From positions 186,001 to 250,000 of the forward strand of contig OZ361258.1 in the NCBI GenBank assembly GCA_977018835.1: DNA of 64,000 nucleotides, in the 5' to 3' direction. Within the stretch, counting starts at the first letter, position 1; each line of letters opens with the position of its first letter. The position numbers and the translations under genes are program-made. The notes beneath the pieces were generated by a model. That model searched no databases. It saw nothing but the letters and a program-made list of their open reading frames with translations, and was not told the origin of the DNA. Origin of the DNA: Minutocellus sp. GHC0000111 (lineage: Eukaryota). Shown here in pieces: positions 1 through 64,000 of the stretch.

Positions 1-744
1 CGAGCGTGCGTCGAACGATTATGAGGCACTCGTCTCTTTGGGTTGCGTCGTCCCTACAATCGCACAGCTCAGCACAAAACAATCGATTGCACGGTGGCGA
101 TCTGAAGGCTCACTGTAGTAATAGCTCACCTGCCGGACGAGGTCGAGACTTCAGCTGCTTGGTGGATGATGAATTCAGTTCGGTTGGGGATTCTCGGCTG
201 AGCAACTGGCCCATTCATGCTCTCAATTTTGTCGAGGTGGACTATGGCGGGTTGAGGAGAAGTCTCAGGTCATTGGTAATATAATCATACAGATCCTCAA
301 TAATTTTTTTATATAGACAGCGCCGGCATGTCTTCTCAGACTGTCCGTCGACAAATTTAGAAAATGCCAGATCAGAAGAAAGCAAGATACGGACTGTACA
401 TGTGCACATGTACTGTATGGTGGAGAAATGCTACGTGCTGCTGCGTGTACCACCTCCTTCTATGCATTGCATTTGACAATGCCCTCAATATAAATCATGG
501 AGCTTTCGGCATCTCTTGCAAGAATTTCCTTATGGCTATCCGATCGATGCAGAGTACACGTAGACTCTTGGATCTAGATCTATATCTCTAGACGATTGAC
601 GTTAGACAAGGCCGGTCGATCTGCTATCTAGATCTACCTGTCTTGCATTATCATGTATATACCTTTTGTCATACTAGAGCTAATACATGTTCAAATAGAT
701 ACCTCCTAGCTAGAAGATCTTAATTACCGCGCAACTTATTCCTA

Positions 745-1746
745 TCATATACAAAGATCGATGTCTGGGCACATGTCAGCCATGCATGATGCCTTCTTTT
801 CTTCGGGCTGATTTTTCTTCTTCTTTTTCTTCTTTTGTCTCGAGATTCCAGATGAGGACTCGTCATCTTGTTCGTAAAACTCATCAGATAGATCCGAAGT
901 ATCGGATTGTCCATCCTCCTCTTCTGGAAAGTTATCGCGCTTGGACCTTGCCCTGGTTACTACAAACGCAATCGCTAGGGACAGTACGAATACTGACATA
1001 ATGATCGGCATGAGAGTATCCGTGGAATCACCCTCTGACCCTCTCTGTGCCGCTGCTGTTGCAGCAGCTACCTCGTTGAACATTGGTCCCACGGGAGGGA
1101 GGGTGAATGGAGCTGGCGTTGGTGCTTCTGTGCACTGTATTCTACAGGTGCAGGGACAGCGGGATATTAGCTCAGATATTTCGTCGTCAGAGAAGGCAAC
1201 GATCGTCTTGGCCTCGAAGCAATTGTTGAAAACTTGAAAGGCGGAGCAGCCGACGCTCATCCTGGACATGTACGTTGGATCGTCTTGACAAGTTGCAGGC
1301 CACCTCGGATAACACGCCTTGGCGGTGTCTTCTTCTTCTTCTTCTTTTTTCTTTCGAAGAAGTGTTCTTGATGTCTCGATGGTAACATCTGCCTCGCTTG
1401 CAGTAGAAGCATCGTGCAGTAAATCCAATTCTCCACTCGTCATGATAGTGTTTAGCGTTGGTGCTGCTGTTGGAGGTTGCAGGAAGTGGTTGGCAGTGGT
1501 CGAAGAAGTACTGTCATTGCAATCGGGCACAGCACAAGTCGATGGGCAATTGTGGAGTAGGTCGTTGACTTCGTCTTGGGTCCAACCCAAAACTTGCAAC
1601 GCCTCGCATCGGACGTTGGCGTGCTCAGCACAGGTAATCCCAAATCTGCTCCGGAAGCCTGGATTGTCCTCGCATCGATGCCGTTGAGGCGAGGTTGAGA
1701 TGAGAGTCGCACTACTGGTGTCGGATGCGCTCATTTTGTTTTGCAT
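745..1746 (-). CDS. Membrane-anchored protein with two Cys-rich repeats (ShK-like spacing)
   Basis: Two repeats, C.D.P.(F/Y).SR....C...C...L...CP.TC...C; hydrophobic helix LMPIIMSVFVLSLAIAFVV; acidic then poly-Lys tail. The true start may lie in an upstream exon. Confidence 0.6.
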   Translation of the reverse strand: MQNKMSASDTSSATLISTSPQRHRCEDNPGFRSRFGITCAEHANVRCEALQVLGWTQDEVNDLLHNCPSTCAVPDCNDSTSSTTANHFLQPPTAAPTLNTIMTSGELDLLHDASTASEADVTIETSRTLLRKKKEEEEEDTAKACYPRWPATCQDDPTYMSRMSVGCSAFQVFNNCFEAKTIVAFSDDEISELISRCPCTCRIQCTEAPTPAPFTLPPVGPMFNEVAAATAAAQRGSEGDSTDTLMPIIMSVFVLSLAIAFVVTRARSKRDNFPEEEDGQSDTSDLSDEFYEQDDESSSGISRQKKKKKKKNQPEEKKASCMADMCPDIDLCI

Positions 1747-2175
1747 ATGCTGAAGGTCCCAAAACTTAAAAGATGAGTGAGGCGTGGAAGTTGCCCAATG
1801 CGGCTTGTACTTGTACTGAGCGACAATGCTAATAGATAGAGTTGAAGATTAGAGATGCTTGAGTTCCCCTTCTCGAGCATCCAATGGAACGAGTTTACAG
1901 AGTTTACAGAGAAAGCAAGAACAAACCTCTATCCATCGCGCTGCTTTTTTGTTTTCCTCCTATCGCGTTGGATACGAGAAGGCGATGGAGCGTATCTCAT
2001 GAGACGATGTTGAGATTTTTGTATCGTCTGTTTTGAAGGTTGTCTCAACCCCGAAAGATATCCAAAAGGGAACTTCTAACTTCAGCTCAAAGGCACCCGG
2101 ATGAAGGAATTTGCCGGCATTCTTTGATTCGAGAAAACGAACAACGGCATTCCGTACGGTATCCATCGAAGAACA

Positions 2176-3948
2176 ATGGCCCTCCGAACTGGATTCGCGG
2201 CATCTTCCAGGCATATCTTGAGATGTACGGGCTCGCACACCGGTAAAGGTCGTATCTTGGCGTCGGCGGCCACCGTCTCTGTGGACGATACGATTTATAC
2301 GCGGCCATCCAATGCTCTTTATCTTCTTCTTCGGACCTCCTTCCGGCAGCAGCATACCAAAGATTCCCATGCGGCATTCCACTCCTCCGGCAGCGACATG
2401 GAGGGCGGTGACTTGGACGATTTGTGCAGCAAGCACATGGAATTGCCCGCTGATGAGTTTGCAAGGGGGTGTAGCTTCCTTCATCAGGTTGCCCTGGGGA
2501 ATTCAGGCGAGTTGGAGAAGATCGTCGCCGCAGAACCTGAACTCGTCAACTTCCGTGACTATGATCGCCGCACGGCCCTGCACATTGCCGCATCCGAGGG
2601 TCATCTCGGCATATGCCAGTTCTTGGTCGATCGGAGCGCCCGTATCAACCGAAGCGATCGTTGGGGGCATTCTCCCTTGGATGATGCGTATCGTCACAGA
2701 CATTCGTCGGTCATGGACTATCTACGCTCGTGCGGCGCAGCCTTTGGATCTCCGTCCCAGGCCAATAACTTCATCTCGGCCGCTTCGGAGGGAGATTTTG
2801 AAGAAGTCCGAGCTTTGATGGAACTTGGGGATGTCGACTTGAATGAAGGTGATTACGACAAGCGAACTGCTTTACATCTTGCCGCTGGCAACGGCCGTGC
2901 TGGAATAGTTCAAATGCTATGCGAGAAAGGCGCCGATGTCAATGTGCGAGATCGATGGGGTAATCGGCCGCTGGACGATGCCAATGCCTCCAATCATCCC
3001 GAATGTTCCGAAATCCTGAGTCTGCACGGAGCAAAGCCGGGCTCTTCGGAATCATCTCTTTGCTCCAGCAAGGAAGCACTATTGGACTTGCTTGATCAGT
3101 ACGGGAAAGTACGAGACGGTGTCCTGTCGCTGGACTGGCACGACGTGAGCGATCTACTCAAGGGAGTTGGCGAAGAGCCAACGGATGCTGTTGTTCAACA
3201 GCTCTTTTCGATTGCCGATGTAGATGGAGACGGCCTAATCAATACCGAGGAATTTCTCCAGAACTCTGATATCTTCCTTGCCGGCAGACCTGCGAGAATT
3301 ATTCTGGTCGTTGGTGGTCCTGGCAGTGGGAAGGGTATGCTTTGCGAGCGTCTTGTGAAGGAGTGTGGCGTTGTACACTTGTCTTCTGGAAATTTGTTGC
3401 GTGAGGAAGTGGAAAGAGGGACTGCCCTTGGCCAGCAAGTGGCCGAAATTATGCAGAGCGGAGGCTTGGTGTCATCTGCAATCATGGTGGCCCTTATGCA
3501 GCAAAAAATGAAAGATCATCCTGGCAAACGTATCCTACTCGATGGCTTCCCCCGTTCGAGGAAAAATGCAGAAGACCTCGTTACACTTTGTGGCAAGCCC
3601 GAGCTAGCACTTCATCTTGATTGCGACGACACCGTTTTGATTGAAAGAATTATGAAAAGGGCCGAATCTGGGGAGCGAGCCGACGACAACATCCAGACCG
3701 CTCTGCAGCGCATTAGAACATACCACAAATCGCACGACATGACCCTTGAATTCCTACGCGAGCAACATGTTCCTATGGTTTACCTTGATTGCTCTGCCAC
3801 TCCGGAAGGAGTTTGGAATCAGCTCAAGGCTGTCGGGCGGTTGATGCGACAAGCCGTCAAGCTCCCAACGGATGGCAATAACAGCAAGAAGTTGGACAAT
3901 AATGCTGCCGGCAAGCCTCATTCGGACAATTTTGAGATTCCTGCATAA
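2176..3948 (+). CDS. Ankyrin-repeat / EF-hand / adenylate (UMP-CMP) kinase fusion
   Basis: Two DYD(R/K)RTALH ankyrin blocks, EF-hand DVDGDGLINTEEF, P-loop GGPGSGKG, HLSSG, LLDGFPR, R.DDN. Confidence 0.9.
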   Translation: MALRTGFAASSRHILRCTGSHTGKGRILASAATVSVDDTIYTRPSNALYLLLRTSFRQQHTKDSHAAFHSSGSDMEGGDLDDLCSKHMELPADEFARGCSFLHQVALGNSGELEKIVAAEPELVNFRDYDRRTALHIAASEGHLGICQFLVDRSARINRSDRWGHSPLDDAYRHRHSSVMDYLRSCGAAFGSPSQANNFISAASEGDFEEVRALMELGDVDLNEGDYDKRTALHLAAGNGRAGIVQMLCEKGADVNVRDRWGNRPLDDANASNHPECSEILSLHGAKPGSSESSLCSSKEALLDLLDQYGKVRDGVLSLDWHDVSDLLKGVGEEPTDAVVQQLFSIADVDGDGLINTEEFLQNSDIFLAGRPARIILVVGGPGSGKGMLCERLVKECGVVHLSSGNLLREEVERGTALGQQVAEIMQSGGLVSSAIMVALMQQKMKDHPGKRILLDGFPRSRKNAEDLVTLCGKPELALHLDCDDTVLIERIMKRAESGERADDNIQTALQRIRTYHKSHDMTLEFLREQHVPMVYLDCSATPEGVWNQLKAVGRLMRQAVKLPTDGNNSKKLDNNAAGKPHSDNFEIPA

Positions 3949-4019
3949 ATATACATGTGCACATAAACGAACATAGATAGATGCTGGTGTTGTATTACTG
4001 ATCTGATCTACTTAGGCTT

Positions 4020-5600
4020 TCATTCAACTACTTCCTCGGCTACGTGTAAAGCTCTCTCCAAATCCGCAATCAAATCTTCAGCTGCTTCTAGCCCAATGCT
4101 CATCCTCAGAAGTCCGGGCGGACTCACCCGGCGATCTTCGGGCTCGATTGATGCTCTATGTTCAATTAGGGTCTCTGTACCGCCCAAGCTCGTTCCTCTC
4201 TCGATTACTCGTACTGCACCGGCCACTGCCATGGCATATCGAGCATCGGCAACTTCAAAGCTTAGCACACCGCCATATAGTCCCTTTGTCATTGTTTGTG
4301 TTGCAAGATGATCGGGATGAGAGGAAAGGCCGGGATAATGAACTTTCGTGACCAAAGCTTGCTTCTCCAGAAATTGAGCGACCTTCAGAGCAGCTTTGCA
4401 CTGCCTTTCTACTCGAACATGTAGCGTTCTCATCCCTCTCAGTACCAGCCATGCATCGAAAGCAGACGCCTGACATCCAGTCACCTGCTGAACTTGACGA
4501 ATTCTGGAAGCAAGCTGTCGCCCCGCATCAGAAAAAGGAGATGCGGTTACCACACCCAACAAAGCATCCGAATGTCCACCAAGATATTTTGTAGCCGAAT
4601 GCACAACGAAATCCGTCCCTGAAAGAAGGGGGCATGACAAGGGCGGTGGAAACAGTGTAGAATCCACCACCGTGGACAGCATTCGAGGGGAGGAGGACGA
4701 GTCCAAGGCAACAAGATCACCTCGGATTCGCTCAACAAGCGAAGTCAGCGCTGACACGTCGGCAACATTCAACAATGGGTTCGATGGGCTCTCCATCCAT
4801 AGAACTACCGATCCTTTCTCCCCAACACTATCACTTCCTTGGGTAGCATATTCTCGCACTGCTTGCTCTACTTTGTCAGCATCTCGCATATCAATCGACG
4901 AGAAGCGCATACCATGATGCTGCAACACAGTATGGAGCAATGTTGGGACGCCGTGGTAGACATCCTCGGGCAAAATGACATGTACTGGAGGTGGATGAGC
5001 CAGCAGCAGCGTCGATACAGCTGCCATGCCAGACGAACATGCCACCGTCTCTGTACCAGCATCTGTCGTTTCTGCTTTGGGCTGTACTCTTTCGTCACTA
5101 TCTGCGCGAGGATACGGCATCAACTCCAACGCTCCAACTGTTTGTTCCAGTATTTCTCTGGTTGCATTATCGGTCCTGCCATAAATCTGACCCTTGCCTC
5201 CGTCAGCATCGTTGTAATTGCCCGATGCCGGTCGAGAATACGTCGTGGCTAGATTCAGAGGTGGCGAGAGAGGTTCGTTGCTGTTGCTTTCGTGATGAGC
5301 ATGATTTTTCATCTCGGTAGAATGGGCACTGTTGTGGAGCGGCAGACCAGCGTGCGACAATATGGTAGAGGGAGATACACCTGCTGCACTGTCAGCTGCT
5401 GCAGCAGCGTCGAGACGTGAGCGGTAACGATGGGCGGCGACGCCATAATGCGATGGTGAGTCCTCATCAGCGTTTGTGCTGAATGGAGCGGATTGCCGGG
5501 GGAGGAGGAACAAAGGTATCGACTCGGAGCGAAGGCGCTTTGTGCATGATCTACCGCAGGGAACGGCAAAGCGGTGGATCATAGTCATGGGGTACCCCAT
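4020..5600 (-). CDS. Cys/Met metabolism PLP enzyme (cystathionine gamma-synthase/lyase family)
   Basis: SSGMAA, ESPSNP, VVDST, HSATKYLGGHSD (PLP lysine), SLGGTETL, LRMSIGLE. Confidence 0.92.
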   Translation of the reverse strand: MGYPMTMIHRFAVPCGRSCTKRLRSESIPLFLLPRQSAPFSTNADEDSPSHYGVAAHRYRSRLDAAAAADSAAGVSPSTILSHAGLPLHNSAHSTEMKNHAHHESNSNEPLSPPLNLATTYSRPASGNYNDADGGKGQIYGRTDNATREILEQTVGALELMPYPRADSDERVQPKAETTDAGTETVACSSGMAAVSTLLLAHPPPVHVILPEDVYHGVPTLLHTVLQHHGMRFSSIDMRDADKVEQAVREYATQGSDSVGEKGSVVLWMESPSNPLLNVADVSALTSLVERIRGDLVALDSSSSPRMLSTVVDSTLFPPPLSCPLLSGTDFVVHSATKYLGGHSDALLGVVTASPFSDAGRQLASRIRQVQQVTGCQASAFDAWLVLRGMRTLHVRVERQCKAALKVAQFLEKQALVTKVHYPGLSSHPDHLATQTMTKGLYGGVLSFEVADARYAMAVAGAVRVIERGTSLGGTETLIEHRASIEPEDRRVSPPGLLRMSIGLEAAEDLIADLERALHVAEEVVE

Positions 5601-5815
5601 GATGGTTTGGTGAGAGATGATTTTGCCAGCTTGTCGGTGCGGATGTTGTGGACGGTGGACGGTGCGGTGGAAAGAAGGGAGGTGGTGCCGGCCCGAACAC
5701 AGAAAACCTTCATTTTGCCACGTGAATAAGAAATATAATACGTGAAACAGAAGCTTTCAAGTCCTTTGGCGCAATCCGCCAACGAGTAAGCAGAACGATA
5801 CCCAACCAACTCAAC

Positions 5816-7225
5816 ATGGAACCAGTGGCATCACCCTCTCCTCCTGGCGGCATCAAAGAGCTCAATGTCATTCTTTCGACTTTATCTCCCCAGCTCGATA
5901 CTGTTGAGGTCTTCATTTTTCACACTGACCCCAACGCATCATACGGCGACCACTCAAACCTCCATCCAGTTGTAACGTGTCAGGAACGGGAGGGTATGAC
6001 ATTTGTCTTCCCGCTCTCTGCTTTGACAGATGGTCGAGATGACAATGTTGGGATCGATCTGACTGCGCAACCGCGTATGAAACGAATTACTCTTGGCGTC
6101 CACTCATCGCTCGAAGCAGTGGGGCTGACTGCCGCCGTCTCAACGCTACTTGCCAAGCACGGGATTTCGGCCAACATGGTGGCGGGTTATCACCATGACC
6201 ATTTGTTTGTACCGGCGAATGATGCCGAAAGAGCAGTGGAGTTGCTGATCCAGTTGGCAGAGGATAGCAGAGCCGCAATTTGTACAGAAGATGGCAATAG
6301 CGGTGGAGAGAGCGATGAAGCTGAGATGTGGGAGGGATTGGTGCCGCTCCATATTGAGAGGATTGTAGATCACTCCAATCCAATCTTTACTTTACCATTC
6401 AACATTGGGTCGAAACAAATATCCATCGAGCAAGATATTGAGGCCCGTAGACGTCCAGCATTTGATGCGGCGGACGGTGCTTTAGAAATGGGCGATGATC
6501 TTACAGAACGGGACAGCAAAACGGGCGCGGTGCTGTGGGATGGTGCTGTTGTAGCAGCTTCTCTATTGGAAGAATGCAGCAATGCAGGCTCTACCCATAG
6601 ATTTCGAGATCAGCTGAACCCAAAAGGGAAGGCAGTAGTTGAACTGGGATGTGGCTGTTCTGCTTTGCCCGGTCAGGTGGCCGCTGCACTTGGTGCCAAA
6701 AGAGTTGCATTGACTGATCTTGAATGTATTGTCGAGTCTGGCGACACCAGTGTTTTGCGCCGCAATATTGAACGCAATGGTTTGAGTGGTGATGTAGATC
6801 TATTGCCTCATAAATGGGGCTATCCCATTCCAACTGAACTATTTGGTGTGCAGTTGATCCTGGCAGCCGATTGCATCTACGATTTGTCGTTGGTGGAGCC
6901 GCTACTTTCATCGGTGTCTAATATCGTAACAGAATCAAAGCAAAATGGTACCACCTGCGTCGCCCTTGTCACATTTGATACGTCTGTTGGCAGGCACAAG
7001 GCGTACGAGTTATTCGAAGAAGAAGCAAGGGCACGTTTTGAATATGTTGAATTTCTCGACGAGAATGACATTAGTAGAGACGGTCTAGCGACAGACTCGG
7101 TCAAAGCATACATTCTTTCGGCTGGACTGCAGGACTATATGATTAGCTCAATTCCTTCTCCATCTTTTCTTTCAACGTCTCTGTCCTCTTCATCTCTCTG
7201 GCTTCTCTCATCTCCAGATCTTTGA
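5816..7225 (+). CDS. ACT-domain (DUF2241/ACT_7-like) + METTL21-type SAM methyltransferase fusion
   Basis: EREGMTFV, ITLGVHSSLEAVGLTAAVS..LA..GISANMVAGYHHDHLFVP; then TGAVLWD, VVELGCG, LTD, ILAADCIY. Confidence 0.85.
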   Translation: MEPVASPSPPGGIKELNVILSTLSPQLDTVEVFIFHTDPNASYGDHSNLHPVVTCQEREGMTFVFPLSALTDGRDDNVGIDLTAQPRMKRITLGVHSSLEAVGLTAAVSTLLAKHGISANMVAGYHHDHLFVPANDAERAVELLIQLAEDSRAAICTEDGNSGGESDEAEMWEGLVPLHIERIVDHSNPIFTLPFNIGSKQISIEQDIEARRRPAFDAADGALEMGDDLTERDSKTGAVLWDGAVVAASLLEECSNAGSTHRFRDQLNPKGKAVVELGCGCSALPGQVAAALGAKRVALTDLECIVESGDTSVLRRNIERNGLSGDVDLLPHKWGYPIPTELFGVQLILAADCIYDLSLVEPLLSSVSNIVTESKQNGTTCVALVTFDTSVGRHKAYELFEEEARARFEYVEFLDENDISRDGLATDSVKAYILSAGLQDYMISSIPSPSFLSTSLSSSSLWLLSSPDL

Positions 7226-8120
7226 TAGCTGCTTCAATTTCGGACTCGGGCAGGCCAGCCATGCGCTCCCGCAAAAGCTGATTCTCGCGCGATCGCTTGA
7301 CACCCTGGGTAACGCTGCCAACATTCTTCTTGAACTCATCAATGCCCAACGCTCCACCCTCGCGATCGTCATCCCACGACGCCGAAAGCACCGAGTAGGT
7401 AATACCGAGCAAACTGATGGCCAATATTCCAATAGTTGTGGCTGCCACGACGACGGGCTCAAATTCCACACCCTTGTACGTGGCAAAGTACCAGAACGCA
7501 ACGAAGGCTCCCATCCCACCGAACAGCGGGATGCCGACGAAGGGCAGCATCCGCTTTCCCATCCGCTGCGCCACCCTCTCGGGGATGGCGGCACTCTCTT
7601 CGGCCACCTGGGCGTCCATTTCGCGGATTTCGGCTATCCGGCGCAGCTCCTCGTCCTTCTTGGATTGCCGTTCGGCGCGCATTTTGGCCAAGGCGCGTTG
7701 GCCGGTATTCATCTTCGGCTCGGTCGTAGCGAACGACACGGGATTGGCAAGGTCGGCCGCGCTATCATAGTCAGTGGAGGGGACGGGCGGTGCTGCCGAT
7801 TGTTCTGCAGTCTCAACGACGGCGGGCTTCTTGGCCACTGGGGCCTTGGACTCTCCAAATCCCTTACCACCAACATTTCCCTTCTTACTCTTCTTGGCGA
7901 AGAGGGGACCAACGGCAGAGCTCAAAGCACCATGACGTGCAACAACATGTGCCGAATTTTGAGCGGGAATCTGGAAACCTTCGGCGACCGCCAGAGCGCC
8001 GACGACGGCCACCAAGAGAGTTTGCTGCGAGGATGGGCTCGTTTCTACTTTGGGGCAGAATAAGACGCAATAAGCGGATGCAATGGAGCACCTCGTACTT
8101 GACTGTGAGTTCATGAGCAT
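7143..8120 (-). CDS. PAM68: PAM68 (DUF3464) thylakoid photosystem II assembly factor
   Basis: IPERVAQRMGKRM..FVGIP, two TM helices, GITYSVLSASWD..REG.ALG..EF; AEGF bipartite plastid motif. Exact 5' exon uncertain. Confidence 0.88.
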   Translation of the reverse strand: MLMNSQSSTRCSIASAYCVLFCPKVETSPSSQQTLLVAVVGALAVAEGFQIPAQNSAHVVARHGALSSAVGPLFAKKSKKGNVGGKGFGESKAPVAKKPAVVETAEQSAAPPVPSTDYDSAADLANPVSFATTEPKMNTGQRALAKMRAERQSKKDEELRRIAEIREMDAQVAEESAAIPERVAQRMGKRMLPFVGIPLFGGMGAFVAFWYFATYKGVEFEPVVVAATTIGILAISLLGITYSVLSASWDDDREGGALGIDEFKKNVGSVTQGVKRSRENQLLRERMAGLPESEIEAAIKDLEMREAREMKRTETLKEKMEKELS

Positions 8121-8191
8121 GAAGCATGAGCAACTTCAACGAGCGAGGTCTCATCAGGAGTTTCGGGGCGGGGGGACGCCCCAAGTTCAAC

Positions 8192-8199
8192 TGACGTCA
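8192..8199. promoter_or_regulatory. Palindromic TGACGTCA (bZIP/aureochrome-type site) in the short divergent PAM68/FKBP intergenic region
   Basis: Exact 8-mer palindrome between head-to-head genes; function inferred only. Confidence 0.35.
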
Positions 8200-8242
8200 T
8201 GATCGAACGGGCATGCATGACGGGCATCAGGAATCCACCAAG

Positions 8243-8980
8243 ATGACCAAGATGAAGGTGACCGCTGTTCTCGCGGCCGTTGCACTGGTTGGGCCGTCGG
8301 AGGGCTTCGTCGCGAATAGCGTATCCAAAGATTGCTTAAGATGTTCTACTGAGCTTGACGCCACCTCCAACCGCCGAGATGTGCTATCGTCGGTATCCTC
8401 CGGTCTGCTGGGGGCGACACTGCTGTCAACGGCGGCGGCATCCCCGGCGCAGGCCAAGGTGGAGGGATATGCCCCCCCATCCAAGAGCAAGGCACTGGGT
8501 GAGGAATATCGCCAGGGCACCGCTGCTCTCGCTGATATGGATGAAATGGCGCCAGTGCCTCGAGAGGCATACAAGAAGTTGCCCTCTGGCGTGACCATTG
8601 CAGATCTTCGCGTCGGCACGGGCGAGGAAGCCAAAGTTGGTTCGAAGTTCAACATTCAGTGGGTGCTGCGCAAGAGTAATGGATACTTTGTAGACAGCTC
8701 AGACGTTAGTGGAGGCGTACCCTTCATCTTTACAGTGGGAGAAAAGGGAGGTGCCATCGAAGGCGTCGATGAGGGAATTCGTGGGATGAGGGTCGGCGGT
8801 ACACGACGATTGTTGATCCCGGTGGAGAAGGGATATGTAGAGGGACTGGAGGATGGCAAGCCAGGACCGCTACCTGTTGGATTTGGTCCGAGACAGCAAA
8901 TGAGAAGAGTGCAAGGACTACGAAAGGACGTGCCGGGCGAGTATATCTTCTTGGAAGTCCAGCTCACCAAGGTGCGGTAG
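8243..8980 (+). CDS. Thylakoid-lumen FKBP-type peptidyl-prolyl isomerase (FKBP16-1-like)
   Basis: Signal peptide + SEGF motif, twin-Arg SNRRDVL, AQA cleavage site, WVLRKSNGYFV, GMRVGGTRRLLIP, FGPR, FLEVQL. Confidence 0.88.
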   Translation: MTKMKVTAVLAAVALVGPSEGFVANSVSKDCLRCSTELDATSNRRDVLSSVSSGLLGATLLSTAAASPAQAKVEGYAPPSKSKALGEEYRQGTAALADMDEMAPVPREAYKKLPSGVTIADLRVGTGEEAKVGSKFNIQWVLRKSNGYFVDSSDVSGGVPFIFTVGEKGGAIEGVDEGIRGMRVGGTRRLLIPVEKGYVEGLEDGKPGPLPVGFGPRQQMRRVQGLRKDVPGEYIFLEVQLTKVR

Positions 8981-9108
8981 GTGAGATGATGAAGTTGAGC
9001 GAGATGAAAGAGCAATTTCTTAGCTGGTAGAGATCTACGAAGCTCTAGATTATTATGTACAAAGGCGGAATCGAGCACCCGTCTCGATCTTAAAGTCCTA
9101 AATGTAAT

Positions 9109-11398
9109 TCATTCATCTTTCTCATTGGCCCCATCTATCCGCAATGAATTCAACTGCTGTAGTGTGTTTTCCAACTGAGTCAATAACAATTCCATTTTTC
9201 GGGCATTGTTCGAATCGAGATCTTGCCGATTTTCCTGGTGATCATTTCCACTGCTATTGGAGGAAAGGGGCGGAGCTTCGCTTGGCTGTGGAGCTGAAGC
9301 GTTGTCCGACGATGATACTGACGATGAAGGTGCCCGCGGCGTGGTGGATTTTGATGACCCTTTTGCAAGCTTGGCTCTGTGTTTGGCTACACCCTTCAGC
9401 TCCTCGGCGACTTCTGGATACTCGTTCAGGAGTATGTTCAGATTTCGTCGAGACAACGCCTGCAACTCTACGACAGTGACTGCTTTGATGCTGGCTCTTC
9501 GAATACCACCCATTATGCAGCCGATTTTTCCGAAATAGGAACCAGCCTCGATTGCCAATACTTCCTTTTCTCCGTACAATACAGTTGCATGCCCTCGAAC
9601 TAAAAAATACATCTCGTCGGCTTGACTTCCTTCTCTCACAATGGTGTCCCCCACCTGAAACACCATTGGTTGTAGCATAGACAGCGTGTCCGCTACGAAT
9701 TGGGGCACCTTTCCAGCGAAGAAGGGGATCTTGGCAATCAAGTCTCGCTCTAGATGGAGTAGTATATCTGTACGCAGCGTGCTGCCCAGTTCTTCGAGCA
9801 ATGCGTCTGCGTCATAGTGATTGTTCAACAAAAAGGTCCTTTGCGAGCTGCGAAATTCAAAGTAACTTCTCACTCTTTGAGCGAGAGGGAGGGGTAGCTT
9901 CGCGCTGCGGATAAAGGCGTTGACGCTCAACATTTTGTCTCTAATCGCCTTGTTTTGAGAGTCGAAAGTGCTCATGATTGAGGACATTGAGCTCACTACG
10001 ATTGCATACCACGAGACACCGGTGAGCATCATCATCATCGAGAATGCTTGTTCCTGAGGGGTTCGCGCTGAGACATCGCCGTAGCCCACCGTTGCAAGCG
10101 TCGAGAACGCCCAGTACATGCTCGCCACGTAACGATTTGCAACTGGCTTTTCATGATACTGGTATCTGAACATCCAACCGCCTTCCTCGTAATCATTGCC
10201 ACCTGTCAGTCCAATCAAGTAGAAGAAACAACCAACGATGTGCGTAACAAGAAAGACGAGGCTGATAACCTTGACCATCCTTGCGACGCCGTGGTGTATG
10301 TTGTATTCCGTCTCGAGCCTTGATATGAATTGCTGAAGTCTCGCGAGTTTCAACAGCTTGGCCGCTCGCAGAAATTTCAGGAGCTTCGGGAGCCTCCCGA
10401 CCTTTCCTATCTTGTTTGTTAAACCGATGGCTGGATGGGAGAGAACCAAACCAAAGGGAAACGTGGCAATAACGTCCACGAAAAAGAAGCCCTTGAGATA
10501 ACGCCTCGCAATGCGCTTGGGGTTCACGATAATCCGCTTGGTCTTGGGATCACCATACGCAGTGAGAAAGTTGAGGACGATATCAATAGCAAATAAGCAG
10601 TCCGCGGCGAGCTCAATCCAAAAGATGGCTTGACGGTCCGTACCAATGTCCTCGTCGAAGTAAAAGCAAACTCTACATGGAATGTAGAACGCCAAAATCA
10701 ACAGAAGACACGTCATAAATATGTCCCAAGAAGTTCGAAATCGATTGTGTGGAAGTAAAATGTACCAGGGTTTCTTTGAGGGAATGTAGAACGTTCCCTT
10801 ATGGTGCCCCCCTTCCGGAAAGGCTGTTCGACGCCAGTGATTTGACGTTGCCGCGTGGGTGGGCAAGGTGTCTGGGATGATGTCACTTACGTCGTCGTCG
10901 TCGTCGTTTCTATTATCGTCGTCATTGTCGGGATCTTTAGCTGGGTGCAAGGCTTCACTTCCTGTATCTGTCTGTTCCACTCTCGATCGGAAGTTTCTGT
11001 GCTATGGTATGCCTTATTGGAAATTTAATCGATGACGACCTTTGTCGAAGGCCACTGGAGTTGCGGTTCGATCCATTATTGAGGGCAGTAGCAGTAACAG
11101 ACGGGTGGATCCGTGCGCTAGTGCCTGGCTGAGATGGGTTCGATCCAAGAGAGGCGGATAAAGCTGCCGGATTGGACGATCTTGCCTGTTTATGATCTTC
11201 TTTGTCATCCTCGTCAGTCGAGGAGTCAGAATCCGTGCATATCCGCTCAACCTGTCTCGAGAGTGCTCCAGAGACATCAGCGCCCATTGAACTTCTTCGT
11301 CGTTCATTGTTCTTTTCCAGTATAGAGCTTCGGACTGCTGAGTTGAGCATATCGCCTCGTCTCCCGCGTGGATTGTTTGTGGGTAAGAGGCTCTGCAT
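9109..11398 (-). CDS. Cyclic-nucleotide-binding-domain K+ channel (EAG/HCN/CNG-like); apparent frameshift near 10990
   Basis: Six-TM layout, basic S4, pore TLATVGYGD, C-linker, CNBD (EG..ADEMYF..RG, RRASI). Upstream ORF 10955-11398 is the likely N-terminus. Confidence 0.88.
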
Positions 11399-11457
11399 GT
11401 GTGCGTAGCGTCGAAGGTGCGACTGCAGGAGTCATGCATCATGCATGTCACTCGCGA

Positions 11458-12954
11458 TCATTCACTTCCAGCATTGTTCTTCTGAGCGTGAACAGTGTGC
11501 CACTCCTCTTCGCTTAGAATCGGAGAGCGGCACATAGGGCAACAGTCTGCCCGGCGGGCCATGAGCCAGTTGTGGAGGCAGTCCCTAATGGAGTAGAAGA
11601 GAGAAAAGCATGATTTATAACCTTCGTGGTGAGGAGCTGATCCTAGCTCCAAAAATGGGTCGGTACGCAGCATGCGTCGTAAGAGTCTACTTTTGTGCAT
11701 GAAACAAAAGATGCGCAAGCTCACCTGTGAAACATGTGTAGACAACGGTCTGATCTCATTGCTAGCATCTCCCCATCCTCTGTGATATTGGCCAAAAGGA
11801 CGAACATTGAAATAATTTGAGACTGTGTTCAAAATGGAAGAGAATGATTTCTTTACTTTTCCTCCAAATCTCAAACAACAAAACCACTCACCATACTCAT
11901 CCAAACATATTGAACACAGTCGAGATGATTCTCCCTTGGCCCCATCGCCACTCTCGTTGAATTCCTCTACCGATGCTCCTTTTTCTTCAGCAGCGACAGT
12001 TTCCATTGTCCTATCGCTCATGCGACTTCGGATGCTGGCCGAGAGAGCAGCCTTGACACCGGCAGCATATCCCTTGGCTTTCTCTTCGTTTGCGTTGCTG
12101 TCGCCATTCACCGCTTCCTTGTGATACTGGTGATAATCCAGCACGTGGTCCAAAACTTGCCGCTTCTCCTCCATCGTCAACGTGTGCTTGAAGTGGTTGG
12201 CCTGCTCTTCTTGCGCGGCAGCCTCCTCGTCTGCCTCCAGCACCTCGCGCATGAATTCCATCCTCCTTCTGCACCGTTCCTCCCTAGTCCTCAGGGCCAG
12301 TCCATATCGAAATCGCTGCACGCGCGATAGTTGCAGTCTGGTCGCTCGGTCGGTATCGCCGTCGGCAATGCGCTGTCGCAATTCCCTTTCGGTGGCCACC
12401 AGCTGATCCAAGCGCCGTATCTGCTCATCCAACATCTGATGACGCTGCTGCTCGCGACGGAGTCGGACGGACTCGCGGTACGAGTCAATGTCAAACACAT
12501 ATCCAAAGAAGCTCCAGCTGGTCGGGTGGAGGCAGTTGGGTAAGATGGATGATGATGATGATGATGATGGGCCCGAGATTCGGCGCCCTATTGCGAGATT
12601 CACGCCGCTGTCATCGGCAGGGGTAGTAGCAGAAGCTGCCTGGTCTTGATTGCTTGCCTCGCTACTAGGAGAATTAGTATCAGGATGTCCTCTTTGTCCT
12701 TGTTGCTCTTCGTCGTCGTCATTGTCAGCAGCGGCATCGTTAGCATCGTTGCCAGCATCTTGGGACGACGCATCTCGTGTTGACGAAGAATGAGAATTGC
12801 GGCGGGACGGCGGCGGAAGGCTCGCCTTGGGTATGCAAAACTGATACAAAACGAATGGATTCCCCACGGCTGCTACACAGATTATGCAGGCGGCAGCCGT
12901 GAGGCTCACGGCGCAAAGGATGATGCCGCCAGGCCCGAGCTGGGAGGCCGTCAT
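11458..12954 (-). CDS. TM-anchored RING-H2 E3 ligase (ATL-like), 2 introns (11780-11891, 11585-11724)
   Basis: Splicing at GTGAG..AG sites restores CSICLDEYEDGEMLAMRSDRCLHMFHRDCLHNWL...CPMC; N-terminal hydrophobic helix. Confidence 0.85.
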   Translation of the reverse strand: MTASQLGPGGIILCAVSLTAAACIICVAAVGNPFVLYQFCIPKASLPPPSRRNSHSSSTRDASSQDAGNDANDAAADNDDDEEQQGQRGHPDTNSPSSEASNQDQAASATTPADDSGVNLAIGRRISGPSSSSSSSILPNCLHPTSWSFFGYVFDIDSYRESVRLRREQQRHQMLDEQIRRLDQLVATERELRQRIADGDTDRATRLQLSRVQRFRYGLALRTREERCRRRMEFMREVLEADEEAAAQEEQANHFKHTLTMEEKRQVLDHVLDYHQYHKEAVNGDSNANEEKAKGYAAGVKAALSASIRSRMSDRTMETVAAEEKGASVEEFNESGDGAKGESSRLCSICLDEYGEWFCCLRFGGKVKKSFSSILNTVSNYFNVRPFGQYHRGWGDASNEIRPLSTHVSQVSLRIFCFMHKSRLLRRMLRTDPFLELGSAPHHEGYKSCFSLFYSIRDCLHNWLMARRADCCPMCRSPILSEEEWHTVHAQKNNAGSE

Positions 12955-13233
12955 GGTGGAGTGACGAACGACGCAAAAATGAGAGTACATACTAGTATAC
13001 TCCCTGAAAGGAATTGCTGCCCACATTCACCCAATCAGTCTGCTGTGGGGAGTGCTAATGAACTTTTTGGCCGTTGCCATGTTTCAATGTGCATCGAAAT
13101 TAGGACTCAAATTGTGCTACAAATACTATGTACTGCCTTCTACTCTTCTTGCAAGATTTACCATCGCATAATTCACTTCAATTCAGTTTCGATCACGATA
13201 CGATATAATTCCTCCAACGACATTGCTTGTGCC

Positions 13234-13833
13234 ATGAAGACAATGCGACGAAAGATTCGCATTCGACGGTTGAGAAAACGGAATGTGAATGTGCCACTGA
13301 ATAGCATACGTGTGTGCTTGCTGCGTTGCCCCCTACTAGGCCTAGCAAGATATGTAGCACTATCGTCCTTCCTGATTTTTATGTCGCTGAGTAATATATG
13401 TGCTGCCACATCGATCAAATGGACTCCTGCTGACGAAACCAAAAATGGCGACAACAAGCCCAATGCCGCCGCGACGGCACCGAAATCCCAGCGCTACTGG
13501 GATGAGCACGGGATTGAACGTCCCGACTATGCCAAGACGGATGCCGAGGTGGCTCGTGAAAGGGCGGCTAAATACAAGGATGGGATCAAGTCGGCGACCG
13601 AAACGTTGGGTGGAAAACTCACCGTTGGAGTGACAATTGTGGCGTTGAGTTATTTGTATTTGGTTCGAGCTGGTAAGATTGTAGCCTTTTGGGACAAGGG
13701 CAGCTTTCGTTTGGGGGGAAGCAGCAATCAAGGGCGTTCAGGGTATGCGTCCTCTTTCGCCTCTTCCCCAAAGGCTTCAAGAGAGGAGGCAAGGAATGCT
13801 CGACTTGCTAGATTTGACAAGAAGCTAGAGTAG
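13234..13833 (+). CDS. Small membrane protein of unknown function
   Basis: Hydrophobic segment, TAPKSQRYWDEHGIERPDYAKTD block, second TM, C-terminal R.ARLARF; start uncertain. Confidence 0.55.
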   Translation: MKTMRRKIRIRRLRKRNVNVPLNSIRVCLLRCPLLGLARYVALSSFLIFMSLSNICAATSIKWTPADETKNGDNKPNAAATAPKSQRYWDEHGIERPDYAKTDAEVARERAAKYKDGIKSATETLGGKLTVGVTIVALSYLYLVRAGKIVAFWDKGSFRLGGSSNQGRSGYASSFASSPKASREEARNARLARFDKKLE

Positions 13834-14082
13834 TATCTACGAGTACTAGCTCTAGACTAGACTAGTAAATGTTACCGGTACTGCATGGAAGCAACGAAAC
13901 GAGGGCGTGGAAGCTATGAATGAATCAGTCCAATGTCAATGTTGGGCTCTCTGATCGATCTGCTTACGATCGTAGAGGTGAAATGATTATTTATTATTTG
14001 ATGCGTCGGCCACTCCCTTCGCAAGACTGGCGCAGACTCTGCATTTGTGGCATCACATCCAGATAGCACCGTAAAACGCAGC

Positions 14083-16113
14083 ATGATTCGAAGGCAGTCG
14101 CAAGAGGATGCCACGTCAGCGGCAATAGAACAATTGCGGCTGAAAGCGGCTGCGAGCAAGAGTAAGAAGCCCGCTTGTAGTAGGAGCCTCCTCAATTCAC
14201 CACCTCCCACCAAGCCATTCACTCGCCGTGATTTGGAACTGGCCTGCCGAAGGAGAAGGGTGGGGAAATCACTCAATGGCAATTTTGGCAATGGCAATAC
14301 AACAAAATTATCTCAATTGAAAGCTAAAGAAGGCGCTTCATCATCACAATCCCCGTACAATGTCAAAACAAAGAGAGCTGGATTCTACAAAGGCGGCAAT
14401 AATGATGATGGTGGCAATATCAGGTCGAGACCCATGATGTCAAAGGCAACAACATCCCCTATCACTGGCACCAACACTGCTGCAACGGCCGCAGCCGCCA
14501 TCGATATCGACGCAGAGGGACAAGTGCGCTCGTTGGACAACGGAGTCAAGCAATGTGCGAGAAAGTTCAATGACTGCAAGGCAGAGGCAGACAGATTAGC
14601 AATGGAACTTCAGAAGCGTCTTGACGAACAAGCCAGCCTCGAGAAGGAGGGCGCTGCCCTCGACGATATGATTGCGGGCAACAATCCAGAGGCTCAGAGG
14701 ATAGCAGCTCTGACGGATGAAATCAACGATGCCAATACTGGCGCCGATGAAAAGTTGCGCTATCGCTTGCAGCTCAATCACATGCTGCAGAGATGTCGGA
14801 AGAATTCTGTTTCACTCGACAAGCATTTGGGTGCCATGACGGATACTCTCGAGGCGGCTCGAAAAGAACAGAAGCAGTGCGAGCGAATGTTGGGTGAGGT
14901 AGAGGCTGGATTTTCCGATGCCGTCCGATCTCTCGAGTCGACGGTACGAAGCTTGGAAGTAGAAAAGGATGGACGGGACCGAACGCTTGCCGACAAGCGA
15001 TCCGATGCCAAGAATTCCTCCATGCTGGAGACTTGGCGCAACGAACGAGAAACTAGTCGTCAGGATCTGGAAAAATCTCTCGGAGGGAATTTGCGCCAGG
15101 AAAAGGAAGAGCTCAAGGAGCAGATGCGACAACGACAGAAAGACATAAAGCTCTTGAACAAAGAGGTTGGCATCAAAGTTAGTGTCGCCGGTGACTTGGA
15201 GGAGATTGGGACAACGATAAAGCAAGCAACTGGTCTCAATGATTTGGAGGAGATCATTGAGAAGCTTCAGCATGCCAAGGATCACCACGAAAAGATGCTG
15301 TTGGAACGTGACGACGCCGAAGATCGTCTGCGAGCTGCTAGGCATATGCTGCAAGATGCTAACGTTTCGAGTGAGAACAATGCCACCAGGGGTTATGGAG
15401 ATACGGAGTTAAACCGATACCTCCAGGATGAGCTGAGCCAATCTATCAACAACGAGCAGATGCAAGGGAAGGTCGTGCGATCGACAAATGTGCGACTGGA
15501 AGCGGTGCTTGTGGGCCTAAGGCAGGGGAGCATGGGCCTGTATCAAAAGCTTTTGCCGTTCCATCCAACATTGTTGGACTGTGATCCGCCCAAGCTGAGT
15601 GACACAACTTCGTCGTCGCCCATTCAGGCGGCGTACGACACTCTGGAGATATTGAAAATCTCCTCTCATATCCTGGGAAAGATGCTAGATGCAGTCGGTG
15701 GTATTGATCGAGTGCTTGAAATGGATTCGGCATTGGTTGAGGAGAGTAGTACTAGGAGTGAGGCTGAAAGGGGCGTTTGTGAGAACGACGCCATTGACGA
15801 GTATTCCAACCCCAACTCTGCCGCTCGAGAAAATTGTAGAGTCGAAGCAAATACCAATAGAAGTAGTAGTCCTCTCGTGCAGCGTGGCAGCGACGGTGGC
15901 GGCTGTGATGAGCGCGGCAGTGATGGTGGATACCAACGATGCCCATCACGTGGGACCATGAAAAGAGCCGCGAGCATGAGTGAGAGGGAGGCAGGCGTCA
16001 TGATAGACCCGGCGTCTCCAGGTAAAACTCGAGCAGTAGCACGGCCCGCACGAGACCGAGAAAATCCCCTCACAAGAGTAGACGATGTTTGTCAAGATCC
16101 CTTATTGGAATGA
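14083..16113 (+). CDS. Long coiled-coil protein, possibly an outer dynein arm docking complex (ODAD/CCDC151-like) subunit
   Basis: About 400 aa of heptad repeats with Y..QL.HML.R and IKQATGLNDLEEIIEKL, which resemble ODA-DC motifs. Confidence 0.5.
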   Translation: MIRRQSQEDATSAAIEQLRLKAAASKSKKPACSRSLLNSPPPTKPFTRRDLELACRRRRVGKSLNGNFGNGNTTKLSQLKAKEGASSSQSPYNVKTKRAGFYKGGNNDDGGNIRSRPMMSKATTSPITGTNTAATAAAAIDIDAEGQVRSLDNGVKQCARKFNDCKAEADRLAMELQKRLDEQASLEKEGAALDDMIAGNNPEAQRIAALTDEINDANTGADEKLRYRLQLNHMLQRCRKNSVSLDKHLGAMTDTLEAARKEQKQCERMLGEVEAGFSDAVRSLESTVRSLEVEKDGRDRTLADKRSDAKNSSMLETWRNERETSRQDLEKSLGGNLRQEKEELKEQMRQRQKDIKLLNKEVGIKVSVAGDLEEIGTTIKQATGLNDLEEIIEKLQHAKDHHEKMLLERDDAEDRLRAARHMLQDANVSSENNATRGYGDTELNRYLQDELSQSINNEQMQGKVVRSTNVRLEAVLVGLRQGSMGLYQKLLPFHPTLLDCDPPKLSDTTSSSPIQAAYDTLEILKISSHILGKMLDAVGGIDRVLEMDSALVEESSTRSEAERGVCENDAIDEYSNPNSAARENCRVEANTNRSSSPLVQRGSDGGGCDERGSDGGYQRCPSRGTMKRAASMSEREAGVMIDPASPGKTRAVARPARDRENPLTRVDDVCQDPLLE

Positions 16114-16195
16114 AGTACAACTAACTGCAGTATTAGTTCGCATTTTTACCTACGCCAATGCCTGCTTCATAAATCAGCTATATTTTTTAAGTCGG

Positions 16196-19100
16196 CTACA
16201 CTGCAAACGCAGACCTGCCATGGCGAGACCGTATTTTGCTACGACTGCCGGTGCTTGATGGCGACATTCGCATGGGAGATGCGTCACTACTAGTATCGCC
16301 GCCGCTACCTGCTCCAATTGAGCCACGTTTGCCCTTTTTACGTGAAGCCTTCCGAGACCGGCTTTTCCGTCTGCGGGAAATGTACGGGCCCGTCCTATTG
16401 TCGCTGCAATATCGTCGAAAGAAGGTGAATTTCTTGCGTACTGTATCGAGAACAAGAATTGAAGAAGAAAGTACGATGATTTTGAGCAAGTCAATCAACG
16501 GCAACGCCTCGGTTTGGAAGATCTCTTGGAGAGGCGGAAAGTAAATGATGAGTAACTGCCCAACGATGGAACTCCCAGTGGCCCAAAGAAAGCTTGGATT
16601 TGAGAACAAGTTGAGTTCGTAAAAGCAAAGTTCGGACGATCTGCAAGCATATGCGTTGAAGAGGTCAAGGTTCATGAACGTCATAAACGTCATTGTTGTA
16701 TCTCTGCGGGTTACTTGTCCATCGTCGAGCTCATCGGCAAAAATTCCAAGTGTGAGAAAGACGATCCATGCTGCAGAAGTAATGGCGCGTATAAGGAGTG
16801 CCCTGGTGAGGACCGAATCCTCGGCATTTCTTGGTTTGGCCCGCAAAATGGCCTCGTCGACAGGCTCAACTCCGAGCGATTGTGCGGGAGGGCCGTCCAT
16901 CACAATGTTGATCCAGAGAATCTGCATAGCATTGAGTGGGTTTGGCAGTCCGAAGATGGTGGCGATGGTTTCCATGGTCAATGCGGCAAAGGACGTTGAT
17001 AGCTGGAACGAAAGGAAATTACGAATGTTGTAAAATATGCCCTTGCCTTCGGCGACAGCATGGCAAATCGTTGTAAAGTTGTCGTCGGCAAGGACCTGTT
17101 CATGATGGGAAGAACGTAAGCAAAATGTCAGAGATAACCCACAGCCATAATGGAAAGGAAGAGAGCAATTTATTTCAGCCAACGAAACTTACCATATCCG
17201 CAGCTTCTTTGGCAACGTCTGTGCCCTCCTTGCCCATTGCAATTCCAATATCGGCAGCCTTTAGTGCGGTCGCATCATTAACGCCATCTCCTGTCATGGC
17301 CACAATTTCCTTCTGTCCTTGAAAGGCGCACACCAAGGCAAGCTTGTGTCTGGGAGCAACTCGGTAGAAGACCTTGACACCGATTATTGCTTCGGCGAGA
17401 GACTGAGGGGGGATGGCATCCAGCTCTTCACCGCTCAAGGCACCAGTGACACCACTTTCCAGGTCGTCCATGGGATTGTGTGACACGGGTTGATGGGATC
17501 CGGAGTGAGCAGCAGAACTCGAGTGAAGAGAGGTATCGATTGGTCCTACAATGCCACATCTCTTGGCAATAGCGATTGCAGTCTCTTTGCTATCACCAGT
17601 GACCATTAGAACATTGATTCCACCACTACGAAGAACACTAACGGCTTCCACAACGCCCTCTCTTGGTGGATCTTCCATACCGATCACACCGGCAAAGGTG
17701 AGATCATCGAGCGATGGACCGTACGCCATCCCCAGAACACGAAGACCGTTGGCCGCCATTCTGCGAGACTGGGTCAGGGCGCGACTGCTACCCTGGTCTG
17801 TGAGGGGTGTGGCCGATCCATCGACGGCAGTGTGAGATGTGCACTCGGATAGAACAGCCTCAGGCATACCTTTTACAAAGTAAAGAGATCCGTCCACCGG
17901 TTGGGTGGTGGTACTGTTGGGATTGACTTTTCGGGGAGAAGATTTGGGCCTTCTTGCGGCGATTGTGAATGCAGTACAAGAGTGGGCGCCGCCGACTGGC
18001 CGAGCTCGGACCTCCATCCTTTTTCTATCACTGGAGAAAGGAATCTCTTGTAAACGATGATACAAAGGCCGAGGATCAGGAACGCCAGCCTTGACAGATC
18101 CGATCAAAAGGGCCAGCTCAGTCGGTTGGCCGGACATGGCTGCGCCCGAAGTACCCTCAATGGCTTCATGCACTTCGCTCTGAATGACTGCGTTGTTGCA
18201 CACACTTGCAACGCCAAACACTGCCGATATAGCTGTGTGCTCCATTGAGGTCTTCTTCACTCGCTGACAACCCGCTAGTTTTGCATTTTCGTCGCCCATG
18301 TCGGCATCCTCGGCGGCATCGCTACGAACCAATTCACCCTTGGATATGTCATATCCGACGCCGGTCAATCCGAACGAAAGACTGGGAAATGCTAGGGTAT
18401 AAATGCTTCGTGCGGTCATTTCGTTTTGCGTCAGCGTTCCTGTCTTGTCACTCGCAATCACAGTAGCACACCCCAACGATTCCACCACCGGCAACTTTTT
18501 GATAATAGCATTTGATCGGGCCATTCGAAGGACACCAAGAGCGAGTGTCACGGTGACGCAGATGGGCAAGCCCTCAGGGATTGCTGCGACCGCTAAACTG
18601 ACAGCCACCGTAACGGTCTCCAAAAAGGGCCGACCCATGAACCATCCCAGCAGAGCAATGATAGCGATGGCAACGCTCGACACATAAGCAAGGGTTTTGC
18701 CAAGCTCGTCGATCTTGAGCTGAAGAGGCGACTTGCGGCTTTCTACCTCGCCCAACTCTTGTGCCACCTTGCCAAACTCGGTCCTATCACCAACAGCCAC
18801 AACTAGTGCCCTTCCCCTCCCACTGCATACGAGCGTTCCCATGAAGCAAATGTTGCTCTGACTTGTGAGAGGAGGTGCCGGTGAGGTATCGCTCAGTATT
18901 TGCATGGCATCGCCGCTTTTCGATACCGGATGATTCTCTCCCGTTAGCGACGATTCGTCCAACGTCAGCTCGACACCATCGATGACACGGCAGTCGGCCG
19001 GCACCCGATCGCCGGTGCTGAGCAAGATAAGATCCCCCACCACCAAGTCCTTGGCGGGGAATTCATCCGTCACTCGTCCATCGCGCAAGACCGTACACGT

Positions 19101-19733
19101 GTGCGGCACTAAATCCGTCAGCGCCTCCAATGCCATCTCACTTCGATATTCCTGGACGGCCGCAACCAGACATACAATGGTCAGGGCAAGCGCGATGGAA
19201 ACGGCGTCCGATGTCTGCCCCAATGCGAGGCTGATGGCGGCACTTCCCAGTAGCATCAAGTTGAGCGGTTCCTTGACCTGATCGGCAAAGGCATGGATGA
19301 CGGGGAGGGCGCATGGCAGGGCCGACACGATTCGCGCACATCTCCGACCGACAAGTGGCAGCTTCTGCAAAAAGGCCAGGGTGCAGTCCTCGTCCTCCTC
19401 CTTGTGGATGGAATTGTCCCCGAAGCTTCCCCTCAAGGCATGAACATGGGCGGTGGACCAACCCCTGGAGAGGAGGTGGGTGCTCTCCCTCCAACCGCCG
19501 GGCTTACCGGCCGCTATGCCCCCCAGGCTGGACAGGGCGCTGGCATTGCCCAGAGCACCGGACCGGCCGGCGGGGGTGGACAATAGGAGGGACGAGAGCT
19601 TCCGAGCCGCCTCGGACACATCCCAAGAACACTCTTCGTTGCGGCTGTAGGGGTAGGCCGAGGACGAGGTCGAAGACTGGTTCTCATTGCTACTGCCGCC
19701 ACCACCGTCCATCGATGATGCCGAGTGCATCAT
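16196..19733 (-). CDS. P-type IIA Ca2+/Mn2+ ATPase (PMR1/SPCA-like), intron 17096-17192
   Basis: DESSLTGE, AIPEGLP, SDKTGTLT, TGDS, MTGDGVND, spliced DMVLADDNF, ILWINIVMDGPPAQSLGVE. Confidence 0.95.
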
Positions 19734-20301
19734 TTGACTTGTAATTTATTTGTCCAGACCAGACCTGAAGCGGCGATACGTTGGGTTTCGATATCAACGA
19801 TTTCTTTCAAATGTGTAGCAGTTGCATTGGCTCTCTGTATCTACTGGTGCTCATGCCGTGAATGCGGGAGGCACCAGAGAAAGAAATGACCTCATGCTGG
19901 TTGCTGGTATGGCCGGTGGCGGTTTGCGCGATGCTTTGTCAAGTGGAGCGACCCAAATCAAACAGCTGAAATTTTTGTAGGTTTGACTAATCACCCCAAA
20001 ATTGGGTGATGATTGTTTTTGTGGCTGGCGCTTGCTTTAGCAGAGCGGTGTTGTTGAGGTCAGCTCAGATGTGTCAGTCTCCTCCTCCTGATGAATCATT
20101 TTGAATCAGCCTCAACGTCAGCCTGGTCAGCCTGATCTTCATTGTAACTACGCCCTCATCGATCGAAGGGGGTTAGCAACCCTTGCTCGTAGACTAGCTA
20201 GACTCTTTATAGGACATTTAGATCAACTACGGTAGGTACATATATAGGCGCCTATATAGACTAGTCCGTTGGACTGAACACGTAAACTGCAACATGATTT
20301 C

Positions 20302-21942
20302 TCAGCACAAGAGCAAACGGCCGATGCATGCTTTCTTCAACTCAGCACCCTTCTCCTCCTCGTCCATTATGAAGCTATCCGACTCCCCATCGTATACCTT
20401 AATCCCTTTCAACCAAGTTCCAATCACACGACCTCGCAAGTCCATATCAGCGAATACCCCACCCCCTTTCCACCTATGGTGCTCTGTACTGTGCTGTGAA
20501 GGCTTTCCTGTGTAAGATGCATCCCAAGCACACAAGTCAGCTTGCTGTCCGACGTCAATCGATCCCTTGAAAACTGGAAGTCTAGGCACAAGTCGAGAAG
20601 GTGCAGCCGACCACCACTCGGTCAAACGGGTGAGCATTACTTTGAGTTCTTCCTCCTCATCGTCGTTGGTTGCTTCAGTCCCCCCCGTTTCCATAATATA
20701 CTGATGCATAGCCATTGCCGTCGCTGGCAGCTGATATTGCAACCCTGTAAGACCTCCCCACGCCCTACGAACATTGTTGGTTCCTTGCAATCTCAAATCG
20801 GGTGTGCAGGGACTATGGTCTGATGCAATCATATCAATGAGTGGTAAATTATTGTCATCTTCGCCAAACAAACCTCGCCGCCAAAGCTCATTCTGATTGC
20901 ATTTTGATCGTATGGGCAGAAAGCATTTGTAGCGCGTGTCTCCGTCTGGCATCGATTCGACATCGAAAAGTAGATAGTGAGGGCAGGTCTCTACTGTGAG
21001 ATTTGCTGCTTTTGACGGTGTCTCAGATAGACGCCGCTTGGCTCGTTCGATAATATCTAAGCAACCAGAATCGCTCAAATGAACAATGTGCATGTGACAT
21101 CGATCGCTCAAATCACACACCACCTGCACGGCATTCTGTTCCCAAAGTGCTGGTCTTGACGCAACATGCGCCTCATAGCTACTATCGCTCTTGCCAGTAT
21201 ATGTTTCCTCGGCCTTTGCATCCTGCTGCTCTTGCGTCATGAGCTCACTGTGTACCAGGAGAGGCTTTCCTCGTTCACCACATATCGTAGCGGCAATCTC
21301 CAGCTGAGCGGGTGTAACCGTTTCGTATCCTGCATCTGGAGGAAGTGGAGCTAGAAATGCCTTGAGACCAAACACTCCACCATCCAATAAATTCTTGAGC
21401 TCCTCAATACCTTCTGGACTGCTCAGATTGGAGGGGACAGCACCGCCCCAAAGTCCTACGTCTGCCATCAGGCGCACGCTATGGGCAGCTCCAATCTCCT
21501 GCTTCAGTGCATCGACGGTGGTTGTCGCTGGGATGGAATTGAGAGGCATGCCCATCAAAGTTGTTATCCCACCCGCTGCAGCAGATCGCGTCGCTGTGTG
21601 ATATCCTTCCCAATGTCTACCCAGCTCAGAAATGTGACAATGAACATCGATAAGACCCGGACTGAGAGCGATGGGACACGTGTTATCGCTGGAAAGATCA
21701 GTGAGGACAAGATTTCGCTTCAGTGCAAGTTGTTTAGCATCGTTCAATGAAAACGTAGGGTGGATGGATTCGATGTGACCAGTCGATGATATTGTGATTG
21801 CCCCAGGTTGTGGACCACCACAGCGAGGAGGAAATGCAACGTGCGAAGCATAGATGATTTTTGGCAGCTGCTGTGATGAAGAAGCGAAACGTTGTGGGAT
21901 CCGGTGGATGCGGCGCACATGCAAATATCTCCAGAGTCGCAT
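20302..21942 (-). CDS. Allantoinase (amidohydrolase superfamily)
   Basis: PGLIDVHCH, WEGY.TATRSAAAGGITT, MPLNSIP, HIVHLS, ETCPHYL, SDHSP, AWGG. Confidence 0.92.
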   Translation of the reverse strand: MRLWRYLHVRRIHRIPQRFASSSQQLPKIIYASHVAFPPRCGGPQPGAITISSTGHIESIHPTFSLNDAKQLALKRNLVLTDLSSDNTCPIALSPGLIDVHCHISELGRHWEGYHTATRSAAAGGITTLMGMPLNSIPATTTVDALKQEIGAAHSVRLMADVGLWGGAVPSNLSSPEGIEELKNLLDGGVFGLKAFLAPLPPDAGYETVTPAQLEIAATICGERGKPLLVHSELMTQEQQDAKAEETYTGKSDSSYEAHVASRPALWEQNAVQVVCDLSDRCHMHIVHLSDSGCLDIIERAKRRLSETPSKAANLTVETCPHYLLFDVESMPDGDTRYKCFLPIRSKCNQNELWRRGLFGEDDNNLPLIDMIASDHSPCTPDLRLQGTNNVRRAWGGLTGLQYQLPATAMAMHQYIMETGGTEATNDDEEEELKVMLTRLTEWWSAAPSRLVPRLPVFKGSIDVGQQADLCAWDASYTGKPSQHSTEHHRWKGGGVFADMDLRGRVIGTWLKGIKVYDGESDSFIMDEEEKGAELKKACIGRLLLC

Positions 21943-22284
21943 GTTCTACTCAGACCTCGTCTTTTTAGCACTTTTACCGACGGGTATCGATGTCAGATTG
22001 AGAGACGATTTCTAACCAGATTTTAGAGGATGGATTCTACGTAGCTACATGTAGTACATCCCTTACCGAGAGGAAATCCAGATGAAGTACTTGTCTCACC
22101 ATAAGATTGTACGTATGATCGATGCCGCGATCAATCTCAGCTGATGACTGACGACATTTGCACATCATTCTCATTAGTAGGTGCTTCTCTCTCATCATTC
22201 ATTCGCATTGCGATCAGAGATCAGATGCAGAGGGCAAAATGGTCTGTCTGTCGCTACACTTCTTACACACATCCGTCTTGAAAA

Positions 22285-22292
22285 TGACGTCA
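22285..22292. promoter_or_regulatory. TGACGTCA palindrome in the divergent allantoinase/HSF intergenic region
   Basis: Exact 8-mer palindrome about 155 nt upstream of the HSF ATG. Confidence 0.3.
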
Positions 22293-22447
22293 GTGCGCTT
22301 TCTTGATATTTTTGACGACTGCCGGGACGAGTGGCCAGAACAGCTGCCAGAACGCTTTTCACACCGTTGATTCGACGACGATGCTCTGCGCTGGACAGTC
22401 TGTCGTTGTGTCACTGCCATAAAATACCGAAGCAAGCAAGACGAAAG

Positions 22448-23870
22448 ATGGAGACCAAACATGCCCCCCCATCGGCCTCGCTGCCACCGCCAGTTTCCCC
22501 AAGACGGGCAAGAGAGGGGCTCCCCAACAGCTTCCCCGCCGCCTCTACGAGATGCTCGAGATGGAAACGGCACGCCACGAACAGCAGCACCAGCAGCGGC
22601 AACAACAGCAACTGTCCGTTATTTCCGGTACCGGAGGTTACATGCACGGAACCAACCGCACAAGCATCGCGCTCTCCTCATCGCACAACCTCCGGCCGCC
22701 GCCATCGCTGCCGCCGCCAACCAGCCCCTCATCTCGTGGAGCCCGACCGGCCGGGCCTTCTTCATCACGGACAGCAAGCTCTTCGCCGAACGGGTCCTCC
22801 CCTCCTACTTCCGGACGTCGAAGTTCAGCAGCTTCCAGCGGAATCTCAACCTGTGAGTTTTTTTACCTGTTTCGAAGACACGTCGTAATGACGTGGAATG
22901 ACGTGGACCTTATGGAAAAGCGATCTGCGACACTTCTTGCGTCATTTTCTGGCCGTCCGAAAAGCGCGAAAAAAAGCGTACGGGGATTTCTGAAAGGCCT
23001 GATGAGGCCTTGTTTTTCGTCTGCATCTGGTGTAATTTGTGTGCTTTGGAAAATGACGCATGTTGCAAGAATATTCCGGACTTCTTCACTACATGCATGT
23101 TTCCCCACCGGCACTCTCACCATCCTCCCCGCCCACCCCACCAAAACACGCACAGGTATGGCTTCTCCAAGGTTCGCCGTGGCCCGGACATCGACATGTA
23201 TGCCCACCCGTCTTTCTTGCGGGGCAAGTCGGAGAATCTCGTCCAGCTCCGCAAGCTCACAACTGCCGCTGAGCGTCAACGAGCCGCAGAAGAGCTTGCC
23301 GAGTCTGTCGCCCAGCATTGTGGAGAGCATGATCAGCAGCTGCCGAGGATGATGTACCCGGGGACAATCGCCACATACGCTGCTGCAGCGCATATGGCAA
23401 CTGCGACTGCTGTACCGCCGATGTATCCTCCGCCCAAACGATCGGTATCCGTCACGTCGACCGACTACTTCTCGTCGTCGTCCTTCTCAGCCGCCTGCTA
23501 CGACACATCGGCAACATCCGAGGACTCCGAGGAGAACGGCAGTACAGCCAACATTGCAACAGGCTACAATGGCATCTCCATCTCCGATCTCATCCAATCG
23601 TATCAGAAGGGTGTCAATGCAAGGCCTGTGTCCTCCTCCTCGTCTATTGCGTCGTCGGTCGAAGTATCCGTACCGGTAGCATCAGCACCAACAACAACTG
23701 CTGCCGCCACAGAGCACCGCCAATCCAGCGAGCAGTCACAAACTGCAAACAGCGGTAGTGACAAAGCACAGCATAGCAAGAAGAGTCATTCCGCCGATTC
23801 TCTTCAAGATAACAAGCTGGCCCTCCTTGCCTTTGCTATGACGTCAATGGCTGGCCAGGAACTTCCATAA
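22448..23870 (+). CDS. Heat shock transcription factor (HSF DNA-binding domain), intron 22853-23155, two apparent homopolymer frameshifts
   Basis: FP(RR)LYEML ... ISWSPTGRAFFI ... LPSYFRTSKFSSFQRNLNL|YGFSK ... AHPSFLRG. Confidence 0.9.
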
Positions 23871-24171
23871 AAAGGCCGAGGTGACCGACCGAGGAAATGT
23901 GGACATAGCTACAACCGCATTATGATGAGCCGAGGTTACGGCACGTGCATACAACATACAATACGCTATTGCATAACTTTTAGGAACATTTTAAAACGCA
24001 CAGAAGTCGCGTGCTGCTGCAGCAGCAGCAGCATGCGACTTGACTTTTGCAACTTGACGTACGACATCACCCTCGTACGTACGCGATGCCGTAGGCCGCC
24101 CGATCGAAGGCCCGCATGCACATCATATCAAGGGTCGGGACGCGACGCCCTCCGTCCCCCATCTACGCAAG

Positions 24172-25650
24172 ATGGGGGCGCTACGTGGACGCAAGACAAG
24201 CTTCTTTCTATTTATATTATGTGCAGCACTATCCAGTGGCGCCAACGGTCAGGTGTTTGGCATTGGTCGCACCAAGAAGGTTGATACCGACGTCACGTCC
24301 AGAAGGAGTAAGGGCGACGCCCGTCCCCTTTGGAAGAGGAGCCGGAAGGCTGCTGCGGCAGCCATTGAGGACATTACCGACATGGCCGAGGATGTCATGG
24401 AAGATATGCAGGACTTTGTCGAGGATGTTGGGGAAATGGTAGTGGCGTCTCCTGTGTTCGCTGGCAAGGTCAGACCAGCCCTAAAAAAATTGGCCCTCAC
24501 CAAGGAAAAGGTTGCAACTGTAACCAAGGCAATTGGTGATGCCACTCAGCTGGATGATTTGGCATTCCTCGGTGTGATGGGATGGGCGCTGGTACCTGCG
24601 GTTGAATTCTTTTACGAGCTTGGCGATGATGAAGAAGACGACGAGTCTGCTGAAGCAAATGTTACAAACGGCGACGGTAACGACGACGCAAATACAGCAG
24701 CAGCCAAGGGCAAAGATGCCACAACAGCGAAAAAGCCGTTCCTCAAATCCATTGCATTCCAGATTGCTGACCATGTCTCGCAATTTTGTAAGATCGGCGT
24801 TGCCGTTTATGCTGTCGATGTCTTGGAAATACTGCTGGCCAGCCTAGGATTCAACTTTAAAAATTTGGATCAGCTCTCGGAAGCTTTTGCCAAGGTCGCA
24901 TACTCTGTGTGGGCTGCCGAAAGAATCAAAATCTTCAAGCGATATCTCATCAGCAAAGCAGTCCATCGGCCGGTGCACAACCTCGGAAGAGCAGGAATTG
25001 CGGACCACATTCTTGATGCTGCGCTTTATGGACTGACAGCATTTTTTCTGTTGGATTGGTTAGATGTAGAATTGGGTCTCGGAATCAAGTCCATGCTCAC
25101 CTTTGGTTCTGCAGGTACACTTGTCGTGTCACTTGCTAGTAAAGACATTGCAGGGCAAGTTATCAATGGACTCGGGCTGGCGGCGTCTGACAAGCTTTAT
25201 GAAGGTGAGCGCATCCGCCTCGACAGCGGTATCGTCGGGGTGGTTGAAAAAATGGGGTGGATGGAGACGACCATCCGGATGGATGATGAGCACTTCCTCG
25301 CAATGGGAAACACGGAACTGTCGAACAAACGCATTATCAATCTATCTCGGACCAAGCAGTCCACTGTGCACCAAACGCTTCGATTTAGCTATGACGACAT
25401 TGAAGTTCTACCGCAAGTGTTAGAAAATATCAAAACATCCATACGTAACGCCTGTCCCGAGCTCATAGACGACGGCTCTCGTCCATTTCGAGCAGTTTGG
25501 AGCGACTATGGGAGCAATTACCTCGAGGTTCAAGTTGAAGCGCACTTTAATATTCCTCCCATCAGCCCCAAGTACCACGCTAACAAAGAGAAGATGCTCC
25601 ACGCAATCAATGGGGCTGTGAAAGATAGCGGAATTCGGTTCAAGGCTTGA
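24172..25650 (+). CDS. MscS-family mechanosensitive channel
   Basis: Signal peptide, TM helices, GSAGTLVVSLASKDI, GVVEKMGWMETTIR, N.EL....I.NLSR. Confidence 0.88.
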   Translation: MGALRGRKTSFFLFILCAALSSGANGQVFGIGRTKKVDTDVTSRRSKGDARPLWKRSRKAAAAAIEDITDMAEDVMEDMQDFVEDVGEMVVASPVFAGKVRPALKKLALTKEKVATVTKAIGDATQLDDLAFLGVMGWALVPAVEFFYELGDDEEDDESAEANVTNGDGNDDANTAAAKGKDATTAKKPFLKSIAFQIADHVSQFCKIGVAVYAVDVLEILLASLGFNFKNLDQLSEAFAKVAYSVWAAERIKIFKRYLISKAVHRPVHNLGRAGIADHILDAALYGLTAFFLLDWLDVELGLGIKSMLTFGSAGTLVVSLASKDIAGQVINGLGLAASDKLYEGERIRLDSGIVGVVEKMGWMETTIRMDDEHFLAMGNTELSNKRIINLSRTKQSTVHQTLRFSYDDIEVLPQVLENIKTSIRNACPELIDDGSRPFRAVWSDYGSNYLEVQVEAHFNIPPISPKYHANKEKMLHAINGAVKDSGIRFKA

Positions 25651-25941
25651 AGCTGTAATGGCTCTAGGTAGATCTTATGATGTTTATCCTACTAGCGGCA
25701 TTCTTTGCTTATTTGTAATATGATGTTTATTCCTACTAGCTAGGAGTTAGCAGATAGCAAAAGAAGGTTGCATCACAAAAAATACTATGGCCGTTTACCG
25801 ACGTTCTTCTAAACTCTAGTCTAGTAGATATGTAACTACTCCTAGCTAGTCTAGCTATGTAGCAACGTAAGGGACCGATTGGTATGCGAGACCCCACACT
25901 GGAGTGGGCATCTACACAAACGGCATTGATAAAACACATCC

Positions 25942-28900
25942 TCATCGTCGTTCCTGCTGAAAATGCGAATCGTTTGGATTCGATGCGCCAGGAAATGGCA
26001 TGCCATTCATATTCATTCCTTGTCCCATCATTGGTGGTGGTGGTGGTGGTGGCTGCGACTGTCCGCCGCCACTGCTAGGTCCACCTCGACCTTGCATCTG
26101 ATGAATAGGATATGCTTGGCCAGAATATCCTTGAGCGGGTTGCCCCTGCAACTGCATTTGCTGATACTGAGGCTGCATCGGAGATTGCACTTGCTGTGAG
26201 GCAGCTGCTTGCTGTTGAGCAGCGAAATACATTTGCTGTTGCTGTTGTTGTTGGTAGAATCGATGCTGCTGCTGCTGCTGGTATACATTTTGTTGGATCC
26301 GCTGCTGCTGTGGTGGAGGAGGGGGCTGGGGAATGGCCATCTGTGCCTCGTTGAAGGGTGGGATATTCCCCGTACGAACCTCTGCTCCTTTATAGCTATT
26401 TCTCTGATGACCTGGGCTTGAAGTGCTGGTGGAATTGGAGTTGCCATCGAAGACCGTGAGTACTGATTTGGCATCGCGGCTGGTTGGCTGGAAGGAAAGT
26501 TTTGCATCGGTGCAGGAGGTTGGGGTAAGGGGTCCATTTGCCTTGACGTGTTCGGATGCTTGACCTCTTTTTTTGAAGAAGAGCTCGTAGGAGCGTGTGA
26601 TTTCTCCCCAGAAGCGGCGTTTGTTCCTTTGGGTTTCGATGCCGAGGAAGTGGCCCCGGCATTGCCAGAGCTGGTTTCCTTATACTTCTTTGAAGGAGTG
26701 GCTTTGCTGGTTCGTCGCTTCTTTGCATTCCCGCTTCCCTGTTTTCTCTCCTTTGACGCTCCCCTACTATTAGTTCTCTTTCTGCTGGTAGACGCCGAGG
26801 ATGATTTTCGTTTCTTGGCTACGAAGCTGTAACCTTTCAACATCTCTTCTTCACTGACATTCATCGGGTCAAGGCCAAGGCCGTGCATCTTATGAGCGTT
26901 TACATTGCTGGGAGATATGCCCGCCGGATGTGTTTCAGCTGGGGCGCTGGCCCGCGAAAGATCGGATAAAGGATTGCATAACAACCGTAACTGACTTCTT
27001 TGCATCATGAGTGCTGTCTGGCGGCCGGGGGCAGACAAGCATTCGGAAAGAAGAGTTTCACGTAGCGGATCGCCACGACTTGCGACTGTTGAGGATGGCA
27101 AAATACCCAACGCGGATGCAGATGTCGCCATTTTCTTTCTCGGAACGTCTAGGGCCAATTTCCAACCCGGTTCAGCCCATCGTTCAGAGGAAGAAGATGT
27201 CTTGGGAGCTTTCGGAAGGCGAGGGAAATCTTCAGCTGGATGCAACGAAAGGAGAAGCCTTTGCTCAGCGCGTAGTGCCTGGTCTTGGAGCGTACTCTGG
27301 TCTGATTTTGCACTGGCTGTTTGATCCAGAGCTAATTTCTTCTCTAGCACCATCTTGACATCGGAAAATATACTCCTTCTCGATGGTCGTAAGGTTATCT
27401 GCACGCGACGTCTTTGCATCCTCATGACGAGAGATCGCTTGAGCGAGTCTGGCCAATCCTCCGCATCATCTTCGCCGTCTTTCCAGGCCGTCCGATGATT
27501 GAAGAAATTATTGTGACGCTTTGACTCAAGATGAGACCTTCTCTTGTCGGCAGTAATGCGAAGTATGTCGAGAACACCGCTAACTCTCGCCTTAGCGATG
27601 CCCTCTTCCTCATCCTCAGTGACAATATTAGTCGTCTTTGTCGTGCCACTAATAGTATGGGATTTCTTGGAGGGCTTCGCATCCTTCTCCATCTCCGCTT
27701 TCTTAATCGCTCTCTGGAGAGAGTGTTCAGCAGATCCCGCCTTCTTTTTCGCCTGAGACAATGCCTTCTTTAGAGCAGATTCTGCAGCCTTTGTCTCCTC
27801 AACCCTCTCCTGAAGCTCTGCCACAGATTTATTGCGCCCTTCTAAAGTCTCGCGGTATTTATCAAGCATCGCCAATAGCCTCTCTCTATAATCCTGGGGG
27901 GTAACGTTATTCAAGGACCCATCAGCATTGAAGTATGCAGAGGCTTTCTCTTTGAACTGAAGAGGGAAAAGAGACGTAAGAAAACGAGTGTGAAGGAGTG
28001 CAAAAGGTTGGTACGGTAAGAAGGTACAAGTAGATAAGTGAAATAGGTCGGTTCAAATGCAAAGCATTCAAGCACTGACGGCAGATTGAGAACGTGGTAA
28101 AACGCGAGGTCAACAGATATGTCACATGGAACGTACAATGCTGAGTTGTTCACTCGATTCCTTTTGCAGTTTCTCCTCTTTCTTCAATTTATCAACACAT
28201 TCACTTCTCTCCTGCGCCGCAATTTCTAACTCCTCCCGCGCATTAGATACGACCTTTTGTGCGTCTTGCACTTTCTCCCGAAGCTCGGCAACCCTTCGTT
28301 TGGCCCGGATCCCTTCTTGCTCCTTCGCTGCGTTTGTTCTCATAATCGAGGCCAGCTCCTCGCTGGTGCGCATATCCGTTACCATGCACCGAACCTGCCC
28401 TGCTTGCAGAGAGCCACTGTAGGGGATGCGATCCCAACCGAACCCCTCCGGAACTTCACCGCACAAGATTGAGTGCAAGATTTGACGGGCCTTGAATCCC
28501 CACGGTAAAAAAGTGTGATACCTCTTGGCCACGTCGTCCTTACAGTCGCTCGTTCCGCCCTTACTTTTTGAATCACCGGATGGACTCGATGCGCGCGGCA
28601 TCAGAACGATTCCCTCGTTATGGACTTCTACCTGTAGCACAACAGATTGCATATTCAAGGCCCCTTTCCGACGTTTCTGACGCAGAACACTGTCGCTGTC
28701 GTCGTCATGGAAGAAAGATTGATAAGCTGCATTCGCCACATGCTCCTGGGCGTGACTGTGGTGATGGTGATGATGGCGATGGTGACCATGGTGATGTTCC
28801 TTCTTTTCACTACTAGAGCCATGATGGTGATGTTTCTTTGGAGGTGTAGAACTTCTTGATCGAGATGCCGGCGAGGTATCTTCTCTTGCCCCATCTATAT

Positions 28901-30506
28901 CCCTGGAAGTTGACCGAGGAGGCGAGACCGACGACGATTCAGACACGGCGGGAGGAGGTAACTTAGGTGGGGGGAATCTTCGTAATACATCTTCTCTCCT
29001 CTTCTTAAACTGTTCTTCAAAACGGCGGTTCTGTCTGCGCATATCTTGTTCCTCCGTCGCCCGAAACTTGGTAATGAAGCGCTGGATCGTGACATCCATT
29101 TCTTTGTTCCGTTTCTCATGATGTTTTTGGAGTTGCGCTGGACAAAATTAGAAAGGAGAGCAAACGAAACGGGCGTGGCATTAGTCAAAGGCAAATGACA
29201 AAGTAAACGCCAACGGCTAACTCGACCAATATTTCACATCATATCAAAGATGAGTACACCTACCCTTCTGCAAAGCAAACTGCGCATCAGCCTTATTGTG
29301 TATTTCTTCCGCCTTGGCCTGCAGTTCTGCCTGCATCCTGCTGGCACTCGCAGCGAGCTGCTGTTGGCGGCCTGCCCATCTGCGAGAGGCGTCTTCCCGC
29401 GATATTCCCCCCTCGCGTATCAACTGATGTAATTCGTTCTGCGCTTCCTGGAAATCCATCTTCTGCTTTTTCACCACGATCTCCTGACCCCGCACCACCC
29501 GGGCTTCGTTGAGCCGCCGCTTCTCCTGATACTGCGCCTGCGCGTCTTCCCTCTGCTTCTGCTGCTTCGTAAGGTTGTGCTGACGGACGGCATCAATCTT
29601 GGCCCTGACTTCTACCCGTGCCTTCGGAGCCTTTGCCTTGGCCCTCTCCTCGAACTTTTTCCGCTCCTCGGCCTCCTCTGCGTCAAGGCGGGCCAGCGCC
29701 GCTTCCCTCCGCTCGGCCGCCTTGGCAGACGCAAAGGCGGCGTAAACGGGATCCTGCTCTTCGTGTGTTTCAGAATAGAAGTTGAGCGAGTTCTCGAACT
29801 CGACCGCGTACTGTTCGGCATCACCTAGTATACGAAGGACTTCATCATCATCGCCTTCTCCATCGGACAGTTCCATGTCCGCACCACCGAACGAGCCAGC
29901 CCCTGAGGAGGGGCCAAAGAAGGCCGCGGCACCAATCTCATCGTCAGTTAGCGCTGGGACTCGCATGTCCAACGAGACCAAATCGCCGCTCCGACCACCA
30001 AAAGCCGACCGGATTGGCCTCTTGGAAAGACCGGTTGGGATGCCCGCCTTTGCCTTCCTCTTGGCTTGGTCAGCAGTTGATGCCGGCGCAGTAGCAGTGT
30101 TGAGACGTATCTGGAAAACGGCGGTGGCCGATGGTCCTGCTTTAGCCTTCTGCTTCAGATTCTTCTTTTTGAACCGCTTCCTCATCTTCGGGAGAGATGT
30201 GCTCGTAAATCCCTCGAATGCCTCGCCGAGCTCGACGGCTGGATCAACATCATCCCGTGCAGCAGCAGCAGCACGCCTCGGTTCCGCATCCGATTTGGGC
30301 GTCTCCGTCGGCTGGCTGGATGCGTCGGCCGTCATGCCTTTGGCTGATGCCGCCGGCGTGCTCTGGTCTTCTCCTCCCGCTGCTACCGCCGGATGCGGAC
30401 TGGCCCCGCTTGATTGATCACCACCCTCGGTTTTAGTAGAGTCCCCCGGCGGTTGCTGAGCCAGCGTGTCCTCGTTGCGCGCCTCCTCTTCTTCAACAGG
30501 TTCCAT
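25942..30506 (-). CDS. Large multi-exon coiled-coil / Gln-rich protein of unknown function (introns 29138-29263, 27957-28136; frameshift near 26356)
   Basis: GT-AG introns join ORFs 29244-30617, 28122-29099 and 26028-27914 in frame; His tract, Lys-rich region, poly-Q/P C-terminus. Confidence 0.75.
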
Positions 30507-31057
30507 ACTTCGATTCGATTTGGCAGCGCTGAGCGGCGAGCGGCACGTCACGCGCGCGGCGATTTGTGATTGGCCGGTTAAAGGCGGACGGAGATTCTGA
30601 CGCCGACAAAGCCACACAACCGATTGATGCAGCTGCTACCACACTACAACTGAGCAATTGTCAGGCAGGCAACAAGGAATGTCGGGGGGAGGCAGGATAG
30701 GAGGCAGTGGACGACGTTTTTGACGTTTCAGTTTGCATGCTTCGATCTTTCGCTCCCGAGCAGCAGTTCTTTCTTTTTCATGCAATAGTGACATCATATC
30801 ACAAGGTTCGCGCGCACTTGCGCATGCACCCGACCCCCGCCCTGCGCCAACGGTTCGCAAACAAAGCCGCCCGCCAGGCAGAACTCTGAAGTCAGCTTGA
30901 TGTGACACCCACCGCTATGGAGCAGGTCGTGAAGGGCTCGAAAGTCGCAGCACCAGCCAGGAACGAGGAGACGCAGTAAAATACAATCACAGGAACTACG
31001 ATCGTATCACCAACCAAAATAACATTACACACAACAAACTACATGTACAGAATCACG

Positions 31058-31865
31058 ATGTGCTGGTCAAGGAACGTGTCAATCACCACAGTGGCCGTGG
31101 AGGCGCTCTGCATGGCGTACATAGTCCATCGATCCTTCAGCGTCAACGAATCCAAAGCTGAGAGCATATCGACTGCATTTGCCAGTAATGGCAGGTATCA
31201 TCATAATGGAAGCCATCGAAGCAATCTTATGGTCACGGCCGGACGAACTTCTTCCCATCGACGAGGCATCTGCATCGCTGGCAACATCCCCCTGTCCCAC
31301 CCGCAATGCTGTCCTCACAACGTTCGTTTGGATGGCCATCCTGCCGTGGCAGCCCTATCTAATCCTGACAGCAGAACGTCGATGGCCCATGAATGACCAG
31401 CACACTCGAGATCTACTGCGCGGACCGGAGCTCCTCGCAGTCGTCCTTGCCCTTACATTCGATGCCTTCGCGGCATACTCCTCGATCGCACCCGGTCCAT
31501 TCCGTACGTTGGAGGATTCTGGTCTGAGGGGATACATGTCATCTCAGACTTGCACATACGTCGGTCTGCACCATCACCTGCATTGGTCGATTCGCCTTGT
31601 TGATACCTTCCTCACGCCAGATGTATTTTCGTACGTCTTACTTTGGAGCGCTACCTTATTCTTCCGCCCGATATTGCACAACGCTGCCTTCTTTGCAATA
31701 ATGGTATTCCTCGGACAGTCGTTTTACTATGGAAGCTTTGAAGCGGGATCGGTGTGGTGCTGGCTTTGCATTCTCGTTTTCCTCGGAGGGGCTCTGCAGG
31801 TCCACCGGATACCCCTTCACGACAAACCAATCGAGAATCAGCAGATGTGTGCGAAGAAGAGCTAA
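31058..31865 (+). CDS. Multi-pass membrane protein, MCWS...GSxWCW family (DUF5765-like); 1-nt frameshift near 31155
   Basis: N-terminal MCWS, several TM helices, HLHW, C-terminal GSVWCW; intronless. Confidence 0.6.
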
Positions 31866-32412
31866 CAGAATGCAGACGGCGAAGGCACCGTCACGCCATT
31901 GGAACGGCGGGTGTAACATATGGTCGACCTCGGGGCGTCAGGGGTATGGATCGGTGCGAGGGGATGATTGCTGCGCCGGGATGGCCCTTCTCAAGTGATG
32001 CGAAATGCCAGCGAAACGTTCTGATCAAAGTCCCGTCCGAGAGGAATCTTCTAGCCCTTGGCGAAAGAACGAGGTGGATGTACCGATCTATGACCAATAT
32101 TGCAGAATCTTTTGACCGATCTAGACATCGTGGAATCGTGTCGCCCGGTGTTGCACGCCGTCGCTGTCCGACTAAGAGATCTCAGAGCCATTTGGGTTTG
32201 ATGGACAGCTCGGACAAATCTAGAAGGCTTACGAGGTCAGATTCGCGAGAAATCGAGCGCCCGGTTTTTGACTGCTTTCGAGGGGATTGAAAAGCGCCTC
32301 GAAGAATAGTCATGCTGAAATATTTAAGAAAATGGCTATTTTTACTCTAATTTTGATTTATCTTCATATGAAACAATAATTCGGATAAGACTTTAGATTT
32401 CAGCGGCTCTAA

Positions 32413-32975
32413 TCAAATGGACGCGTTCGTGCGACGCGACGGTTCGGCCTCCATCTCGTCTTCATCTTGAACGATGGCATGATACTCGCCTCGGATCGGC
32501 AGTACGATGCATTCGTCCCGGATCTCGCACCACAGCCAATCCGGGATGAGCTTGAGCTTCTTTAGCTCCCACTTCACGCCGTTGAACTTGTAGATGAAGG
32601 TAACTGAGGAGTGGAACATCTCCGCGGCCTTGTCGTACACCGATTCAGTTATTGCCACGACATCATCCATGTCGAGGGGCATGTTCTCGGCCCTTATCGC
32701 CCGGCAGACGAGTCGACTGACGACATTGAGGAGCATGTGCTTCTCAAAATCCTCGGGCCCGTCAATCTTGAGAGTTTTCTCCTGCTCAATGATGATGGCC
32801 AAGACAGCGGTGAGTATGTGTTCAATCCATTTGTGTCTCGGGCGGAAGTCGAAGCTGAGCATTTCGATGACGCGATCGGCATACTTGGACCGGTATACTG
32901 CTTCCCAACGAGTGCCGATGATTCATCTGATTCGGCCGCCTTCCGTTCTGTCATCGACGATCTTGCAACGGCGAC
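32413..32975 (-). pseudogene. Second (cargo) ORF inside the mariner element, with an in-frame TGA and no clear 5' end
   Basis: ORF 32413-32862 extends upstream in frame through one TGA into the frame of ORF 32923-33117. Confidence 0.45.
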
Positions 32976-32993
32976 CCGGCGGTATACTGCACC

Positions 32994-34294
32994 ATGTCTC
33001 TTTGCAATTGCCAAGTGCAGGGGGAGCAGGCAAAGGTGGACTATTCGGTGCTGTCCAGCGCAGAGCATGGTGCACGATTTTCGGGATGGATGAAGGCGTA
33101 TGGTGCTCTACCTGCATCTGAGAAGGCGATGTGGGAGATGAAGAGGAGATCTCATCTGGCTATGCAGCCATACATTCGAGATGTTATTGTTGATGCTCTG
33201 ATACGAAATCCTCGGGAATCTTGGCGGGAGCTGGAGGTTGATGTCAACTTTTGGTGTTCCTACTCGGCAATACGGCGGTGGATAATGTCGTGGGAAGGGT
33301 TCCGGTACTATGCCGAAAGGATCATCCCTCTCCTTACTACCCATCAGATGGAGAAACATTTGGTATTTGCGCGGAAATTCCGAAACAATTGGGGGCTCGG
33401 CGGTGGCAAGTTTCTCCTTATTATGTTCGATGAGAAGTGGTTTTGGGGCTTGGTTCTTCGATCGTATGCCAAGCAAGTTGCAGAATTGGGTATTGATCCT
33501 CGGTCCTTCTCGGCATGTCACCGAAATCACATCAACAAGTGCATGGTGGTAGCATTGAGAATGGCGGCATTGCGTTCAAGCTTGGACTTTTTCGGGCTCA
33601 GGCGCATAAAATTGCGAGGCAGATGGTAAGGGAGGCGGTGCGGCAGGCAGATGGTAGAATCAAATATTGCGGCCCGGTGGTTCGGAAGAAAGACGATCTA
33701 TACCTTGTGGATTATTGCGCGGTGACTGGATGCAGCCATGGCACCCTTGATAATCCCAAGTTCCCACTGAAAGCTTTATTTGAGAACAAGATGTTTCCGG
33801 ATGTTGAGGCTTTGGTCGGACCTGGTGGAAAGTTTGAAGGATATGTCCCTATTTTTCAGGGCGACAATGCTGGGCCCCATGCCGAGACTGAATTTGTGGA
33901 ATATGTGGAAGGATACTGTCGGGACAAGGGATGGCGTTGGGAACCTCAGGCCCCGCAAATGCCCCATATGAATGTTCTTGATCTGTCTGTTTTCCCTTGC
34001 ATGTCAAAGCGGCATACAATGTTGAGCCGCGATCGGGAGGGGCTGAAGGTTTTGACAGAAGATCAGACTTGGGATGCAGCGGAGGAAGTTTGGATGGGGC
34101 TGGAAAACTGGAAGATCGCATCGGCATACATCCAGGCTCATAGAATTGCAAAGAAGGTAATCGTTGCAAAAGGCAACAATGATTTTCTTGGAAACGGTGA
34201 AGGCATTCATGTTGGGGTGCGAAAGGATTTCAGGCCGACTGAAAATGGCATGGTTCGGATAGATGGGAAAAATTATCGCTCCTCCTCCTGCTGA
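32994..34294 (+). pseudogene. Mariner-like transposase, frameshifted near 33550
   Basis: FDEKWF, QGDNAGPH, QAPQMPHMNVLDL; 38 residues between the 2nd and 3rd Asp. Confidence 0.85.
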
Positions 34295-34867
34295 TCCAAC
34301 CATGGATAATTAGTCCTGCGGTGCTTTTAAGTTATGTTATGTTTAAAATAATACTAGATTATTTAGATTCGAGCTATATTTGTGCTACTACACACACATG
34401 CCGTACATGCATGTGTAGTGCTCTCTTGTCAGTTTTGATGGTTCCGGCTTTACATGCATGTGTCCGTGTCCGGGTTGCGGGCCCAAAAATCGACATTTTT
34501 TGGTCCCGGCCCTGCGCTCGATTTCTCGCGAAACGGACTTCGTAGACATCATCACAAGAATTTTTGATTTGTTCTCGTTATCGTGACACATGTACCTCAA
34601 TTTCATACTCTGTATACGACGTGTGGAGTCTTTTTTCTTTGCTAGAGTACTACGTAGCTAGTAGCTACGAAACTTTCGCCAGCTAGCTGGCCACCTTTAC
34701 ATATGTACTTGCATACATCAGTCTTTTCAGTCACAGTGCTCTCAGTGGTGCTTTTCCGCGAGCCAGCAACGCCAGTTTCGAAGTTCGCGCGTGGGCCTGC
34801 TCTCGCGCATTCCGCCACACACCCAGCCACCGGCGACCGACAGGAACCACACCCACGTACGCACGAG

Positions 34868-37312
34868 ATGGGCAAAGGGTCCAAGAACAAGAAGAAGGCC
34901 AAGGCAGCGGCGGCAGCGGCAGCTGCCAGGGGGGTGATCGGGCCTGACTACATTCAGCTCATATCGGGTACTCTGGCATCCAAGCAGGTGAACATCATTC
35001 TTTGCGGCGAAAGCCACGAAGACGCAATTGATATCTCTCGATCTGGCGGAAAGACCAAGGAGGGATGGGTGGCAACAGATGCAGTCGATCTGATGGCCGA
35101 GATGGTCGGCAGGGCTGGAGGATCGGGAGGAGGATCTGGGCTTACGAAGGTCCGCGTCAAATGTGGCATGTGCAAGCGCAAGGACAACAAGTTGTTGGGC
35201 CTGGGCAAGGCCAAGGAAGGGGGAAACACCATCGTCGATGACGAGATTGATTACATCGATCATGGTAATGAGCTGGCGTTGCTATTTGTGCCATCCAAGG
35301 ACGCAGGCGGCGCAAAGGGACGTGCATACGTTCTCGAGGTCTTCATCGAGGAGGAGGAGGAGGATACTGACAAAGAGTCGGATCGGCCAATTGATAAGTC
35401 AAGGGCTAACTTACCTTCCGATGTAAATGCCCTCATCGATGAAATGGCCTTGGCATGTGGTGCATTTCATGGGGCCAAATCTCTCTCCGTCGCTGCAGAG
35501 GACATCAAGTCGAAGCAAGAGAAAGATGAAAGCGGGATTATGATATTTCAATGGACTGATTTGGATTCAGAGGCACGAACCCTCAATCATAGACGTCTCC
35601 TCGGCGATGACATTGCTACCAGCGAGCATGACAAGCTGATATCGGATCGAAAGAAAAAACGGAGAGATGAGGAGAATCTTTGGGCCTGGGATGACTGGCT
35701 CACGGAAGTTAAGGCCAAACTCAAGCAATCACAACAGCTGGGGCAACCGGATGGCGCGGATAACCCCGCCCTTCACTGCATTCTGGAGGCTCCCATCCCA
35801 CCTTGGGAAGTGGAACTCTGCCGTGATTTGGAGCAAGACTTTGAACTTAGCACCGCATCGGACTGCATTCGATGTTTATCTCAGGATTCGTCGGAATCTG
35901 AGCTTGATGCCTTCGATCCTAGTGCCGATGGCTTCGGCTCGTATGTGGACTATATATACCGTCGATTGATGGGAGGCAAAGACCACAACGACAACATAGA
36001 TTTGCATTGCGTCGATAGCCGAGACTTGGGATGCGAACATGCCTGTGTTGCAGAATCGCTCCATCAAGATTGGATGGACCTGTTGCAGCCCGAAGAGAGA
36101 GAGAAAATCCTGGCTCCTTCGAATCATGCGCATCACAAAGGTGGTCGGTGGCTTCCGGATTGGGAGCACAATCCAGAGGAAGAAGAATTGGATAAGTTAC
36201 GAAATGATGGTGTCCTAAAAGAGGAGGAAGACGACGAAGAAGAAGATTTGGCCACAAAAGAAGACGCTGGTGTCGACCTCATTACATACCCATCTTTTGA
36301 AGGATTTTTCGGTCAGAGTACCGACATCCTCTATTATGCTCCGCACTGTAAAACTGCTTATGGACCCTTTCTTGGTCAATGCGTCTCGTCTTTGGAGAAA
36401 TTTCGAGAGTTCTTTTCACTCATGTTTCTCGGAGGCACAGTTGATTCTGCTCTATCGGTTTTGGACCTATCAGAAAATAAGCGTTCCTATTTGCATGTTC
36501 GCAGCCCAATCATGAAGTCCTTCAATATGGAAACAGGAGAATATGAGTGGCACAAGAGGATCAACGAAGAGCACGATCTTACGTTTCCAATATTCCCGAT
36601 CAAATGTTTCCTCAAGGCAAGAGGAAGTAGCCCCCCAAGGACCTGGAGTTCGCAACTATTTCATTCACTTCAGGATGGCGAGAAAAGTGACGTTGGAGAT
36701 CTTGCCATCGCAGCCCGCGAATGGGTCCTAACTGATTGTGAGAAGCAATGCATGGACCCCAAAAATGCCGATGACGAAATTGGCGGTGGCGAGTGGTTCC
36801 TTGCGTATCTAAGAGAGGCGCATAGAGACATTTACGACGATATTGACCATGCCGATGCAACAGCCTTACTTCACAAGAGTTCTGTCACTGGTGAGATCTC
36901 ACTCAAGAAGCACAAAATTGGCAACATTGCCATACCCAGCTGCAAAGATGGAATTGGTAGGATTGTGGAGGAGCTATCGCAGCTATCGAGTGCTGGTAGT
37001 GGAGGGAAACCAGTGCTCGGGCGCTCGGTCGAAGTGATGGCCAAAATTTTAATTGACATTTTCATATCCAAGCTCGTTGACTTTTCTACCGTCCTAAAGA
37101 TTGCACAAGTCATCGCAAAAGAACCGAGCGACAAGGTATGCGTTGTGGTTTACATGGGATCTGTTCATACACGTGCAATATCAGATTTCTACTGCGGCAC
37201 CCTCGGCTTCAAGAAGAAGACCTTCCTTGGTCAACAGAACTGGCCAGAGGAGGAGGCTCGAATTCTTCATCTTCCGCCCGAACTGTGGAACATACAGCAG
37301 CTTTTCAAGTAG
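34868..37312 (+). CDS. Uncharacterised protein with GExH ... YxGxxH motifs (EreA/ChaN/TIKI-like fold candidate)
   Basis: Intact ORF of about 815 aa; IILCGESHE near the N-terminus, HCILE, HCVDSR, VVVYMGSVH near the C-terminus. Confidence 0.7.
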   Translation: MGKGSKNKKKAKAAAAAAAARGVIGPDYIQLISGTLASKQVNIILCGESHEDAIDISRSGGKTKEGWVATDAVDLMAEMVGRAGGSGGGSGLTKVRVKCGMCKRKDNKLLGLGKAKEGGNTIVDDEIDYIDHGNELALLFVPSKDAGGAKGRAYVLEVFIEEEEEDTDKESDRPIDKSRANLPSDVNALIDEMALACGAFHGAKSLSVAAEDIKSKQEKDESGIMIFQWTDLDSEARTLNHRRLLGDDIATSEHDKLISDRKKKRRDEENLWAWDDWLTEVKAKLKQSQQLGQPDGADNPALHCILEAPIPPWEVELCRDLEQDFELSTASDCIRCLSQDSSESELDAFDPSADGFGSYVDYIYRRLMGGKDHNDNIDLHCVDSRDLGCEHACVAESLHQDWMDLLQPEEREKILAPSNHAHHKGGRWLPDWEHNPEEEELDKLRNDGVLKEEEDDEEEDLATKEDAGVDLITYPSFEGFFGQSTDILYYAPHCKTAYGPFLGQCVSSLEKFREFFSLMFLGGTVDSALSVLDLSENKRSYLHVRSPIMKSFNMETGEYEWHKRINEEHDLTFPIFPIKCFLKARGSSPPRTWSSQLFHSLQDGEKSDVGDLAIAAREWVLTDCEKQCMDPKNADDEIGGGEWFLAYLREAHRDIYDDIDHADATALLHKSSVTGEISLKKHKIGNIAIPSCKDGIGRIVEELSQLSSAGSGGKPVLGRSVEVMAKILIDIFISKLVDFSTVLKIAQVIAKEPSDKVCVVVYMGSVHTRAISDFYCGTLGFKKKTFLGQQNWPEEEARILHLPPELWNIQQLFK

Positions 37313-37474
37313 AAGTTCTAATTAATACACAGAAAAAAACTAATTCACTTCTAATATAAATATTATACAGGCCAGATGCAATGTACTGGCAGATATGTAT
37401 GAAAAGTCATTGAGGTGTGTATGTATCGTGCAAAATCCGTAAGTCACATCGATTGTCAAAGTCTAGAGGCTTGA

Positions 37475-38491
37475 CTAGTAGGCATTCAAGAGAGACGTCT
37501 TGGATCCCGAATGGATGCTGACTCCAACGAATTCACGGAGCAGCCTAGGAGAAGTGCTCTCGAAAAGGATGTCGTGAAGGAATCTTTCCAGTAGGAACAC
37601 CTTCAGGCTGAGATATCCTGCATCGAGGCAGCGGAACCAACGCTGTCGCTTCTTGAGTAGTTTCCAGCTTGTGATGGCGTTGGGGAGTGGTTCGACGTCG
37701 TGGTCGGCCTCGATATGGAGGGGGTGGAGAGGCGCTAGGGCTACCGAACAATTCTGAACGTTGCAGGATTCATGGCCGAAGCTGACCTTGTTGGCAAGAC
37801 GCTCAAAGTCACTGAATCGCTTCCAGACACCAATGGTTTCACGGAAGGAGCCGTCACGGTACACAACGAGGAACTGCGCATGTTGACCTTCCTTCCGGCT
37901 CTTGACGACGCGATAACTGGCAATGGAGACGCTGATAGTATCAGAACCTCCTCGTGGGTTTGGAAAGCTCTTGCTGACGGTAGTACCAAAGACATTATCG
38001 CCCTTCACGACCACAGTGGAACCATCTCCACTACCTCTCACGGGTTTGTTCACCGGAGTATGATGATATTGATGAGGTCCGAGCGAGCTGGCATCGTTTG
38101 TGCGCGCGTGGCTGTAAAACTGAGAGGCACCGGCAGTCCCAGACATGCGAAACATGAGGGTTGCCTCGGCAGCCTCTACCTCGGCAGCCTTTACGTCGGC
38201 GACGCCACCTCCACCACCTTCGTCGCCAATATATGGCGTAAAGTGGCTACCATATGTTTCAGCACCTGCGCCCCCGCTCTCTCCGAAAGGACTCAATGAT
38301 ATAGGCGACGTAGCAGTGAGGACCTCCACAAGCATTTCATACTGTACCTGAGAGCGGACGAAGTTTTGTGACCACAATTTCTCAAAGTACGCTCGCTCTT
38401 CAGCGGGCTGTGGCGGTCTCTTCCCCGCCGTCTGTTTCCAGAGCTTCTGAGAATCGATGCTCTCCTCGAGAATGTATTGTGGCGCCGTCAC
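37475..38491 (-). CDS. PX-domain protein
   Basis: VSIASYRVV..AQFLVV..GVWKRFSDFERL ... LERFLHDIL ... LREFV; upstream exon possible. Confidence 0.75.
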   Translation of the reverse strand: MTAPQYILEESIDSQKLWKQTAGKRPPQPAEERAYFEKLWSQNFVRSQVQYEMLVEVLTATSPISLSPFGESGGAGAETYGSHFTPYIGDEGGGGGVADVKAAEVEAAEATLMFRMSGTAGASQFYSHARTNDASSLGPHQYHHTPVNKPVRGSGDGSTVVVKGDNVFGTTVSKSFPNPRGGSDTISVSIASYRVVKSRKEGQHAQFLVVYRDGSFRETIGVWKRFSDFERLANKVSFGHESCNVQNCSVALAPLHPLHIEADHDVEPLPNAITSWKLLKKRQRWFRCLDAGYLSLKVFLLERFLHDILFESTSPRLLREFVGVSIHSGSKTSLLNAY

Positions 38492-38900
38492 TGCGATTGA
38501 AGTTGGTTCTGTGTTGTGTGATCAGACAAGGAAAGAGAGGAAAGGGTGAGCCAAGATAACAAATGGTGGAAAAAGACCAATGAGAAGAAAAATATGATTG
38601 CCGATTGTAAACCGCCAACAACGACGAGAAAATCATATCTCAGCCCTTCGCTCCTTTCGCTCCCAAGACGCACCCACTCGAATCATAACTTGCGATACAG
38701 AAGTCATCAGCATCCCGGCACGATCACATTTTGTTTCATGTGCCGAGAGCTTTCTCGCACGTGCATGCTGCATCCGTCAGTCGACGAGGAAGTTCGTGCG
38801 CGAAAGGTTCTCATCCGAAGAAGTGAGCTAAACAATACCAGGCCGCTCAACAAGGGAACTTTCTTTGTATTTCTGAGCCATCCAATCGCACGAAAACATC

Positions 38901-41900
38901 ATGTCGTACAACAGCCACCACTGGGGTCCGTCCCGGCATCACAATGGTTCCACCTCACCTTCGGGCCAGTCGACCGGCGAGGGAGGTCGGCATTCCTTGG
39001 AAATGGAGCCCATGATCTCCCCCCCCCCAACGGCAGCAGCCACGGCCACAAGGGCAACGACAAGATTGGCAATGCCCTCGGTAGACTCACCGGCGGTAAT
39101 GGAGGGGGCAGCTCCAAGTACCACGGGAAGCGCACCTCCTCGTCTTCTTTGGCAAGCTCCTCCTCATCGGACTGGCCTGTCTGGGCATGATGTATCTCGG
39201 ATTCGGAGTCGGCAGAGACGGCGAGGTCGACACGTCCAAGTCCCCCGCCGGCGGCCCTTCCGGTGGTGACGGCGGTGGCAGCGGCAGCAGCGGGCCCAGC
39301 CCAACCCCTCCCATGGTGCGCAAGCCCAACTCGTCGCCGGGCAAGGTCGATCAGAAGCAGATCCAGGAGAGCGAGATGCCCAACGACGACGACGAGCCGA
39401 GCGACGAGGACGAGGAGGACGACAAGATGCTCGACAGCGCCGAGGAGAATGATGATGAGAAGGGAGAGGGTGAGGGTGAGGATGTGGATGCATCTACAGA
39501 TGTGGAGGTGGTGGAGAAGCCGCCGTCCAACGGTAGCAGCGATGCCGATGCCAATGCCGATGACAGTTCCGGTGATGATACCGAAGATAACGCAGCGGTG
39601 GCAACCCCGTCCGAACAGACGAAGCCTCCCGTCCCCGACCGGCCCTACGTCGGAAGTCTGGCCGACAAGGAGGATCCCAAGCTGCCCGAGAGCCTTGCCA
39701 ACGCCGTCGTCGAGGACGAGGCCGCGCTCGAGGACGACGAGGACGAGGACGACGATGCCACCCAGGACTTTGCACCGGAGGAGCAGGGTGGCGATGAAGC
39801 AAATGATGATGATGACGATGACGATACCACCGATGATGATAATGACGACGACGACGATTCCACGCAGGACTTTGCCGACGATGGCAAGGACGGCGTGGTC
39901 GAACCATCGCCGGAGGAAAAGCTGGCCCAGCAGAATTTGGAGGACGACGACAACGTCGTCGATGACGACACCGTCAGTCAGGACGAGGACACGGATGGTG
40001 ACGACGATCAGGGTGCTCAAGACGACGATTCCTCCTCCGATGAGGAGGAGGGCGATGACGATGACGACACCGCCGGGGGTGCCAACGCCATTGCTCAAAA
40101 GCTCCTTCCGGGCGGGGTGTCCAAAACCCCCACCATGGACTATCGCATTCCCGACACGGTCCACAAGCGGTTCATCAAGTGGTCCAAGGAGCTGCACCAG
40201 ATCACCGAGATGGAGGAGTACAAGGGCGGCGAGCCCAAGGTCAACTGGGAGTGGCACCCGCGGAAGAGGCGGGATCGGTTCCCCGGCGTGGAGGACAGGG
40301 TGAGTTATATTCAATGATACTCTGTTTTGGTGTTTTTTAAGTTTGGGTAGATGTGTTTACTTCATGCATCTCACTTTCTTATCGTTTTCACAAACTTTGT
40401 CCAACAGATCAAATACTACATGGGCAAATGGTATGACACCTCCATCAAGATGTACGGGCACACGTTCCGCAAGGCGTCGTATGCCGCCGCGAGGACTACC
40501 CGAGCCTTTGGCATCATGTCCTCCTTTGGAGTCAATCTGTACAACCTGACCCAGGACGGTCTCCTCCAGTGTGACCAAGAAGAGAATTCCGTTCTTCATG
40601 CCTACTGTCGCGATTACGTTGATCTGGCCATCCTCCATCACGGCTGTACTTCCAATGTCATTATGCATTTGGGCGATTCCATCCCGGAGACCCCTCACAA
40701 GGATGTTACCATCCACCAGTATCCGGTCATCAACAAGGTTCGGCATTTCTGCGATCCCAAACATCGTGAACAGACCGGCAGCGATCTCAACCCCACCTGC
40801 GGAACTGATACCAAGATTGATACCATCATTTGGCCTATGAACCGCATCCGTCATCTTGCCCCCGCCGCTCACGTCTATAAGGACGACATTCCATGGAAGG
40901 AAAAGATCGGCAAGGCCATTTGGCGGGGCGGCTATAACGACCCCTTTGGAATGAAGACCAAGTTTGAGCTCGTGAGCAAGCACGTCGATTCCGATTTGGT
41001 CGATGCCAAATTTGCAAAGCGCACCAACAAGCGTGGCCGCGGCAAGACGAAGGAGGTCGACGAGAATCTGATGGGTCCATTCATTTCTCAGGAAGAGCAG
41101 CTCAAGTACAAGTATTTGATCAGCATTGAGGGCAACGATGTTTCCTCTGGCCTCAAGTGGATGCTCATGTCCAATTCTGTGGTATTGCTGCCTCCGACCA
41201 CGTACGAATCCTGGGCCATTGAGGGTCTTCTTGAGCCTTTTGTGCACTACATCCCAATCAAATCGGATGCATCCGACGTCGAAGAGAAGATCAAGTGGGC
41301 CGAGGACAATCCGGAAGACGCCCAGAAGATCGCCGAGCGCAGTACGTTGTTCATGTATGATATGCTGTTCCATACCGATGCTCTCAGCGATGAGCAAGAA
41401 ATTCTCGAGGGCATCGCTACTCGGTATGAAACCAATTTTGGCTATGCCGCGTCCAAGTCGGTCAAGGGCAATCACCCCCTGCAGCACATCCACTGGGATT
41501 GGCACCCGTCCAAGCGATCGGAGAGATTCCCATCGGTTGAGAATCGCGTTTCCATGTACCTTGGCAAGTGGGACAAGCAGGTAATGCCCATGCAGCGCGA
41601 TGATAAGAGGAATCCACTGTTCAATACTCTGAAAACCAATTCCAAGCCCAAGATGAATGCTGAATTCATTGCGAACGGTATGGAGCTCAGCGGCTGTGCC
41701 GAGACCGACCCAGAGGATGGTGGTTACTCCGCCGAGCTCAAGCACTATTGTGAGGACGCAGTTCCGTTCTTTGATGAAAGGCTCACTTATGACCTGAAGG
41801 GAGACCGCCATCCAAGCGACGAAAGCGAGTTCAAGCTCGGAGAAGAGATTGAGGATCTATCCAACTCGCAGAACCGGTGGTTCAAACGCATTCTTATTGA

Positions 41901-42789
41901 TGATACCATCAAGGTTCTGCGCTTCGGCGATGTGCCCAGTGACATCACGAACTTTCCTGTCTTCACAAAGGTCCGAAGAGCAAGGACAGAGACCCAGGAT
42001 GGCTCCCTCCTTTGGCCGATGGGCTACAGCCACGAATATGAGCTAGTCGAGTCCGGTCTTATTGAATACCTGGACATTCCCTTTGAGAAGAAGAAACCGA
42101 AGGCCGTCTGGCGTGGTGGATTTGGCGTCGCTCATCCCATCGAGGGCGGCTCCGAGCTCAAGCATCGTATCAATCTGGTAGAACGATCGCAGGACGGATC
42201 CGGTGATGTCTTGGACGCCATCTTTGTGTTTTCGGAGACTGACCGGGATCTCGATCACAATCGAAGCGAACCATTGAAACCCAAACAGTTCATGTATGAG
42301 CCCAAGGATGATGATGGGATGGAAGGTCTTCTCCAGGATGTGTTGTCTCACAAGTACCTCGTCGCTGCCGAGGACGACTTCAGAATAGATTCCGACCTCA
42401 AGTGGATGCTCCTCAGCCAGAGCGTGGTCTTCATGGTTTCTGATCGGCGATACGTGAGCTGGTTCATGGAGCAGGAGCTCGAATCCTATGTCCACTATGT
42501 ACCGATCAAGCCGGACTACTCTGACGTCGAGGAACAAGTGGCGTGGTGTGAGAAAAATCTAGAAAAGTGCGAAGAGATTGCCGAACGCGCGACACTATTT
42601 GTTCACGATATGCTGTTCCACATGTCATCTGAGAAGGAGACGACCGAGATTCAAATGCGAATACAAGAGAAGTACACCTATGCCTTCAATAGCACCACGC
42701 CGAAAGAAGTCAAGGCGATGGATGATGGCGGCAATGACGATGATGATAGCAAAAAGAAAAAGGATAAGGATGGCAAGCGAAGACATTAG
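38901..42789 (+). CDS. Type II membrane glycosyltransferase with two tandem GT90 (CAP10/POGLUT-like) domains; intron 40300-40407; 5' frameshifts
   Basis: TM HLLVFFGKLLLIGLACLGMMYLGFGVG, long Asp-rich stem, then twice RFP.VE.R...Y.GKW / KA.WRG / KYL / LKWML.S.SVV / VHY.PIK.D.SDVEE / IAER.TLF..DMLFH. Confidence 0.88.
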
Positions 42790-42847
42790 AGCGTCGAGTA
42801 ACAGACTATAGTTATGTACCTAGGTACATTTTAGAAACCTAATTCAG

Positions 42848-43042
42848 TGTTGATACCGTGGGATACGTACGTACGTATACATACGTACGGTACGTACGGT
42901 GATCAGACCACTGACCAGTGCCCTCTCCTGACCGTTGATCCATGGGCCAACGACATCTCCGATGGCCCATTTTTCATCTACGTAGGTCCTATTAACCTCT
43001 ACTAGCTATATCTATCTAGCTTAGCTTTAGGACCTCTTAGCA
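42848..43042 (+). repeat. 5' LTR (195 bp)
   Basis: Direct repeat of 48861-49056 with 4 substitutions and 1 indel; TACG repeats in its first 55 nt. Confidence 0.97.
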
Positions 43043-43343
43043 GACCTACGTGATACATCTTTTCCACCCGTGCTCGCCCCATTTCGGTTGGTTCGCACCT
43101 CACCGGTTTGTCTTGGGTTCTCACTCGTCACGCAAGAAAAACCGACACATCTTCAATCGGCCAAAACGACCGTTTCTTTCGACAACATTGGAACGACGAT
43201 CCAATCCCTTCCCCGAAAGTCCTGACCAGATCGACCCATCCAATCGATCACACTTCTCTGGATCGAACCTTCTGTCGATCACACGTCTCGCGCAGCAACA
43301 CCGCCGTGCTGCCTGTCTTCGCTGAGCTGACTGAAACACCAGC

Positions 43344-44627
43344 ATGAATCCCGACGCAGTTTTTGGCCAACCTCTCGGCGCAGCGCCGATTCTCCCCACC
43401 AAGTTAATCACACGTATGAATGACCCAGGACAACCTCCCCAACGCGAGCGTGTTGCCAAAGCGCTCAAGGAACTTCAACAAGCGGCGGCCAGCATTCCAG
43501 CAGGGTGCAATGATGACCACAACCTCGGCCATTTGGGCCTCGTCGTCAGCGATGCCGAACACACCACCAAAAGTAACGGCCGAACACATGTGCCTCCGGC
43601 AAATCCTGGCCCCAGCCCCACCACTCCCGCCGTGGCCAATCTAGACCAACGCGATCGTGCAATCCGGGGACATTACATCGAAAAGGGCCACTGCAACTTG
43701 TACGAGCAAGTCAACACGGCGCTCAAGAATCTCCTCCTCGACTCGATCGACGCCGTCTACATCAATCATCTCGAAGATGACATGCTCGGTTTCCAGCCAG
43801 TCACCACCCGCCAAATCATCGACAGCATTGCCGATCGCTACTTGAAATTCAACGAGACTCAGAAGGAGGAATTAGAGAAGCAGCTCGAGAAGCAGTGCGA
43901 CGGGGGACCCATCGACACCCACATCGCCATATTCAACAAAGTCTTCAAGGCGTTTGAAACGGCCGGCGAACCCTTCACCAACAAGCAAAAGGTCTCCAAG
44001 TTCTACCGCTCCGTGCGCAGGTTCTCATTGGCAAAGAAGGCATGCGAGGACTGGGACGACAGACCGGAGGCCGAACGCACGTGGGCCAACATGCAGTCGG
44101 ACTTCCGCGATTGGTATGATAAGAAGATGGCCAATACCACCACCGAAGCGGCAGGATATCATGGCGCGAATTTGGCCTCATCGGCCTCGGACGATCCATT
44201 TCTTTCTCGAGCCGATCTCCTTTTGGCTGACACCACCGAAGCCCTCAAGACCAACCAAGCCATGATGGCGAACCTCGCCAAAAAGAGCAACGAGAAGGAT
44301 GATACCATTGCCAAACTTCGCCAAGAAATAGCTTCACTCAAGGCCGAGAACCGCGTTCTACGTGAGGGACGCAACCATACTGGTGGCAGTGGAGGCTACC
44401 GCGGCGGTGGCCAGCAGAACGGCGCCGGCCACTTCCCAGGCCAAGGTCCTAACCTCAACCGCCAGGAGAAGCGGGAACTGCAGTCGATCCTCCCCAGAGG
44501 CCATTATTGCCACACGTGCGGCTATTCGTCCAACCACCCCAGCTTTGAATGCACTTGCAAAGGGCCCAACCACGTTGATAACGCCACCAAGTACAATCCT
44601 TGCGGTGGTAGCTCGCGTCGTAACTGA
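43344..44627 (+). CDS. gag: Copia gag
   Basis: HLGLVVSDAE, W...Q..F major-homology-like block, C-terminal YCHTCGY...H.S.EC....PNH...AT..N..GGS knuckle. Confidence 0.85.
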   Translation: MNPDAVFGQPLGAAPILPTKLITRMNDPGQPPQRERVAKALKELQQAAASIPAGCNDDHNLGHLGLVVSDAEHTTKSNGRTHVPPANPGPSPTTPAVANLDQRDRAIRGHYIEKGHCNLYEQVNTALKNLLLDSIDAVYINHLEDDMLGFQPVTTRQIIDSIADRYLKFNETQKEELEKQLEKQCDGGPIDTHIAIFNKVFKAFETAGEPFTNKQKVSKFYRSVRRFSLAKKACEDWDDRPEAERTWANMQSDFRDWYDKKMANTTTEAAGYHGANLASSASDDPFLSRADLLLADTTEALKTNQAMMANLAKKSNEKDDTIAKLRQEIASLKAENRVLREGRNHTGGSGGYRGGGQQNGAGHFPGQGPNLNRQEKRELQSILPRGHYCHTCGYSSNHPSFECTCKGPNHVDNATKYNPCGGSSRRN

Positions 44628-47600
44628 GCGGGAGGGACGGTGGATGTTAATCAGTATAAAATAGAGGACAGCATATCTGAATCCACCTCCTCCCCGCCTT
44701 CGTTAGCTTTTCTTACGTCAAAAAGCAAACCTCCAACTCAAGAGCCAATCGTCCTCGCAGCAGACACTGGAACGACGGGACATTTTGTCCAGAAGCCCCA
44801 ATGCCTATCGTGCGATGGCCCTATTTTCAACGTCCAACAGACAGCAATTCCTATCAGCGTCACCCTTCCGGATAATAGCACAATGACGAACACCCACGAG
44901 GCCACGCTTCGCCTCCCTGGGGTTTCCCCATCGGCTAGCAAGGCCTATATTTTCAATAATATGGCATCATCGCTCCTATCGATTGGGCAGCTGTGTGACG
45001 ATGGATGTGTTGCCACTTTCGACAAGGATTCGGTAGTCATCGCCAAGGACAATACCGTCATTTTGCAAGGTAAACGAGACCCCTCAACGAAATTGTGGAT
45101 GGTAGATCTTAATTGCTCGCCCACCATGTCGCCGCTCCCCGGCCCCAACGTCATCCAATATGCTGCCAACGCCGCAATTGCCCAGGAGACGGTTCCGGAA
45201 CGTGTAGCCTTTTTACATTGGTGCGCTGGCAGTCCTCAGCTATCTGCCTGGTGCAAAGCAATCGATGCGGGATTTTATAGATCTTGGCCAGGCCTCACAT
45301 CAAAGCTTGTACGTAAGCACATGCCACAGTCGATACCGATGATTAAAGGTCACTTAGACCAGCAGCGCAAGAACATCAGGTCGACCAAGCCCAAACGGTC
45401 GATGGCTACGCCAAAATCTCTCCCTGGGGTGGACGAAACCGAGCAGGATCTCCACCCGGCACAACACCAACAGCGCACCAACTATGTCTTTGCTGATTGT
45501 CATGACATAACGGGCCAGATCTTCTCAGATCAGCCCGGCCGTTTCTTGGTATCGTCTATTTCTGGCCACCAGTACATGGTGGTCGTCTATGACTATGACT
45601 CTAACAGCATCTTGGCCGAACCAATGAAAAGCCGATCGGGAACGGAAATGCGCCGAGCGTACCAAACTATTTTCGAATACCTCTCCAAGCGAGGATTTCG
45701 CCCAAAATTGCAACGATTGGATAATGAAGTGAGTCGAGAGCTGAAGGAGTTCATGGAAGAAAAGGATGTAGATTTTCAATTGACCCCAACGCACTCCCAC
45801 CGCCGAAATGCGGCCGAACGAGCCATTCGAACCTTTAAGAATCATTTCATTGCGATTCTCTGTGGTACCGATCCCGACTTTCCCCTCATCTTGTGGGATA
45901 AATTGCTGGAGCAGGCGGTAATGACCCTCAATTTCCTGAGAGCATCCCGAGTCAACCCTCGACTATCAGCGTACGAGCAACTCAATGGCGGCTTTGATTT
46001 CAATCGCACGCCTCTCGGCCCCCTCGGATGCAAGGTCATCTTTCACGAGATGCCCTCGGCACGCGGCTCTTGGTCCCCGCATGGCGTTGATGGGTACTAT
46101 GTCGGTCCAGCCATGGAACACTACCGGTGTTACAAGGTTTGGATTGAGGAAACTCGGGCGGAACGCACTGGTAACACACTCGTCTGGCTCCCCAAAATGA
46201 TTCCGGTACCCAAAACGTCGTCGGCCGATGCAGCAACAGTCGCAGCTCATGAACTCCTGCACGCTCTACAGAATCCACATCCAGCGGCACCCCTTGCTCC
46301 CCTTCGAGACGAGCATCGTCAAGCTTTAGAAAAGCTCTCCGAGATTTTCAACAGCGTGACCCCAGCAGAATCTGCCACCTCCGCCTCTGATGAGACGATG
46401 CAGACAACCGCAGCTCCGAGGGTGCCGGAGAACGATGACGAAACCCAACGATTCCGCCTCGGTGCCATCGTCGCCAAAGTGTTTGGAGATCGCAATTACA
46501 AGGGTAGAGTCGTTGCATTTGACAAGAAGCACAAGTACTACAAAATCAAATACGAGGACGACGACGTAGAAGAGATGAACGAGACTGAAGTAGGCCGTCA
46601 CCTTGTCTCCAACCCCAACGCTCCGTTACCTCAGCCCCAGCAACCTCCGAGGGTGGCAAAATCCTCCACATGTGATGCAGCCACCACTAAAAGCCGTCGA
46701 TCACGTCGATCCAACGCGCCACCTCGCTCGTCAGTTTCTTCCAACTACTACAATCCTTTGGCTGCAGTAGACGAGCCCAACGGCGACGATGATGATAATC
46801 ATGACGACGATGCAACCGTCGTAACATCCAATCAAAGTTCCAATGCCCCCACCTCCCGTCGGCAACGTAAACGCAAGTCTCCAACGATCGATACCACTCC
46901 AACATTGCCAGCTCCAGCAAAATCGACAAGCAAGTCCAAACCATCGACCGCCAAACCACCTCGACGACGATCATACCGTCAGCGAGGGTACATTCCACAT
47001 CGGAACCCTCCCCCACGGCCATCATCTCGTCGTAGTACCCACCACGTGGCCAACATGGCAGCTTTCTCGCCTTTACCAAACCTCCAACACTTTGCTAACG
47101 CCGTCGTCCATCCCGATACTGGTGCAATGCTTGAACACCGCGACCTCCTCAAAACGAACATGAGGGACCAATTCATTCAAGCAAACATCGATGAAATTGG
47201 ACGGCTAACGGACGGCCGAGTTGGAAACAGTGCTAGCATTCCCTCCAACACAATGGCTTTCGTCCACTGGTCCGAACTGCCTCGGGGGGAAAAGCCACAT
47301 GCCTCCGCATTGTCGCCGACTATCGCTCCCATAAACCAAATCCCAATCGAGTTTGATGGACTGCAGGAGGCGACAAAATTCATTACCCTGGTACAGTCTC
47401 GACCCCGACCGCTGAAATGTTGACTGCAATTTTTTTTTCAACAGCGTCATCTCTACAGACAACGCTCGTTTCATGGGAATTGATATCAGTGACTTCTATC
47501 TCAATAGCACCATGCCAGAGCCAGAATGGATGTGGGTGCCAGTAGCTCTCATCCCCGACGAAGTCATGGAAGCCTACGACCTCCACGACAAAGTAAAGAA

Positions 47601-48812
47601 TGGTCGAGTATTGGTCAGAATCGATGGCGGAATGTGTGGATTACCCCAGGCAGGGCGCCTAGCCTACGATCAACTTGTCAAGCATCTCAAACCCCATGGC
47701 TATTTCCCTTGCAAGCGTACTGCCGGCCTTTGGAGGCACAAAACCCGCCCAATTACCTTTTGCCTAACCGTTGACGATTTTGGAGTAAAGTATGTCGGGA
47801 AAGAGCATGCAGACCATCTCATTCAGGCCCTCAACTCCAAGCACAAGATCACTACCGATTGGGAAGGCCGACTTTATTGTGGTATTCAACTCGAGTGGAA
47901 CTACGAGGCCAAATGGGTGGATCTATCTATGCCTAACTACGTCAAGGAGATGCGCCACAAGTTCCAACACGACCGCCCCTCACGGCCCGAGCATGCGCCA
48001 TATCGATGGAATCGTCCGACGTGTGGCCCGGGACCCCAGCTGCCAGAACCGGAAGACGACTCTCACCACCACTCGACGCCAAAGGCATCAACGAAATTCA
48101 ACAGGTGGTGGGCAGCTCCTTGTACTATGGTCGAGCAATTGATTCAACAATTTTACCGGCGCTCAACAGCATCTCAGCGGAACAATCCAAAGCTACCGAG
48201 CGCACTCGACAAGATGCCAAGAAGCTTCTAGATTACCTTGCAACCCATCCCGACGCAGTCATTCGATGCGTCAAGTCAGACATGATCCTACATGCACATA
48301 GCGACGCCTCCTACTTGTCAGCCCCGAAATCAAGAAGCAAGCTCGGAGGGTACTTCTACCTAAGCTCCCGACCTAAGGACCCGCACCGCCAGCCTGACTC
48401 AAGTGATCCCATGCCACCAATGAATGGAGCCATCCTCGTCAATGCCAATATCATCAAGCATGTAATGTCCTCAGCCGCTGAAGCCGAATTGGGAGGATTA
48501 TTTTTCAACATGAAAGATGCAGCACCAATCCGGGCAGCACTAGAAGAAATGGGTCACCCGCAGCCCCCTGCTGCTATCGTCGTTGACAACTCTACAGCAT
48601 CTGGAATCGCCAATAAAACCGTCAAGCAAAGACGGTCTAAGGCTATGGACATGAGATTCTACTGGGTCCAAGATCGCACAGAGCAACGACAATTCCAGGG
48701 AGCACTGGCGGAAAGGAGCGCAAAATTTGGCCGATTATTTTACAAAGCACCATCCCGCCCGCTACCATGTCGACATGCGACCAGTCTCTACTTACATGTA
48801 GATTCCAATTAG
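44628..48812 (+). pseudogene. pol: Copia pol (protease, integrase, Tudor-like insert, RT, RNase H); RT/RH disrupted
   Basis: ADTGTTGH; SDQPGRF, RLDNE, NAAERAIRTFKNH; GIDISDFYL, G(Y>C)GLPQAG, TVDDFGVKY; SDASY, SAAEAE, DNSTA, DMRFYW. TGA at 47354-47356 and frameshifts near 47290, 47430, 48065 and 48700. Confidence 0.92.
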
Positions 48813-48860
48813 GACTCTACATGTAGATTCAATGGCACTAGTCATTGATCTGCGAGGGTG

Positions 48861-49056
48861 TGTTGATGCCGTGGGATGCGTACGTACGTGTACATACGCA
48901 CGGTACGTACGGTGATCAGACCACTGACTCAGTGCCCTCTCCTGACCGTTGATCCATGGGCCAACGACATCTCCGATGGCCCATTTTTCATCTACGTAGG
49001 TCCTATTAACCTCTACTAGCTATATCTATCTAGCTTAGCTTTAGGACCTCTTAGCA
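48861..49056 (+). repeat. 3' LTR (196 bp)
   Basis: Direct repeat of 42848-43042. Confidence 0.97.
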
Positions 49057-49391
49057 TTCAGACTACGACAACGCAGTTCCGAGCCGTGTGAATATTTTTG
49101 TGAGACCCATTTGGAGGAGGAGCGATTTCTCGTCTGTGGTCCGTCCCCAGCAACAAGCACATTCAATATGTTTATCTCAGGGCTTAGATTTCAGATGAAA
49201 TGAGCATATTGAGGGCTTTGATTTTTGGGAGACATGCTTATTTGGGTTGCATGGCAACAACTCATTTTTAGAGCGTTTTCACGTGACCGCCGACAATGCG
49301 CAATTTTTTGTGGCGACAAAAATGAAGCCACTAATTCGACCCCAAAAATCTCGGATCCAAACACAGTGACTTGTTAGTAAAGTACCCCGAG

Positions 49392-49487
49392 AACATTGTA
49401 CCAAAGTAATTTTATTGTTGATTATGCTCTACAACATCCTTCTTCTAAGCGCAGTAATCAGCAATAAAATTACTTTGGTGCAATGTT
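49392..49487. repeat. Inverted repeat, 33-bp arms with 30-nt spacer
   Basis: 49392-49424 versus the reverse complement of 49455-49487: 31/33 identical. Confidence 0.85.
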
Positions 49488-49858
49488 TACGAAACATGGC
49501 GGAGGGGGTGTCTGCTCTCTCGTGAAATCACTCTTTACCTTTCGAGTTCAGAGGATTTGAAAGTGACGTGATGATGACGTATTAGAAACACGACCACACC
49601 AGACCAAAAATCCAAGCTCACTTTTTCTAACTCCGAGGAATAAATGACGGCCAAGATGGAAGTCGGGGCAAGAACCAAGTTATGGTCACCAACTTCTACA
49701 TGTAGTCGAGAGATATTGTGCACCAGAACCAATAAATGTACATTATGTGATGATTTTTTTCGACATTTGCATTCCTCACCCAGGGAAAAAATAATGCATT
49801 TTTGGAGAAGCACCAAATCAAAATGTAATGAATAGAAATGGACACATGCTATGATAAG

Positions 49859-52647
49859 TTATAGCAAATCAATGACTCCATCGTCTTCATCATTTTCATC
49901 TATGTCGTCCTCAATGTCATCATCTTCGCCGGGAGCATCAATTGGCCAGAGTGGTTCACCATCCTCTTCAGCTTCTTCCACGGCAATTTTTGCGAGACCA
50001 GCCTTTCCCCGTCTGGTCTCCACAAGATTGTTACCGCCACGACTTCTCTTGATGTTGTTATATATCACTGGAAGTTTTCCAAATACATTGAGAAAGGCCT
50101 CTTTTGATGCGACATTGGCCCATACTTTCATCACAGTCTTGTCAAGAGCATTCGCATCATTCTTCTGACCGCGATGCTCCCTTTTCGACGGCCGACTGCA
50201 AAGACATCCAGATGCCGAGATCAAGAACATTTGTCTCGGGCGACCGAGGAACCTGCTGGATTATCTCAATCTTATATTTGTTTTTGAGGTCCTCGGTGTA
50301 CTTCTCAACTGCTTCATTGGACCCATGACCGCCGGCATTGTCCATCATAAGATACATAACATCAGACTCCTGAACATTTTGTGGATCCCACTTCACCCAA
50401 TGATGTGCGTCTCGAATCGCCTTCCCGACCTCATTCATAGTCTCCAACATCCATTTGGAGTCGCAGCTACAGTCCTTGGTAACCTTATCGCCCCGTTGAT
50501 ACCGCACCCCGAGCTCAAGGTCGTCGATCTCAACCTTCACCTTCTCTCCATTGCTATCAGGAGTGTGTCGCTTGAGACTCGAGATCTTTTGATTGTAGCC
50601 AACAGCGGCATGCTTGCGACTTTTTGCCTGACCGTCGGATTTGTGGTCCTCGTATTGAAGTTCCAATCGCTCTGTAACAAACTCAGAAAGGCCGTAGATT
50701 TCGGCAATGTGGTCGCAAAGATGGCCGGCGGTCATGTCAGCATTCTCGTCGTAAATGTCGCGCCAATCTTTGTCATTTTTTAGCGCATCGTTGACCTTAG
50801 CATCTGGAGAGAAATTCTGATTACGCGTAAGCTTTTCCACCTTCTGCTCCCTGGCGACTCTCTTGATCATGATGCGCCCATTGAAATCAACGTCTTTGGT
50901 TTCATCCTTCATTGGTCGGCCAACAACTCCAAGACACATAACTTTGACAGGGTGTCTTCTGGATCGAATTTTCGGGCTTGCCTCGGAAGCATGGATAGAC
51001 GCGAGGTTCGGACTACTTAGTTCTTCGTCAGAAAGTGGCAACATCTTGATCTTTCGTCGCCGAGTAGCAGTGTAAAACCACTTTTCATCAAGACACGCTA
51101 CAGGAATGTTGGGATCGGTCGTAATGTCCTCCCACTTTTCGATCCAATCAAGTGGCTTCCTACAATATTCGGGGGTGAGCCTCGGCTTCTCGATCGACGA
51201 CTTCTCCTTGCCGCCTTGCTTTTTCCACCAGCGAAAAAGCTGAAGACGATGGAGACTAATTGTCAGCCTATCTTCATCTGGAGTAGCTGATTTTGCGCTC
51301 ATACAGTCAGCTAGCTCCTTAAAGGTTGCCATCGCACCCTTCATCCGAGCAGCATGCCGATGCAGCTCGCGGAGACATCCTGGCTCCTTCTCCTCGATCA
51401 TGTCCGTGTGTGCCTTCCTTCCACGAACCTCCTTTCTGCCGATGGGATTGCTGATGCCATCAGTAAGGCTTTTGTAGAGCTGGTCTCTCCACTTGTAAAG
51501 CTGAGAACCACCAGTTGACTTGGCATAACCGTGATCGTGCGCAACTTGCCGACACGCGGCAGTTGCAATTTGTTGCCGGTCTTCATACGTGCGAGTTGGG
51601 TCGCCGCATCCCCACCAATCCGCGAGAGCCACGGCGCTGAACCGCATTCTTTCATTCGCCTGCTTTTCTTTCCTGATTGGTGTTGGTTCGGTGACGGTTG
51701 CATTGGGACGAGGAGGACGGAGCATGTCATCGTTGGCCATCCGAACAACAAAGTCGAGGCCGAGAGCGACCTTTACCTGTTCATCAATGTCACTGGAGGT
51801 GGCACAGACAACGGAAGTATCGGCTCCTCCTAAACCTTCATCATTGGGGGAGGCTGCAGCTGCTTCAGTGGCGGAAGTGTCACCAGTTCCCTTCAGCATG
51901 CTGAGGAGACTTGCTGGCATCCAACCCAGTTTCTTGGCCTCGTCGACTAGTGATTTTGCTCTTGCTTCGCAATGCGCTGACTGTGCCTCCTTTCTGTGTG
52001 AGCTGACAACCTCTCACCTAGCTTAGTAGCTAAGACAGTCGAGCGCCCAGAGAACAGAACTTCATCGGGATTTCTTTTCTCGTGCACCTTCTGTCCCTCC
52101 GGTCCAGAGAATTTCGGGTGGTTGTCCTCCTTCTTTTTACGCAACCTGTGAGCACAAACATAAAGCGCCCTGCGTCTTGTCTTCCCTCTCGGCCGGCACG
52201 TCGACAAGTGCAACTTCAAACTACAATGCTCCTTGAGATGTTGCTGCACATCCTTCCATTTTTCCTCGTTGTGCTGTAGCTCATGCTTTCCTCCCTGCCT
52301 AACCCTAACCCTAAATGTCATCTTTGCCGCAGGAATCGGGGGTTACTCTCCACCACAGATCCTTACCAGCCCTTCGAATGACATCTGCTGCAAGGAGAAA
52401 GGCCATGGGGATAGGAGGAGGGGCCGTCCTCTTCTTCGCCGACGACGGTGACGGCTTGGCGGGCGAATTTGACCGTGGCCGGCCGCTTCTTCGACGTGTT
52501 TGCGCTCGGCGATGGTGTTTTCGGCTCAGCTGCCGCCTTTGCCGCCTTCCTGGATGCCTTGGTGTTGCCTCTCTTGCTCCCTGAGAACGAAGTTCTGCTG
52601 CGTTTGTATTTTTTGGGCGTGGTCTGGTTGGTCGTCGTCATCGTCAC
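49859..52647 (-). pseudogene. Large DD39D transposase, frameshifted into 4 ORFs
   Basis: KPRLT, LDEKWFY, SRRHPVKVM, MDNAGGH, QVPRSPETNVLDLG (39 residues between Asp2 and Asp3); ORFs 52363-52647, 51947-52321, 50157-51920 and 49859-50230 are collinear. Confidence 0.85.
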
Positions 52648-52722
52648 AAAATTTGCGGGTTGGTTGCGGTGGTGAGAGTGAGGGTGTGCGGGGGACCAAA
52701 AAATATATGTGTTCCTGCCAGA

Positions 52723-52795
52723 ATCTACTGGACCTGCGAATTCAGTGGATACTACTGGTCGGTGGCAACCTACTGAATGAGCAGGTCCAGTAGAT
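52723..52795. repeat. Hairpin in the 5' subterminal region of the mariner element
   Basis: atctactggacctgc(ga)attcagt pairs with actgaat(ga)gcaggtccagtagat. Confidence 0.8.
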
Positions 52796-53176
52796 ATCCA
52801 CGAGTTGAGGAGTATTTGCGTTCCTCCCGAAGAGAATGTCGACTAACAAAACACGTGGTGGGAAATGAGAAATGGGTGCAAGAATGACCTTTTTTAGGGG
52901 TTATTGGTATACCCTCTACAAATCCTCTGAAACCGAAAGGTATTTGTGAGGTGCGTCGAAATTCTCTTTTTTCCTTTTGTGCAAATTAAGAAACCTGTCA
53001 TTGAAATAGAGAAAGAATGCCTGCCGGAGGCGTGCCCGCCGCGCCCGGGTGCATGCCAGGGAGCCCAGGCAGAACCAAGCAAGAACCAGCCAAGCGAAGA
53101 GCAACCTCGGTCAAAGAGCAGAGTATCTTGTCATCAATTTCTCGAGGGGCGTAGGGTCCCTAGCTAGCTTAAATCT

Positions 53177-55865
53177 ATGCCGTCGCTGGTCCGAAAGCCG
53201 GCGGCTGCTGCATGTGCGCCTGCGAACGGAGGTACCGCTTCGCTTCCACAACGGCGTGCTGAAAACGATCACTTCGCATCGAGGAAGAACAGTCCCGGCA
53301 CGAAGCAGTCTGCCGTTGGGACGCATTTGGGAGAGCCGATGGATGATGATGGCGGCGGGAAGGAAAGGGTTTCGGCTTCTTTCCAAAAACGATCGGCAGA
53401 TCAGCTGGGCGAGGAAATGAGCCTGGAGGAGGAAAGCGCCAGCGCCGGCACAATCAAATCGAGCATCGATTTGGCTTCGTATGGAGGCAGCAACGCAAGT
53501 CGTCCCCGAAAGAAGAAGAAGGCAAAACCGGCACCACCAGTAGTCGACTGGCGTGTTCAGCGGATAGCACGTGATCTCGGCAGGTTGGACGTCCTCCGCC
53601 GTGGCGACGTCGGGCCAGATGTGGTTTCTGACGACGAAGACGAAACCGCTCTGGATATCCTCGCAAGTTGGTAGAGGACGCGGACGAGGACGCTGAACAT
53701 ATGCCACCTCCGGCAAATGGTGATGGCGATGATGACGATTATGGCGATATTGGGGGCGGCGATGACGATTATGATGACTATGATGGCGGCGCAATGGCTG
53801 TTGGTGATGGTAACTTGGATAATGACTTCATGCCCGCAGCGCAGGAGCATTACCACGGTGAGGAGGATGTTAATTCAATTGCCGTCGTTACTCATGACGA
53901 CGACGATGGCATGGCCATCATGGCAGAGGCAAAAAGTGTCGGCGAGGCGGAAGTGATCGATCTTGTCAGCGCCGACGATGACGAAGAAGGCCTAAGCACA
54001 GAGAACGCCAAAAGGCCGAGCGCAAAGGACACTGCAAACATTCACGTACCTATCTCTGCTGCCACAAGCGCAGACGTCAACCTACTCCCCACCGATGTCA
54101 ACTACAACCACGGCGCCCGTAATCCTTTGAACGATCCCACAGCCCAGCCCGTTTTCCAACCCGGCGATGAGGATATCTTAAACCCAATGAGGTGTCTCTT
54201 CCATCGCCAGCTCGAGTGGTTTGAAGCCAACAGCAAAGATGTGGCCGATCGAAAAGGGAGGAAAAATGCTCCAATCGTTTTAGGTCAGGTCGGATTTCGC
54301 TGCGTCCATTGTGCTCACATACCCTTCACCAAAAGAACCATAGCCGCGGTTTTTTATCCAAGCAATTGCACTGATGGAATGAGGCGTGCCCTCAACAGGT
54401 ACCAATCTCAGCACTTCAGGTTCTGCAAAGAAATTCCGAGCAATATAAAGAGTCATAGTAAGAGTCTTTCATTCAGGCAAGGTAAGAGAGGCAAGCAGCA
54501 TTGGGCACATTTAACGAATGTCTTCCAAAGTATTGGCATCATCGAGAAGGATGGTCATCTGGTCTATGACAAGGGCATCACATCCGCTGCACGTGTACTT
54601 GATAGAGAGGATGTGATAGGCTCAGATGGGACAGAGGAGGGCTACTGGTTGTGCGATAAATGCCAATCGGTGAAATTCGCAAACTTTGAAGAAGCGTGCG
54701 CGCATGAAGACAATTGTCGCGGTAAGTTGGCACAACCCGACTTTGATCGACTGCACCAAAAAGACCGTTTGCTGCACAAACCGGATACGCTTCGTCGTCC
54801 TGATTCCACAAATCGGGAAGAAGAAGCATATGTGCTATCGTTGTGCTGTGAGTGTAACGAAGTCGAAGATCCATCTTCCGATGTCCCGATGCTGCTGTGT
54901 GATGGATGCGATTCGACCACACATCTAACCTGCGCCAAGGATGTCCCGAAGCTAACCGAAGTCCCAGAGGGAGAATGGTACTGCTCCATTTGTGCGATGG
55001 GGAATAAATTCAAAGAAAAGAGACTCTCCAATGACCGAGCCATCAACGAGGCTTTCACCGCCGTCAGTGCTGTGCTTGAAGATAATTTCTACACATCACC
55101 AAACCAGGGCACAATAGGACGACCAAGCAACATCTTAGATGATGTTTTTGAGAAGATTCCAGGAATCCAGTCCAAGTTCAAGCCGAAAGTGCCTGGGAAA
55201 AAACGAATACGGCTTTGTGTTGTAATGGGCTGTACACGAATTGCTCAAGCGAAGAAACGTCGATACATGTGCCGCGCTCATTTCGCCAGGGTTCTTCTTT
55301 TGGAGAAGATCCAAACAATGCCGAATGGGGAAAGGCGGTTTCCTTGCACGGCGAGAGAGCCATCCCTACCTCGAGAACATGAAACAGCATATGTTGCAGT
55401 CCCGCCAAATGCCAAGCATGGGGCGCGAGTGAAATGTTCAAATGCCGTCTGTCAAGGGAGAGGTCACAACCGATTATACGGAGAAAGGTATAGGTATTGT
55501 GCACTCTGTGATATCGTCATCGAGAAAAACTCTTTCATCACAGGCACAAACACAAGAATGAGCTCACAATAGAAAAAGAAAAGGAACAGGCGCAAGTGGA
55601 TGCATCGCACCAGGCTACCGATGCAGTAGCTGCTGAAGATGACGAGATTGTATATGGGTTTGATTCTATACGCGGTCATACCAAGGATAGAAAGAGAAAG
55701 GGAGAGTACCTGTTCCGAGTCAAATGGAAGAACGGCGAGATCACATCGGAACCCGACACATATTTGAAAGAAGACGATCCCGCATCATTCATTGCCTACC
55801 TGAAAAGTTCTGGACTTTCTAAAACCGAGAAATATGCCTGGGCCGATGAGGAGGAGCATGTTTGA
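53177..55865 (+). CDS. Multidomain chromatin protein: GQVGxRCxHC domain, C2HC finger, PHD, further Zn motifs, C-terminal chromo-like domain; frameshifts near 53668 and 55535
   Basis: GQVGFRCVHC..FYPS; WLCDKC..F..FEEA.AHE..C; PHD C.EC...MLLCDGC...H..C...VPEGEWYC..C; C...GC...MCRAH; FDSIRGH...YLFRVKWKNGEITSEP. Confidence 0.75.
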
Positions 55866-56189
55866 TTCATTCCCACAAATAGGGGGAACTCGTCGGTGCC
55901 GACGAAGAGACACAGATCCGGTACAACCCACACTTTCAGCATTTGTTAAAATAAATGAAGAGTAACGTTGACTGAGTCATTTGCAGAAAGAAATGGAGAC
56001 GACGGTAACCGCTGAACGTCGCAGTTAGTTCAAGAGAATGCTTCAGATCTGGTGAATGAGAAAGATCTGGACGAGATGAAGATGCTTCGAACGCTTCACT
56101 CTCTCTCTCTCTCTAACATGCACCTACGTAGGCCTAGCTTGCTCGATAAAAGCAAAGCAGGGACAGTAAGTTAGGTAAATGCTAAGAAA

Positions 56190-57795
56190 TTACCAATCCA
56201 CCCCGACAACCTTCAGCTTGGGCCGATCGGCATCGCCACCATCATCGTTTCCGCCCGATCCATTATCTTTCTCGCCACTATGTCGTCCATAGATGTCATC
56301 CCGGCCGTCGTGCTCGCGCCTGTAGGTATCAATAGTCGTTCCGCCCTCCGATTTCGGTTTCCAATCCACATCGCCAGTGCCGGCAGCATCGGCATTCGCG
56401 GCGGCGGCACCATTCACGGCCTCTACCGATACTACCTCTCGAGGCTCACCGAGCTTGTACAGGATGCCGCTCCTCGTCTGAACGGTGGCGCCCTCCTGTG
56501 CGAACTCGGAATTGACAATGACGCTCGAGGTGATATCCGATCCGTCATCAATCTCGGGATTGTCCACCGCGGTGCCGGTAATGCTATTGTTGGGCAGCAG
56601 CTTCCAATTGGCGATGGTGCCGCCATACGTTGGCTTGGCCGCACCGAGCGATTGGGTCGATCCACGTACAGCCGCCGCCGGTCGAGGAGCAGCTGCTGCG
56701 TTGCCATTGCCATTGCCCATGCTGTCCACCTTTTGCATCAACGTCGCTCCGGCATTCTTCATCTCGGCAATTTCTCTTTGCAGAGATTCCACGGTCCCCT
56801 CCAAGGCCTCGATCCGCGGCACCAACGTGGCCATGGCGCTCTCACTGTACTTGCCAAGACAATCGGTCTCGATGTTGAGTTTGTCTCCAACCAATTTGCT
56901 CGGAACGACGATGTGCTTTTGGGTATACTCGATCAGCATGAACGTAAACCAATTGTCGTTTGTGTCCACATCGCACACCGTCAGACTGGTACCATCAATG
57001 GCCACAAATCCCTTGGGGACGATGTATCGCAAAATCTCCGGAGCCACCTGCACCTTGTACCACAAACTGTCCTCGTCGATCCACCGATCAAGGACGGTGC
57101 CGACGCCGTCGACGTGTCCCTGGACGAAATGTCCCGAGTTGCGGCCGCCAATCTCCGATGCCCGCTCGAGGTTGACGGCCGTCCCGGGCCCAAAGGTTTC
57201 GGCTCCGTCGGCAAAGTAGGTCCGTCGCAGGGTTTCCGGGGCAAGGCCGACCGTGAACGTGGATGCGTCGGTGTCCAGCGCTGTGGCGGTGAGGCACACG
57301 CCATTGACGGCAATCGAGCAGCTGTGTTTGTCAGTTTGACGATGGAGAATGAGATGACGACATGAGATGGGTGAAATAACACTGGAATTCAATATATACA
57401 GAGTACATGTAGAAGAGTGGTTGCATTCGGTAGCGCATGGGCATGCAACGCAGCGAAATGCAGCAAGCCACGCCTTTTCATGGCATGTGCAGTCACATGA
57501 CGTGTTCGTCCTGTTCGGCTCACCCAAAATAGGCCCCGTCCATGACGACGTCTACCCTGACGACGAGCTCGGTGCCGCTGCCCTGGGTGCCGTCCCAGAG
57601 CGTCATGTCGTCCCGCTGCGCCAGGCTGACGACGGATCCCATCTCTTCAACGATCCCCGTGAACATGTTGCGCGACGTGACAGTGGTCGGAGGCGGTGGG
57701 ACGTGCCAAGGTGACGAGAGCTGGCGGAAGGGCGGATGGAACGCACCGGCGCATCGCAGGCTCGTGCCGAGGAGGAAGAAGGTGACCTGAAACAT
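56190..57795 (-). CDS. Plastid-targeted riboflavin synthase (alpha chain) with C-terminal extension; intron 57322-57523
   Basis: Signal peptide + AGAF motif, MFTGIVEE, spliced GCSIAVNGVCLT, VNLERA, GHFVQGHVDG, KGFVAIDGTSLTV, NIETD. Confidence 0.93.
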
Positions 57796-58172
57796 GAGCG
57801 TCGTTGCAGCTGGTTTGTTGGTACATGAATGTATGTATGTAGAGCGATGCATGGTATCGGTAGTACAAAGGAGGAGCTGCATGCGCGGCAAGGATGAGGT
57901 GGAGCTAGCAGTTTCTGTCATGATGACAGCAGGTTTCTTTCCCTTACGACTTACACAGGAGAAAGGAATCATAACCCGATACGGACTGCCCTGGCTGGGG
58001 ATGGGGATGCTGCGTTGCTGCTGCTGCTGCTGCAATGAAAATGAGCTGACTGAGCTACGCACTACGGTGTGGCTGGCTGCTTGTAGCGACACGCCGGTGA
58101 AAAACAGCACCATGAAATTCTAATTTTTGTTAGGGTTAGGGCTCGACAGTCGCGCAATTATTCTTTTTAGAG

Positions 58173-59696
58173 ATGAACGACAGCACTGGAGCCAGCACCG
58201 GCCGCGTCCTGCGGGTGTGGAATCCACCTCCCGGTGGGGTCCGTCCCGCCGACGGCACAGAGCTTGAGATGCAGCAGCTCTTCGACATGCTCCCGAAGGA
58301 ACTATCGGAACATCTGCGGCATCACTTTGCCAGCCGACTCATGGATCTGAACGAAATATACCTCCAGCTAGGGCAGATACCGGAATGCATCTTTGCCGAT
58401 CCGCAGACGGGCGCTACAATCCGACAGCCGATATTGGACAGTCCTTGCACGGATGCTCACGTGGAATTGTTTGCGTCGCTGTTTGCGGCAGATGAGAACA
58501 ATGGCATGGCAACGACGAAACGGAGAGGGATAACAGGAACTTTGCATCGCATATCGCTGATCACTCATCCCATGAGAATGCCGGAAAAGGTTCTGGGAGT
58601 TGCCGTCCGGGTAGGCAGAGCCATGACCGGATTGATGGCCAACATGACCTGGAAGTCGTTTTTGATAGACATGGCCCAGCGCAAACAATCATTGCTGCTA
58701 ATCGGCATTCCTGGGGTTGGAAAGACTACCGCATTGCGTGAAATCGCCCGCACATTGGCAGAAGACAATCGATTAAACTGTGTGGTGGTGGATAAAACTT
58801 GTGAAATCGCCGGTGATGGGGATTCGCCGCATCCGGCAATTGGCAAGGCCCGATGGATGCCAGTAGGAAGACCAAATTTGCAGCACGAAATCATGAGGGA
58901 AGCTGTTGAGAATCAAAGTCCCGATGTGATCATTGTCGATGAGATATCAACACCGCAAGAAGTTGAAGCTGCTCGAACTATATCGCAACGAGGAGTACAG
59001 CTCATTGCTACCGTGCATGGTCGGACACTGCCAGAAATAATGACGTGCAAAGAACGAGGTAATTTGGTTGGCGGGGTGGCGTCAGTAACGCTTTCTGGAT
59101 TTGAAGCCGAGCGAAGGTACGACAAGCGCAAACAGGTGCAAAAACGAGCAAGGGAGCCGGTATTTACCGCCGCTTTGGAGCTACGGAGTCGAACGGAATG
59201 GATATATCATCCATCAATCAAAGAAGCGGTTGATTGCTATTTGGATGGCGAGCCGGTGGATGCTCAGCAGCTAATCCCTGGCAAGAGCATGGCGATTGCA
59301 GCAATTCCTGGCGAAGGAATCTTTGATTACTGTTCTGCGTGTGGAGGCATGGCAGGAACCTGCCCTGACCATCTGGGTGGACATGCAGCATCGACGTCTG
59401 ACCATAGAGCATCATCAAGCCCTGCGGCATCACCGACCTACCAACGATCGACGAATTTTGGCGCAGCCGCTTCTCCCTCTCCCAGAGTAGCTTCACCAGC
59501 CCCAGCGCCGACTTCTTTACAATCTACAAACGACACCAGCGGTACATTTACTTTTTCCAGTGGCGGAACCGGTGGCAGTAGGAATCAAAACCGAGGAGGT
59601 AGAGGTGGGCGACGCAGGTGGAGAGCTCCGCGAGGGAGCGGTAAATGCCACAAATGTCAAGAGGAAGGCCACTACGCAAGAGATTGTCCGAATTAA
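58173..59696 (+). CDS. Ycf45/SpoIIIAA-like AAA ATPase with C-terminal CCHC zinc knuckle
   Basis: GITGTLHRIS, RVGRA, GIPGVGKTT, EIAGDGD.PH, EAVEN..P.VIIVDEI, RGVQLIATVHG; RGG tract and CHKCQEEGHYARDC. Confidence 0.9.
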   Translation: MNDSTGASTGRVLRVWNPPPGGVRPADGTELEMQQLFDMLPKELSEHLRHHFASRLMDLNEIYLQLGQIPECIFADPQTGATIRQPILDSPCTDAHVELFASLFAADENNGMATTKRRGITGTLHRISLITHPMRMPEKVLGVAVRVGRAMTGLMANMTWKSFLIDMAQRKQSLLLIGIPGVGKTTALREIARTLAEDNRLNCVVVDKTCEIAGDGDSPHPAIGKARWMPVGRPNLQHEIMREAVENQSPDVIIVDEISTPQEVEAARTISQRGVQLIATVHGRTLPEIMTCKERGNLVGGVASVTLSGFEAERRYDKRKQVQKRAREPVFTAALELRSRTEWIYHPSIKEAVDCYLDGEPVDAQQLIPGKSMAIAAIPGEGIFDYCSACGGMAGTCPDHLGGHAASTSDHRASSSPAASPTYQRSTNFGAAASPSPRVASPAPAPTSLQSTNDTSGTFTFSSGGTGGSRNQNRGGRGGRRRWRAPRGSGKCHKCQEEGHYARDCPN

Positions 59697-59807
59697 TAGC
59701 TAGCTACGTAGATTCATAAACGATACCCTATGACTACTAGATAATTTGCATGCTAATTCCATGAGTCGGAAAGGGGAAGGGGATCGAGCAGCAGTAGCTG
59801 GCATAGA

Positions 59808-62733
59808 CTACTTGCGTTGTGGCGCCGGCCTCTCTGATTTGCTTGTATCTTTGCCTTTGAGACATACCTGATGTTGGATATGATATTTCAGGCCTTCTAC
59901 GCCAAACTGGCGGCCGCAGTGTTTGCACGTGACCTTGTTATTGACTATGGGAGGCTTCTCGACGGGTTTGGAAGCAGCTTTCGTCGAAGGGACGGTCCCT
60001 GGTTTAGGGGTTTTGCTTGTATCCATCCCCTTGAGACATACCTTATGCTTGAGATGGTACCTTAGACCCTCAACGCCGAATGCACGTCCGCAGTGCATGC
60101 ACTCGACCTGCTTATTGATGATTGTCGGAGCCGTTGTGACGGGCTTAGGATGCTTCTTTGAGATACTGGCCTTTTTTATTGATCCGGCCTTCTTCTTCGC
60201 TATGGCGGCGGGCTTCGCAGAAACCTTCATGGAGGCGACTACGTCATTCACTACATTCTTGCTTGATGTAGTCACAGTATTGCTTCGAGGAATCGGAATT
60301 GCAGCACCGACGCCGGCATCACCACGGAGACGCATGAAGTGCTCCTTTCGCAGATCTACGGTATCAACATGACTATCATCGTACAAAAGCGTTGCACGAG
60401 TAGAAGCACGAAGCGCCGTCACAGTCGCCGGATAGTACATCTTATCTAGATCCCAGTAAATGGCGACACGCGAGCCAAAGATCACCGCTGGACTTTTGGC
60501 CACCGCTTGAGCAGCCTTATATGCTTCCTCTTCCAGCTTAGCGAACCAAAATTCACCCTGCTTGACGAATGAAAACTCGTCCAAAGTCTTTCGTACCACC
60601 TGATAAGCAGCACCCGCCATTTCTTTGGTATAAAAAGTCCCAATGTACCTCTTCCTACCGCCGTACATAACCTGTGCCTCGAACTTTCCACTGTCTCGTC
60701 GCATGCGTACTCCTCGGGGCAAGGAATTGGCCACTGCCTGAGAATCAACAGCAGTCTGGTTCTTGGCTGACCCAGGTCCGACACCGGCGAAGGGTCGATC
60801 CAATGAAAAATTGTGATCGTCTGATTTTGCATCAGCATGATGATACATATTACTGATCGTTTCCATTGCATGCGCTCTTGTGTTTTCATAGACTTCGTTT
60901 AGATCGACATTCGGCCGATTCTTCTTGGCTTCGAGGCTACCTTTGATGCTCTCGTAAACATAAGACGCGGCGTGAGCCGAATCAAACGACCCAATATATT
61001 TTTCGATATTAGCGACTTTGATCCGAGCGGCGTACCTGCCAGATCTCTCTTGTACACCTCGAGGCAATGACGTCGTCTGTGCCGTATGCTTCGCTGGAGC
61101 CTTGGCCTTGGCGGCGGCTACCTTTGTAACGGCCTTTTGTCTTTGCAGGCTTGGCCTTTTCATTGGTCGCTTTTGTTGCCTCAGTTGCCTTGCCCTTGGT
61201 CTTGCTCACAATCGCAGAATAATCAAAACTGGCAGTTAGCTTCTGCAACACACCCGCCCTGGCCGATTCAAAAACGGCATTGATATCGACACCATCTGGC
61301 TGACCTAGTTTCAAGTCCACGGCCGAGCGGACGGACTTGTAGGCACAATTTGCCTGCTCGGCTGTATTGAACACTCCGATAAATTTTCGTACTCTGTTCA
61401 CGCTGACCTCGGCCCTATACTCGCCGGAAGACGTTAAGAATACGCCGTGAGATATTGGCACTGGTCGTGAGGGTTGCGATGGCATCGTCGGTGCATTTGT
61501 TGGTACATCCTGGGAATTGGTCTTTGTTTGCTCTGCCAACTCCTTCGCCTTGATTCTAGCGGCATCAAACACCACGTCCCGACCCTCTCGGTCCGTGGGA
61601 TCCAATCCAGAACTCGTCAGGATATTCTTCACATATCCGTACGCCCAGATCGCATGGTCCGCTTTATCAAACGTACCAATGTGACGGGAACGTCCAGCAA
61701 CCGTGATGGCGGCCTTGAATCTGGAATTGTGTTGAGAAATACCACGCCACTGGCCCTGACCCCAAGTTTTGGGTTTCGCTTTGGCCGTATCATGCGGCAC
61801 ATCGGCATCTTCTGTCGGCGCATGGTAGTTTTGGATATAATCCGACGGAGTAGATGCAGCGATGGCCTTGACCTGCTCGGAAACGATGAGACTCGATGGC
61901 TTGGTCCAGGTAACCTCGTTGGTTTGGATGTGGTAGTAGTATGGCTTTCCCGACGTGGCATCGATGGTTTCCCGCCAATCGCACTCGATTTCCTCGATCT
62001 TGGGTACAACTGACACACTTTCGGTTGCTTCGGCCACAGTCGATTCCTCATCCGACTTGCCACCCGCGTCCATCGACACCTTGCGCTTCGACTGTTGCTC
62101 CGAATCCTCACCCGACTTGCTACCCTTGTCCATCGAAACCTTGCGCTTCGACTGTTGCTCCACCTGATTCTCACCATGCGACTTGTTGTCCTCTTCATTA
62201 CGATCCATAGAACTTTTCCTCGCCCTATTGACCGCCGGTATCTCACTCTTCCGCTCAAACTCCATCATAATGTCCACCTTGGACCGCTTGGGGGCGCGCT
62301 TGCTCGACCGTCTGGCCGAGGCCAGCTCCTCGTTGTAGTGCCGGTTGCACTTGCCACTCTGGCTGGAGACGCCTTGCTTTGTGCAGCCGTCGACTGCGCA
62401 AATGGCCTTGGGGGGTTTGAACTTGGAATTGGAGCGCTTGGCGGAGCTAGTAGGGGTGACCAGGCCAGCGTCGGTAGTGCCGGTGGCGGAGGTCGGCGTA
62501 TCATCGTCTGTTGCATCAGATGTGGTCCCGTCAAATGCACGATGGAGATCGGAGGTCGGCGTGACTGTCGTGGCCTTGATCGGGGTCTCATCGGATGGGG
62601 CCGTAATGGGTGGGGAGGAAAAGATTGCAGCTGCCGCATCGGCCAGGGATGTGCGCTTGGCGGGGGTGAAGAGGAGGCGGTGGGTCCGCGGGGACGCCTC
62701 CGCATCTTCCGCCAGCATTTTTTCGTTCAGCAT
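59808..62733 (-). CDS. Multi-AP2 transcription factor with WW, Tudor-like and zinc-finger domains; frameshift at 61135-61138
   Basis: CAVDGC...C.RH; WW domain WRETIDATSGKPYYY..T.EVTWTKP; four AP2 repeats (RG......F.A.I......IG.F.T...A..AY); RVAIYW..D..YY...V; two C.HCGR.FGVEGL.YH..H.VC repeats. Confidence 0.85.
62044..62161. repeat. 60-bp tandem duplication in coding sequence (EQQSKRKVSMD x2)
   Basis: ccttgcgcttcgactgttgctcc recurs with a 60-nt period. Confidence 0.85.
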
Positions 62734-63194
62734 TTATGTCTTGGGATTTGGCGCAATTTTTTGTGCTCGAAAATCTCGGGTTGACTGAAGCGTCGGCCGG
62801 CTGGATGATAATCAAATATATATATATTAAAAAAGCAGACAATAAAGGAAAGATACGCTTGGTGGTGGTGGATTGTCCTGTTCCGGGGGGAGATATCCAG
62901 GCAGTAAGATACTGGCGGGTTCGGGAGCGGGGAGAGGATGAGAGGCCGGCCGCGTGGCGCCAAAAATGAGGAAAAGACTTCCAATACGGGCTTCGGAGTA
63001 TGTTTTTTTATCGAACCGAAATCTGGAGATTTCTTTGCTTCAAACCTTCCTCCTACGGGTAGTCAATTTTAGAATTTACAGATTCACCCTATATAAAACT
63101 TTAGATTGGTACTCTAAGCATACAATCTAATTGTTTGTTATGAAGCTCTAGCGGCTATGAATGTTTTCATTTCATTTTTTGTTCAATAAGTAAT

Positions 63195-64000
63195 TCAATT
63201 CTTTGTTGCGGCAGCATGAAACTGCAACGATTTGGTCTGGTTGTTGAAGTGAAGGAGCAACCCGACTGCATCCTCCTCATTGTTGTTTTTCTTGGGTAGA
63301 GTAGGCACCTCAAGGCCGGGAAGATCCGCCATACTCTCAGCCGATACCTCCTCTCTTCTTGGTTGGGTTGGAGTGACAGCGGTAGAGTCATCCGACGAGT
63401 AAGATATGATAAGATTGGGCTGACACAACGGGCTGGACGTGGTCAAGGTTGAGAGAGCCTCGGCGGCGATGGCATCATCGTCACTGAGATCCGACCGAAT
63501 GGACTTGATGGTGCTTGCCAACGTCGATGGAGGGGACGGAGCACTACTGCTCATCTGATTCTCCAGGGCAGGAGGTGGCGTGGCCGTCGACACCTTGCGG
63601 ACATACTCGGCCTTGGCGTAGTTGGGGGTAGTACCGGCACTCGCCGCCTCGGCACGGGCCCGCTTCCTCTCCCGGCTCTTCCGGGCGTGCATGCGGTTGC
63701 GCTCGCGGCGCATGCGATCGAGTTCGTCCGGAGTGCACGTGCTGCGATCCTTGGACAGGAGGTCGTAGTCGATATCGTCGATGGCTCGAGCCTTGGGGGA
63801 CGGCGGCTCCCTCGATCGCTTCCGGCCGACCAATCTGAGCCCACTTGCTCCCCAGCTTTTGATACGTCTCGATGATGGCATCGTCCTCGACCCTCGTCCA
63901 CGCCCCCTTGTTGATGCTGGGATCCAAATGGTTGTACCACCGCTCCCGCCACTGCTTGCCCAGCCGTCCCGAGTCGAGTTCCTTGGCCAGAAAGCTCCAA
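63195..64000 (-). CDS. MYB-repeat protein continuing via a frame change near 63830 into a bZIP basic region; 5' end lies outside the window
   Basis: GRLGKQWRERWYNHLDP.INKG.WT..ED..I......GSKWAQI; then ELDRMRRERNRMHARKSRERKR. Confidence 0.7.
   Translation of the reverse strand, partial: GAFWPRNSTRDGWASSGGSGGTTIWIPASTRGRGRGSRTMPSSRRIKSWGASGLRLVGRKRSREPPSPKARAIDDIDYDLLSKDRSTCTPDELDRMRRERNRMHARKSRERKRARAEAASAGTTPNYAKAEYVRKVSTATPPPALENQMSSSAPSPPSTLASTIKSIRSDLSDDDAIAAEALSTLTTSSPLCQPNLIISYSSDDSTAVTPTQPRREEVSAESMADLPGLEVPTLPKKNNNEEDAVGLLLHFNNQTKSLQFHAAATKN

What the first reader, a model, noticed from the sequence alone, without database searches (positions are those of the whole stretch)
42848..52940. 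Directional TpA->TpG/CpA hypermutation in transposons: a candidate 'inverse-RIP' genome-defence process
Seen: all 4 substitutions between the LTRs are TA in the 5' LTR versus TG/CA in the 3' LTR (48868, 48878, 48890, 48899). Conserved Copia residues change the same way, which fixes the direction as loss of TA: YGL->CGL (TGT 47635), TY.RIV->TC (47300), TVGG->TAGG (GCA 47363), KY->KH (47842), PTYG->PTCG (48022), IRY->IRC (48267), YW->HW (48703). The mariner transposases have C/H where Tyr is plausible (VACLDEKW, PGCLRELHRHA, KAHTD, DAHHW, SACHRNH), while flanking host genes keep motif tyrosines (GYGD, TKYLGG). Established: fungal RIP runs the other way (CA/TG->TA), and 5mC decay gives CG->TG/CA. 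Inference: a strand-symmetric A->G change at TpA, focused on repeats, as expected from adenine deamination or a mutagenic base modification of silenced chromatin. Ancestral residues are recalled from family motifs, and novelty needs a literature check.
Basis: partly seen in the sequence, partly recalled or inferred. Interest (0 to 1): 0.9.

Follow-up and report, generated by a model that had tools for sequence, protein, structure and literature searches.

The report
TA-erasing mutator in diatom transposons
In this diatom DNA a retrotransposon and a DNA transposon carry TG or CA where their relatives have TA, about 70 times more often than other A-to-G changes and not in the host gene tested, which is likely the same targeted DNA-mutating defence reported in 2026 in an unrelated alga, with an enzyme that is still unknown.

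Summary
Observation confirmed. The region is a diatom Copia element (42848-49056) beside a mariner-like transposon (49538-52940). Polarised against relatives, TpA->TpG/CpA changes hit 17 of 160 possible sites in Copia pol versus 1 of 661 other A>G sites, 11 of 61 versus 1 of 323 in the transposase, and 0 of 79 in a host ATPase. In near-identical transposase copies from megabase contigs, one Tyr codon is Cys in some copies and His in others, almost never Arg (1 seen, 50 expected), with no linkage between sites: independent hits on both strands after insertion, strongest at RTAY. The signature is already in print for Bigelowiella natans viral inserts (bioRxiv 2026, Illumina/Sanger-verified); I found no paper for diatoms. 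The scan noted it before on other diatom DNA (65 notes). No reads were available, so a long-read miscall is disfavoured (about 15%), not excluded. The enzyme is untested; adenine deamination is my best guess. Added here: the same copies carry frequent 2-4 bp tandem duplications (0.76 per kb), possibly repair scars. New variant of a known kind.

The parts
42843..42847 (+). 5-bp target-site duplication TTCAG (left copy; right copy 49057-49061)
   Evidence: sequence
42848..43042 (+). 5' LTR (TG...CA, 195 bp); keeps TA at all four sites that differ; starts 59 bp after the stop of a host GT90 glycosyltransferase ORF
43344..44627 (+). gag-like ORF; His at 43560 where 24 of 25 aligned homologs have Tyr (RTAY context); Arg at 43443 where 11 of 16 have Tyr (possible rare double change)
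44628..48845 (+). Copia (CoDi-like) pol with Tudor-like domain and RT; broken by five frameshifts and one TGA (47354); 17 TpA->TpG/CpA missense changes, 11 A>G and 6 T>C
48861..49056 (+). 3' LTR (196 bp); TA->TG at 48868, 48878, 48890 and TA->CA at 48899, all in RTAY context
49536..52942 (-). Mariner/Tc1-like DNA transposon: 24-nt inverted arms 49536-49559 and 52919-52942 whose outermost TA is read as the target duplication
   Evidence: family label rests on TIRs, TA ends and homologs carrying PF01498; the protein itself had no Pfam hit
49862..52358 (-). Transposase, with a 2-nt duplication near 52002 and a 1-nt insertion near 50181; 11 TpA missense changes in 373 polarised codons
32230..34544 (+). 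Second mariner-like element outside the given coordinates (TIRs 32230-32260 and 34514-34544; transposase 32931-34294 in two frames); only weakly affected in the window (1 of 6 TpA sites in conserved columns), while sister copies P0566 and P0638 carry Tyr->His/Cys
16199..19733 (-). Host P-type ATPase used as control: 0 of 79 TpA opportunities changed

Best explanation
Transposon copies in this diatom carry TA changed to TG or CA on both strands, site by site and copy by copy, and the likely cause is a nuclear DNA adenine deaminase that is predicted to act on silenced transposon DNA after insertion. Shown: the change is restricted to TpA, runs TA->TG/CA, favours R-TA-Y, hits each copy independently, almost never hits both bases of one TA, and spares the host gene tested. 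Inferred: (1) the changes are real heritable mutations (about 85%); (2) targeting is by chromosomal region or silencing state; (3) the chemistry is A->inosine, read as G at the next replication, which removes the TA so that the other strand is no longer a substrate; (4) the effect is to disable transposons, because Tyr codons of the transposase and pol are destroyed; (5) the excess of 2-4 bp tandem duplications in the same copies would be scars of staggered breaks made when lesions on opposite strands are excised. An ADAT2/TadA-type enzyme would explain the 5' T because tRNA A34 follows an invariant U33 (recalled, from no call).
For: Copia pol 17/160 versus 1/661; transposase 11/61 versus 1/323; host ATPase 0/79. 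47 transposase proteins from contigs of 21 kb to 5.3 Mb: 669/2525 TpA versus 35/13170 other A>G (the template was reverted only toward TA, which favours TpA). Direction-free repeat on 38 copies: 46 of 57 recurrent alleles are TA/TG/CA exchanges; 1/385 for other A/G, 0/228 for other T/C contexts. Arg at Tyr codons 1 seen, 50.4 expected if strands were independent. No linkage between sites (1 of 840 pairs at p<0.01, permutation mean 1.8) and no same-strand runs (103 of 212 neighbours, permutation mean 104). Load differs between copies (p=1.4e-7). Three close Copia copies are hit on opposite strands at one codon (45576, 45660, 44811). Proteins from 0.9-3.7 kb contigs show the signature too: P0500 has 4 of 5 Tyr changed to His/Cys (p=3e-4), P0154 and P0322 differ from their cluster majority only by Tyr->His/Cys. 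The same signature was seen as de novo mutation in Illumina-sequenced, partly Sanger-checked lines of B. natans.
Against: No reads and no genome were available, so neither the bases nor a candidate enzyme were checked; none of 29 ORFs or proteins scanned has a nucleic-acid deaminase Pfam hit (most of the window's long ORFs, not all). A>G on one strand and T>C on the other cannot be told apart from sequence. Sequencing platform of the short contigs is assumed from their length. 80 distant Copia loci from JGI metagenomes lack the signature (19/2769 TpA versus 45/9192 other A>G; CpG decay 103/3579), as do 5 of 6 distant mariner clusters, so it is not general in diatom elements. L001 DNA test not significant over all TpA. 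The short duplications were not seen in short-contig families (1 in-frame insertion in about 86,000 residues of 12 transposon clusters), and only one host gene served as control, under purifying selection.
Confidence: 0.5

Rival explanations
1. The mutations are real, but the marked base is thymine: an oxidised T (5-hydroxymethyluracil or 5-formyluracil) laid on transposon TpA mispairs with G and gives T->C.
For: The sequence pattern is identical to A->G on the other strand. In dinoflagellates 5hmU is made by TET/JBP enzymes, is linked to transposon silencing, and preferentially replaces T in TA and TC (PMC11572971, title and passages).
Against: That paper's passages give no mutagenic effect and never mention diatoms. 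TC is not hit here (0/228 for T/C exchanges before a pyrimidine).
Confidence: 0.2
2. Long-read artefact: a modified base in transposon DNA is miscalled as G or C, so the assembly shows TG/CA where the DNA has a modified TA.
For: Nanopore errors at modified motifs are mainly A/G and T/C confusions and are strand-dependent (10.1101/2023.09.15.556300, passages). The elements have 8 small indels in about 7 kb, three in homopolymer runs. No linkage among copies is also what an artefact would give. Some +2 events at TA could be merged alleles in a consensus. Reads were not available.
Against: A strand-majority miscall predicts runs of same-strand changes within a copy; none seen. A one-strand mark predicts about half the copies changed; hot sites reach 28 of 28 and 25 of 26. 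Indels in the copies are mostly 2-6 nt insertions (48) rather than 1-nt slips (3 insertions, 4 deletions). Sub-4-kb contigs show the signature. B. natans shows it in Illumina and Sanger data.
Confidence: 0.15
3. Real mutation from error-prone repair or a translesion polymerase working in silenced chromatin (for example at TA photoproducts or nicks), a by-product rather than a dedicated defence.
For: Co-occurring short tandem duplications (38 events, 33 distinct, in 16,676 matched residues) point to breaks and end-joining; end-joining of protruding ends can make tandem duplications (PMC5730883, abstract).
Against: The spectrum is almost a single change in a single context, cleaner than expected from a sloppy polymerase (own judgement). 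Duplications are not enriched near RTAY (6 versus 4.9, p=0.37).
Confidence: 0.1
4. RNA-level A-to-I editing (ADAR-like, U before A) fixed by reverse transcription, or ordinary lineage divergence misread from recalled motifs.
For: ADAR favours U before the edited A (stated in the preprint).
Against: The two LTRs of one insertion differ, both strands are hit, and a DNA transposon with no RNA intermediate is hit hardest. Ancestral residues were taken from database relatives, not memory.
Confidence: 0.05

Closest known systems
TpA hypermutation of integrated NCLDV and virophage DNA in Bigelowiella natans (Mettrop et al., bioRxiv 10.64898/2026.01.13.699255)
   Same: A>G and T>C transitions confined to TpA, both strands, limited to foreign or selfish DNA, against an otherwise ordinary spectrum; same proposed adenine deaminase; the preprint also finds DDE and RT domains among TpA-depleted genes.
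   Different: Host is a diatom (stramenopile), not a rhizarian; targets shown are a Copia retrotransposon and multicopy DNA transposons rather than single-copy viral inserts; RTAY preference and 2-4 bp duplications are not mentioned in the main-text parts I read (figures and supplements not seen); here inferred from assemblies, there measured as de novo mutation.
Fungal repeat-induced point mutation (RIP)
   Same: Transition hypermutation at a dinucleotide, on both strands, concentrated in transposon copies, each copy hit on its own.
   Different: RIP is C->T (CpA->TpA) and creates TA; this removes TA. RIP needs a RID-type methyltransferase-like protein, the sexual cycle and repeat pairing (recalled); none tested here.
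5-methylcytosine decay (CpG->TpG/CpA) in diatom transposons
   Same: Same end products TG/CA; present at low level here (3/231 in pol) and dominant in the 80 distant loci.
   Different: Starts from CG, not TA; outgroups show Tyr (TA), not Arg (CG), at the changed codons.
5hmU marking of transposons by TET/JBP enzymes in dinoflagellates (PMC11572971)
   Same: A non-cytosine mark on transposons with a reported preference for TA.
   Different: Reported as a silencing mark; no mutational effect in the passages read.

Membership tests
B. natans-type TpA hypermutation | Changes are A>G/T>C transitions confined to TpA | tested here: met
B. natans-type TpA hypermutation | Both strands affected | tested here: met
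   11 A>G and 6 T>C in pol; Cys/His splits at one codon
B. natans-type TpA hypermutation | Confined to foreign or selfish DNA, host genes spared | tested here: met
   host ATPase 0/79 versus Copia 13/147, p=0.005; one host gene only, missense sites only
B. natans-type TpA hypermutation | Verified as true de novo mutation in amplified reads | not testable with these tools
   no reads or genome available; indirect support
B. natans-type TpA hypermutation | Candidate ADAT2-like deaminase in the genome | not testable with these tools
   no genome held; none among the window ORFs scanned
Fungal RIP | C:G->T:A transitions, mostly CpA->TpA | tested here: not met
   non-CpG C>T 5/709 in pol, 0/286 in the transposase
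Fungal RIP | Triggered by sequence duplication | tested here: inconclusive
   a single-member related transposase (P0158) on a contig of the same length as a mutated copy has no derived Tyr->Cys/His among 18 derived changes; but the 5' LTR, itself a repeat, is unchanged and the B. natans target is single-copy
Fungal RIP | RID-type enzyme acting in the sexual cycle | not testable with these tools
   no genome, no crosses
5mC deamination | Ancestral dinucleotide is CpG | tested here: not met
   relatives have Tyr, Ile, Val or Thr codons that need TA
Copia LTR retrotransposon (diatom CoDi-like) | TG...CA LTRs, 5-bp TSD, gag then pol with RVT_2-type RT | tested here: met
   RVT_2 scores below Pfam's cut-off; named homologs are diatom proteins; the label CoDi is recalled

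The most novel reading that the evidence does not exclude
Diatoms of this lineage run a dedicated nuclear genome-defence editor, a natural double-stranded-DNA adenine deaminase guided by silent chromatin, that rewrites R-TA-Y in newly inserted transposons of every class and, through excision of its lesions on opposite strands, also leaves 2-4 bp tandem duplications; shared with Rhizaria, it would be an old SAR-wide counterpart of RIP and a natural adenine base editor.
Probability: 0.3. Interest if true: 0.9.

Novelty: new variant of a known kind. Interest (0 to 1): 0.66.

Why it matters
If real, it extends a mutation process so far reported in one preprint on one rhizarian alga to diatoms and from viral inserts to both classes of transposon, and gives it a sequence preference (RTAY) and a possible second scar (short tandem duplications) that narrow the enzyme. 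A diatom with hundreds of young, partly mutated copies makes the question testable: reads, base chemistry and candidate knockouts. A natural DNA adenine deaminase would interest base-editing work. It also means LTR-pair dating in such genomes is badly inflated: all four substitutions between these LTRs come from this one process.

Tried and rejected
Whole genome not held; read-level check not available, so the artefact question rests on indirect tests. Sliding-window TpA observed/expected shows no clear drop in the elements; RTAY share of TA is lower in pol and the first transposase (0.23, 0.19) than in 8 host stretches (0.33-0.46) but not in gag or the second mariner (0.33, 0.36). Comparing the window with the majority of its sister copies is misleading because the majority is already mutated. 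L001 DNA asymmetry over all TpA not significant. Viral-contig scan for the transposase found nothing. Linkage among copies, which would have proved inheritance, was not found. Second mariner gave no significant signal. 80 distant Copia loci and 5 of 6 distant mariner clusters lack the signature; 121 long Copia homologs have at most 2 Cys/His in 28 conserved Tyr columns. Association of short duplications with TA (13 of 33 versus 6.5 expected, p=0.005) is soft because the fit allowed TA->TG/CA freely; near RTAY there is none. The binomial on insertions versus deletions used a mistyped count and is not used. Rows dropped: 5 near-duplicate copies and copies under 150 matched residues (38 of 47 kept); 2 duplicates; codons next to frameshifts. 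Literature: searches returned no paper describing this in diatoms (titles and abstract starts seen); one search returned nothing useful; a 2025 diatom TE preprint has no occurrence of TpA, hypermut-, deamin- or dinucleotide. The library lacks most subscription journals.
Full report
What the region is. The window is diatom DNA: the named homologs of a host P-type ATPase are all diatoms (Odontella aurita 61%, with unnamed relatives up to 95%), and named homologs of the retroelement come from Phaeodactylum, Fragilaria and Fistulifera. No whole genome is held and no sequencing reads could be obtained. The finding covers a full-length Copia element, LTRs 42848-43042 and 48861-49056 with a TTCAG target duplication, gag 43344-44627 and a pol broken by five frameshifts and one stop, followed by a mariner-like DNA transposon with 24-nt inverted ends at 49536-49559 and 52919-52942. 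A second mariner-like element lies at 32230-34544.

Checking the observation. The two LTRs differ by four substitutions and one 1-nt indel; all four are TA in the 5' copy and TG or CA in the 3' copy at the stated positions. All four lie in R-TA-Y context: 4 of 11 such sites changed, 0 of 12 other TA sites. To replace recalled motifs with data I polarised the pol against three relatives (88, 85 and 76% identical). In 877 of 1338 codons all three agree; the window differs at 42, of which 17 are TpA transitions. Per opportunity that is 17/160 for TpA, 1/661 for other A>G, 3/231 for CpG C>T, 5/709 for other C>T and 12/4275 for transversions (p=6e-12 for TpA versus other A>G); 11 are A>G and 6 T>C. 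A stricter filter gives 13/147 versus 1/623. The transposase gives 11/61 versus 1/323, and the host ATPase 0/57 and 0/79 with two sets of relatives. The cited sites of the first mariner hold; SACHRNH in the second does not decide anything. gag is hit as well. Composition alone does not show the effect, and a DNA comparison with the 77%-identical locus L001 is significant only for RTAY (8 versus 0; all TpA 25 versus 14, p=0.11).

The family view. The transposase has a cluster of 275 proteins. I held 47 proteins from contigs of 21 kb to 5.3 Mb. An ATPase on a contig of the same length as one of these is 98.7% identical to the window's, so they likely come from another strain or haplotype of the same species. 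Using the window DNA as codon template, TpA changes fill 669/2525 opportunities against 35/13170 for other A>G. Because that template was reverted only toward TA, I repeated the test without direction on 38 copies: of 57 alleles seen in two or more copies, 35 are TA/TG or TA/CA exchanges and 11 are TG/CA two-step exchanges through TA; other A/G contexts give 1/385 and transversions 4/2721. One Tyr codon is Cys in some copies and His in others (for example 51410: 15 Cys, 10 His, 1 Tyr), and Arg, the double change, occurs once where 50 are expected if the strands were independent. So a hit destroys the substrate. Sites are unlinked and neighbouring sites do not share a strand: each copy was hit independently after a recent burst. 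The load differs among copies. Flanks matter: RTAY 0.40, YTAY 0.21, RTAR 0.15, YTAR 0 of 224 (copies share sites, so these are not independent counts). Close Copia copies show the same opposite-strand hits. A single-member related transposase, apparently from the same assembly, is not hit.

How widespread. 80 distant Copia loci from metagenomes show CpG decay (103/3579) and no TpA excess (19/2769). Five of six distant mariner clusters show no Tyr->Cys/His variant among 209 variants. The sixth contains P0500, from a 948-bp contig, with 4 of 5 Tyr changed and several other TA-compatible changes; P0154 and P0322 differ from their cluster majority only by Tyr->His and Tyr->Cys; P0136 and P0138 differ at five sites, two of them Tyr/Cys. 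The process is therefore patchy, and visible outside the long-contig assembly if those short contigs are short-read assemblies, which I infer from their length only.

Real or artefact. Nanopore data confuse A/G and T/C at modified motifs (10.1101/2023.09.15.556300, passages), so this rival is serious. It predicts either same-strand runs within a copy or at most about half of the copies changed; neither is seen. The indels in the copies are not homopolymer slips: 48 insertions of 2-6 nt, 3 of 1 nt and 10 deletions (one of them the window's own lesion) in 45 copies; 38 of the 48 fit an exact tandem duplication, against 51/174, 40/351 and 11/168 for random insertions of 2, 3 and 4 nt. That is 0.76 per kb; only 4 of 33 distinct events sit in an existing repeat. 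The window has three such 2-nt duplications among eight indels. Short-contig families lack them and the host control is too short to decide (0 in 2.55 kb, p=0.14), so they may be repair scars or a consensus artefact. I put real mutation at about 85%.

Mechanism. Shown: context, direction, both strands, exclusivity, independence among copies, sparing of one host gene. Inferred: an enzyme acting on DNA in silenced regions. The unchanged 5' LTR, 59 bp from a host stop codon, against 4 of 11 RTAY changed in the identical 3' LTR, fits targeting by neighbourhood rather than by sequence, on one example. Adenine deamination to inosine is the simplest chemistry (0.5); thymine oxidation gives the same pattern (0.2; 5hmU prefers TA and TC in a dinoflagellate, PMC11572971 passages); error-prone repair (0.1; end-joining of protruding ends makes tandem duplications, PMC5730883 abstract) and artefact (0.15) remain. 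RNA editing is excluded by the LTR pair and the DNA transposon.

Comparison with what is known. Mettrop et al. (bioRxiv 10.64898/2026.01.13.699255; I read parts 1-3 of 5 and searched the rest; figures and supplements not seen) report 231 of 302 mutations in two viral inserts of Bigelowiella natans, nearly all A>G/T>C on TpA, with a subset confirmed by Sanger, and propose an ADAT2 homolog. This window meets the three sequence features of that process; the read-level and enzyme features could not be tested. It is not RIP (target base not met) and not 5mC decay. The preprint does not mention diatoms, and searches found no diatom report. Earlier notes of this scan describe the same pattern, often near saturation, on other diatom DNA (65 notes), including the RTAY preference and fading near genes; I had reached the signature and the RTAY result before looking, and treat these notes as leads, not support. 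One look-up for short duplications with this process returned no note holding all the words.

Verdict. A real-looking, highly specific mutational process caught at an intermediate stage, a new variant of a process first reported in 2026. Interest 0.66; most novel reading probability 0.3, interest 0.9.

Noticed in passing
transposase copies P0155-P0316; window near 48063, 48790, 52002: Frequent 2-4 bp tandem duplications of non-repetitive sequence in the mutated copies (38 events in 16,676 matched residues). Could be end-joining scars or a long-read consensus artefact; not seen in short-contig families.
   Followed up: partly
window 49392-49487: 33-nt inverted repeat (94% complementary, 30-nt spacer) between the Copia element and the mariner; MITE-like or a transposon end.
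   Followed up: no
window 46460-46600: The Copia pol carries a Tudor-like domain (PF21743, above cut-off) between integrase and RT, also in relatives P0001-P0003; a possible chromatin-targeting module.
   Followed up: no
window 42848-42900: The LTR start is unusually rich in GTAC/ATAC repeats: 10 RTAY sites in about 50 bp, the preferred target of the mutator.
   Followed up: partly
window 44625-44630: gag ends in TGA and the pol frame continues in the same frame directly after the stop; read-through or re-initiation not examined.
   Followed up: no
window 52723-52795: 24-nt subterminal inverted repeat with a 25-nt spacer inside the mariner, upstream of the transposase.
   Followed up: no
P0158 (contig length equal to that of P0166): A 769-aa single-member relative of the transposase shows no TpA signature although a mutated copy lies on a contig of the same length: low copy number, recent arrival or domestication.
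   Followed up: partly
window 2128-3948: Host ORF fusing ankyrin repeats, EF-hand and adenylate kinase domains.
   Followed up: no
L018, L020, L030: Distant Copia loci with several CpG C>T changes at conserved codons, ordinary 5mC decay, a useful contrast.
   Followed up: partly

Follow-up and report, generated by a model that had tools for sequence, protein, structure and literature searches.

Junction duplexes between the LTR and the primer-binding site point to probable self-primed reverse transcription in a diatom Copia lineage

The window, a stretch of 64,000 nucleotides from Minutocellus sp. GHC0000111 (contig OZ361258.1), contains a complete but frameshifted 6.2-kb Ty1/Copia element of the diatom (CoDi) type. 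[quoted passage not shown] The established part is a duplex which begins at the first base after the LTR, comprises 9–14 bp and encloses a loop of 30–61 nt in almost every relative covered, and in which the letters vary from element to element while the pairing is kept. That the primer derives from the element, of whatever kind it may be, is very probable. The original prediction of tRNA-independent priming in a Copia lineage thus gains support from the presence of the junction duplex throughout the lineage and from its covariation.

With its TG...CA LTR ends, target-site duplication, polypurine tract and the pol order PR-IN-RT-RH including an RVT_2-type RT, the element has the characters of Ty1/Copia. 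Its pol groups with diatom Copia proteins, which places it in the CoDi lineage. The named homologues among the best 120 of 1126 matches come from Phaeodactylum tricornutum, Fragilaria crotonensis and Fistulifera solaris (pol 46–51% identical; 50–51% for the P. tricornutum proteins), and no plant is found among the named homologues in these best 120; they indicate a diatom as host. The element is present in public sequencing runs, RNA runs among them. Its parts are as follows.

42843..42847, + strand: 5' target-site duplication TTCAG, identical to 49057–49061
42848..43042, + strand: 5' LTR, 195 nt, TG...CA, direct repeat with the 3' LTR
42967..42978, + strand: candidate initiator-like sites CCA|TT and TCA|TC, proposed by match to the diatom motif of PMC4686930
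42976..42988, + strand: self-primer arm, the predicted 3' portion of the primer; C42988, its last base, is paired to the first post-LTR base
42989..43042, + strand: 54-nt loop (putatively the rest of R, and U5), containing the octamer 43028–43035 discussed below as a competitor
43043..43054, + strand: primer-binding site (PBS), from sequence; complement of the LTR arm, no TGG
43344..44627, + strand: gag ORF, matched by a gag HMM built from relatives; 97% identical to relative P0005
44628..47423, + strand: pol part 1 (protease, integrase, Tudor domain, start of RT), frame break near 47420–47434
47416..48231, + strand: RT core in a shifted frame (PF07727, E 3e-4, below the curated cut-off; tblastn with full-length P0020)
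47937..48812, + strand: end of RT and RNase H in the third frame, break near 48060
48852..48860, + strand: polypurine tract GCGAGGG(TG), conserved in relatives
48861..49056, + strand: 3' LTR, 196 nt, followed by the target-site duplication and host DNA without a complement to the arm
49057..49061, + strand: 3' target-site duplication TTCAG, identical to 42843..42847

A single in-frame TGA at 44625–44627 divides gag from pol, both of which lie in one frame, so that readthrough of this codon would be required for the production of pol; gag stops before pol in many relatives too. The PF07727 matches stay below the curated cut-off here, yet this family is recorded for most homologues. Between integrase and RT (about 46461–46595 of the window) we found a PTM/DIR17-like Tudor domain (PF21743, E 3e-12), which is also present in the 77–97% identical relatives P0020–P0023, is absent from P0024 and is unrecorded for the other matches listed. 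By analogy with the chromodomain of chromoviruses it could be a chromatin-reading module for targeting. In the flanking DNA a glycosyltransferase family 90 gene (PF05686, 40351–42789) has its stop codon about 58 nt before the element, and two short intragenic repeats unrelated to the element are located at 59838–60118 (107 nt, spacing 174) and 62041–62160 (60 nt, tandem). No tRNA gene is present in the window.

The element resembles the CoDi elements described for P. tricornutum and Thalassiosira pseudonana (Maumus et al. 2009, PMC2806351) in its Copia order, in the length range of 5.2–8.1 kb with short TG...CA LTRs, and in having gag and pol parted by at most one stop. It differs from them in that its subfamily carries the Tudor domain between integrase and RT. 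Primer binding, tRNA and priming are nowhere mentioned in the main text of PMC2806351.

The 5' and 3' LTRs differ by four substitutions and one indel, all of them inside 42848–42916. U3 contains a palindromic run of the (TACG)n type at 42862–42900, and all four LTR-LTR substitutions, each either TA/TG or TA/CA, fall on TpA-rich steps of this kind. The same kind of change is frequent in comparison with the public runs, where at least 24 transitions are TA/TG or TA/CA (24 of the 35 among those listed, with about 21% expected; p about 1e-9); 10 of these 24 sites have TA in the window, and these 10 are unpolarised. Cys or His occupies 6 of 28 conserved Tyr positions in the window copy, whereas in 83 aligned relatives the median is 0 and the highest number 2, and this excess gives the direction as loss of TA. 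The bias resembles the TpA hypermutation of integrated viral DNA in Bigelowiella natans, as presented in bioRxiv 10.64898/2026.01.13.699255. Since the overall TA content is still host-like, the process would be at an early stage in this family.

The 5' LTR ends with ...TTAGCA at 43042 and is immediately followed by GACCTACGTG (43043–43052). Inside the LTR, at 42979–42988, lies TACGTAGGTC, the reverse complement of which is GACCTACGTA. These two segments had been proposed to pair through nine Watson-Crick pairs and one U:G, which proved correct; in an alternative register U42979 is bulged and 42976–78 pair with 43052–54, giving 12 Watson-Crick pairs. The LTR boundary is independent of the stem because it is set by the 3' LTR (48861–49056) and the TTCAG duplication, and the second arm therefore begins at the first post-LTR base, where a PBS belongs. 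Within the loop CTA (42989–91) can pair with TAG (43038–40), leaving the terminal CA unpaired; this inner helix is weakly shared among relatives. A competing fold had also been suggested for the octamer TAGGACCT (43028–43035), which is indeed the reverse complement of 42984–42991, but its effect is negligible: in all 16 of 16 choices of start and end that were folded, the pairing probability was 0.99 for the nine core pairs of arm and PBS versus 0.0 for the TAGGACCT hairpin. We rejected this hairpin as thermodynamically unsupported whenever the PBS is present.

By chance a complement to the 9-mer is present in 105 of 200,000 shuffled LTRs, and at least 12 junction-anchored pairs were reached in none of 100 dinucleotide shuffles of the window leader. 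The fold of the region has a z of -2.74, with equal stability in 1 of 200 shuffles. A counter-argument is that another, G:U-rich stem ranks on top at this locus when the 500 nt preceding gag are scanned without constraint. No variant is listed at 43043–43056 in the assembled contigs of four public runs, and G43052, with the G:U or bulge that it entails, is consequently the state of the family; a copy-specific mutation or deletion at this base finds no support in these runs. For plant TAR elements self-priming has been predicted from an LTR complement of at least 10 bp to the region 0–5 nt after the LTR (PMC6317226). By this measure the window element is borderline, with nine contiguous Watson-Crick pairs and a G:U or bulged extension. 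As the signal of the single locus is modest, the strength of the case lies in the relatives.

Starting from an alignment of 83 pol proteins, a scan that covered part of a metagenome collection gave 617 confirmed matches, of which the best 70 loci were taken; viral contigs, scanned twice, yielded no relatives. The gag starts were placed by a gag HMM without reference to any stem. The final set comprises 43 leaders from 40 metagenome loci and the window. Dropped before counting were L014 and L063, where no sequence precedes gag, L008 and L020, which match gag in part, a duplicate unit of L031 and the head piece of L026, for which the tail was used instead, while four leaders (L062, L067, the L026 tail and L022b) were added by eye. 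When no positional rule was applied, the best stem started exactly at the junction, after CA or TA, in 35 of the 43 leaders. With the anchored rule, in which the partner lies 25–75 nt upstream (a range chosen after inspection of the data), a duplex of 9–14 bp was found in 38 of 43, each matched by at most 4 of 100 dinucleotide shuffles. The five failures are L045 and L051, with only 88 and 149 nt before gag, and L046, L048 and L022b, which share the geometry but have a mismatch or bulge early on. In seven leaders (five families, the window included) a second LTR copy followed by unrelated DNA confirms the LTR end at the same base, and 3' or solo LTR ends allow at most four contiguous pairs in 10 of 10 cases.

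The LTR terminus is TA instead of CA in 11 of 34 elements. On four contigs (L059, L022, L027 and L011) different family members stand head to tail with one LTR between them, and the two LTRs on either side of a unit are unlike each other; the units are 74–80% identical where aligned, and the arrangement may reflect tandem insertion, recombination or misassembly.

For the analysis of covariation, 34 distinct arm/PBS pairs were obtained from 41 leaders (L045 and L051 excluded, with hand-set anchors for L048 and L022b). In all 34 folds the mean probability of pairs 1–9 is 0.70–1.0. At positions 1–10, 97.4% of the positions are Watson-Crick paired, versus 15–29% when the register is slid by 1–3 nt. 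All four Watson-Crick types occur at positions 3, 4, 7 and 8, the mutual information reaches 1.5–1.8 bits at positions 3, 4, 6, 7 and 8 (as high in 0 of 2000 permutations), and not a single G:U pair occurs at positions 1–8 in the 34 elements. At least 10 of 11 Watson-Crick pairs are formed with the element's own arm in 29 of 34 cases, a complementarity of the length used to predict self-priming in TAR, versus 11 of 1122 with the arm of another element. Because permutations ignore kinship, the changes were counted on an RT-RNase H tree, in which the Fragilaria crotonensis and Fistulifera solaris proteins nest among the loci. Over positions 1–8 the tree requires 72 arm changes, 75 PBS changes and 75 changes of the joint pair state, so that arm and PBS changes coincide on the same branches. 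The tree was built by a quick search, has 29 leaders among its 35 rows and 9 weak inner branches out of 32, and omits L011, L043, the second unit of L059 and L022b, as well as L002, which has no linked RT; the link from RT to leader is uncertain for some rows, since the contigs include circular permutations or tandem units. The original prediction had named compensatory changes between LTR and PBS across related elements as its check, and the 34 pairs together with the tree answer it decisively. The duplex also shows sequence preferences, with G at PBS position 1 in 32 of 34, T at position 5 in 29 of 34 and often TAA at the end, which may be determinants of cleavage or initiation.

Where the RNA begins can be predicted from the diatom initiator-like motif TCAH+1W proposed in PMC4686930, where it is given for 67.9% of 80-nt upstream regions; being so common, it is informative by its position only. 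The strict motif gives a primer length of 13–16 nt in 23 of 34 elements, and of exactly 15 nt in 16. A loosened pattern, defined after inspection of the data, lies 13–16 nt before the arm end in 33 of 34, versus 0–4 at 15 shifted windows. The window element is the sole exception in the set, with candidates that give 12 or 19 nt: TCA|TC (predicted +1 at 42977, 12-nt primer) and CCA|TT (predicted +1 at 42970, 19-nt primer). The transcription start is thus predicted at 42977 or 42970, which is 2–9 nt from the earlier estimate of 42979. RNA contigs of run X7 start at 42961, and this position was discarded as a 5' end, as contigs cannot show RNA ends; it looks like an assembly branch point because it lies 30 bases before the variant at 42991. 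The motif before the arm also resembles what we take to be the anticodon loop of tRNA-Met. This reading was not adopted because the motif is outside the part that pairs with the PBS, and the initiator reading was kept.

The best explanation of these patterns is self-priming, which would proceed as follows. Transcription by Pol II would begin at the initiator-like motif, located some 15 nt ahead of the end of the arm (12 or 19 nt here), and the 5' end of the RNA would fold onto the PBS, usually with 1–4 unpaired 5' bases. By analogy with Tf1, the RNase H of the element would cut just after the arm (after C42988 here), leaving a 3'-OH paired to the first PBS base. RT would extend the freed 3'-OH through U5 and R, and the end of the cDNA would then be the end of the LTR. 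Plus-strand synthesis in its standard scheme uses the primer as template for the PBS; here this step would recopy the PBS from the arm, and one arm mutation would thereby rewrite its partner. Such recopying would explain both the joint change of arm and PBS and the near absence of G:U pairs and mismatches. The window duplex with its fixed G:U or bulge at position 10 fits strict recopying poorly, which suggests that recopying is imprecise or confined to the 3' part.

Priming by a host tRNA or half-tRNA, with the LTR complement as a secondary or chance feature, would be the normal Copia route (PMC6317226), and it is against this expectation that the diversity of the PBSs has to be read. Among the 34 PBS 11-mers the mean difference is 5.5 positions, and no more than four are within one mismatch of any one of them, so that no single tRNA end or half-tRNA can serve the whole set. 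TGG occurs in the first 8 nt of only one of the 34 PBSs, and there it is inside a 14-bp self-duplex. In addition, no Rfam match was obtained in 42800–43400, a weak test for so short a stretch. Judged by this diversity on the tRNA side, the PBS complements a segment of the LTR and not a tRNA 3' end, and we regard tRNA priming as very improbable. Somewhat less improbable, though still a poor candidate, is a structural RNA element that serves packaging, dimerisation or translation control while priming takes another route. Such a case may exist in the fungal GalEa elements, Copia elements without a PBS for which PMC5445492 describes a conserved hairpin of unknown role. A structural helix would have no reason to start exactly after the LTR, as it does in 35 of 43 leaders, or to avoid G:U pairs so completely at positions 1–8; in GalEa, the hairpin is situated downstream of the LTR, for which its authors found no complement.

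More weight, at a level we would still call unlikely, is given to a primer that derives from the element without being released in cis from the 5' end of the genomic RNA. It could be a short transcript, capped or abortive, or else be supplied by a co-packaged second RNA through its 5' end, or by an RNA 3' end stopping at the arm of the 3' LTR. All covariation results fit this equally well, and as no conserved Tf1-like three-duplex fold is apparent, the cutting step required for cis priming lacks an explanation. We sought a conserved inner or outer helix of the Tf1 type across the 34 elements and found none, the best inner register being paired in 13–23 of 34 per position. On the other hand, the loop is confined to 30–61 nt and the probability of the cis duplex is near 1, the constant spacing of the initiator-like motif links arm and 5' end, and the sole precedent that has been worked out is cleavage in cis. 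Self-priming in cis is accordingly the reading that we favour.

That precedent is Tf1, in which bases 1–11 are paired with the PBS and RNase H cleaves directly after them, between 11 and 12 (PMC7175516), and whose primer sits in a three-duplex 'pretzel' fold that is needed for Tf1 (PMC10085805). As described in these two sources, Tf1/Tf2 of Schizosaccharomyces pombe and the Tf1/sushi elements (Ty3/Gypsy chromoviruses that include Tj1, Tosmo and Tcn1) share with the diatom lineage a PBS by the 5' LTR that complements the LTR at the predicted RNA 5' end, the lack of a tRNA match and a duplex of about 11–14 bp. The diatom element does not belong to Tf1/sushi, however: these are Ty3/Gypsy elements, whereas it has the Copia order PR-IN-RT-RH and a Tudor domain, not a chromodomain, after the integrase. 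Tf1 has 11 fully paired bases, while the predicted diatom primer has 13–16 nt with 1–4 unpaired 5' bases; the flanking duplexes of the 'pretzel' are not conserved in the diatom lineage; and cleavage is proven for Tf1, whereas for the diatom elements we infer it by analogy.

Self-priming in Copia elements is not new in itself. The original prediction set it against the tRNA or half-tRNA primers normal in Copia, but it had been proposed earlier for Houba and Osr-1 (Capy 2005, cited in PMC6317226), and PMC6317226 predicts it for 89% of the 203 TAR Copia elements of plants studied there. The TAR elements, to which Houba and Osr-1 belong, are likewise Copia elements, with self-priming by prediction only, as far as PMC6317226 goes. 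In contrast to the diatom elements they form a land-plant lineage, mostly with a single gag-pol ORF, and the accessible part of PMC6317226 contains no analysis of covariation or start sites. The CoDi clades were grouped with Ty1 and GalEa in the other main branch of Copia (PMC5445492), and from this placement we infer an origin independent of TAR. GalEa shares with the diatom lineage the position in Copia branch 1 and the absence of a tRNA-type PBS, but its Conserved Hairpin Site consists of two conserved 9-mers downstream of the LTR (PMC5445492), whereas the diatom lineage has one arm inside the LTR and conserves the pairing, not the sequence. Hairpin priming has been speculated to be ancestral in PMC3601003. 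With somewhat better than even confidence, we think that a large and diverse diatom Copia lineage invented this priming independently of both Tf1/sushi and TAR, using a single duplex with a 13–16-nt primer and no three-duplex fold, with the PBS recopied in each cycle and primer and PBS drifting as a unit.

We found no report of self-priming in diatom Copia elements in a search that had most subscription journals, GyDB and Repbase outside its range. In the literature covered, self-primed reverse transcription has been worked out only for the Gypsy element Tf1, and what exists for Copia is a prediction from sequence, made in a single plant lineage; the claim for diatoms is backed by dozens of matched changes in arm and PBS. 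The CoDi elements Blackbeard and Surcouf are transcriptionally inducible in P. tricornutum, a transformable diatom, according to PMC2806351. In CoDi elements it thereby becomes testable if a Copia RT/RNase H cuts and extends the end of its own RNA, and what minimal structure it would need. PBS finders that seek tRNA matches will score elements of this kind as having no PBS, and the junction duplex provides an exact criterion for placing LTR ends and start sites in the genomes of diatoms. If self-priming is true, the lineage would no longer depend on the tRNA supply of its host and would escape silencing through tRNA fragments.
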